From: Patescibacteria group bacterium
GTDB lineage: Bacteria > Patescibacteriota > Patescibacteriia > Magasanikbacterales > GWA2-37-8
Assembly: GCA_038056955.1 (NCBI GenBank)
Contig: JBBUEJ010000046.1
Span: forward strand, 1-34,396
DNA: 34,396 bases
Direction: 5' to 3'
Below are positions 1 to 34,396 of the stretch, one piece after another (the first letter of the stretch is position 1; the number at the start of each line of letters is the position of its first letter). The notes beneath the pieces are model-generated. The model made no database searches. It was not told the origin of the DNA and was given only the letters and a program-made list of their open reading frames with translations. The position numbers and the translations under genes are program-made.

Positions 1-1172
1 TTTGCCAGAGACGCCTGATCTTCCAAACGTTTAAATGTTTTTTCCAGAGTATCCAAATTTCTGGAATACTCTTTCTTTTTTGCTTCTACTAATTTTGTTT
101 GTTTATCGTCAAGGGGTGTTGTTGTTGCCACTGTTGGTACGCCTTTGACTTCCACAACAGAACGGCAGTCGCCTTGAGCCATACAATAACCAGTTCCGCC
201 CGCTTTGTCTAAACACCATTTGCCGTTTTTGTTTAAGCAGGTAGTTATGGCATCTTCTGTTTTTACCGGGCAAGCTGTTCCTTCCGGCGTTTTAGTGCCA
301 TCAGGACACAATTTATAGGTTGGGGTGGAAATAACGGGTGATACAACAACAGGAGTTTGAGAAGGGGGTGTTGAAACTGGGACAGAACTTGGAGCTGGTG
401 TTGTGGTGGTTTGGGTTGTAGTGGAGGTGGAATTGTTTGTTACAGCAACCAAAGTTGTGGCCGAAACCGACGCGCTTTGTGGTGAAAGATTGCCGGCGGT
501 GTCTTGAGCGGCAACTGTATAACTATAACTTGTGCCGGGAGAAAGATCGTTAGTAGTAACGTTATAATAACCACCATAGCCAGTAGAAAACAAAAAAGCG
601 ACAGGTTCAGTATATCCATTTCTATAAACCCAGTACCTGGAAACCCCAACATTGTCGGTAGATTCCAACCAGGAAATCTGGATAGAATAGGTAGATATTG
701 GCGTAACTGACACATTAGTTGGCACAGATGGCGGGGTGGTGTCACTGCTTGTTGTGCCACTAAGCGTAGTTGCAGAAACCGACGCGCTTTGTGGTGAAAG
801 ATTTCCCGCGATGTCTTGAGCGACCACTGTATAAGTATATGTTGTGCCGGGAAAAAGATCGTTATTAGTAGCGTTATAATAACCACTGTAGCCAGTAGAA
901 AACAAAAGACCGACAGGTTCAGTATATCCATTTCTATAAATCCAGTACCTGGAAACCCCAACATTGTCGGTAGATTCCAACCAGAAAATCTGAATAGTAG
1001 AAGAAGATAATGGCGTAGCCGAAACATTGGTCGGCACCGATGGCGGAGTAGTATCGCCGCTCGTTGTTGTTGTCTGCGCCCATCCGGGAAGCGCGGAAAC
1101 AAAACTAGCCAGACCGGCCACCAACACTGCCAAGCCGACCGCCAGACGCTGCCTAGACGAAAATTTTTCCAT
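1..1172 (-). CDS. Secreted protein with two tandem fibronectin type III-like modules and a Cys-rich, coiled-coil C-terminal region (3' end lies beyond the window)
   Basis: Absent from the ORF track because there is no in-window stop. Manual minus-strand translation from ATG 1172-1170 gives MEKFSSRQRLAVGLAVLVAGLASFVSALPGWAQ (signal-peptide-like). Two 104-aa modules follow (DTTPPSVPTNVS..IQI[FS]WLESTDNVGVSRYW[IV]YRNGYTEPV..L[FS]PGT[TS]Y[TS]YTV[VA]AQD.AGNLSPQSASVSATTL). Then come a T/P-rich linker, CPDGTKTPEGTACP..CLNKNGKWC..CMAQGDC, and a K/E-rich tail. The frame was checked at several points and stays open to position 1. Confidence 0.85.
   Translation of the reverse strand, partial: MEKFSSRQRLAVGLAVLVAGLASFVSALPGWAQTTTTSGDTTPPSVPTNVSATPLSSSTIQIFWLESTDNVGVSRYWIYRNGYTEPVGLLFSTGYSGYYNATNNDLFPGTTYTYTVVAQDIAGNLSPQSASVSATTLSGTTSSDTTPPSVPTNVSVTPISTYSIQISWLESTDNVGVSRYWVYRNGYTEPVAFLFSTGYGGYYNVTTNDLSPGTSYSYTVAAQDTAGNLSPQSASVSATTLVAVTNNSTSTTTQTTTTPAPSSVPVSTPPSQTPVVVSPVISTPTYKLCPDGTKTPEGTACPVKTEDAITTCLNKNGKWCLDKAGGTGYCMAQGDCRSVVEVKGVPTVATTTPLDDKQTKLVEAKKKEYSRNLDTLEKTFKRLEDQASLA
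432..1055. repeat. Tandem 312-bp duplication (2 x 104 codons) encoding the two FN3-like modules
   Basis: The gaaaccgacgcgctttgtggtgaaagat block recurs at about 463 and about 775. The two units are near-identical at DNA and protein level, with a period of 312 nt. Confidence 0.9.
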
Positions 1173-1260
1173 ACGCAAAAATAATTAATTAACAAATTTT
1201 CACTATAATATAATTAAGTATATCACACTTCCACCCCCCCTAATGATTCTTACAAAAAAC

Positions 1261-1269
1261 TGTGGATAA
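1261..1269 (+). promoter_or_regulatory. TGTGGATAA 9-mer (identical to the DnaA-box consensus TTATCCACA on the minus strand); function unassigned
   Basis: Exact 9-mer. It lies within a 15-nt string, aaactgtggataact, that recurs at 16111-16125. It sits 38 nt upstream (gene direction) of the TGaTATACT extended -10 (1217-1225) of the FN3 gene. Confidence 0.4.
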
Positions 1270-1271
1270 CT

Positions 1272-1297
1272 AAAAATCTCCCGTGCGGGAGATTTTT
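1272..1297 (-). terminator. Rho-independent terminator downstream of tsf
   Basis: The minus strand reads aaaaatctccc-gcac-gggagattttt: a 7-bp GC-containing stem extended by A/U pairs, followed by a T run. Confidence 0.75.
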
Positions 1298-1331
1298 AAA
1301 TTTTTAATTTCTAATTTTATAATTTTTAATA

Positions 1332-2189
1332 TTATTGCAACTGCGCCTCAACTTCGGAAGCAAAATCACAACCGGGTTTTGTCAGCCCCTCACCCAATTC
1401 AAATCGTTCCATTCTGCTGATAGCAACATTGGCTCCCAATAATTTCTGAATCGTTTTTTCTTCATCCTTTATAAACGGCTGTTCCAACAGACAAATCTCG
1501 CTATAAAATTTGTCCAGCTTGCCGATCAAGATTTTTTCTATGGCGGCTTCCGGCTTGCCTTGCTGTTTTAATTGTTCGGTATAAATTTCTTTTTCTTTGG
1601 CTGCCATTTCGGCCGGAACCTGATCGCGGCTGATGTATTTTGGATTAGACGCGGCCGCGTGCATGGCAATATCGCCGGCCAAACCTGCGTCAGTGGAATT
1701 TTTGAGTAATACCAAAACCGAAATCTTGCCACCCAAATGAGAATAAGCGCCAAAAGCATCGGCGTCGGTTTTTTCCACCACCTCAAATCGGCGCAAAGCA
1801 ATTTTTTCCCCTATTTTTGCGGTGAGATTATTTATTTTTTCTGCAACAACCGGAGACATTGCCGCTTCCATTGAAACCGGTTTATTCTGTAATAAATAAT
1901 CAGTTAACTCATTAACCAATTTCTTGAAGTCTTCATTTTGCGCCACAAAATCCGTTTCGGAATTTACCTCAACTACCACGGCTATGTTGCCGCTTACTTT
2001 TACTTGAGTGGCGCCTTCGGCCGCGACTTTATCAGAACGTTTGGCGGCCTTAATAATGCCTTTTTTACGAAGTATTTCTCCGGCCTTTTCCAGATCCCCC
2101 TCCGCTTCGTCTAAAGCTTTCTTACAATCCATCATTCCCGCTCCGGTAAGGGATCTTAATTTTGCAACGTCTGATGCTGTAATAGTCAT
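1332..2189 (-). CDS. tsf: Translation elongation factor Ts
   Basis: N-terminus MTITASDVAKLRSLTGAGMMDCKKALDEAEGDLEKAGEILRKKG is the classic EF-Ts UBA-like start. The gene lies directly downstream of rpsB, as in most bacteria. Confidence 0.95.
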   Translation of the reverse strand: MTITASDVAKLRSLTGAGMMDCKKALDEAEGDLEKAGEILRKKGIIKAAKRSDKVAAEGATQVKVSGNIAVVVEVNSETDFVAQNEDFKKLVNELTDYLLQNKPVSMEAAMSPVVAEKINNLTAKIGEKIALRRFEVVEKTDADAFGAYSHLGGKISVLVLLKNSTDAGLAGDIAMHAAASNPKYISRDQVPAEMAAKEKEIYTEQLKQQGKPEAAIEKILIGKLDKFYSEICLLEQPFIKDEEKTIQKLLGANVAISRMERFELGEGLTKPGCDFASEVEAQLQ

Positions 2190-2197
2190 ATAATTTT

Positions 2198-2980
2198 TTA
2201 TATTGATTCATCTTTCTTGAGCGCTCGTCTTTCTATCTTTACCGCGTCACGCTTTACGGGTTCGGCTTGGGCGCGTTCCAGTTTTTTCTGTTCAAATTCT
2301 TTTCGGCCTTCATTTACCGCAGAGGCTATCATATCTACGATTAATTTTATAGAGTTGACGGCGTCATCATTGGCCGGAATAGCGTAGTTAACTTTTTCCG
2401 GATTAACATTGGTGTCGCAAACGGCGACAGTTGGCACTTCGGTTCTTTCGGCTTCGGCCAAAGCGGTTTTTTCGGTGCGCATATCGGCAATGTACAAAGC
2501 GTCCGGCATTTTGTCCAAAGTTGTCAGGCCGATTAAATATTTATCCAGTTTTTCCAATTGTTTTTTCATTGTTACTTGTTCTTTTTTGGTATATTTTTCA
2601 ATTTCACCGGTGGCAAACATTTCTTTTAAATTATGATATTTTTTTAACCGGCGTTTCACTTCGTCAAAATTTGTTAACAATCCGCCGATCCAGCGCTCTA
2701 CCAAATATGGCATCTCACAGCTAATGGCGGCCGCTTTGGTAACTTCTCGCGCCTGGCGCTTGGTGCCCACAAATAAAATAACTTGACCTTTGGCGGCCAA
2801 ATTTTTGACATAATTTAGAGCTTTCTCAAGCTGGACTTGAGTTTTTTCTAAATCAACGATATGCACGCCGTTGCGCACGCCAAAGATGTATTGTTCCATC
2901 TTGGGGTGCCAGCGAGACTTTTGATGGCCAAAGTGAACTCCGGCCTTCAACATTTCCAACAATGTTGGCATTTTACTCAT
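2198..2980 (-). CDS. rpsB: 30S ribosomal protein S2
   Basis: LLEMLKAGVHFGHQKSRWHPKM..IFGVRNGVHIVDL is the S2 signature N-terminus. rpsB-tsf synteny supports the call. Confidence 0.95.
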   Translation of the reverse strand: MSKMPTLLEMLKAGVHFGHQKSRWHPKMEQYIFGVRNGVHIVDLEKTQVQLEKALNYVKNLAAKGQVILFVGTKRQAREVTKAAAISCEMPYLVERWIGGLLTNFDEVKRRLKKYHNLKEMFATGEIEKYTKKEQVTMKKQLEKLDKYLIGLTTLDKMPDALYIADMRTEKTALAEAERTEVPTVAVCDTNVNPEKVNYAIPANDDAVNSIKLIVDMIASAVNEGRKEFEQKKLERAQAEPVKRDAVKIERRALKKDESI

Positions 2981-3071
2981 ATTTTCCTTATTATTGCCTC
3001 CTAGCCTTGCCCCGGAATGGTCCGTAGGGAGGAAAAAATTGGCTAGCGAGAGATTAAATTAATATGTGTGC

Positions 3072-3100
3072 AGTATATAGGAAGGACGGGAATTAGTCAA
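3072..3100 (-). promoter_or_regulatory. Sigma70-type promoter for rpsB-tsf (TTGACT-17-TATACT)
   Basis: Minus strand: -35 TTGACT = 3100..3095, -10 TATACT = 3077..3072, with an exact 17-nt spacer. It predicts an 85-nt leader before the rpsB ATG. Confidence 0.65.
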
Positions 3101-3105
3101 GACTG

Positions 3106-3134
3106 TTGACAATGCTCGGTAATAATGATATACT
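3106..3134 (+). promoter_or_regulatory. Sigma70-type promoter for rpmE (TTGACA-17-TGaTATACT)
   Basis: TTGACA at 3106-3111, a 17-nt spacer, TATACT at 3129-3134, and TG at 3126-3127 (extended -10). It is divergent from the rpsB promoter. Confidence 0.7.
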
Positions 3135-3169
3135 GTTGATACCAAATTTAACACTCTTACTTTGAATAT

Positions 3170-3472
3170 ATGCAGAAAAAAATTCATCCGGAATATAATA
3201 ATGATACAGCCGTTACATGCGCTTGCGGCAATAAATTTATTACCGGCAGCACCATGAAGACTATTCGTGTGGAACTTTGCAACAAGTGCCATCCTTTTTA
3301 TACCGGCAAACAGAAATTTGTGGACACCGCCCGCCGCATAGAAAAATTCCAGGAACGCGCGGACAAAAAAACTTCCGCTTCCGCCGCCCGCAAAGGCAAG
3401 AAAGTAAAGAAAGCGGCCGTAGCTGTAAAGAAAACAGCGAAAAAAGCTGCGGCCAAGAAATCAGATAAATAA
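3170..3472 (+). CDS. rpmE: 50S ribosomal protein L31 (Zn-binding type) with a Lys/Ala-rich C-terminal tail
   Basis: [49 protein letters not shown] is a typical L31 core with CxC...CxxC. About 35 extra residues follow ([35 protein letters not shown]). Confidence 0.9.
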
Positions 3473-3485
3473 CTACCAATAATTT

Positions 3486-3527
3486 AAAAAACAGACTATA
3501 CTATATTATTGTTAGGTCTGTTTTTTA
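3486..3527 (+). terminator. Candidate terminator after rpmE
   Basis: aaaaaacagac (3486-3496) pairs with gtctgtttttt (3516-3526). The loop is long (19 nt) and a T run follows. Confidence 0.5.
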
Positions 3528-3540
3528 TTAATATGGCTGT

Positions 3541-4617
3541 ATGAACAACAAATACAAAGAACTACAATCTAAATTTGCCAAACTGGAAGCCGATTTACAG
3601 AATCCGGCCTTGCTTGGCGGTTCCAAAAAAGTAAAAGAGGTTGCCCAAGAATATAATGAACTAAAACCGGCCATGGAAAAAATAAGAGAACTGACTGTAA
3701 TAGAAAATAGTATTGCGGAAACGGAACTGATTATAAAAGGCAATGATGAAGAAATGAAAGAAATGGCAAACACCGAAATTAATGATTTAGAAATTAAGAA
3801 ATTAAATTTGGAAAAAGAGCTGGACGAAATGACCCGCCCCCAAGACCCGTTTGATAAAAAAAATGTGATTGTGGAAATACGCGCCGGCGTGGGCGGAGAC
3901 GAATCCGCTCTTTTTGCCGCGGACTTGTACCGCATGTACAGCCGCTACGCCGAAAACAAAGGCTGGAAAGTAAACACGCTGGATGCAAACAAAATCGGCA
4001 TCGGCGGTTTTAAAGAAATTATATTCTCCATAAAAGGAAAAAATGTTTACAAAGATTTAAAATACGAAATGGGCGTGCACCGCGTGCAAAGAGTGCCAGA
4101 CACGGAAAAAGCCGGCCGCATTCATACTTCCACCGCCACTGTGGCCGTAATGCCGGAGATAGAAGAAACCGAATTTAAAATCGACCCGAAAGACTTGCGC
4201 ATAGACACCATGACAGCCGGCGGACACGGCGGACAAAGCGTGAACACCACCTACTCGGCGGTGCGCATTGTGTATCTTCCCACCGGCATGATTGTGCAAT
4301 GCCAGGACGAACGCTCCCAAACCGCCAACCGCGAAAAAGCGATGGCCGTCTTGCGCGCCCGTTTGTTTGCCATAGAACAAGAAAGAAAAATGAAAGAACT
4401 AACCGAAAAACGGCGCGCCCAAATTGGCAGCGGCGACCGCAGTGAAAAAATCCGCACCTATAATTTCCCCCAAGACCGCATTACCGATCACCGCATTCAC
4501 CAAAGCTGGAACAGTATTCCCCGGATTCTGGACGGCGAACTGGAGCCGATTATTTTGGCTGTGCGCGCGGCCGATTATGCCGGGCTGGATTATGTTGCCG
4601 ACGAAAGTGAAGAATAG
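3541..4617 (+). CDS. prfA: Peptide chain release factor 1
   Basis: GGQ motif ([12 protein letters not shown]). RF1-type PxT tripeptide in [17 protein letters not shown]. Followed by prmC, as in many bacteria. Confidence 0.93.
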
Positions 4618-4618
4618 T

Positions 4619-5413
4619 ATGCTGGATTTTGATTTACTAAAGGCGCGTGCTATAAAAAAGCCAAAAGAATTTTTATACTCTCATCCTGAATATCGTTTAT
4701 CAATTTGGCAACAACTTCGCTTAAAATATTTTGTCTTCCTGCGCAAAAAAGGCTACTCCGTCGCGGCTATTACCAAGCATAAAGAATTTTACGGCTTGGA
4801 TTTTTTTGTAAATAAAAATGTTTTAATCCCCCGCCCGGATACGGAATTGATGGTAACAAAAGCGATTGAGGAAATTAGGAAATTAGGAAATAAAGAAATT
4901 ATTCTAATTGATGTGGGTACAGGCAGTGGCTGTGTTCCTATTTCTGTTTTAAAAAATTTACCGACGCCAATGCCAACCTATGCTGTGGATATTTCCGACC
5001 AAGCTTTAAATGTAGCCAAGAATAATGCAAAAATACATGATGTAAAAATACAATTTTTTCATGGCAATTTACTTGAGCCAATCATCAAAAAAATCATAAA
5101 TCATAAATCTAAAATCATAATTACAGCGAACCTCCCCTACCTCACCGAAAAACAATTCCAATCCGAACCGTCAATTCAACGCGAACCCAAAACCGCGCTG
5201 GTGGCAGACAAAAACGGACTAGCTTTGTACGAAAAATTATTACAGCAAATTAAACTACTCCCTACTACTTACTCCCTACTCCTTCTACTGGAAATAGACC
5301 CATCCCAAACCGAAGAAATCTCAAAACTCATAAAACAATATCTGCCTCAATCAAAAATAGAAATAAAAAAAGACCTTGGCGGTCTTGATAGGTTAGTAAA
5401 AATAACAAGCTAA
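4619..5413 (+). CDS. prmC: Release-factor glutamine N5-methyltransferase (HemK/PrmC family)
   Basis: SAM motif I LIDVGTGSGCV. Motif IV reads ITANLPYL (NLPY instead of NPPY). Start taken at ATG 4619 (M66 of the listed 4424 ORF), 1 nt after the prfA stop. The upstream part of the listed ORF overlaps prfA out of frame. Confidence 0.85.
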   Translation: MLDFDLLKARAIKKPKEFLYSHPEYRLSIWQQLRLKYFVFLRKKGYSVAAITKHKEFYGLDFFVNKNVLIPRPDTELMVTKAIEEIRKLGNKEIILIDVGTGSGCVPISVLKNLPTPMPTYAVDISDQALNVAKNNAKIHDVKIQFFHGNLLEPIIKKIINHKSKIIITANLPYLTEKQFQSEPSIQREPKTALVADKNGLALYEKLLQQIKLLPTTYSLLLLLEIDPSQTEEISKLIKQYLPQSKIEIKKDLGGLDRLVKITS

Positions 5414-6462
5414 TTTGTCACCAAAATATTAGTTGTCTTTGGCACCATTTCTACCCAGGTATTGCCCGGCGCCAACAAAACTTCTTTTTTGTTTTTATCA
5501 TAAAATCGGGTACGGGCGGTAAGAGAAGTTTTTTTCCAGGTTCCGTAAATAACAGCGCCTTTTTTTAAAATTATAGCCTCGCCGCTTCCAATGGTGCTAA
5601 TTTCCACCCGCCCTTTTTCATCGCCATTTATTTCTTTTACGCCGGTAATTTGCACCAAAATATTTCGCGCCCGAACTTCGGAGCCGTCCTTGTCTTTTTC
5701 CGGCGCGCCATTTAATTTACGCGTATAATTCAAATTTTTGGCGTCGTATGTCCAAACGACTTTATAACTTTCACTAAAAGGAATGGTTAACACGCTTTTT
5801 TTGCCGATAGTTTGCCCAATCAATTTTGTATATTTCCAAGCTTTGTCCGCGGTAAATAGCGAACTGGTATTCCCATATCGGTCCACAATTTCTGCCCAAT
5901 TTTCACTGCCGGTATAAAGATTGTGCGGCGCTGACCGGTCTTGGCTTCTGTGGTAATACTGGCCCCAGAAAAATTCATTGGCGTCAAAAATGCGTCTGAC
6001 TTTAATTAAATTTAATGCTTCCGGTGAACCGCCCGAATGCATATATAATCCCCTGCCGTATTCTTGCAGCCAATCCAAAAAGTAGGCTCGGGCGCTACGC
6101 ACCGGACCAACTTCCGCCACCACTTGTTTGCTATCAAAAATAGCCAGATAACGGGTGAGGCCGCCTTCCACCGGCGCTTCATAAACAATTTTTGCCTTAG
6201 CCAGACCGGATACCGGACGCGCATCCGGATGATTGTCTACCATTACACCCACCACTTGCGAAACTGAGTCAGCTTTTTTATTTACCGCTTTCCCGTCTAG
6301 CGAATTTATATATTTAACCGCCGTAGTTAGAAAATCTTTATTGCTTGTGGCCTGTAATAGCTCTTTTGCAGGATAATAATAAAAAAATACGCAGCCAATC
6401 CCGACTATGGAAATTAGCGCCAAAAAAATGATGGGAGGAATTGGCCATGGTTTGCGCTTCAT
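5410..6462 (-). CDS. Membrane-anchored DUF3048-like (YerB-like) protein
   Basis: VGVMVDNHPDARPVSGLAKAKIVYEAPVEGGLTRYLAIF resembles the DUF3048 N-domain signature, and there is an N-terminal TM anchor. Start preferred at ATG 6462 (MKRKPWPIPPIIF...). The listed start at 6486 is a TTG that lies inside the predicted promoter. Confidence 0.7.
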   Translation of the reverse strand: MKRKPWPIPPIIFLALISIVGIGCVFFYYYPAKELLQATSNKDFLTTAVKYINSLDGKAVNKKADSVSQVVGVMVDNHPDARPVSGLAKAKIVYEAPVEGGLTRYLAIFDSKQVVAEVGPVRSARAYFLDWLQEYGRGLYMHSGGSPEALNLIKVRRIFDANEFFWGQYYHRSQDRSAPHNLYTGSENWAEIVDRYGNTSSLFTADKAWKYTKLIGQTIGKKSVLTIPFSESYKVVWTYDAKNLNYTRKLNGAPEKDKDGSEVRARNILVQITGVKEINGDEKGRVEISTIGSGEAIILKKGAVIYGTWKKTSLTARTRFYDKNKKEVLLAPGNTWVEMVPKTTNILVTN

Positions 6463-6490
6463 ATATGTATGTAGTATACCAAACAACTAA

Positions 6491-6516
6491 AAACACTCCA
6501 ATTTCTTGAAGTGTTT
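6491..6516 (-). terminator. Weak candidate terminator after rplY
   Basis: aaacact (6491-6497) pairs with agtgttt (6510-6516) around a 12-nt loop. The minus-strand tail is T-rich (tttttagttg). It overlaps the -35 region of the downstream gene's promoter (TTGGAG-17-TGgTATACT). Confidence 0.35.
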
Positions 6517-6528
6517 ATTTGATTGATT

Positions 6529-7248
6529 TTATTTCTTTTCTTCCTTCTTCTCTTCGGTCTTGGCGCCAGCTTCCGGCTTAACGGCTCCTTCAACAACAGC
6601 GCCCTCTGCGGCCTCTTCTTCTTTCTTCTTGCCGGCAGTTTCAATCTTGCTCAAATCAACCGGCGCGGCGGTTTGTTCCATAGCCTTAATTTCCTCTTCG
6701 GTTAAAGCGGCGGTGGCTTTGGCGATCAAATCTTCGGCATGAGGATTGGTAATAGTAATTCCGGCCGGAACGATTAAATCTTTAATTTTGATGACATCAT
6801 CAAAAGTTTTTAAAACAGTCAAATCCACATTAATATGAGAAACCAGATCTTTGGGCAAACATTTTACTTCCACGGCCATAATGTTGCGCATCAAAGTGCC
6901 GCCCTGTTCTTTAATTACTGGCGCTTCGCCCACAAAACGCAATTCAACGGTAGCGGTCATGGTTTTATTCATATCAATACGGCGCAAATCAACATGGACA
7001 ATGCGGTCGGAAACTGGATCGTACTGGATATCCTGAATCAAAACTTTGCCGTCGGCTTTATCTCCCAAAAGCAAATCAATCAAGCTGGCCTCGCCGGCTT
7101 CGTCGTATAGCTTGGCAAACTCATCGTAATTTAAAGATACTGAAGTAGCTGGCGCGCCCATACCATAAACTACACCCGGGATTAGAGTTTTGGTTCTCAT
7201 TTCGGCTCCTTTGGCGGTTCGTCCTCTGGCTGATAATTTGAATGGCAT
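6529..7248 (-). CDS. rplY: 50S ribosomal protein L25 / general stress protein Ctc, with an acidic/Lys-rich C-terminal tail
   Basis: N-terminus with LIPGVVYG and a two-domain length typical of the Ctc form. The C-terminal low-complexity tail reads KKKEEEAAEGA..EEKKEEKK. Confidence 0.88.
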   Translation of the reverse strand: MPFKLSARGRTAKGAEMRTKTLIPGVVYGMGAPATSVSLNYDEFAKLYDEAGEASLIDLLLGDKADGKVLIQDIQYDPVSDRIVHVDLRRIDMNKTMTATVELRFVGEAPVIKEQGGTLMRNIMAVEVKCLPKDLVSHINVDLTVLKTFDDVIKIKDLIVPAGITITNPHAEDLIAKATAALTEEEIKAMEQTAAPVDLSKIETAGKKKEEEAAEGAVVEGAVKPEAGAKTEEKKEEKK

Positions 7249-7252
7249 ACTA

Positions 7253-7591
7253 CTAATTAAATTTTTTTAAAAAATCCGGACTGTTTATAAGCTTGTGCGC
7301 CTCGATTGTTTCATCAACGGTTAGGGGCGACATTTTGTATAATTTCTGCACGTCTTTTAAACTTAGGTCAGTCACCATTCCTACCGTACTGGTACCTTTA
7401 GGCATGATCATTACCATGGCCATAAAGTGGCTTTGGCAATGCGCGCAGGTGAAATGGACAAATCTGGCGTCACTTTTATTGATGAACAACTTGGCTGCAT
7501 CAGATTTGTAATCACGTCCGCAAACCGGGCAATGGCTAATCAATTTTAAAGTTTTTTTCCAGGAATCTACTTTGCTGTTGTTTGGCAACAT
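7253..7591 (-). CDS. Hypothetical zinc-ribbon protein (CPVC...CAHC), probably co-transcribed with rplY
   Basis: 112-aa ORF with two CxxC pairs (HCPVCGRDY, FTCAHCQSHF). It stops 4 nt before the rplY start. No family recognised. Confidence 0.55.
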   Translation of the reverse strand: MLPNNSKVDSWKKTLKLISHCPVCGRDYKSDAAKLFINKSDARFVHFTCAHCQSHFMAMVMIMPKGTSTVGMVTDLSLKDVQKLYKMSPLTVDETIEAHKLINSPDFLKKFN

Positions 7592-7610
7592 ATATTTTTT
7601 GTATGGACTA

Positions 7611-7640
7611 ATATTAGCATAATTTTGATAAAAATGTCAA
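7611..7640 (-). promoter_or_regulatory. Candidate promoter for the zinc-ribbon gene and rplY (TTGACA-18-TGcTAATAT)
   Basis: Minus strand: TTGACA = 7640..7635, TAATAT = 7616..7611, with TG two nt upstream of the -10. Confidence 0.5.
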
Positions 7641-7644
7641 GGGA

Positions 7645-7686
7645 TAAAAAAAGAAGCCCCGCGCGGCCGATTAACGGCGCGGGGGC
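7645..7686 (-). terminator. Strong GC-rich rho-independent terminator after the two-gene cassette
   Basis: The minus strand reads ccccgcgc-cgttaatcggcc-gcgcgggg followed by cttcttttttta. The stem is 8 bp, all G/C. Confidence 0.8.
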
Positions 7687-7697
7687 CAATGAAAAAG

Positions 7698-7964
7698 TTA
7701 CTTTTTACGCAGTTTGAGAGTCTCGCTAAGAGACCTGATATTTTCCTTTGAAACAATGAGTTTACCTTGATAATTTTCGCCCTCGGCCTGGCAACGTTTG
7801 CCAATCAGAGCGTGGAGAGTTGGTGGTTCATATGGGTGCTCGCCCTCGACTACAATTCTCCGGAACTGGCCCGGCCCAGTTTCTATAAAGTACTGAGGTT
7901 GTTCTTTTTTCCCATCAGCGCCTTTAGCCAGCTTACGAATGATTCGGCCGGTTAATTTTTCCAT
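7698..7964 (-). CDS. Hypothetical 88-aa protein (second gene of the small cassette)
   Basis: ORF preceded by a GGGAG Shine-Dalgarno-like sequence 7 nt upstream (agggagaaaaaccATG). Visibly GC-richer than its neighbours. No family recognised. Confidence 0.55.
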   Translation of the reverse strand: MEKLTGRIIRKLAKGADGKKEQPQYFIETGPGQFRRIVVEGEHPYEPPTLHALIGKRCQAEGENYQGKLIVSKENIRSLSETLKLRKK

Positions 7965-7975
7965 GGTTTTTCTCC

Positions 7976-8236
7976 CTATTCTTTAAATTGCGGACAACCC
8001 AGCTGCTTCCTCGGCCAATGCCATCCGGGCATACCTGTCCCTGTAGAAAACGGCATATTCAAAAGTCTGTAAAGTGTCTCCCCATCTTTTTTGGGCGCCA
8101 CAAGCAGACAGTCACTATTATCGTAGACTTCTATGACCACCGCGCTGGTGTGCTTCCGTTTACCCTTCACTTCGAAAAAACAACACACCATGTCACCAAC
8201 AAAAGGTTTCCGAAAGTTCATCTCATCTGTAGTCAT
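7976..8236 (-). CDS. Hypothetical 86-aa protein (first gene of the small cassette), possibly a small beta-barrel fold
   Basis: Start chosen at ATG 8236 (MTTDEMNFRKPFVGDMV...), which is preceded by a perfect AGGAGG 6 nt upstream. The longer listed ORF (to 8422) adds an R/W/C-rich stretch that looks non-coding. Confidence 0.55.
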   Translation of the reverse strand: MTTDEMNFRKPFVGDMVCCFFEVKGKRKHTSAVVIEVYDNSDCLLVAPKKDGETLYRLLNMPFSTGTGMPGWHWPRKQLGCPQFKE

Positions 8237-8289
8237 GATTTTCCTCCTGATTATCAGTCTACAGTAAAGTGGTGAGTTGGTCAACCGTC

Positions 8290-8319
8290 TTCTACCTTTT
8301 GTGCAGACAAAAGGTAGAA
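8290..8319. repeat. Perfect 13-bp inverted repeat (TTCTACCTTTTGT-gcag-ACAAAAGGTAGAA)
   Basis: Arms at 8290-8302 and 8307-8319 are exact reverse complements with a 4-nt loop. No T run follows on either strand. The right arm recurs at 10603-10615. Confidence 0.85.
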
Positions 8320-8484
8320 CCCAAAGCTGGCGAGCGGTGGAAACTCTCGGATAATTTAGGACTCGTTTTCGGTTAATTTTCAAAACTCGCCAGATTTTTA
8401 TGCCGATGGCAGTTCGAGACAAACGTCCATCGCTCGGCGAGTTTTTCCTACGCTTTTTGCTCGCTCAAAAAGCGTTAAAAAGTT

Positions 8485-9579
8485 CTAATACTTCTTCACC
8501 ATCATACTCTCCAAAATTCCAACGAGTAACAAATTTATAACCAAAGAAGAACCGCCATAACTGACAAAAGGCAAAGTTACGCCGGTAATGGGCAAAAGTC
8601 CAAGATTCGCGCCCACATTAGTAAATAATTGCGCGAAAAACAAAATTAAAATACCCGTGGCGGTGGCGGCCACAAAATCGTCGTCGGATTTTTGAATTAT
8701 TAACAACAAACGCCAAAATACCAGCGCGAATAAAATCAACATCGCCACTACTCCGGCCAAACCCAGCTCTTCGCCAATAACCGAAAAAACAAAGTCAGTC
8801 TGCGCTTCCGGCAAAAAGCGCAGCTGGCTTTGCGAACCAAATCCCAAGCCGCGGCCGAATAATTTTCCGGCGCCAACCGCAATAATAGATTGATTTATAT
8901 TATAGCCACTATACAGCGGATCCCGGCCGGGATTAATAAAGTTGGTCAGACGATCTTTTTGATAAGGTTTTAAGAAAAAAAACCAGCTGGTAACTGCCAA
9001 AACTATTATGCCGGTCGTAAGTAAAACTAAAAAAAGCCGGCGCGCGCCCACTGCCCACACCATGCCAAACCAAATGGCGCCCAAGAGCACGGCCGAACCC
9101 AAATCCGGCTGCAACATGGTGAGAACTAAAAATAAAAAAGCGACAATGCCCGTACCAAAGAAAAATAAAGGCCGGTCAAAGCGGCGGCCAAAACGGGAAA
9201 TTATATACGCCATCATTAAAATCAAACCGACTTTGGCCATTTCCACCGGCTGAAAAGAATGTCCGGCTAAAGAAAACCAGCCTTTGGTGCCGCGGAAAGT
9301 TTGTCCAAAAATCAAAACCAAGCTCAACAACAACAAAGAAAACAAATACCACCACTTGGCCAAATAACGCCAAAAGGTATACTGGCTGGTAGCGGCCACA
9401 AATAAAAATACCAAACCAATGCTTAGCGCCAGTAATTGTTTTTTGAAATAAAATAAAGCCGAACCGCGCGATAAATCAACGCTATAAACCGTGGCCAATC
9501 CCATCAGAACAAGCAAAAAAACGGCCGTAAAAAGCGGCCAGTCAAAACTGCGCGGGGATAATTTTTGGAGATTTAGCAT
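8485..9579 (-). CDS. SEDS-family peptidoglycan glycosyltransferase (RodA/FtsW)
   Basis: Ten-TM-like profile with the conserved C-terminal block SQLRFLPEAQTDFVFSVIGEELGLAG and PITGVTLPFVSYGGSS. Confidence 0.9.
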   Translation of the reverse strand: MLNLQKLSPRSFDWPLFTAVFLLVLMGLATVYSVDLSRGSALFYFKKQLLALSIGLVFLFVAATSQYTFWRYLAKWWYLFSLLLLSLVLIFGQTFRGTKGWFSLAGHSFQPVEMAKVGLILMMAYIISRFGRRFDRPLFFFGTGIVAFLFLVLTMLQPDLGSAVLLGAIWFGMVWAVGARRLFLVLLTTGIIVLAVTSWFFFLKPYQKDRLTNFINPGRDPLYSGYNINQSIIAVGAGKLFGRGLGFGSQSQLRFLPEAQTDFVFSVIGEELGLAGVVAMLILFALVFWRLLLIIQKSDDDFVAATATGILILFFAQLFTNVGANLGLLPITGVTLPFVSYGGSSLVINLLLVGILESMMVKKY

Positions 9580-9586
9580 ATTATTT

Positions 9587-10558
9587 CTAAATTCCTCCGG
9601 TGGGAGAAGACATTAGAAAGACCGAGTCATCGTAAATATTAATAATGGGATAAAGCGCGATTTCGGTTATGCTTAAGCCCGCGGCAAAATTACGAAGGTC
9701 AATATTTTTTGTTTCCAAAGAATTTATAAAATCCAAATGCAGGGGAAGAATACCAACCATCTGTCCGTTTTGCAACAGCGCCACATAAAAATCGGTATTT
9801 ACATAACTGTACGGGCTGGCATTGGTAAGTTTAAATTGCAAAGCATCCGTGTTCTGCCCTTCCTGCGCCAATGATTTTAGAAAAACAAAATCACTCACTT
9901 GAAAGTTTAGCCTTTCAGCCTGCCAACTGCCAGTGTCGGAAATTTGGTGCGCCGAAATACGTTCGTATTTTATATTTTCCAAAACAATTATGGGCGCGCC
10001 GTCGGCTCCGTCTTTGATTCCCAAATGAGCTACCGGCCGGCTAGTTCCGGGCAGCAAGAAAGTTTTTTGGGACGGTGTTTTGGCGCCGTTAATAACAAAA
10101 TAATAATCAAACTTGGCCAGAAATCTGTTATTGGGATTTATTAGTTCCGCCACGGCATCGTATTTATTTTCCCGGCTGGAAAAAATCTGCGTATTCACAG
10201 CCTGAATCGGCTGGGCGCTATAACGCGGATGAATGCCCGTATAATTTATGGAAGCGGACAAACTGGCTTGCACGCGCTGAGAATCCTGCCAGCCCAACAA
10301 ATAACTCCCCCATTTCCAAAGACCAAAAATTAAAAAAATAACGTCTATGCTAACGAGGCTGATAACTAAAATTCTATAAAGCAGGGCTTTGTGTTTTACA
10401 TACCAAAAACTCCATTTTAATTCTTGGGAAGTAAATTCTTTGGTGGGGTCTGTATATTTTGTAAAATCGTTTTTACCGGCAGAAACAACAGGCGCGCTTG
10501 GCGGTGGCGTTAGCATTTTACTGCCGTTGTGGTTGTTTGGATTAAAAATGTTGAGCAT
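9587..10558 (-). CDS. Hypothetical single-pass membrane protein immediately upstream of the SEDS gene
   Basis: 323-aa ORF with one TM (LLYRILVISLVSIDVIFLIFGLW) and an extracytoplasmic domain of about 230 aa. It stops 7 nt before the SEDS start. No family recognised. Confidence 0.6.
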   Translation of the reverse strand: MLNIFNPNNHNGSKMLTPPPSAPVVSAGKNDFTKYTDPTKEFTSQELKWSFWYVKHKALLYRILVISLVSIDVIFLIFGLWKWGSYLLGWQDSQRVQASLSASINYTGIHPRYSAQPIQAVNTQIFSSRENKYDAVAELINPNNRFLAKFDYYFVINGAKTPSQKTFLLPGTSRPVAHLGIKDGADGAPIIVLENIKYERISAHQISDTGSWQAERLNFQVSDFVFLKSLAQEGQNTDALQFKLTNASPYSYVNTDFYVALLQNGQMVGILPLHLDFINSLETKNIDLRNFAAGLSITEIALYPIINIYDDSVFLMSSPTGGI

Positions 10559-10587
10559 AACATTTATATTATATCACAAAAAACCCC

Positions 10588-10615
10588 TTTACGCTTTTGG
10601 TTACAAAAGGTAGAA
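10588..10615. repeat. Degenerate second copy of the 8290-8319 palindrome
   Basis: tttacgcttttgg-tt-ACAAAAGGTAGAA: the right arm is identical over 13 nt and the left arm matches 9 of 13. It lies about 40-65 nt upstream of the TGaTATAAT extended -10 that drives the 10558 gene on the minus strand. Confidence 0.6.
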
Positions 10616-10658
10616 GAAAAATGATTATAAAAAAAGTGTGCTATCCTTATTTTTCCCC

Positions 10659-10687
10659 TTGCATAATTCCCAATAAAATGATAAAAT
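10659..10687 (+). promoter_or_regulatory. Candidate promoter for the MBL-fold gene (TTGCAT-17-TGaTAAAAT)
   Basis: TTGCAT at 10659-10664, a 17-nt spacer, and TAAAAT at 10682-10687 preceded by TG. It predicts a leader of about 75 nt with two small hairpins (gccgcgt/acgcggc and atgattt/aaatcat). Confidence 0.5.
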
Positions 10688-10768
10688 ATCCTTGTTCGGA
10701 GGGTTTTAAATTACTTAAATTCGCCGCGTTTCAAAAGACGGTACGCGGCATGATTTCGTTAAAATCAT

Positions 10769-11383
10769 ATGCATATAAGCTGGCTAGGGCAGACCTGTAT
10801 CAAACTGCAAACCAAAAATTTAGATAAAGACGTCGTCATAATATTGGACGCCTACAAACCAAAAACCGGAGAATTTCCGCGCAGTTTCAGCCCCAATGTG
10901 GCGCTGTTTTCGGATGGACAAGAAAACGCAGCCACGCTTTCCCAAGACCCTTTTGTAGTAAGTTCTTTGGGCGAAATAGAGGTGAAAAACGTAATGATAT
11001 ACGCCGTACCTGGACCGGAAGGAAGCGTGATTTACAAACTAAACGGCGAAAGCCTGACCTTGGTTCATTTGGGCCGACTGAAAAAAACACTGGATAATGC
11101 CGAGATGGAAAAAATCTTAAGCCCGGATATTTTATTTATTCCGGTGGGCGGCGGATCAAATTACTTAAACGCCAAAGAGGCGGCCGCTTTGGCCACAGCG
11201 CTGGAACCGCGCATAATAATTCCCATGGCCTACCATTGCGATACTGATCCGGACGCGGCGCCGGTAACGGCTTTTATAAAAGAACTGGGCATAAAACCGG
11301 AAGCCACGGAGAAAAAAGTTATCATCAAGAAAAAAGATTTACCGCAAGAAGAAACAAAACTTATTGTTTTAGAAAAAGAATAA
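10769..11383 (+). CDS. MBL-fold (beta-lactamase-like) hydrolase family protein, UPF0173-like, with a degenerate metal motif
   Basis: MHISWLGQTCIKLQTK..VIILDAY resembles the MxITWLGHSxF start of small MBL-fold proteins. I could not find a clear HxHxDH motif. Confidence 0.55.
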   Translation: MHISWLGQTCIKLQTKNLDKDVVIILDAYKPKTGEFPRSFSPNVALFSDGQENAATLSQDPFVVSSLGEIEVKNVMIYAVPGPEGSVIYKLNGESLTLVHLGRLKKTLDNAEMEKILSPDILFIPVGGGSNYLNAKEAAALATALEPRIIIPMAYHCDTDPDAAPVTAFIKELGIKPEATEKKVIIKKKDLPQEETKLIVLEKE

Positions 11384-11384
11384 T

Positions 11385-11726
11385 ATGCTCGAGCCTTACC
11401 AAGAAAACCGAGCCGCAAAAATGTGGCTTTGGATTGGCGTGAGTATTATCACCGCCATAATTCTAGTACTATGGGGCTGGGCCACCAGCATTAGCCTATC
11501 CTCGTTTAGCTGGGACAAAACTCCAGAGAAAAAACTGGTGGAAAAAAGCCAGAGCGATTGGGATACATTATTTAATAACGAACAGGCGCGGATAAAAAAC
11601 GAACAGATGAAATCACAAATTAAAAATATACTTAATACGATTGTCGCCGAAGTAAATTCAACCAGCACAACCACATCCACAATAAATATTACCACTAGCA
11701 CTTCAACCATAAATTCAAGCACATAA
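11385..11726 (+). CDS. Hypothetical membrane-anchored protein with a Ser/Thr-rich tail
   Basis: 113-aa ORF with one TM (MWLWIGVSIITAIILVLWGW) and the tail NSTSTTTSTINITTSTSTINSST. It is tightly packed between the MBL gene and gyrA. Confidence 0.5.
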   Translation: MLEPYQENRAAKMWLWIGVSIITAIILVLWGWATSISLSSFSWDKTPEKKLVEKSQSDWDTLFNNEQARIKNEQMKSQIKNILNTIVAEVNSTSTTTSTINITTSTSTINSST

Positions 11727-11730
11727 TAAT

Positions 11731-14196
11731 ATGCAAGAAAAAATAGAATTACCCGGTCAAGAAATCGGTTTAATCACGCCGGCATCGCTGGTAGAAGAAA
11801 TGCAAACCTCGTATTTGGAATACGCCATGAGCGTAATTGTGGCTCGCGCCCTGCCCGATGTCCGAGACGGCCTAAAACCGGTACACCGACGCGTGCTTTA
11901 CGCCATGTGGAACATTGGTTTGCGCCATACGGCAAAATTCCGCAAATCGGCTCACGTCATCGGTGAGGTGATGGCCAAATACCACCCGCACGGCGATGCT
12001 TCTATTTACGATGCCATGGTGCGTATGGCCCAGGATTTTTCCATGCGTTATCCGCTGGTGCACGGCCAGGGTAACTTTGGCTCTATGGACGGCGACAATG
12101 CCGCGGCCATGCGCTACACTGAAGCCAAACTCACGGCCGTAGCCGAAGAAATGCTGTTTGATATAGAAAAAGACACGGTCAATTTTATTCCCAACTACGA
12201 CGGCTCGCACGAAGAGCCAACGGTTTTACCATCCAAACTGCCAAACTTGCTCCTAAACGGCACTATGGGTATTGCCGTGGGTATGGCCACTTCTATTCCT
12301 CCGCACAATCTGTCGGAGCTCTGCGACGGCTTAAACAAACTTATTGAAGAGCCGGACACCAGCGTGGAAGAATTGGCCGAGGTCATAAAGGGTCCGGATT
12401 TCCCTACCGGCGGCATTATTTATAATAAAAAAGATATTTTAGCCGCTTACTCCACCGGCAAAGGCGGAATTGTGATGCGCGCCAAAGCGGAAATCCAGGA
12501 AGGAAAATCGGATCAGTTTAAAATTGTCATTACCGAAGTTCCCTACAACACCAACAAAGCCACCCTGCTGGAAAAAATTGCCGACTTGGTGCAGGAGAAA
12601 AAAATAGAGGGCATTAAAGACTTGCGCGACGAATCTAATAAAGACGGCGTGCGCATTGTCGCTGATTTAAAAAAAGACGCCTATCCAAAAAAAGTTCTCA
12701 ACAAATTATTCCAAATGACCGAACTGCAAACGACCTTTCACGTCAACATGCTAGCCTTAATAGACGGCATTCAACCGCGGGTGCTAACAATCAAAAACAT
12801 TTTGGAAGAATTTATTAAACACCGCCAAGTAATTATCCGGCGCCGCACCGAATTTGATTTGAATAAAGCGAAAGAACGAGCTCACATTTTAGAGGGTTTG
12901 AGCGTGGCGCTGGACAAAATAGACATGGTAATCAAAACTATCCGCGCTTCCAAAGACAAAGACGAGGCCAAAATAAATTTAATGTCCAAATTTAAATTCA
13001 CGGATAAACAAGCCGTGGCTATTTTGGAAATGAAACTGCAACAACTGGCCAACTTGGAACGGCAAAAAATTGAAGACGAATTAAAAGAGAAAAAAGCGCT
13101 GATAAAAGAATTGGAATCTATTTTGGCTTCCAAATCAAGGGTCATGAAAATTATTAAAGACGAAACTTACTCCATAAAAGAAAAGTACGGCCAGGACAGA
13201 CGCACGCAAATTGTGGCCGGCGGCATCAAGGAATTTACAGTAGAAGATTTGGTGCCAAACGAACCGACTATCATTATGATTACTACCGACGGCTACATAA
13301 AAAGACTGCCCCCCGACACCTTCCATCAGCAATCGCGCGGCGGCAAAGGCGTTATCGGCGTTACCACCAAAGACGAAGACAGCGTGGAAAATCTGCTTAC
13401 CACCAATACCCACGACAATATTTTATTCTTCACCAATCGCGGCCGCGTTTTCCAGCTGATGGCCTACGACATCCCCCAAGGCAGCCGCACGGCCAAAGGC
13501 CAGGCGCTGGTAAACTTTTTACAATTGGCGCCCAACGAAAAAGTTACCGCGCTTCTGGGTATGAGCGACCTAAACAAAATCAAATATCTGGTTATGGTCA
13601 CCATGCGCGGCAATATCAAAAAAACCGCCGTGGAAGATTTTGCCAACGTGCGCCGCAGCGGTCTTATTTCCATCAAATTAAAACCAGATGATAATTTGGA
13701 ATGGGTTAAACCCAGCAATGGCACCGATGAAATTATGATTGCCACCAAACAAGGCCAGGCCATTCGCTTCAAAGAAAAAGATGTCCGCGAAATGGGACGC
13801 ACGGCCGGCGGAGTGCGCGGCATCCGCCTCAAAGGAACGGACGAAGTAATCGGCATGGATATTGTGGACCCGAAAAACAAAAGCCTGGCATTTTTAACCG
13901 TAGGCGAAAACGGCGTGGGCAAACGCACTGAACTGGATGAATACAAAGTGCAGGGCCGCGGCGGCAGTGGTGTCAAAACAGCCGAAATTACCGCCAAGAC
14001 TGGCAATCTTACTTTTGCCAAAGTGGTTGACGCGGTGGAATTAAAAGAAAAAGACTTGTTAATTATGTCGGCCAAAGGCCAGGTTATCCGCCTTCCGTTT
14101 GGATCTATCAATTCCTCCGGCCGGGCCACCCAAGGCGTGCGCCTGATGCGGTTTAAAGAAGAAGGCGATAAGGTTTCCAGTGTGACTTTGTTGTAA
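11731..14196 (+). CDS. gyrA: DNA gyrase subunit A
   Basis: Canonical N-terminal block [70 protein letters not shown] (catalytic Tyr context). C-terminal beta-pinwheel repeats are present. Confidence 0.97.
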
Positions 14197-14212
14197 AAAA
14201 TAAAACTAAAAC

Positions 14213-14246
14213 AAAAAACCACCTCGAGATGCGGGGTGGTTTTTTG
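14213..14246. terminator. Bidirectional rho-independent terminator (gyrA on +, tRNA cluster on -)
   Basis: aaaaaaccacc-tcgagatgcgg-ggtggttttttg: an A run before the stem and a T run after it. Confidence 0.7.
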
Positions 14247-14261
14247 TTGGGTATTACCAAG

Positions 14262-14333
14262 TGTGATAGAGAGGATTTGAACCCCTACTGCTGGTACCAC
14301 AAACCAGCGTGCTGACTGTTACACTACTATCAC
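14262..14333 (-). tRNA. tRNA-His (anticodon GTG), A73, no genome-encoded G-1, no encoded CCA
   Basis: Minus strand: GTGATAG TA GTGT AACAGTCA GCAC G CTGGT TTGTGGT ACCAG CAGT AGGGG TTCAAAT CCTCT CTATCAC A. Perfect acceptor and anticodon stems. The base 5' of G1 is A (14334). Confidence 0.85.
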
Positions 14334-14339
14334 TCACCG

Positions 14340-14411
14340 TGCTCCCGACCGGAGTCGAACCGGTATCTTCAGCATAGGAGACCGTTAGTCTATCCTTTAA
14401 CCTACGGGAGC
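14340..14411 (-). tRNA. tRNA-Arg (anticodon CCT)
   Basis: Minus strand: GCTCCCG TA GGTT AAAGGATA GACT A ACGGT CTCCTAT GCTGA AGAT ACCGG TTCGACT CCGGT CGGGAGC A. Acceptor and T arms are perfect. The anticodon stem is weak (one A.A mismatch and two G.U pairs). Confidence 0.75.
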
Positions 14412-14415
14412 CCAG

Positions 14416-14487
14416 TGCCCTCGGTTGGAATTGAACCAACTCCATCTGGCTTTTCAGACCAGCACTCTACCGATGAGTTACGAGGGC
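14416..14487 (-). tRNA. tRNA-Phe (anticodon GAA)
   Basis: Minus strand: GCCCTCG TA ACTC ATCGGTA GAGT G CTGGT CTGAAAA GCCAG ATGGA GTTGG TTCAATT CCAAC CGAGGGC A. No encoded CCA. Confidence 0.9.
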
Positions 14488-14679
14488 GTTATCTGCCCTC
14501 GTGTAATGTATTATTTACTAACGAAGACAGGAAAAAACATAAATTCACCACATCTAAAATGGCATCTGTGATTAAAATTATGACTTTTCCTGTTTATACA
14601 AAACATAGTGACAATATTATAGTTCTTACCCGAAGAAAGTCGGTAAAAATTTCCTAGTTACTCCTAGTAGCCCTAAATT

Positions 14680-14875
14680 AAAAACTCCTGGGCGGACGCG
14701 CCTCTCCACCATCGGATTGTACTTCTCAAATTGAAAAGCAGGGAACCCGGCAGACTGCGCTTTCTGACCTTCAGGGTTTTTAGTCTAGACAGAAGCGGCG
14801 TTCCCTCTGGGGCGCCGATGGTATCCCCCATTAAACCAGAGAGGGTGTCTAGCGATAAGGATACCAGGCTTCTTA
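14680..14875 (-). ncRNA. Candidate structured non-coding RNA of about 195 nt, family unassigned
   Basis: A GC-rich block in an AT-rich intergenic region, starting 6-8 nt downstream of a near-consensus promoter. The predicted 5' end (uuaagaagccugg) pairs with the 3' end (ccaggaguuuuuaa), followed by a T run. Internal complementarities: ggtatcc/ggatacc, ccctct/agaggg (pseudoknot geometry), accatcgg/ccgatggt, agggaac(g)ccg/cgg+gttccct, agact/agtct, cttttc/gagaag. The overlapping listed ORFs start at TTG or look like translated non-coding sequence. Confidence 0.5.
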
Positions 14876-14880
14876 AATCT

Positions 14881-14909
14881 AAGATATCACAATCTAAAAA
14901 AATTGTCAA
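14881..14909 (-). promoter_or_regulatory. Near-consensus promoter (TTGACA-17-TGaTATCTT) driving the candidate ncRNA, and possibly the tRNA cluster
   Basis: Minus strand: TTGACA = 14909..14904, an exact 17-nt spacer, TATCTT = 14886..14881, with TG at the extended -10 position. Confidence 0.65.
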
Positions 14910-14973
14910 TCGAGTTTTTCATGAATTGGTTCGTGGTGAAATGCTATCACATTTCACTTTTGGCGGCAATAAT

Positions 14974-15789
14974 TTATTTAACTACACCTTTAACCATGTC
15001 GAAGACCTTGCTTAGGATATCGATTTCAATAGTTTCTTCTTTGTCCGGATGATTTGCAATACTTTCTCTAGGTGAAGTATAAATTTTGTTAATAACCCCA
15101 GTCATAAATTCAACTTTTTTAGTTTTATCCTCACTTTCATCAAATTCATCTGCTAATAACTGGCGGTAAGCCTCTAACGAGAGAGAAACGGCTGCTTTAA
15201 AGGCGTATTCCTCCAATAATTGTTTTTCTTTATTAAATTGACCGTGAAAGAAAAAAGCCGCATAAATAAAGGGGAAAGATAAAGTAAATTTTAAAAAGAA
15301 ATTTGGAGTAAGTGCTGGATTACTTTTTAATTCTAAAAAAACAAACAGGGCTACAAAAAACAGAATAATTATATCGGCAATTAACCACCTAAACAATTTT
15401 TTTATAGACCCTTCCAGTACCGATTTTCGGTCATTAAAAGTGTGCGAAAGAGAAGCGCCGGCGGCAATTCCTAATTGATTTTTTATTTCTTCCGCCAAAG
15501 CTTTATTTGTCTCTATTAATTTGTTAGTTGCTTCTTTTAAATCCTCGACCTCGCCTTTAATTTGCTGAACACTACTTTGGGTTTCATCAATATTCAAAAC
15601 AGTATTTTTTGCATGCTCTGCTTGGCTGGATACTTCAGCTAAATTTTTATTTACTTCGGCTATTGCAGAATTAATTTTACCTACCACTTGCTGTGACTCT
15701 GTAAAAAATTCATTCAGCTTAATCTTTTTTTGTTCTGCGTCTTTTATTATTTCAGTAATCTTCTTACCACCCCAAATTGCTTTAGACAT
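14974..15789 (-). CDS. Hypothetical protein: N-terminal coiled coil, two TM helices and a C-terminal helical region
   Basis: 271-aa ORF. Residues about 20-110 are heptad-like and Q/E/K/N-rich. TM helices: WLIADIIILFFVALFVFLEL and FFLKFTLSFPFIYAAFFFHG. Low-GC island gene. No family recognised with certainty. Confidence 0.7.
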   Translation of the reverse strand: MSKAIWGGKKITEIIKDAEQKKIKLNEFFTESQQVVGKINSAIAEVNKNLAEVSSQAEHAKNTVLNIDETQSSVQQIKGEVEDLKEATNKLIETNKALAEEIKNQLGIAAGASLSHTFNDRKSVLEGSIKKLFRWLIADIIILFFVALFVFLELKSNPALTPNFFLKFTLSFPFIYAAFFFHGQFNKEKQLLEEYAFKAAVSLSLEAYRQLLADEFDESEDKTKKVEFMTGVINKIYTSPRESIANHPDKEETIEIDILSKVFDMVKGVVK

Positions 15790-15847
15790 ATAAAAAATGA
15801 TAATTCCATATTAATTTTTTAAAAACTAGCGAGCAGGAACCTAATTA

Positions 15848-15961
15848 TTAGTTAGGTGTTGACTTGCGATGTTCTTTTACAAGAACACGCTTGCCACCGG
15901 GTAAAACACGAAAGTGTCGGCGAACCTCCACGATCTTTTTACCTTTTTTTGTTTTAACCAT
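15848..15961 (-). CDS. Possible 37-aa highly basic micro-protein (MVKTKKGKKIVEVRRHFRVLPGGKRVLVKEHRKSTPN)
   Basis: ATG 15961 to TAA 15848, below the ORF-track length cutoff. It lies in a GC-richer segment. There is no SD (as for most genes here), and it contains one copy of the ACACTTTCG motif. It could instead be part of a non-coding RNA. Confidence 0.25.
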   Translation of the reverse strand: MVKTKKGKKIVEVRRHFRVLPGGKRVLVKEHRKSTPN

Positions 15962-16114
15962 AGTACTTTGACTTAGCAGGTTAATAACCGGAGAGGCTTC
16001 GACTACATCCCCACCTCAACACAAATAAATATGCTGAGGAGGAGTGTCGAGCCCTGACTGATTAACCGCTGAGTCATGCCCCCGACTAAATCTGCTCGCT
16101 ATTTTTCAATAAAC

Positions 16115-16123
16115 TGTGGATAA
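16115..16123 (+). promoter_or_regulatory. TGTGGATAA 9-mer (DnaA-box consensus), 37 nt upstream of the M-gene -10
   Basis: Exact 9-mer within aaactgtggataact, which is shared with 1257-1271. Confidence 0.4.
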
Positions 16124-16133
16124 CTTATACTTT

Positions 16134-16155
16134 ACACTTTCGGGAAACTTTCGGG
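16134..16155 (+). promoter_or_regulatory. Operator-like tandem direct repeat acACTTTCGGG-aaACTTTCGGG over the -35/spacer of the M promoter
   Basis: ACTTTCGGG occurs at 16136-16144 and 16147-16155 (11-bp phasing). The first copy is part of ACACTTTCG, which recurs upstream of the endonuclease gene. Confidence 0.55.
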
Positions 16156-16157
16156 TA

Positions 16158-16166
16158 TGATATAAT
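16158..16166 (+). promoter_or_regulatory. Extended -10 promoter (TGaTATAAT) of the LexA-methyltransferase gene
   Basis: TG at 16158-16159 and TATAAT at 16161-16166. The -35 slot (16137-16143) is the non-canonical CTTTCG(G). Confidence 0.6.
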
Positions 16167-16192
16167 TGTACTACCATACAAAAATAAGTCAA
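16165..16192 (-). promoter_or_regulatory. Divergent minus-strand promoter (TTGACT-16-TACAAT) reading toward the GC-rich segment and micro-ORF
   Basis: Minus strand: TTGACT = 16192..16187 and TACAAT = 16170..16165. Its -10 overlaps the plus-strand -10 by 2 nt. Confidence 0.45.
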
Positions 16193-16209
16193 TATACATG
16201 ACTAATAAA

Positions 16210-16218
16210 TTATCCACA
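16210..16218 (+). promoter_or_regulatory. TTATCCACA 9-mer (DnaA-box consensus), inverted partner of 16115-16123
   Basis: Exact 9-mer ending 2 nt before the M-gene ATG. Read on the minus strand it is TGTGGATAA, 39 nt upstream of the minus-strand -10. Confidence 0.4.
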
Positions 16219-16220
16219 AT

Positions 16221-18887
16221 ATGGCTACCCTAACAAAAAAACAAAAAGACATTTTGGATTTTATTGCCACCTACACCGACAAACGTGGCGTATCCCCCAC
16301 TATCGAAGAAATTGGTCAACATTTTAAGCGCGCAATTGGAACCATACATGAACATATTGAAGAATTGATAAAAAAGGGGCTTGTCAAAAAAAATAATTAT
16401 ATACGCGGTATTGAAATAATTAAAAACAACGAAACAGTTTTAATACCCTTAAAGGGTTTTATTGCTGCCGGCGTGCCAATTGAAGTTATTGAAGAATACG
16501 AAACCATTACCGTACCAAAAAGCTTACTTGCCAAATCCGGCGATCATTTTGCCTTGCGGGTAAAAGGAAATAGCATGATTCAGGACGGTATTTTTGATGG
16601 CGATAATGTTGTTATTAGAAAACAAAATACAGCCGATAATGGCGAAACTATTGTTGCCCTAATAAATGGAAACGAAGCAACCTTGAAAAGAATTTATAAA
16701 GTATCGGGCGGATTCCGGCTTCAGCCTGCAAACCCGACCATCCCCGCTATTATTGTTAAACAAATAATCGTGCAAGGTAAGGTAATTTCTGTAATGCGAA
16801 ATTATGAAACGAGGCGCATTTTAAACGAACCATTAAATTTGCTCACTTTTAATGAAGAACTAAAACAGCTCATCATTAAAACACAGGGCGATATTAAAAA
16901 CAATTTTAAACCCAACAATGAATTTGAAATTTGGCAAAAAACAGAAGAAGGACCGGACCAAGATAAATTTTGCCTTGAAACTACTTATACTTTTCTAAAT
17001 GAACTACTTTTACTTTGGGTTTGTAAAGATAAACAATTAATGAATTTTGATGCAATAGAAAATAAGCAAAAATTAACTGCGCTTAAAAAAGATGCCCAAG
17101 AAATATATTCGCATATTTTTATAAATAATATTTTTGATTGGTATAGCCCTAGTAATATTCTACTGCTGGAAATTACCAATATTTTTAACAAATACGATTT
17201 CTCAAAAATTGACAGGGATGTGCTTGGAAAAATGTACGAACAATTCATCACAAAAGAAGAGAGAAAAAGACTGGGACAATTTTATACTCCAGAACCAATA
17301 ATTGATTACATCCTAGACCAGACGGGATATATAAACAATATTGAAGACAAAAAAATTATTGACATATCGTGCGGTTCCGGCGGTTTTACGACACGAGCGG
17401 CCAATCGCCTAATTAACAAACTAAAACAAGAAACAGACAAAGAAGCGGTAATAAACAAAGTAATCAACAACATCTACGGTTTAGACATCAATCCATTTGC
17501 TTGTTACTTGGCTGAAACCAATATTTTATTACAACTATTGGATATTATTATTGAAACCAAGCAAAATAATCCAAAATATAAAGTGCCAAAAATTAATATA
17601 TTTCAAACAAATACCATAGAAACACCCACGTTGTTAAGTGGCGATGAACAAAATATAAGAGAAATCAAAAATAAGGCCGGCAAATTTAGCAACGGGTTTG
17701 ATTTTGTAGTTGGTAACCCACCATATTTAGAAGCAAAAAAAATGGATAAAAAAACAAAAGGACTGTGCGCCGTCACTTGCCCCAATATAGCAAGTGGCGC
17801 TTTTGACCTCTTTGTTTGCTTTATTGACAAAGGTCTGCGTTTATTAAAAAATGGTGGAAAATTCGGATATATATTTCCAAACAAATTTTTGATAGCAAAC
17901 TACGCAAAAAAAATACGCGAGAAACTGCTAAATAACTACTCAATCAAAGAAATTATTGACGTGTCCGAATGTGAAGTGTTTGAAAACGTATCGGTATACC
18001 CTATAATTTTCATTGCCGAAAATAAAAAACCGCAAAATAACATAATTAAAACTGCGGAAAAAATAAATAATACGAACGAATTGAAAAACAAAAATTTTAT
18101 CACAAACGAAATTAAACAGGTTATATATAAAAGAGATGATTTTGTATTTTTTATTCTACCAAGCGATAAGGGACAAACCGCTCTACTCATGAAACTTCTT
18201 GGTGATAAATACAAAACTCTTGATAATTACCTTACTTTAAAATGGACAATATCTTTTCATGCTTCCGGTTTGAGAGAAAAATTTTTGTTCCCCGAAAAGC
18301 CACAGTCAGAATTTGCAAAAAAATTAATTGGCGGTAAATCATTTGCCGGTAATGATGATATAAACAGGTATAACTTAAAATGGGGTGGCTGGTGGATTGA
18401 TTATAATGAAGAATTAGCCCGCAAACATAAAAATCAACTCCCGCCAAAAAGTTTGTTTGAACAAGAAAAATTAATCATCTGCCAAAATGCATTACGCTTG
18501 CGCGCTACATATGATGATAAAGAATACTACTGCAAAGATACTTTTTTTGTTGCGCGCCTAAACGAAGATTTAAAAAAAGACTATAATATTAAATTTTTTC
18601 TTGCATTACTCAATTCGAAATTACTACATTACTATTATGGCAATATATATAAAGGAACCCATATTGCTGGCGGCTATCTTCATTATTTGATTGGCTATCT
18701 CTATAGCCTGCCAATTGCTGCGCCTACAAAAAAACAACAATCGGAAATTGTTGCTTTAGTAGAAAAAATACTTTCTACAAAAGAAGATAAAAAATATGTA
18801 TTGCTTGATGAAAAGATTGACGAAGCAATTTACAATCTTTACAATTTAGATGAGCGAGAAATTAAAATGGTTGAATCTTTTATTTAA
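16221..18887 (+). CDS. Fusion protein: full-length LexA-like repressor (wHTH + S24 autopeptidase) joined to an Eco57I/TaqI-like gamma-class N6-adenine DNA methyltransferase with a TaqI-like C-terminal target-recognition region
   Basis: Residues 1-195 align by eye to LexA almost position for position: LTKKQKDILDFI..RGVSPTIEEIG..GTIHEHIEELIKKGLV (wHTH), IAAG (Ala83-Gly84 scissile site), GNSM (Ser118), ATLKR (Lys156). Residues about 340-890 carry LGQFYTPEPII, motif I DISCGSGGF, motif IV VGNPPY (17715-17726), and a C-terminal region of TaqI-like MTase type. It is one uninterrupted 888-codon frame. Confidence 0.85.
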   Translation: MATLTKKQKDILDFIATYTDKRGVSPTIEEIGQHFKRAIGTIHEHIEELIKKGLVKKNNYIRGIEIIKNNETVLIPLKGFIAAGVPIEVIEEYETITVPKSLLAKSGDHFALRVKGNSMIQDGIFDGDNVVIRKQNTADNGETIVALINGNEATLKRIYKVSGGFRLQPANPTIPAIIVKQIIVQGKVISVMRNYETRRILNEPLNLLTFNEELKQLIIKTQGDIKNNFKPNNEFEIWQKTEEGPDQDKFCLETTYTFLNELLLLWVCKDKQLMNFDAIENKQKLTALKKDAQEIYSHIFINNIFDWYSPSNILLLEITNIFNKYDFSKIDRDVLGKMYEQFITKEERKRLGQFYTPEPIIDYILDQTGYINNIEDKKIIDISCGSGGFTTRAANRLINKLKQETDKEAVINKVINNIYGLDINPFACYLAETNILLQLLDIIIETKQNNPKYKVPKINIFQTNTIETPTLLSGDEQNIREIKNKAGKFSNGFDFVVGNPPYLEAKKMDKKTKGLCAVTCPNIASGAFDLFVCFIDKGLRLLKNGGKFGYIFPNKFLIANYAKKIREKLLNNYSIKEIIDVSECEVFENVSVYPIIFIAENKKPQNNIIKTAEKINNTNELKNKNFITNEIKQVIYKRDDFVFFILPSDKGQTALLMKLLGDKYKTLDNYLTLKWTISFHASGLREKFLFPEKPQSEFAKKLIGGKSFAGNDDINRYNLKWGGWWIDYNEELARKHKNQLPPKSLFEQEKLIICQNALRLRATYDDKEYYCKDTFFVARLNEDLKKDYNIKFFLALLNSKLLHYYYGNIYKGTHIAGGYLHYLIGYLYSLPIAAPTKKQQSEIVALVEKILSTKEDKKYVLLDEKIDEAIYNLYNLDEREIKMVESFI

Positions 18888-19587
18888 AACTTGTCAGAAA
18901 ATTTTGAACATACTCTTTAAAAGATATGATATTTGCCGCTACTGGCATATTCCCCTTATCCTTTCTCTTCCCATCTCTTATAACAAATATCGCATCTATT
19001 TTATGCTTTAAATCGGAATTGCCTAATAGTTGAGCCCATCCTTCGGTTAGTTCCAAAACCTCGGCAAAAACACAAAACTTAATACCGCCCAATAAATTAG
19101 TTGACTTTGTAATTTCGTCCTTAATAACGCGCGATTCTCCAATCAACTCTTTCATTCTGATCATATCGATATACTCTTTGCATTCAATTATCATCAGCGG
19201 CTTATCATCTGCTTTTCTAAAAATTACACAATCGCCGCCAATAGTTAAAACTTTGTCTTTGCCGTTTAATTTAATCATTTTTGCGGATAATCCACTTTTA
19301 TCATTTGCGGTAACTTTCTTACAATAAAACATGTCAATAAGCCCTGCCTCAGCAATAACTTGCTTAATCAAAATTTCAACAAAAAATTCATCCTTAAAAC
19401 CCACAAGAGCTGATACTTGTCTTTCTTTTAATTTGTATTTTTGGGCCCAATTGTAAAAATCGTTGAAATTTAAACTACAAAAAATTTCTATTGTTTCCTT
19501 GCTATTTTTACCAACTATCTTTTTTGCAACGTATTTATCAAAAATAGCTTTTGCGCTTACTTTTGTTTTTATTTTATCTTTGGGCAT
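18880..19587 (-). CDS. Putative type II restriction endonuclease (PD-(D/E)xK fold)
   Basis: 235-aa ORF convergent with the methyltransferase gene, overlapping it by 8 nt. Candidate catalytic motif GGD-x14-ECK (TIGGDCVIFRKADDKPLMIIECKEY). Low-GC island gene. The specific family was not recognised. Confidence 0.6.
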   Translation of the reverse strand: MPKDKIKTKVSAKAIFDKYVAKKIVGKNSKETIEIFCSLNFNDFYNWAQKYKLKERQVSALVGFKDEFFVEILIKQVIAEAGLIDMFYCKKVTANDKSGLSAKMIKLNGKDKVLTIGGDCVIFRKADDKPLMIIECKEYIDMIRMKELIGESRVIKDEITKSTNLLGGIKFCVFAEVLELTEGWAQLLGNSDLKHKIDAIFVIRDGKRKDKGNMPVAANIISFKEYVQNFLTSFK

Positions 19588-19616
19588 ATCATTTGATAAG
19601 GATAATGGACTTCCTA

Positions 19617-19648
19617 ATTATAAGAGTAACATAGACGTACGAAAGTGT
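19617..19648 (-). promoter_or_regulatory. Promoter of the endonuclease gene, with ACACTTTCG occupying the -35 slot (CTTTCG-17-TATAAT)
   Basis: Minus strand: GACACTTTCGT = 19650..19640 and TATAAT = 19622..19617, with a 17-nt spacer. This is the same 9-mer and the same spacing as in the M promoter. Confidence 0.55.
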
Positions 19649-19684
19649 CTATACCCGCCTGAATGAAGTTGGAGAAAGATATGT

Positions 19685-19713
19685 TTGCCTAAACCAACCA
19701 AATAAGCTAAAAT
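19685..19713 (+). promoter_or_regulatory. Candidate promoter of the RSH gene (TTGCCT-17-TAAAAT), 8 nt from the ATG
   Basis: TTGCCT at 19685-19690 and TAAAAT at 19708-19713, with the start codon at 19722. This implies a near-leaderless transcript. Confidence 0.45.
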
Positions 19714-19721
19714 TTAGAGGT

Positions 19722-21218
19722 ATGCCCTATCAAGATATTATCCCGGCCAATCCAAACATAAACGACTTGCTGACGCAAATACGAAAGTATTACCGCAAAG
19801 AAGATATAGATATGGTGCGGTTGGCTTATGATTTTGCCGCCAAAGCGCACGCCGGACAAACCCGCAAATCCGGAGAGCCTTACATTATTCATCCGGTCGC
19901 CACCGCGATGATTTTGGCGCACATGCGCATTGATCCAAATATTATCGTGGCTGCTTTGCTCCACGATGTGCCGGAAGACACGTCGGTTACTTTAGGAGAG
20001 ATAGAAAAAAATTTCGGACCGGATATCGCTTCCATAATAAAAGGCATTACCAAATTGGGCAAGCTTAAATATCGCGGTGTGGAACGCTACATAGAAAATC
20101 TGCGAAAAATGTTCGTAGCCATGGCCGAAGATATTCGCGTTATGATCATAAAATTTGCGGATCGCGTGCACAATCTGGCCACCATTGACGCCCTGCCTCC
20201 AAAAAAACGCTACCGCATTGCCTTGGAAAGCTTGGAAATTTACGCGCCCATAGCCAATCGCCTGGGTATCGGAGAATTTAAAAGTCTTTTGGAAGACCTT
20301 TCTTTTCCGCATATTTACCCAAAAGAATACGAAAAAACTAAGTCCTTACGCGACACTTTGATTTCCCAGCGCGAAGCCTACTTGCATAATGTAATGGAGA
20401 TTATAAAAAATGAATTAAAAAATTCGGGAATAAAAGTGTTAAATGTCCATGGCCGGGAAAAAGCTTTATATAGTTTGTACCAAAAAATTATCCGCAAAGG
20501 CGGCTGGGAACATACCGATAAAATCCACGATGTGGTGGCCATCCGAATTATCGTGGAAGACCTGGCCGACTGTTATGCGGCGCTGGGCATAATTCATAAA
20601 TTATGGCGCCCGCTAAAAGGAGGTATCAAAGACTACATTTCCCAACCCAAGCCAAACGGCTACAAATCCCTGCACACCACTGTTTTCTGCATTGACGGGC
20701 AAATTGTTGAATTCCAGATACGCGACAAAACAATGCACAATGAAGCGGAATACGGTATTGCCGCTCACTGGCACTATGATGAACGAGGGGCGCGCCTGCC
20801 CGCTAAAGATATTTTCTGGGCCAAAGAACTGGCGAATATTCAAAAAAATGTTTTGGAAAAATTGTCCGATTTAAACGAACTTAAAATTGATTTCTTTAAA
20901 AATCGTATTTTTGTATTTACTCCACAAGGAGATGTTATAGATTTGCCTGAAGACGCCACCCCTATTGATTTCGCTTACAATATTCATACGGACATCGGCA
21001 ATCATTGCAACGGCGCCAAAGTCAACGATCAGCTGGTCAGTTTGGATACGCCGCTCAAAAGCGGCGACGTGGTGGAAATTTTTACCGATAAAAACCGCAA
21101 GGGCCCCAGTCCGGATTGGATAAAAAATGTAAAAACTCATTTAGCCAAATCCCACATCAAAGAAAAATTAAAAACCGAAAAAAATACCTGGTTAAAAAAT
21201 ATTTTGCCAAAAAAATAA
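19722..21218 (+). CDS. RelA/SpoT-homologue (p)ppGpp synthetase/hydrolase with HD, synthetase and TGS domains; short form lacking the usual C-terminal regulatory domains
   Basis: HD motif LLHDVPEDT. Synthetase block HDVVAIRIIV..IKDYISQPKPNGYKSLHTTV. TGS block IFVFTPQGDVIDLPEDATPIDFAYNIHTDIG..GAKVN. It is only 498 aa. Confidence 0.9.
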   Translation: MPYQDIIPANPNINDLLTQIRKYYRKEDIDMVRLAYDFAAKAHAGQTRKSGEPYIIHPVATAMILAHMRIDPNIIVAALLHDVPEDTSVTLGEIEKNFGPDIASIIKGITKLGKLKYRGVERYIENLRKMFVAMAEDIRVMIIKFADRVHNLATIDALPPKKRYRIALESLEIYAPIANRLGIGEFKSLLEDLSFPHIYPKEYEKTKSLRDTLISQREAYLHNVMEIIKNELKNSGIKVLNVHGREKALYSLYQKIIRKGGWEHTDKIHDVVAIRIIVEDLADCYAALGIIHKLWRPLKGGIKDYISQPKPNGYKSLHTTVFCIDGQIVEFQIRDKTMHNEAEYGIAAHWHYDERGARLPAKDIFWAKELANIQKNVLEKLSDLNELKIDFFKNRIFVFTPQGDVIDLPEDATPIDFAYNIHTDIGNHCNGAKVNDQLVSLDTPLKSGDVVEIFTDKNRKGPSPDWIKNVKTHLAKSHIKEKLKTEKNTWLKNILPKK

Positions 21219-21243
21219 CCCGCACTTAGCGAGTTATTTTTTT
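21209..21243. terminator. Candidate bidirectional terminator spanning the convergent RSH and parB stop codons
   Basis: aaaaaaataac (21209-21219) pairs with gttattttttt (21233-21243). There is an inner cgc/gcg pairing, with A and T runs on either side. Confidence 0.45.
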
Positions 21244-22068
21244 AATCAAACTGGCTAATTCTTCTTGGGAGTAATAATCAATGATGATTGTGCCTCTTTT
21301 TCCTTTTTGGGTGATGGTTGCTTTTGTGCTCAAAGCCGCGCGCAACTGATCTTCTAAATAATTTAAGTTGGGATCGCGATGGCTTTTATGTGGGTTTTGT
21401 TTGCCTACCGCGCGCTCCAACTCTCGAACAGTGATGCGCTGACCCAACATGGAAGAAAGCATATCTAGTTGTTTGGTAGAATCTTCCAAACTCAACAAGG
21501 CGCGGGCTTGCCCCATATTAATTCTCTTATCAACCAAAGCGGTTTTGACTTCTTCCGGCAAACTTAAAAGCCGAATAGTATTGGCCACGGCCGGCCGGCT
21601 TTTGCCGACTTTGTCGGCGACTTCTTGCTGGGTTAAACTAAATTCTTCCATTAATCTTTGGTAGGCAAACGCTTCTTCAATCGGATTTAAGTTTTCTCTT
21701 TGAATATTCTCAATCAGCGCCACTTCTAATTTTTGTTGATCGGCAAATTTTTTAATGAGGGCCGGTACCGTCGTTAATCCAGCCATTTGCGCGGCCCGCC
21801 AGCGCCGTTCACCGGCCACCAATTCGTAGCCGCCATCGGCGCGTTCGGTTACCAGTAACGGCTGTAAAATGCCATGTTCTTTTATAGAAGACGCCAAATC
21901 TTCCAGTTCGGGCGCGCTAAAATTCTTACGCGGCTGATGCGTGTTTGGAGCTATAGAACTAACCGGAATATGCCAAACTCTGTCTTGTCCAGCTTGATCG
22001 CCCATTGGTTCATTTTTTTGTTTGGAGCCGCCCGAAATTAAAGCGCTCAATCCCCTTCCTAAGGCCAT
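21226..22068 (-). CDS. parB: Chromosome partitioning protein ParB/Spo0J
   Basis: ParB box LQPLLV..YELVAGERRWRAA, an HTH region (LTQQEVADKVGKSRPAVANTIRLL), and a position downstream of parA. Confidence 0.95.
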   Translation of the reverse strand: MALGRGLSALISGGSKQKNEPMGDQAGQDRVWHIPVSSIAPNTHQPRKNFSAPELEDLASSIKEHGILQPLLVTERADGGYELVAGERRWRAAQMAGLTTVPALIKKFADQQKLEVALIENIQRENLNPIEEAFAYQRLMEEFSLTQQEVADKVGKSRPAVANTIRLLSLPEEVKTALVDKRINMGQARALLSLEDSTKQLDMLSSMLGQRITVRELERAVGKQNPHKSHRDPNLNYLEDQLRAALSTKATITQKGKRGTIIIDYYSQEELASLIKKITR

Positions 22069-22098
22069 ACTATTTAAAATAAATTTTTAATTTCTAAA

Positions 22099-22863
22099 TT
22101 ATTCAAACCGTTCCAACACTTCCCGGCCCAGTCTTTCATAGGCTTTAGCTCCTTTGCCGCTGGGGTCATAGTGAAAAATACTTTGTCCAAAGCTGGGCGC
22201 TTCGGCCAAACGAACAGTGCGGGGAATCACGGAACGAAAAATATTATCCGGAAAAAATTTATACAGCTCATTCATTACTTCTTCGGACAAACTATTTCTG
22301 GAATCGTACATAGTAAGCACGGCTCCCAAAACTTTTAACTCCGGTTTTAAATTTGATCTTACCAGTTCTATAGTTTTAAGTAGCTGGCCTAGACCTTCCA
22401 GCGCGTAATATTCGGCTTGCACCGGAATTAAAATATAATCCGCGGCAATTAATCCATTTAAAGTTAAAATTCCCAGCGAAGGCGGGCAATCTATAATAAT
22501 ATAATCGTAAGCATGCGCCACTTCAGATAAAATTTCGGCCAATTTTGTTTCCCGCCCTTCTACGTTTACCAATTCCACATTCGCCCCCGCCAAATCCGGT
22601 GTGGCCGGAGCGACACGCAGTCCGGCATGACCGGTGTTATGCACAACATCATGCAAACGCGCCTGTCCGGACAGGCTATGATAAAGGCCTTTTTCTAATG
22701 CTTGGTATTTTATGCCCAAGCCGGATGTGGCATTGCCTTGCGGATCCAAATCTACCAGCAACACAAACTTGCCGGTGTCGGCCAGCGCCGCAGCCAGATT
22801 TACAGCGGTCGTGGTTTTACCCACTCCGCCTTTTTGATTTACTACTGAAATTATTTGTGGCAT
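22099..22863 (-). CDS. parA: Chromosome partitioning ATPase ParA/Soj
   Basis: Deviant Walker A VNQKGGVGKTTTAVNLA, plus DLDPQGNATSGLG and IIDCPPSLG. Confidence 0.95.
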   Translation of the reverse strand: MPQIISVVNQKGGVGKTTTAVNLAAALADTGKFVLLVDLDPQGNATSGLGIKYQALEKGLYHSLSGQARLHDVVHNTGHAGLRVAPATPDLAGANVELVNVEGRETKLAEILSEVAHAYDYIIIDCPPSLGILTLNGLIAADYILIPVQAEYYALEGLGQLLKTIELVRSNLKPELKVLGAVLTMYDSRNSLSEEVMNELYKFFPDNIFRSVIPRTVRLAEAPSFGQSIFHYDPSGKGAKAYERLGREVLERFE

Positions 22864-22883
22864 ATTTATCTAAGATTAAGACT

Positions 22884-22892
22884 ATTATAACA
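22884..22892 (-). promoter_or_regulatory. Extended -10 promoter (TGtTATAAT) for parAB
   Basis: The minus strand reads tgttataat, 20 nt upstream of the parA ATG. No good -35 was found. Confidence 0.45.
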
Positions 22893-22902
22893 CAAAAATA
22901 TG

Positions 22903-22940
22903 AAAACAAAAAATCATCCCGACTAAGTCGGGATGATTTT
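22903..22940 (-). terminator. Rho-independent terminator after tRNA-Leu (perfect 14-bp stem)
   Basis: aaaatcatcccgac-taa-gtcgggatgatttt (22910-22940), with a T-rich tail on the minus strand. Confidence 0.8.
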
Positions 22941-22947
22941 CGCTTTG

Positions 22948-23029
22948 TGCCGCGAGAGAGAATCGAACTCTCATGGATTGCTCCGCACGATTTTGAGTCG
23001 TGTGCGTCTACCAATTCCGCCATCGCGGC
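22948..23029 (-). tRNA. tRNA-Leu (anticodon CAA), class II with a long variable arm
   Basis: Minus strand: GCCGCGA TG GCG GAATTGGTAGA CGC A CACGA CTCAAAA TCGTG CGGAGCAATCCAT GAGAG TTCGATT CTCTC TCGCGGC A. No encoded CCA. Confidence 0.9.
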
Positions 23030-23037
23030 ATGAAAAA

Positions 23038-23066
23038 AGTATATTGCAAAATGGCTAATTTGTCAA
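23038..23066 (-). promoter_or_regulatory. Consensus-like promoter for tRNA-Leu (TTGACA-17-TATACT)
   Basis: Minus strand: TTGACA = 23066..23061 and TATACT = 23043..23038. The predicted start lies 1-2 nt before the mature tRNA 5' end. Confidence 0.65.
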
Positions 23067-23075
23067 TCTTGCTAC

Positions 23076-24389
23076 CTACGGCCTTAACCTGCCAATAGTT
23101 CTGGGGAAAGGAATGCACTCGCGAATATGTTCCACGCCCGTAATCCAACGCACAGCGCGCTCCAGGCCAATGCCAAATCCGGAGTGCGGCACACTGCCAT
23201 ATTGGCGTAAATCCAAATACCATTGGTATTCTTCCGGATTAAGCCCTTCGGCTTTTATTCTGGCCAGCAACAATTCATAATCATCCTCGCGCTGACTACC
23301 GCCGATAAGTTCGCCCGCGCCTTCCGTGGCAATTAAATCATCATTCAAAACCAAATCAGCATTTTCCGGATCGCGTTTCATATAAAACGGCTTGATACTC
23401 TTTGGCCATTTGGCGATAAACACTGGCACTTCGGAATCTTTCGTGAGCAAACCTTCGTCGTCGTTGCCCAAATCTTCGCCGTGTTTTATATCCGAACCCA
23501 GTTCGTTTAATTTAACAATTGCCTGATCGTAAGTATAACGCGTAAACGGCGCGTCCGCTTTTTGGAGCGGCGCAAGATTGCGTTCCAAAATCGCAAGTTC
23601 TTCCAAACAATTTTTTAGACAATAACGGATAATATAACGCACCAGGCCTTCCTGAATTTGTAAATTTTCTTCATGTTCCACAAAAGCCGCTTCCGCGTCC
23701 ATCATCCAAAACTCGGTAAGGTGACGTTTGGTTTTGCTTTTCTCGGCGCGAAACACCGGACCAAAATCATAACAGCGCCCCACCGAAGCAATGGCCGCTT
23801 CTATGTATAGCTGGCCTGATTGAGAAAGATAAGCGGTGCCCAAATCAAAATAGGGCACCGGAAAAAGCGTGCTGGTGCCTTCGCAGGTGTTGGGAGTGAA
23901 AACCGGAGAATCGGTTCTAATAAAATTTTCCTGATGCAAATATTCGTTGATGGAAGTAATAATGGCGTCGCGCACGCGCAAAATCGCCCACTGTTTCTTG
24001 CTTCTCAACCACAAGTGGCGGTTCTCCATAAGAAAATCCGGCCCGTGTTCTTTGTGGGCAATCGGATAATCCTGCGTCAGCTGGATAATTTTAAAATCTT
24101 TTACTTGTAATTCGTAAACATTGGCTTTTTTTGGATGTTTCATCACTTTGCCACGCACCACCACCGAGGATTCCTGGGTTGCCTTCTCTACCATTTCCCA
24201 AACCTCGGCGCTTAACTGGTCTTTTACAGCCACAGCCTGTACCCAACCAGTGCCATCGCGCAACTCCAAAAAAGCAATCGGCCCGGAAGACCGCTTGTTA
24301 TATAGCCAGCCTTTAATTTCCACTTCTGGCCCCGAAGAGGCCCCTTCGGGGCCGACTAAAGATGCTAAATTTTTGATAAAAATTGACAT
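23076..24389 (-). CDS. asnS: Asparagine--tRNA ligase
   Basis: Class IIb layout. Motif 2 GPVFRAEKSKTKRHLTEFWMMDAE matches the AsnRS pattern FRAE.S.T.RHL.EFWM rather than the AspRS one. C-terminus GFGIGLERAVRWITG..IRECIPFPRTIGRLRP. Confidence 0.88.
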   Translation of the reverse strand: MSIFIKNLASLVGPEGASSGPEVEIKGWLYNKRSSGPIAFLELRDGTGWVQAVAVKDQLSAEVWEMVEKATQESSVVVRGKVMKHPKKANVYELQVKDFKIIQLTQDYPIAHKEHGPDFLMENRHLWLRSKKQWAILRVRDAIITSINEYLHQENFIRTDSPVFTPNTCEGTSTLFPVPYFDLGTAYLSQSGQLYIEAAIASVGRCYDFGPVFRAEKSKTKRHLTEFWMMDAEAAFVEHEENLQIQEGLVRYIIRYCLKNCLEELAILERNLAPLQKADAPFTRYTYDQAIVKLNELGSDIKHGEDLGNDDEGLLTKDSEVPVFIAKWPKSIKPFYMKRDPENADLVLNDDLIATEGAGELIGGSQREDDYELLLARIKAEGLNPEEYQWYLDLRQYGSVPHSGFGIGLERAVRWITGVEHIRECIPFPRTIGRLRP

Positions 24390-24398
24390 GGAATAAAA

Positions 24399-24977
24399 TT
24401 AACACGAATTAACAAATCTAGCAAGCTTCTGCCCGGAATGAGCTTGCGCGTGCTGACAAGCAAACTCATACATATTTTGCTGATCTAAATTATTTACTAC
24501 CGGCCAACTGCCTTCCAGCCAAACACGGTATTTTTCTTCCGGCGCGCTAAAGCCCAGGCAGTGCCAAAGCTTATAAATAAAGCCGGTAGCCAAATTTAAA
24601 GAATTGATTTTAACTGACGAGTCTACAAATTCCAAAAAATTTACCAGTAAATCAAAAATGCTTTCGTCCTTCTCCTGTGCCAAAATATTGGTGTCGGTAA
24701 TTTTAACAACGTAGTTGGCTATAAAAATCTTGTCAAAATCAGAATAAATATTTTTAAAAATTTTAATCGGCTGCGCTTTTGTTAAGTGGTCTATTTCTTT
24801 GCCTTTAGCAATATCTATTTCCACCAAAGACAAGATTTCCAAATTGGCAGAATTTTTGCTGGTAATTTTTTTAATGCCCTTGGCCAAAACTTCCACTTTC
24901 CCCTGCTCGCGGGTATAAAGCGAAATCATCTGATCGAATTCACGCCAATTTTTTCTTCCTAAAACAATAGCCAGCAT
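24399..24977 (-). CDS. recO: DNA repair protein RecO (short form)
   Basis: N-terminal OB-fold signature AIVLGRKNWREFDQMISLYTREQGKVEVLAKGIKK. It is 192 aa. Confidence 0.8.
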   Translation of the reverse strand: MLAIVLGRKNWREFDQMISLYTREQGKVEVLAKGIKKITSKNSANLEILSLVEIDIAKGKEIDHLTKAQPIKIFKNIYSDFDKIFIANYVVKITDTNILAQEKDESIFDLLVNFLEFVDSSVKINSLNLATGFIYKLWHCLGFSAPEEKYRVWLEGSWPVVNNLDQQNMYEFACQHAQAHSGQKLARFVNSC

Positions 24978-24980
24978 ATT

Positions 24981-26225
24981 TTAAATAAAAGAAGATACCA
25001 ATAAAATTATAGTGGCTAAAATAATACCCGCAATCGTCAGCCAAGAAATAATATTTCCGATTAGCCCATTCACATGTTCGCCCATAATCTTTTTATTGTT
25101 AACTATTTTCATTACAAAAATTAAAATAAACGGCAACAAAATACCATTGATGTCCTGCGAAAAAATCATGATTTTTAACATGGATACCGACGGCAGTAAA
25201 ACCAAAACTGCTGGTAAAATAATGGAAAACAAAATGATGCTATAAAAAATTTTTCCCGTTTGCCAATTGGTATTAAACCCGTACTCCCAGCCAAAAGCCT
25301 CACACAAGGCATAGGCTGTCGCCACCGGCAAAATAAAAGCACCCAACATTGAAGCGCTAAACAACCCAAAGGCAAATAAAATCTCAGCGAAATGACCGGC
25401 CAAGGGCGCCAAACTTAAGGCTACGTCTTTGACATCGGAAACTTTTATTCCATATTTATATAAAGTGGCCGCCGTGCTGATAATTATAAAAAAACTGACA
25501 ATATTAGTGATAAATGCGCCCGCAAAAACTTCCGCTTTCTCTATTTTATAATGTTTTAAATCCAGACCCTTATCCACCACATAAGATTGAATAAAAAATT
25601 GCCCCCAAGGGGTAATGGTAGTGCCAATTAGAGCGATCATGGTAAGTAAAAATGGGCCGGTAAATTCCATGGTCGGAATAACCAAGCTGTGTAAGGCGGC
25701 ACCAAAATCGGGACGAATAATAAAACCATTTATGATATAAACAAGGTAAAAAGCAGAAAAAAGAAGGAATACTTTTTGCGCGGTTTTAAATGATCCTTTG
25801 TATAATACCAGCCACACCACGAGGGCAGAGAGTGGCACGGACCAATATTTACTAATGTTAAATATTTCAAAAGAAGAGGCGATGCCGGCAAATTCGGCGG
25901 TGATTGTGCCCAAATTCGCGATCAACATGGTAAGCATGGCAAAAGCTGTCCATCTTAAACCAAAATTTTCTCTTATCACCCCTCCCAACCCCTGCCTGGT
26001 AACCAAGCCGATGCGTACGCCCATTTCTTGAGTAATGGCTAAAGAAAAAGTGAGCAAAAACAGCACCCATAACATTTTGAAGCCAAATTGCGCGCCCACA
26101 ATTGAGTAAGTGGCGATGCCGCCGGCATCATTATCGGCATTGGCCGCTATTATTCCGGGCCCAATAACGCTAAAAAAGAAAATCAGCTTGGGCCAGAAGT
26201 GTTTTGATTTTTGGGGCATTGGCAT
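24981..26225 (-). CDS. NRAMP/SLC11-family transporter with non-canonical metal-site residues (NRMT-like, candidate Mg2+ transporter)
   Basis: NRAMP-like TM1 GPGIIAANADNDAGGIATYS, with DAGG where canonical NRAMPs have DPGN. TM6 reads IGTTITPWGQFF where canonical NRAMPs have GA.VMPHNL, so there is no Met or His. About 11 TM segments. Confidence 0.8.
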   Translation of the reverse strand: MPMPQKSKHFWPKLIFFFSVIGPGIIAANADNDAGGIATYSIVGAQFGFKMLWVLFLLTFSLAITQEMGVRIGLVTRQGLGGVIRENFGLRWTAFAMLTMLIANLGTITAEFAGIASSFEIFNISKYWSVPLSALVVWLVLYKGSFKTAQKVFLLFSAFYLVYIINGFIIRPDFGAALHSLVIPTMEFTGPFLLTMIALIGTTITPWGQFFIQSYVVDKGLDLKHYKIEKAEVFAGAFITNIVSFFIIISTAATLYKYGIKVSDVKDVALSLAPLAGHFAEILFAFGLFSASMLGAFILPVATAYALCEAFGWEYGFNTNWQTGKIFYSIILFSIILPAVLVLLPSVSMLKIMIFSQDINGILLPFILIFVMKIVNNKKIMGEHVNGLIGNIISWLTIAGIILATIILLVSSFI

Positions 26226-26227
26226 AC

Positions 26228-27433
26228 TTATGCGTGAGGCACAAAATGACGCATAACGTCATCGACCGTAATTACCCCTAATAATTTTTTATCTTTATCC
26301 AATACCGCGATTGAGGTTAAATTATATTTAGTCATTAATGATGCTACTTCCAATATATTTTGACCAACAGTCGCGGTTGATTTTTTTTCTTTATCCATCA
26401 ATTCAACCATGGTCTGCTCATAGCCGGAAATAAGCAATCTTCGGAGTGAGACATCTCCTTTAAAACCTCCTTGTTCGTCTATAATATAAACAAGATAACT
26501 CCCTCGATGAAGCTGATACGTTTTTTTTATCTGTTCAATAACTTCTTTTACGGTTGCAGTGGGAAGGAGAGAAACATACTCGGTTGTCATTAATCCGCCA
26601 GCCGTATCTTCATCATATTCCAAAATATTCTTAACTTTCTGCGTGCTGTCCGAGGGTAGAATTTGCATTATTTCCTTTGATTTGCGATCCGGCAACATCT
26701 GAATTAAGTCTACTAGTTCATCGATGGACATTTTTTGCATAACGCTGGCCGCTCTTTCCGGACCCAAACTTTCTACCAAAATTCTTTGCAATTCCGGTTC
26801 CAATTCTTCCAAAACACGCGCGGCCGTTTTTTTATCCAAGGACTGCAACAACTCGCTACCTTGATTAAGGTTAAGCTTTTCAATTATATTGGCAATATCG
26901 GCCGGATGCAACTTTACCAACTCTTTGGTTCCCATTGATAATTGCAGTTTATCGCCCAACAAACGCACATTCTTCCACTCCAATAATTCCGGTTGTAAAA
27001 AATTAAACAAATTTAATCCCTTTAATCCCAAACGCCTCAACAACCCCAGCTTGCCAATATCTAGCGCCACCAAACACATCACGCCCTTTATCATTCCGAA
27101 TTGTAAATCATTTACTCTTACCACTCTGACACCGGCCAAATCGACTATTTGCCTGTCGAGTACTGTTCCTCTAAGAAAAATGAATTCTTGGTCTTGGAGC
27201 ATTTCACTCACGCTTTCCAAAAAACTTTTTTTTAGGGTCAGATAATTTTTACCAAAAATTTCTACCTGATTGGCGCTGATAAATTTTTTATCTTTGCCCG
27301 TTAAAATTACCCCGACAATGGACGGGTAATCGCTGTCAAAATTTGTTTTTATTAAAACATCACCCACTCTCCCTACGATTCGATCGGCCTGATCTCTTAC
27401 TTTGGCTCCTAAAATATCGCTAAAAAATAACAT
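26228..27433 (-). CDS. Soluble MgtE-like cytosolic module: PRC-barrel-like N-terminus, MgtE N-domain and CBS pair, with no transmembrane domain
   Basis: LHPADIANIIEKL..AARVLEELEPE..DELVDLIQMLP (MgtE_N-like). DTAGGLMTTEYVSL and LGVITVDDVMRH (CBS pair). The protein ends right after the second CBS, and the gene stops 2 nt before the NRAMP start. Confidence 0.8.
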   Translation of the reverse strand: MLFFSDILGAKVRDQADRIVGRVGDVLIKTNFDSDYPSIVGVILTGKDKKFISANQVEIFGKNYLTLKKSFLESVSEMLQDQEFIFLRGTVLDRQIVDLAGVRVVRVNDLQFGMIKGVMCLVALDIGKLGLLRRLGLKGLNLFNFLQPELLEWKNVRLLGDKLQLSMGTKELVKLHPADIANIIEKLNLNQGSELLQSLDKKTAARVLEELEPELQRILVESLGPERAASVMQKMSIDELVDLIQMLPDRKSKEIMQILPSDSTQKVKNILEYDEDTAGGLMTTEYVSLLPTATVKEVIEQIKKTYQLHRGSYLVYIIDEQGGFKGDVSLRRLLISGYEQTMVELMDKEKKSTATVGQNILEVASLMTKYNLTSIAVLDKDKKLLGVITVDDVMRHFVPHA

Positions 27434-27434
27434 A

Positions 27435-27797
27435 TCATTTTTTTCCCAAATGGCTTTGTAAAATTACCATCGCCGCTTTTTCATCACGGCTTACCCCAGC
27501 GCCCATTCTATCGCCGGCCTGCGAAGAAAAAATTTCCGTTATAAACTCAACGGGGGTATTAATTTCTTTTTTTAATTCATCAATAAATTTTCTCACTCGC
27601 TGCGTATTTTTATTTTCGGTTCCATCCAACCCCAGAGGCAGCCCCACCACAATTTTATCTATTTTTTCTTTGATTACTATGCTGATTAATTCCAGCAAAT
27701 TTGATACTTTGCCAAACGGCAAAATCACATCAATTTCGCTTGAAGCCCGGGCCAAACCGATATTTTTTGTGCCGTAATCAATAGCCAGAATATTCAT
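27435..27797 (-). CDS. ruvX: YqgF/RuvX putative pre-16S rRNA nuclease / Holliday junction resolvase-like protein
   Basis: MNILAIDYGTKNIGLA start, a length of about 120 aa, and the motif VVGLPLGLDGTE. Confidence 0.88.
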   Translation of the reverse strand: MNILAIDYGTKNIGLARASSEIDVILPFGKVSNLLELISIVIKEKIDKIVVGLPLGLDGTENKNTQRVRKFIDELKKEINTPVEFITEIFSSQAGDRMGAGVSRDEKAAMVILQSHLGKK

Positions 27798-27813
27798 ACA
27801 ACTTTATGACTTT

Positions 27814-28626
27814 TCACTTTAAACTTTCACTAGGCCTTCTGGTGGCCACAATATTACCACTCTTAGTAATGATGATAGTGTGCTCATAATGAGCTGACAA
27901 AGAACCGTCGGCCATAAGAATTGTCCAGCCATCATCGGCGGTTCTTACTTTCCATCCGCCCAAAGAAACCATTGGTTCAATGGCCACTACCATACCGGGT
28001 TTTAAAACAATATAATCCAAATTTCTATCATAAAAATTTGGTATTCTGGGATCTTCGTGCACCGCGTGACCCACACCGTGCCCCACCAAATCTCGGACTA
28101 TGCCGTATTTTCCCTGAGATTTAATATAATCTTCTATGGCCCGGCCAATATCGGCCACGGTGTTGCCTGGTTTTATGACTTCTATGCCTCTTTCCAAAGA
28201 TTCTTGCGTAACCCGCAAAAGCTCTCTGGTTTTGGGGGCTATCTTCCCAATCGGCACGGTAAGAGCGGTATCTGTATAGAATCCTTCAACATCTTTTGGG
28301 CCTGTAAACGGCCATTCCATGCCAATATCAATAGTAAAAATGTCGCCATTTTTTAAAATCGCTTCTTTTCTGGCAATGCCATGCACCAACTCTTCGTTAA
28401 CGGAAGCGCAGATGGTGCTGGGAAAAGGCTTGTCCGATACCCTGGTTTTATATCCTTTAAACGCCGGCCTGCCCCCGACTTCGATAATCATTTTTTCCGC
28501 GGCCTGATCTATATCCCAAGTAGAAATTCCCGGCCGGCACATTTTTGCCAAATCATCTAAAATACGACCCATAATTTGGCCGCCTTGTTTTATTTTTTTA
28601 ATTTCTTCCGGAGTTTTGATTAACAT
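27814..28626 (-). CDS. map: Methionine aminopeptidase, type I
   Basis: Pita-bread motifs FKGY, DIFTIDIG, GHGVGHAVHE, IEPM and HYEHTI. Ends with TGA. Confidence 0.95.
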   Translation of the reverse strand: MLIKTPEEIKKIKQGGQIMGRILDDLAKMCRPGISTWDIDQAAEKMIIEVGGRPAFKGYKTRVSDKPFPSTICASVNEELVHGIARKEAILKNGDIFTIDIGMEWPFTGPKDVEGFYTDTALTVPIGKIAPKTRELLRVTQESLERGIEVIKPGNTVADIGRAIEDYIKSQGKYGIVRDLVGHGVGHAVHEDPRIPNFYDRNLDYIVLKPGMVVAIEPMVSLGGWKVRTADDGWTILMADGSLSAHYEHTIIITKSGNIVATRRPSESLK

Positions 28627-29201
28627 AAAATACTCTCAATATCTTTTTCCACGTCTTCTATAGTCTGATTGCCGTCTATTTTTACCAACACGCCCAAATC
28701 TTTATAAAAATTTATAATCGGAGCCAAAACTTTATTTCCCTGTTTAGCAATTCTATCCTTTATTATCTTGGGATCATCGTCTTGTCTATTTTCTAAGCCG
28801 CGACGCTTGATTAATCTTTCCCAAGAATCTTTGTCACTCAAAGTGATTTCTAAAGCCAAAACTTCACCGGTTAAATTTTTTGCTTTAAAAAAATTTTGAA
28901 AACCCCGCGCTTGTTCCAAATTACGAATGGCCCCATCCAACACCACACCTCTGCCCTCGGCAAGATTTTTTTCAATCTCGCCAAAAACCAACCGGTAAAT
29001 AAGCTGATCGGAAACCAGATTTCCGGATTTCATTTGTGCCACAGCTTCTTTTTCCAGAGAATTTAAGTCCGTATCTCTTGCCAAAGCACGCAATAAATCA
29101 CCTGTAGAAATATGGCTATAATTATACTTGAAGGCTACTTTTTTGGCTTGCGTACCCTTGCCGGAGCCGGGCGGACCAATCATGATAATTATTTTTTTCA
29201 T
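28620..29201 (-). CDS. adk: Adenylate kinase (short LID form)
   Basis: P-loop IIMIGPPGSGKGTQAKK and HISTGDLLR. Start placed at ATG 29201 (MKKIIIM...), because the listed start at 29213 is a TTG. Confidence 0.92.
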   Translation of the reverse strand: MKKIIIMIGPPGSGKGTQAKKVAFKYNYSHISTGDLLRALARDTDLNSLEKEAVAQMKSGNLVSDQLIYRLVFGEIEKNLAEGRGVVLDGAIRNLEQARGFQNFFKAKNLTGEVLALEITLSDKDSWERLIKRRGLENRQDDDPKIIKDRIAKQGNKVLAPIINFYKDLGVLVKIDGNQTIEDVEKDIESILC

Positions 29202-29307
29202 ACAATAATTCAAACGAAAAAAGGCTCTTCAGCCCTTTTATGTTACCACTTGGTTAAACTTTTTTCAATCCAACTTCGGCTAGAGAGCTACGCCGGGACA
29301 AACCTAA

Positions 29308-30582
29308 TTAAACCGTATCATAAGCGTGCATTGTCAGCTGGGCGTCTACCTGTTTGGCTGTTTCAATGGCCACCGAAACCACGATTAACAAGCTGGCTCC
29401 GCCGATCGCCAAACTCTGGGTACCCATAAAATATTGAACTAGAAGCGGCAAAATAGCAATTACTCCCAAAAATGAAGCGCCGGTAAAATTAATTCTGTTC
29501 ATGGTTTGACCAAGATATTTTTCGGTCTCTGTCCCGGGACGAATACCGGGGATAAATCCGCCCTGCTTTTGCAAATTTTCGGCCATCTTTTGCGGATGAA
29601 AAATAACAGCGGTATAAAAATAAGTAAACCCAAATACCAGCAAAAAATATAAAATTCCATAAAATAACTGATTTTGAAATAAGGTGATAGTGTTTGTTGC
29701 TAAATTAGCAATCCACGCCGTTTTTGCTTGCGCAAAAAACTGCGCGATTAATGATGGAAATAAAATTAAAGAAATGGCAAAAATGATTGGTATCACGCCA
29801 GCCATGCTTACCCGTAACGGCAAATGCGTGCTACTGCCGCCCTGCATACGATTGCCCTGTACTTGTTTGGCATAGGTTATCGGAATATTTCTCTGGCCTT
29901 GATTGATAAATACCACCCCGACCACTGTTAGCACCGCTACCACCGCGAATAAAACAAATGTATAAAAATCCGCCGCGCTATAATTGAACAAAAGAGTGCG
30001 TAAAGCTCCAGGCAAACCGGCCGCAATGCCGGCAAATATTAAAAGGGAGATGCCGTTGCCGACTTTCTTTTCGGAAATAAGTTCTCCGATCCACATTAAA
30101 AACATAGTGCCGGCCGTAATTGTCATCATAATAGCCACCAAACGAAAAAACGATAAGTCGGTAATAATCGGCAGAGCGGAGCGGTTTAATATTTTTATCA
30201 TGGCGTAAGATTGCAAAAAAGCTAACGGCACGGTAAGCAATCTGGTATAAGTGTTTATTCTTTGCTGTCCGGATTCACCTTCTTTTGATAGCTCTTCCAA
30301 TTTAGGCACAATCATGGCCAACAACTGAAATATAATAGAAGAAGTGATATACGGACCAACGCCCAACATAACAATAGAAAAATTACTCATGGTGCCGCCG
30401 GAAAAAATATCTAACAAACCAAAAATCTGGTTTCCGGCAAGAAACTGGCGTAAATTCTCTAAATTAACTCCCGGAATAGGGATGTGGGCTACCAACCTAA
30501 ACACCACCAGCATTCCCAAAACATAAAGAATTTTATTTCTAATGTCTTTGATCTTCCAAATTTGCTGTAATTTTTCCCACAT
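29308..30582 (-). CDS. secY: Preprotein translocase subunit SecY
   Basis: Ten-TM profile, with the motifs IFSGG..SIVMLGVGPYITSSIIFQLL and GGFIPGIRPG. Position in the spc operon supports the call. Confidence 0.95.
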   Translation of the reverse strand: MWEKLQQIWKIKDIRNKILYVLGMLVVFRLVAHIPIPGVNLENLRQFLAGNQIFGLLDIFSGGTMSNFSIVMLGVGPYITSSIIFQLLAMIVPKLEELSKEGESGQQRINTYTRLLTVPLAFLQSYAMIKILNRSALPIITDLSFFRLVAIMMTITAGTMFLMWIGELISEKKVGNGISLLIFAGIAAGLPGALRTLLFNYSAADFYTFVLFAVVAVLTVVGVVFINQGQRNIPITYAKQVQGNRMQGGSSTHLPLRVSMAGVIPIIFAISLILFPSLIAQFFAQAKTAWIANLATNTITLFQNQLFYGILYFLLVFGFTYFYTAVIFHPQKMAENLQKQGGFIPGIRPGTETEKYLGQTMNRINFTGASFLGVIAILPLLVQYFMGTQSLAIGGASLLIVVSVAIETAKQVDAQLTMHAYDTV

Positions 30583-30589
30583 AACGGCT

Positions 30590-31030
30590 TTATTTAACTT
30601 TTCCGCCTACAGCTTTGATTTTGGCAGCGGCGCCGGTAGTACAAGCGACTCCTTCCACTACCAATTTTTTGGTAATGTCTCCGGTAGACAAAATTTTCGC
30701 GGCTTTTGCGCGTACGCTAACTAATTTTTTTTCTTTTAAAGAAGCCAAAGTCACATTCTCGCCGTCTTGAAAACTTTTTTCCAAATCAGACAAATAAACT
30801 TCCGTTGGCTTGGTATTTAAACTGGTAAAACCACGCAATTTTGGAGTTGATTGCAATTGAAATTTAAAACCCAGGCGCGCAGTGCCTCGGCTGCCTCCGG
30901 ATCTGGCTGTTTGACCCTTGCCGCCTCTGGTGGAATAGGCGCCATGTCCGGACGCATTGCCCCTGCCCAAAATTTTGCGTCCGCGTTTGGATCCTTTAGC
31001 CGGTTGAATTGTGTGTACGTGTAAAGACAT
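30590..31030 (-). CDS. rplO: 50S ribosomal protein L15
   Basis: Gly/Arg-rich N-terminus (GRGNASGHGAYSTRGGKGQTARSG) and position between rpsE and secY. Confidence 0.93.
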   Translation of the reverse strand: MSLHVHTIQPAKGSKRGRKILGRGNASGHGAYSTRGGKGQTARSGGSRGTARLGFKFQLQSTPKLRGFTSLNTKPTEVYLSDLEKSFQDGENVTLASLKEKKLVSVRAKAAKILSTGDITKKLVVEGVACTTGAAAKIKAVGGKVK

Positions 31031-31049
31031 AATATTCGATGTGAAATTT

Positions 31050-31586
31050 CTAATTTCTAATTTCTAATTCTTTTATTACCGGAGCCTGTTTTACTTCAAC
31101 TTCTCTTCTAGGATCTTTTTTAAACATCTGTAAAGCATTAAATGTGGCCTTTACGATAGTTACTTTATTTTTTGTTTTGCCTAAAATTTTAGAAGATACA
31201 TTCGCTACTCCGGCTAATTCCAACATAGCGCGCACGGCTCCGCCGGCGATAATACCGGATCCTTGCGGCGCCGGTTTTAAAAATATAGTGGCGGCCTTAA
31301 ATTTATAAGTTATGGCATGAGGAATAGTTTCGTTAACAATCGGGATGGTGATCATATTTTTCTTGGCCTGATGAACTGCTTTTTCTACGCCTAATTGTAC
31401 ATCTTTTCCTTTGGCAAGTCCAAAACCAACCCGGCCCTTATGATCGCCTAAAATAACACAGGCGCGAAAACTCATGTGTTTGCCACCTTTGGTTACTCTG
31501 GTAACACGGTTCAAATCTAAAATATACTGATCAAATTCAGGCTTTTCCCGTGGTTTGTCGCCTCTTCTGCCCATTGGTTTACTCAT
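31050..31586 (-). CDS. rpsE: 30S ribosomal protein S5
   Basis: LNRVTRVTKGGKHMSFRACVILGDHKGRVGFGLAKGKDV..A is the S5 signature. Confidence 0.95.
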   Translation of the reverse strand: MSKPMGRRGDKPREKPEFDQYILDLNRVTRVTKGGKHMSFRACVILGDHKGRVGFGLAKGKDVQLGVEKAVHQAKKNMITIPIVNETIPHAITYKFKAATIFLKPAPQGSGIIAGGAVRAMLELAGVANVSSKILGKTKNKVTIVKATFNALQMFKKDPRREVEVKQAPVIKELEIRN

Positions 31587-31609
31587 ATACTATAAATAAC
31601 TTAGTTGCT

Positions 31610-31984
31610 TTAAAAGATTAAACCGCCCTCACGGGCGCCATCGGCCAACGCCTTTACTCGGCCATGATACTTATAACCGCCGCGATCAAATTTTACCTTG
31701 CTAATGCCTTTGGCTTTTGCTTTTTCAGCCAATAATTTCCCCAGCAAATAACTTACCGCTACTTTGCGGGTTTTATCATCGGATTTTTTTCCTTTTATTT
31801 CTTTGGCATCAGCATAACACAAAGTTTTCCCGACGTTGTCATCAATGAGTTGTGCTACCATGCCTTTTAGACTGCGAAAAACAGACAGCCTTGGCTCTGC
31901 GGCTGTGCCAACCAAAACTTTTCGCACCCGAACGTGCCGGACCTGGCGTAATTTACTTTTGTTTTTATTAAATAATCTTTTCAT
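31610..31984 (-). CDS. rplR: 50S ribosomal protein L18
   Basis: [18 protein letters not shown]...[24 protein letters not shown] is the L18 signature. Confidence 0.95.
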
Positions 31985-31998
31985 ATGCCATTAGCTAA

Positions 31999-32550
31999 TT
32001 AAGCGGCAACGCCCTTTGCGGCTGTCTTGCCGGCCTTGCGGCGCACGACTTCATCAATGTATTTAATGCCTTTTCCTTTATACGGTTCCGGTTTTTTTAC
32101 TTTTCTGATCTGCGCGGCCATTTCACCAACCAGTTGTTTGTCGGCGCCTTCAACGGTAATAATATTTTTTTCTACGGAAAATTTAACTCCCGTTACCGGC
32201 TTAATCTCTACCGGATGAGAAAAGCCAACTTCCAACATTAAATTAACTCCTTTCATGGTTGCTTTATAACCAACGCCATTTATTTCCAACTGTTTTTTGA
32301 ACCCTTCGGTAACACCCTTCACCATATTTAACACCAAACTGGAAAAAGTACCCCACAAAGAGCGATCCTGTTTATTGTTCTCGTTGGCTACCGAAGTAGA
32401 GATCTCGTTTTGTTCAAAAACAACAGTAACACGGGGGTGCAGATTCAATCTTAATTCACCCTTTGGTCCTTTAACGAAAACCTGGTTTTTTTCTACTCCG
32501 GCAGTTACGCCCGAAGGAATTGTTATCTTTTTTTTGCCAATGCGAGACAT
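31999..32550 (-). CDS. rplF: 50S ribosomal protein L6
   Basis: MSRIGKKKITIPSGV...GPKGEL...GVGYKA...EPYKGKGIKY is the L6 signature. Confidence 0.95.
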   Translation of the reverse strand: MSRIGKKKITIPSGVTAGVEKNQVFVKGPKGELRLNLHPRVTVVFEQNEISTSVANENNKQDRSLWGTFSSLVLNMVKGVTEGFKKQLEINGVGYKATMKGVNLMLEVGFSHPVEIKPVTGVKFSVEKNIITVEGADKQLVGEMAAQIRKVKKPEPYKGKGIKYIDEVVRRKAGKTAAKGVAA

Positions 32551-32561
32551 ATTATTTTTTA

Positions 32562-32972
32562 TTAATAGACTTCACAGATTAATTCACCGCCGACTTGCTG
32601 TTTTCTGGCTTCATCATTAGTAAGCAAACCTTTGGGAGTTGATAAAATTGCCACGCCAAATCCGCTTAAAACAAAATCAATATCATCTTTTTTTACGTAT
32701 TTTCTGTGTCCCGGCTTACTTAATCTCTTGATGTTGGTTATCGCCGGAGTACCGTTACGAAATTGCAAGGTCAATAAAATATAAGGATGAATATCTTTTC
32801 CCGAAGAGGTCCCTTTGGGACTTACTTCCGCTTTGGCTAAATATCCATGCTTAACCAAAATATTGGCAATGCCAAATTTTATCTTGGAATAAGGAAGAGT
32901 CACTTCTTTCTTATTTATCAAGGAGGCATTGCGTATACGGGTTAACATGTCAGCGATAGGATCCGTCATCAT
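32562..32972 (-). CDS. rpsH: 30S ribosomal protein S8
   Basis: TDPIADMLTRIRNA start and a C-terminal GGELICEVY. Confidence 0.95.
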   Translation of the reverse strand: MMTDPIADMLTRIRNASLINKKEVTLPYSKIKFGIANILVKHGYLAKAEVSPKGTSSGKDIHPYILLTLQFRNGTPAITNIKRLSKPGHRKYVKKDDIDFVLSGFGVAILSTPKGLLTNDEARKQQVGGELICEVY

Positions 32973-33018
32973 ATATATTTAACTTATTAGCTTGTAACTT
33001 ATTAAGTATTAAATTAAT

Positions 33019-33204
33019 TTACCAGCTTGATTTGCGTACTCCCGGAATTTTGCCCTGATTGGCTAACTCGCGAAAACAAATGCGACACAATCCAAACTCA
33101 CCCATGTAGCTGCGATTGCGGCCACACTTCCAGCAACGTCTGACGATTCTGGTGGTGAACTTTGGTTTTCTGTTTGATTTTGCGATTTGTGATTGAGTAG
33201 CCAT
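33019..33204 (-). CDS. rpsZ: 30S ribosomal protein S14 type Z (zinc-binding, 61 aa)
   Basis: CWKCGRNRSYMGEFGLCRICFRELA..G.IPGVRKSSW is the typical short S14. Confidence 0.95.
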   Translation of the reverse strand: MATQSQIAKSNRKPKFTTRIVRRCWKCGRNRSYMGEFGLCRICFRELANQGKIPGVRKSSW

Positions 33205-33212
33205 AACCTAAA

Positions 33213-33764
33213 TTATTTAACAAAGGGAAAACCCATATGAGTTAGCAAAGCTTTACCTTCCGCTTTATTTTTTGCATTAGTATTTATAGTAATTTGTAAA
33301 CCATGAACTTTTTCTATGTCTTCAGCTTTAATTTCCGGAAAAGATATATTTTCTTTAAAACCAATGGTATAATTTCCATTTTTATCAAAACTTTTTTCGG
33401 ACAATCCTCTAAAGTCGTGGACGCGGGGCAAGGTGATTGATACTAGCTTATCTAAAAATTGGTACATTCTGGCGCCGCGCAAAGTTACTGCCACGCCAAT
33501 TTCCATGCCTTCACGAAGTTTAAAATTGGAAATTGATTTTTTAGCTTTGGTGCGCATTGGCTTTTGGCCGGTAATTCTGCTCAGCGTGTTCTCCACGTTA
33601 TCTATGTAGCGGGGCTCTTTTACAAAACGGCCGATACCAGCGTTAAGAACTACCTTTTTTATCTTTGGTACTTGCATTATGTTCTTATAACCCAATTCTT
33701 TTTGCAAAGCTGGGACTACTTCTTTTTTGTATTTTTCGTATAAGTTAACTTTCATACTATTCAA
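33213..33764 (-). CDS. rplE: 50S ribosomal protein L5
   Basis: NIMQVPKIKKVVLNAGIG...FDKNGNYTIGFKE..FPEI is the L5 signature. Confidence 0.95.
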   Translation of the reverse strand: MNSMKVNLYEKYKKEVVPALQKELGYKNIMQVPKIKKVVLNAGIGRFVKEPRYIDNVENTLSRITGQKPMRTKAKKSISNFKLREGMEIGVAVTLRGARMYQFLDKLVSITLPRVHDFRGLSEKSFDKNGNYTIGFKENISFPEIKAEDIEKVHGLQITINTNAKNKAEGKALLTHMGFPFVK

Positions 33765-34065
33765 TTATTTCTTTACACTTTCGACAAACTCTTTTCTTGT
33801 CTTTACCATCTATTTTATAACCAACTCTGGTCTCCAGGCTGCATTTAGGACAAACAAGAGCTACTTTGCTGATGTGTAAAGGACCGGCTAGTTCTATTAC
33901 TTGACCCTTCTCGCCTTGCTTTTTGGACTTCAAGCTTTTCTTCATAATATTGACGCCTTCCACTACTACTTTTTCTTCTTTTGGAAAAGCCTGAATAACC
34001 TTGCCGGTTTTGCCGGAGTCTTTGCCGCTCATTACTTTTACTTTGTCGTTAATCTTGATTTTCAT
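33757..34065 (-). CDS. rplX: 50S ribosomal protein L24 (with a CxxC...CxxC C-terminal element)
   Basis: KIKINDKVKVMSGKDSGKTGKVI (KOW motif). The C-terminus carries CPKC..CRKC. Confidence 0.93.
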   Translation of the reverse strand: MKIKINDKVKVMSGKDSGKTGKVIQAFPKEEKVVVEGVNIMKKSLKSKKQGEKGQVIELAGPLHISKVALVCPKCSLETRVGYKIDGKDKKRVCRKCKEIIE

Positions 34066-34075
34066 AATTTACAAA

Positions 34076-34396
34076 TTACAACACCTCGGGGGCTAAAGAA
34101 ATAATTTTTTGAAATCCTTTGGCGCGGAGCTCTCTGGCTACCGGACCCAAAATGCGGGTACCCTTTGGTTCTTTTGTTTTTCTGTCTATAATTACAGCGG
34201 CGTTATCATCAAAACGGATATAAGTGCCATCCGGCCGGCGAGTTTCTTTGTGCTGTCTGACAATAACCACGTGTACTACTTCACCCTTTTTTACCAAACC
34301 GTGCGGCGCCGCTTCTTTGACAGCGCAAGTAACAACATCGCCAATACGGCCATATCTTTTCTTGTAGCCGCCCAAAACACGAATGCATTGTAATTT
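34076..34396 (-). CDS. rplN: 50S ribosomal protein L14 (5' end lies beyond the window)
   Basis: ..[56 protein letters not shown]...[11 protein letters not shown]. The frame remains open to 34396 (..[10 protein letters not shown]..). The listed Met at 34375 is a TTG inside the gene. Confidence 0.93.

Follow-up and report, generated by a model that had tools for sequence, protein, structure and literature searches.

Architecture of the locus

The window, by which we denote the entire 34,396-nucleotide (34-kb) stretch of Patescibacteria DNA analyzed here, harbors an unbroken reading frame of 888 codons (16221..18887, + strand), as verified by an open reading frame check of the window. The first-pass annotation of this DNA, made from the sequence alone, had assigned the first 195 or so residues of the encoded protein to LexA and the remainder to a gamma-class N6-adenine methyltransferase (MTase), and both assignments were upheld by profile searches and structural comparisons. 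The LexA module (residues 1-195; 16221..16805, + strand) consists of a winged helix-turn-helix (HTH) and an S24 autopeptidase, with Pfam matches to LexA_DNA_bind at residues 1-58 (5e-11; 42.7 bits against a cutoff of 23.7) and to Peptidase_S24 at residues 78-189 (1.2e-28). The same 195 residues span model positions 1-202 of the 203 positions of the NCBIfam lexA equivalog TIGR00498, scoring 161.9 bits where the cutoff is 110.95, and align over their full length with the LexA structures of E. coli and T. maritima (1jhh, 3k2z). This structure-based alignment pairs the IAAG, GNSM and TLKR segments of the fusion with VAAG, SGMSM and TVKR, respectively, placing the scissile bond at Ala83-Gly84 (encoded at 16467-16472) and the catalytic dyad at Ser118 and Lys156, all at LexA positions and with the residue numbering originally proposed.

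These four residues are unchanged in 91 of 91 family members, with identity in the LexA part as low as ~45%, and the equivalent Ala-Gly, Ser and Lys residues are likewise unchanged in all 42 clusters of other LexA-MTase fusions. In the AF2 model of the fusion, residues 86-92, just past the scissile bond, are loop-like and of low confidence. Judging from its sequence, the LexA part of the fusion is complete and apparently cleavage-competent. The C-terminal domain of LexA is also its dimerization domain, and the S24 fold could have been kept for dimerization without ever cleaving, which would make the LexA part a constitutive autorepressor with no link to DNA damage, that is, a bulky stand-in for a C protein or for the HTH of SsoII-type enzymes. 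The sequence data directly show just an operator, described below, and a repressor, as this reading would have it. Against it stand the invariance of the cleavage residues across both sets of fusions, since the residues kept here are lost in LexA-like proteins that do not cleave, that of Synechocystis among them, and the modeled loop, which is as expected of a mobile cleavage loop. We consider a constitutive autorepressor unlikely.

The remainder of the fusion (16806..18887, + strand) is a type II gamma-class N6-adenine DNA MTase according to Pfam, PADLOC and Foldseek. It comprises a helical N-terminal region (residues ~196-330), a catalytic domain (331-635) matching Eco57I and N6_Mtase (3.8e-34 and 6.7e-26, respectively) and a TaqI_C target-recognition domain (709-832; 2.5e-18). 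Motif I CGSGGF (residues 384-389) and motif IV NPPY (499-502) constitute invariant columns in the relatives. The PADLOC MTase_II model PDLC03235 covers residues 281-888 of the fusion, nearly end to end (E 2e-111), and the Foldseek search retrieved CamA first (E 1e-29), followed by M.BseCI and M.TaqI. MTase-only relatives of ~700 residues correspond to fusion residues ~200-888.

A gene encoding a 235-residue PD-(D/E)xK restriction endonuclease (hereafter R; 18880..19587, - strand) runs convergently to the fusion gene (hereafter M), with which it shares 8 nt; the initial reading had recognized R by its nuclease motif. The catalytic residues D119 (of GGD), E135 and K137 (of E-C-K) are unchanged in 35 relatives. 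Pfam, NCBIfam, PADLOC and PDB sequences yielded no sequence-family match, and R was identified by fold search only. Its AF2 model (pLDDT 90.4) is most similar to BbvCI (E 5.8e-7), then to NucC, PfoI and Bse634I; as modeled, the protein is a BbvCI-like PD-(D/E)xK restriction endonuclease fold. R is weakly homologous to an open reading frame adjoining the MTase-only relatives. It is found together with the fusion across relatives, with a tail-to-tail overlap of 4-29 nt being maintained, and the same convergent pair occurs in ~20 loci with differing flanks. Because the LexA-MTase fusion pairs with a PD-(D/E)xK nuclease, the locus qualifies as a restriction-modification (R-M) module, the two enzymes of which are, by family and predicted fold, bona fide type II enzymes.

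A mobile module present in many genomes

The portable module extends from ~16113 to ~19599 (3.5 kb), its right border falling ~12 nt before the R start codon. The M-R pair moves as one unit among unrelated chromosomal sites, and in this window it lies in a low-G+C island. A survey for the same fusion and a co-occurring nuclease, as had been suggested, identified 91 full-length fusions in NCBI, JGI, ENA and Logan assemblies; their junction is the same throughout, and the helical linker is conserved. At 90% identity, the family forms ~100 clusters from many independent assemblies that are alike in their full-length fusion architecture, which excludes the chimeric join near the LexA/MTase junction that the first-pass annotation had asked to be checked. 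The window is metagenome-type sequence, and an arrangement in which a free-standing LexA precedes a MTase exists (L050), as one would expect if an assembly or frameshift artifact had joined a lexA to a MTase gene; given the 91 fusions sharing one junction and the 42 further fusion clusters, however, the probability of such an artifact is negligible.

One decayed copy, L018, has lost both M and R together. A second type of LexA fusion was also considered for L018 and L041-43 and rejected: these are decayed modules cut at residue ~355, in which a Mrr-like gene has been inserted and an R remnant is left. No relative of the module was found in IMG/VR that would point to phage carriage. The module contains no small Xre-type HTH open reading frame that could encode a separate C protein, and its operator is a direct repeat, not a palindromic C-box. 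A 93-residue open reading frame preceding the MTase-only relative L007 was discarded as a candidate C protein, since it is an endonuclease fragment and not an HTH protein.

The control region upstream of M

The region upstream of M contains a putative LexA operator (16136..16155, + strand), formed by a tandem direct repeat of ACTTTCGGG (16136-16144 and 16147-16155) with a period of 11, the 3' end of which lies 2 nt before the TG of an extended -10 promoter, P_M (TGaTATAAT; 16158..16166, + strand). The position of P_M is conserved: of 32 cassette loci, 18 have TGnTAnnnT there, the remainder presenting TATAAT-like hexamers. The position of the putative operator is kept in all relatives, while its half-sites and the LexA recognition helix co-vary in sequence, the former changing with the latter irrespective of the attached MTase; this covariation is partly confounded by common ancestry, but three partner swaps uncouple it from the MTase. 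Free-standing Patescibacteria lexA genes (WWE3, Saccharimonadia) carry the same type of repeat between their -35 and -10 elements. A single perfect copy of the box is found in the 34-kb window, at the promoter of the fusion itself, and no other convincing SOS boxes were detected in the window, which holds no classic SOS genes except for a recO-like gene. On this sequence evidence, the M promoter is very likely the site of action of the LexA part of the fusion.

Several additional elements surround the operator. The left-most conserved element of the module is TGTGGATAA (16115..16123, + strand), the reverse complement of the DnaA-box consensus TTATCCACA, which, allowing one mismatch, was located 5' of the operator in every intact cassette locus examined except L015 (30 of 31), the background being 0.017 exact matches in 160 nt. 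The decayed locus L018 lacks it, as do the lexA promoters of WWE3 and Saccharimonadia (L019, L020). An inverted second copy, TTATCCACA, lies 2 nt 5' of the ATG (16210..16218, + strand), and a copy at -11/-10 is seen in ~9 loci. A reverse promoter-like element, TTGACT-16-TACAAT (16165..16192, - strand), has a -10 that overlaps the -10 of P_M, and is found in 17 of 32 cassette loci, compared to 0.22 expected from shuffles. Neither the conserved TGTGGATAA element nor the reverse promoter, both of which overlap the control region, is accounted for by our best explanation of the module. An Rfam search of the upstream region returned no credible match to a known RNA.

On the R side, a single half-site-like 9-mer of doubtful function, ACACTTTCG, lies 53 nt 5' of the R start codon (19640..19648, - strand). 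The first-pass annotation had proposed a promoter motif shared by both genes, and exact copies of ACACTTTCG are indeed over-represented in the window (4 against 0.17 expected), but the R-side copy is a lone half-site lacking the GGG and is present in no other locus. The upstream regions of R have nothing in common between loci, with no conserved operator or promoter among them, and ACACTTTCG was accordingly rejected as a motif linking M and R of the module.

LexA cassettes on other restriction-modification systems

The fusion is real, yet it is not the single oddity that it was first taken to be, as it belongs to a large class in which LexA is fused to at least four classes of MTase (gamma-N6A, beta-N4/N6, Dam-like and C5). 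The 42 further fusion clusters, defined at 50% identity, all combine LexA with a DNA MTase. In L005, the cassette is associated with a different MTase and endonuclease: identity is 60-86% over the LexA part against 18-48% over the MTase, and the promoter is identical. The LexA cassette was also found on a N6_N4 MTase accompanied by a MvaI/BcnI endonuclease (L048), on an Alw26I-type system (L055) and on a C5 MTase (L047). Three loci obtained in a word-based search carry interrupted genes, those of L048 and L049 by an in-frame TAA and that of L047 by truncation; an exhaustive search recovered full-length N6_N4 and C5 fusions of 393-890 residues with complete domain matches. Free-standing LexA proteins head R-M operons as well, in the order LexA-M-R in L050 and LexA-R-M in L051. 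A match combining LexA with a KaiC-like sequence (P0117) was also recorded.

The distribution of these cassettes bears on whether the fusion might instead be the SOS master regulator of the organism, equipped with an orphan epigenetic MTase and incidentally adjoined by a nuclease. The fusion passes the TIGR00498 equivalog cutoff, its public-record name is "transcriptional repressor LexA" and no other lexA was seen in the 34-kb window. LexA here, however, is the N-terminal 195 residues of an 888-residue protein and not a stand-alone protein of ~200 residues, and a master regulator is hard to reconcile with a M-R pair that is mobile between unrelated sites and sits here in a low-G+C island, with the co-occurrence and conservation of R, with a sole perfect box at the fusion's own promoter and with the presence of the same LexA cassette on many different R-M systems. 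Weighing both sides, we regard a master regulator as very improbable.

LexA-MTase control appears to be widespread and apparently undescribed. The literature search yielded no published description of such control, in keeping with the earlier statement that it is not a described R-M control architecture, although the study of the Patescibacteria SOS response by Sanchez-Osuna et al. 2017 might mention these proteins.

A proposed model for SOS-linked control of the module

Together, the features of the module lead us to consider it probable, with moderate confidence and on the strength of sequence comparisons, that LexA is here a self-repressing and probably RecA-cleavable controller of the MTase in a mobile type II module, by which SOS induction would favor modification over restriction. 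A dimer of the fusion would bind the ACTTTCGGG-N2-ACTTTCGGG repeat and repress its own promoter, P_M, so that the level of MTase would be self-limited, following the logic of SsoII-type HTH-methyltransferases and C proteins. As the Ala-Gly, Ser and Lys residues are unchanged in every relative, RecA-ssDNA filaments should trigger self-cleavage; upon DNA damage, residues 1-83 would thus leave the S24-MTase body and P_M would be derepressed. High P_M activity might in turn oppose R transcription, since the two genes run towards each other and share 8 nt without an intervening terminator, and R lacks a conserved operator or promoter. In a naive cell, M might accordingly be made first and R later, and the SOS response might return the cell to more methylation and less restriction, as a type II form of restriction alleviation.

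The first-pass annotation had suggested that the LexA moiety tethers or represses at the shared promoter motif, and that its cleavage would shift the M:R balance or derepress both genes. A tethering role is not needed, because closely related LexA proteins serve the same purpose from free-standing genes that lead R-M operons. Of the proposed consequences of cleavage, the shift in M:R balance is plausible; derepression of both genes is unlikely here, because the region upstream of R is unconserved and the portable module ends before the R start codon. The related proposal, that LexA cleavage during DNA damage or phage replication switches restriction on by derepressing both genes or favoring R, could draw on the free-standing versions L050 and L051, in which the endonuclease gene lies within the LexA-controlled operon, and on the ACACTTTCG half-site upstream of R in this window. 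That half-site, nevertheless, is single, lacks the GGG and is absent from other loci; R in the convergent modules has no conserved operator or promoter within a unit that stops ~12 nt short of its ATG; derepressed P_M would transcribe head-on into R; and extra MTase during infection would shield phage DNA too. SOS-activated restriction is hence quite unlikely, and extra methylation with less restriction during SOS is the likelier direction.

In the favored reading, a self-repressing and cleavable MTase controller, derepression should favor modification, given the convergent orientation of R and its lack of a conserved operator. In L050 and L051, R is part of the LexA operon, and derepression would therefore raise R there too; a prediction of less restriction during SOS is for this reason specific to the convergent layout.

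Implications and comparison with known systems

A tentative generalization, which we deem possible without favoring it, is that LexA/S24 repressors are general, portable, DNA-damage-responsive controllers of Patescibacteria type II R-M systems, acting either fused to MTases (gamma-N6A, beta-N4/N6, Dam-like, C5) or from the head of an operon, through their own co-evolving direct-repeat operators. RecA-triggered self-cleavage would then re-set the balance between methylation and restriction, the DnaA-box-like element may add a replication input, and the LexA cassette would be a functional counterpart of the C protein. If this were true, type II systems would gain a form of restriction alleviation linked to SOS, together with a built-in timer for their establishment. 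More directly, a cleavable LexA in a MTase would tie a type II R-M system to the RecA/SOS signal, offering a testable answer to how R-M systems spare their host during DNA repair. As to annotation, a large share of the Patescibacteria proteins labeled "LexA" appear to be R-M controllers and not SOS master regulators, a distinction of consequence when regulons are reconstructed in these genome-reduced, uncultured bacteria, and the helix/operator variants provide a natural series for the evolution of LexA specificity.

The module shares with LexA (TIGR00498) the winged HTH, the S24 domain, the Ala-Gly site, the Ser/Lys dyad and a putative operator over its own promoter. Its 11-bp-period direct repeat resembles the documented alphaproteobacterial GTTC-N7-GTTC motif (PMC8565304) and the boxes of free Patescibacteria lexA genes; PMC7739468 cites the Patescibacteria study among direct-repeat LexA cases. 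It differs from LexA in that the repressor is the N-terminus of an 888-residue MTase on a mobile R-M module. The closest solved structures for the enzyme parts, M.CamA, M.BseCI, M.TaqI and BbvCI/Bpu10I, have no LexA module, and BbvCI is a two-subunit heterodimer, in contrast to the single R gene of the module.

Promoter methylation is one of the strategies by which R-M systems are controlled. Others include C proteins, HTH-bearing MTases and antisense RNAs with reverse promoters (PMC3874152). Among the HTH-bearing enzymes, the SsoII-type MTases (M.SsoII, M.Ecl18kI, M.EcoRII and M.ScrFIA) present an autoregulatory N-terminal HTH (PMC3874152), and, like the fusion, they join a DNA-binding domain to the N-terminus of a MTase, with an operator, here a predicted one, in their own promoter. 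They are, however, C5 MTases whose short HTH extension includes no protease, and their divergently oriented R gene is switched on when M binds, whereas the module encodes a N6-adenine MTase with a 195-residue LexA that includes a protease domain, and its R gene is convergent. With C proteins the module has in common a portable cassette of regulator and operator that is swapped among unrelated R-M systems, and a position at the operon head in L050 and L051, but C proteins, which are small activator/repressors with an Xre-type HTH, bind palindromic C-boxes and contain no protease domain that senses a signal. To our knowledge, no such domain features in any of these known R-M control strategies. 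In type I R-M systems, restriction is alleviated after DNA damage through degradation of HsdR by ClpXP. The outcome predicted for the module is similar, with lower restriction relative to modification upon chromosome damage; the type I response, however, operates by proteolysis of the restriction subunit, while the one predicted here from sequence would be transcriptional, would depend on LexA self-cleavage and would act on a type II system.

Architecture of the LexA-methyltransferase fusion and its partner

Profile and structural analyses of the locus support the reading that the first-pass annotation had made from the sequence: an 888-aa LexA-methyltransferase fusion (M; 16221..18887, plus strand) encoded in a single open frame, and a convergent 235-aa ORF (R; 18880..19587, minus strand) that overlaps it by 8 nt. 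All the domains that the annotation had named for a profile search were matched in Pfam: LexA_DNA_bind (residues 1-58; E 5e-11), Peptidase_S24 (78-189; E 1.2e-28), Eco57I/N6_Mtase (331-635; E 3.8e-34/6.7e-26) and TaqI_C (709-832; E 2.5e-18). Residues 1-195 score 161.9 bits against the full-length NCBIfam lexA equivalog model (cutoff 110.95 bits), and the LexA part aligns end to end with the T. maritima LexA structure 3k2z (E 4e-29) and also with E. coli LexA. In these alignments IAAG corresponds to VAAG, GNSM to SGMSM and TLKR to TVKR; the residue numbering proposed earlier (A83, G84, S118, K156) is correct, and the Ala-Gly, Ser and Lys residues occupy the LexA positions claimed for them.

The methyltransferase part matches a PADLOC type II MTase model along almost the full length (residues 281-888; E 2e-111). 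The AF2 model of the whole fusion (mean pLDDT 84.4) is closest to CamA among solved structures (E 1e-29, TM 0.67-0.70 on target), followed by M.BseCI, BrxX/PglX, MmeI and M.TaqI. LexA-less methyltransferase relatives of ~700 aa span residues ~200-888 of the fusion, so the junction lies between a LexA and a methyltransferase that are both complete.

The R protein has no match in Pfam, NCBIfam, PADLOC or PDB sequences. Three lines of sequence and model evidence identify it as a predicted restriction endonuclease, in keeping with the PD-ExK nuclease suggested initially. Within its family, G117-G118-D119 and E135-C-K137 are invariant; its AF2 model (pLDDT 90.4, pTM 0.86) has its nearest match in the restriction endonuclease BbvCI (E 5.8e-7, TMq 0.58), with NucC, PfoI and Bse634I next; and it shows weak similarity (25% identity, E 1e-9) to an ORF beside an MTase-only relative, which itself has a weak RE_Bpu10I match. 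Together, M and R are predicted to constitute a type II restriction-modification (R-M) system.

Conservation and mobility of the module

Full-length relatives of the fusion form ~100 clusters at 90% identity in NCBI, JGI, ENA and Logan assemblies, 60-100% identical and with six Pfam domains in common, which rules out an assembly artefact as the origin of the fusion. The A83, G84, S118 and K156 residues and the methyltransferase motifs are invariant in 91 full-length members. The R family is comparable in size and divergence to the fusion family and is found on the same contigs. The survey for a co-occurring nuclease proposed in the annotation recovered the convergent pair in ~20 loci with unrelated flanking genes, the stop-codon overlap ranging from 4 to 29 nt and being 8 nt in most. 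No relative was found in viral contigs.

Nucleotide similarity between the window and other loci spans ~16113/16129 to ~19599, which delimits a portable unit of ~3.5 kb that starts with the M promoter region and ends only ~12 nt ahead of the start codon of R. This module region adjoins three tRNA genes on a Patescibacteria chromosome and is flanked by gyrA and, at the opposite side, by relA/spoT, parB and parA; G+C content is ~31-36% at 14.5-19.5 kb of the window versus 40-48% around it. The same low-G+C island also encodes, in the interval from the tRNA cluster to the module, a 271-aa coiled-coil protein (14974-15789, minus strand) with predicted membrane segments and only weak, non-specific family matches. 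The adjacent segment 15811-16113, common only to loci L023 and L024, is flanked by inverted 8-mers (gcgagcag/ctgctcgc) and contains, on the minus strand, an ORF for a basic peptide of 37 aa (~15950 to 15840), together with a long hairpin of ~105 nt at 15969-16076 (z -4.7 on the plus and -3.4 on the minus strand); it has no Rfam match.

Upstream regions of R have nothing in common between loci beyond ~20 nt before the ATG; within the module, R therefore has neither a conserved operator nor a conserved promoter. At least six loci (L009, L016, L031, L004, L023, L029) have R immediately 3' of a tRNA gene that is read in the same direction (resembling tRNA-Trp in three of them), suggesting that insertion takes place beside tRNA genes and that R may be expressed by read-through. 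The promoter motif shared by both genes that had been proposed earlier is borne out in part: the 9-mer ACACTTTCG, the first half of the putative M operator, is over-represented in the window (four exact copies against 0.17 expected), but the copy 53 nt upstream of R has no counterpart at the other loci compared. Being a window-specific single half-site without the following GG, this copy was rejected as part of the mechanism.

A putative LexA operator in the M control region

Right-aligned M upstream regions of ~25 non-redundant loci share a common layout, in which TGTGGATAA(C) is followed by a spacer of 0-19 nt, a tandem direct repeat of 11-bp period, then an extended -10 (TGnTATAAT) abutting the second repeat and a GTCAA element; in ~9 loci, an inverted TTATCCACA lies at -11 relative to the ATG. 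The half-sites of the window, ACTTTCGGG, map to 16136-16144 and 16147-16155, ahead of the extended -10 TGaTATAAT (16158-16166) of the predicted M promoter, P_M, and this is the sole perfect copy of the repeat pair in the 34-kb window. Elsewhere in the window, the 13-mer CTTTACACTTTCG plus AAACT recurs at 33770-33795, identical to 16130-16149 of the operator region; it falls inside the coding sequence of an L24-like ribosomal protein, at the 3' end, and is probably due to chance, though improbable for a window of this length.

Two observations identify the direct repeat as a putative LexA operator. Free-standing lexA genes of other Patescibacteria carry a like element between -35 and -10, in WWE3 (TTGACT-tGTTCGGgtaatGTTTGGtaatct) as well as in Saccharimonadia (TTGACA-aTTCGGtttttGTTCGGttatgct), and the half-site co-varies with the recognition helix. 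Helices with GT(I/V)HEH are paired with (C/T)TTTCGG, SGVQEH with CTACGG or GTACGG, STVHEH (L038) with CTTCGG or GTTCGG, S(G/T)(V/I)HQH and the ATVHEH of L033 with TT(T)CGGT, and ST(A/V/S)H(Y/F/H)(Y/H) and STVNHY with TTCTAT, independently of the partner attached to LexA. Direct-repeat LexA boxes have been described in the Alphaproteobacteria (GTTC-N7-GTTC; PMC8565304), and a Patescibacteria SOS study is listed among such cases (PMC7739468).

Reverse-complemented, the TGTGGATAA element equals the DnaA-box consensus TTATCCACA. Of the 31 intact LexA cassettes (the LexA coding part and its upstream promoter/repeat region), 30 contain the element; ordinary lexA promoters lack it, and in L013 and L048 it is inverted along with the operator. 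The three exact copies of the consensus in the window all fall in promoter-like regions: those at 16115-16123 and 16210-16218 flank P_M in inverted orientation, while the copy at 1261-1269 (minus strand) lies after the tsf terminator, 33 nt upstream of the extended -10 of a 251-aa ORF. A near-consensus reverse promoter (TTGACT-16-TACAAT; 16165-16192, minus strand), whose -10 overlaps that of P_M, is predicted to point out of the module; of 32 cassette loci, 17 have a minus-strand match to TTGAC[AT]-N16-18-TAnnnT, where 0.22 would be expected. Neither this promoter nor the TGTGGATAA element is accounted for by a model of LexA control. If the module were circular, the reverse promoter would read into R, which has no promoter of its own inside the module.

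The LexA cassette on other R-M systems

An exhaustive HMMER search with the LexA module over 1.84 billion representatives returned, among the best ~130 matches, at least 42 proteins of 393-890 aa with an N-terminal LexA. LexA_DNA_bind, Peptidase_S24 and a DNA methyltransferase domain are present in 42/42 (N6_N4_Mtase in 30, Eco57I in 7, MethyltransfD12 in 5 and C5 DNA_methylase in 2), and the Ala-Gly, Ser and Lys residues are invariant in their alignment. Named members belong to Patescibacteria (Nealsonbacteria and others) and one Omnitrophota MAG, and are publicly labeled only as "LexA repressor" or "hypothetical".

At L005, the promoter and operator are identical to those of the window and the LexA part of an 827-aa fusion is 60-86% identical, but its methyltransferase is just 18-48% identical and its partner, a convergent ORF, is unrelated and has a weak match to a type II REase in PADLOC (E 8e-5). 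L010, L025 and L026 combine an 84%-identical 888-aa fusion with a different REase_II-type partner, which suggests that the endonuclease gene was exchanged while the rest of the module stayed conserved. That partner (6660-7349 in L010) has 229 aa, an E-x-K motif and a PADLOC REase_II match (5.6e-11); the TRD region of these fusions resembles that of the window no less than the TRD regions of other family members do. Other loci pair a LexA-N6_N4 methyltransferase with a convergent MvaI/BcnI-family REase (L048), or a LexA-N6A methyltransferase followed by a C5 methyltransferase with a convergent RE_Alw26IDE enzyme (L055; E 3.5e-122), the known Alw26I/Eco31I/Esp3I layout. L053 carries a 615-aa LexA fusion and a convergent 302-aa ORF within a defence island, and in L047 a type IV-like SRA/Mrr gene comes after a fragment of a LexA-C5 MTase. 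The LexA-N6_N4 methyltransferase genes of L048 (635-2506) and L049 (2259-3234) are each broken by a different in-frame TAA with the frame unchanged past the stop, and represent either pseudogenes or sequencing errors. In the decayed modules of L018 (4007-6672) and L047 (1521-3615), an Mrr/SRA-type methyl-directed gene takes the place of the lost part of a truncated LexA-methyltransferase, which fits a conflict of type IV enzymes with the methyltransferase.

Among the nearest free-standing LexA proteins, three (56-58% identical) are preceded by the same cassette promoter, and two of these head type II R-M operons: LexA, a small ORF, an MTase and a Tsp45I-family REase in L050, and LexA, an REase and an N6_N4 MTase in L051.

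Proposed control and relation to known systems

We propose that a dimer of the fusion would bind the direct repeat and repress P_M. Because the cleavage residues are strictly conserved, RecA*-stimulated self-cleavage may be expected; it would detach residues 1-83 and derepress P_M, leaving the S24-methyltransferase body intact. As M and R meet head-on and leave no space for a terminator, R expression should, speculatively, drop when P_M is highly active, so that a naive cell might express M first and R later, and the SOS response might bring more methylation and less restriction. Where a free LexA heads a co-directional operon, that signal would increase both enzymes; what unites this class therefore appears, from sequence comparison, to be R-M expression gated by a LexA-type repressor, and not one fixed outcome.

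The first-pass annotation had considered this arrangement an undescribed R-M control architecture. In agreement, neither a LexA/S24-methyltransferase fusion nor a LexA/S24 domain controlling an R-M system was found described in the full-text literature other than Sanchez-Osuna et al. 2017 (Environ Microbiol 19:3465), the paper likeliest to mention such proteins, and PMC3874152, the main review on how R-M systems are regulated, mentions LexA just for the SymE toxin. The negative autoregulation that we envisage for the fusion is likewise found in SsoII-type methyltransferases (PMC3874152). We rate an R-M system with a regulator-bearing methyltransferase as the known part of this arrangement, and as its new part that the regulator is a complete LexA, predicted to be signal-responsive.
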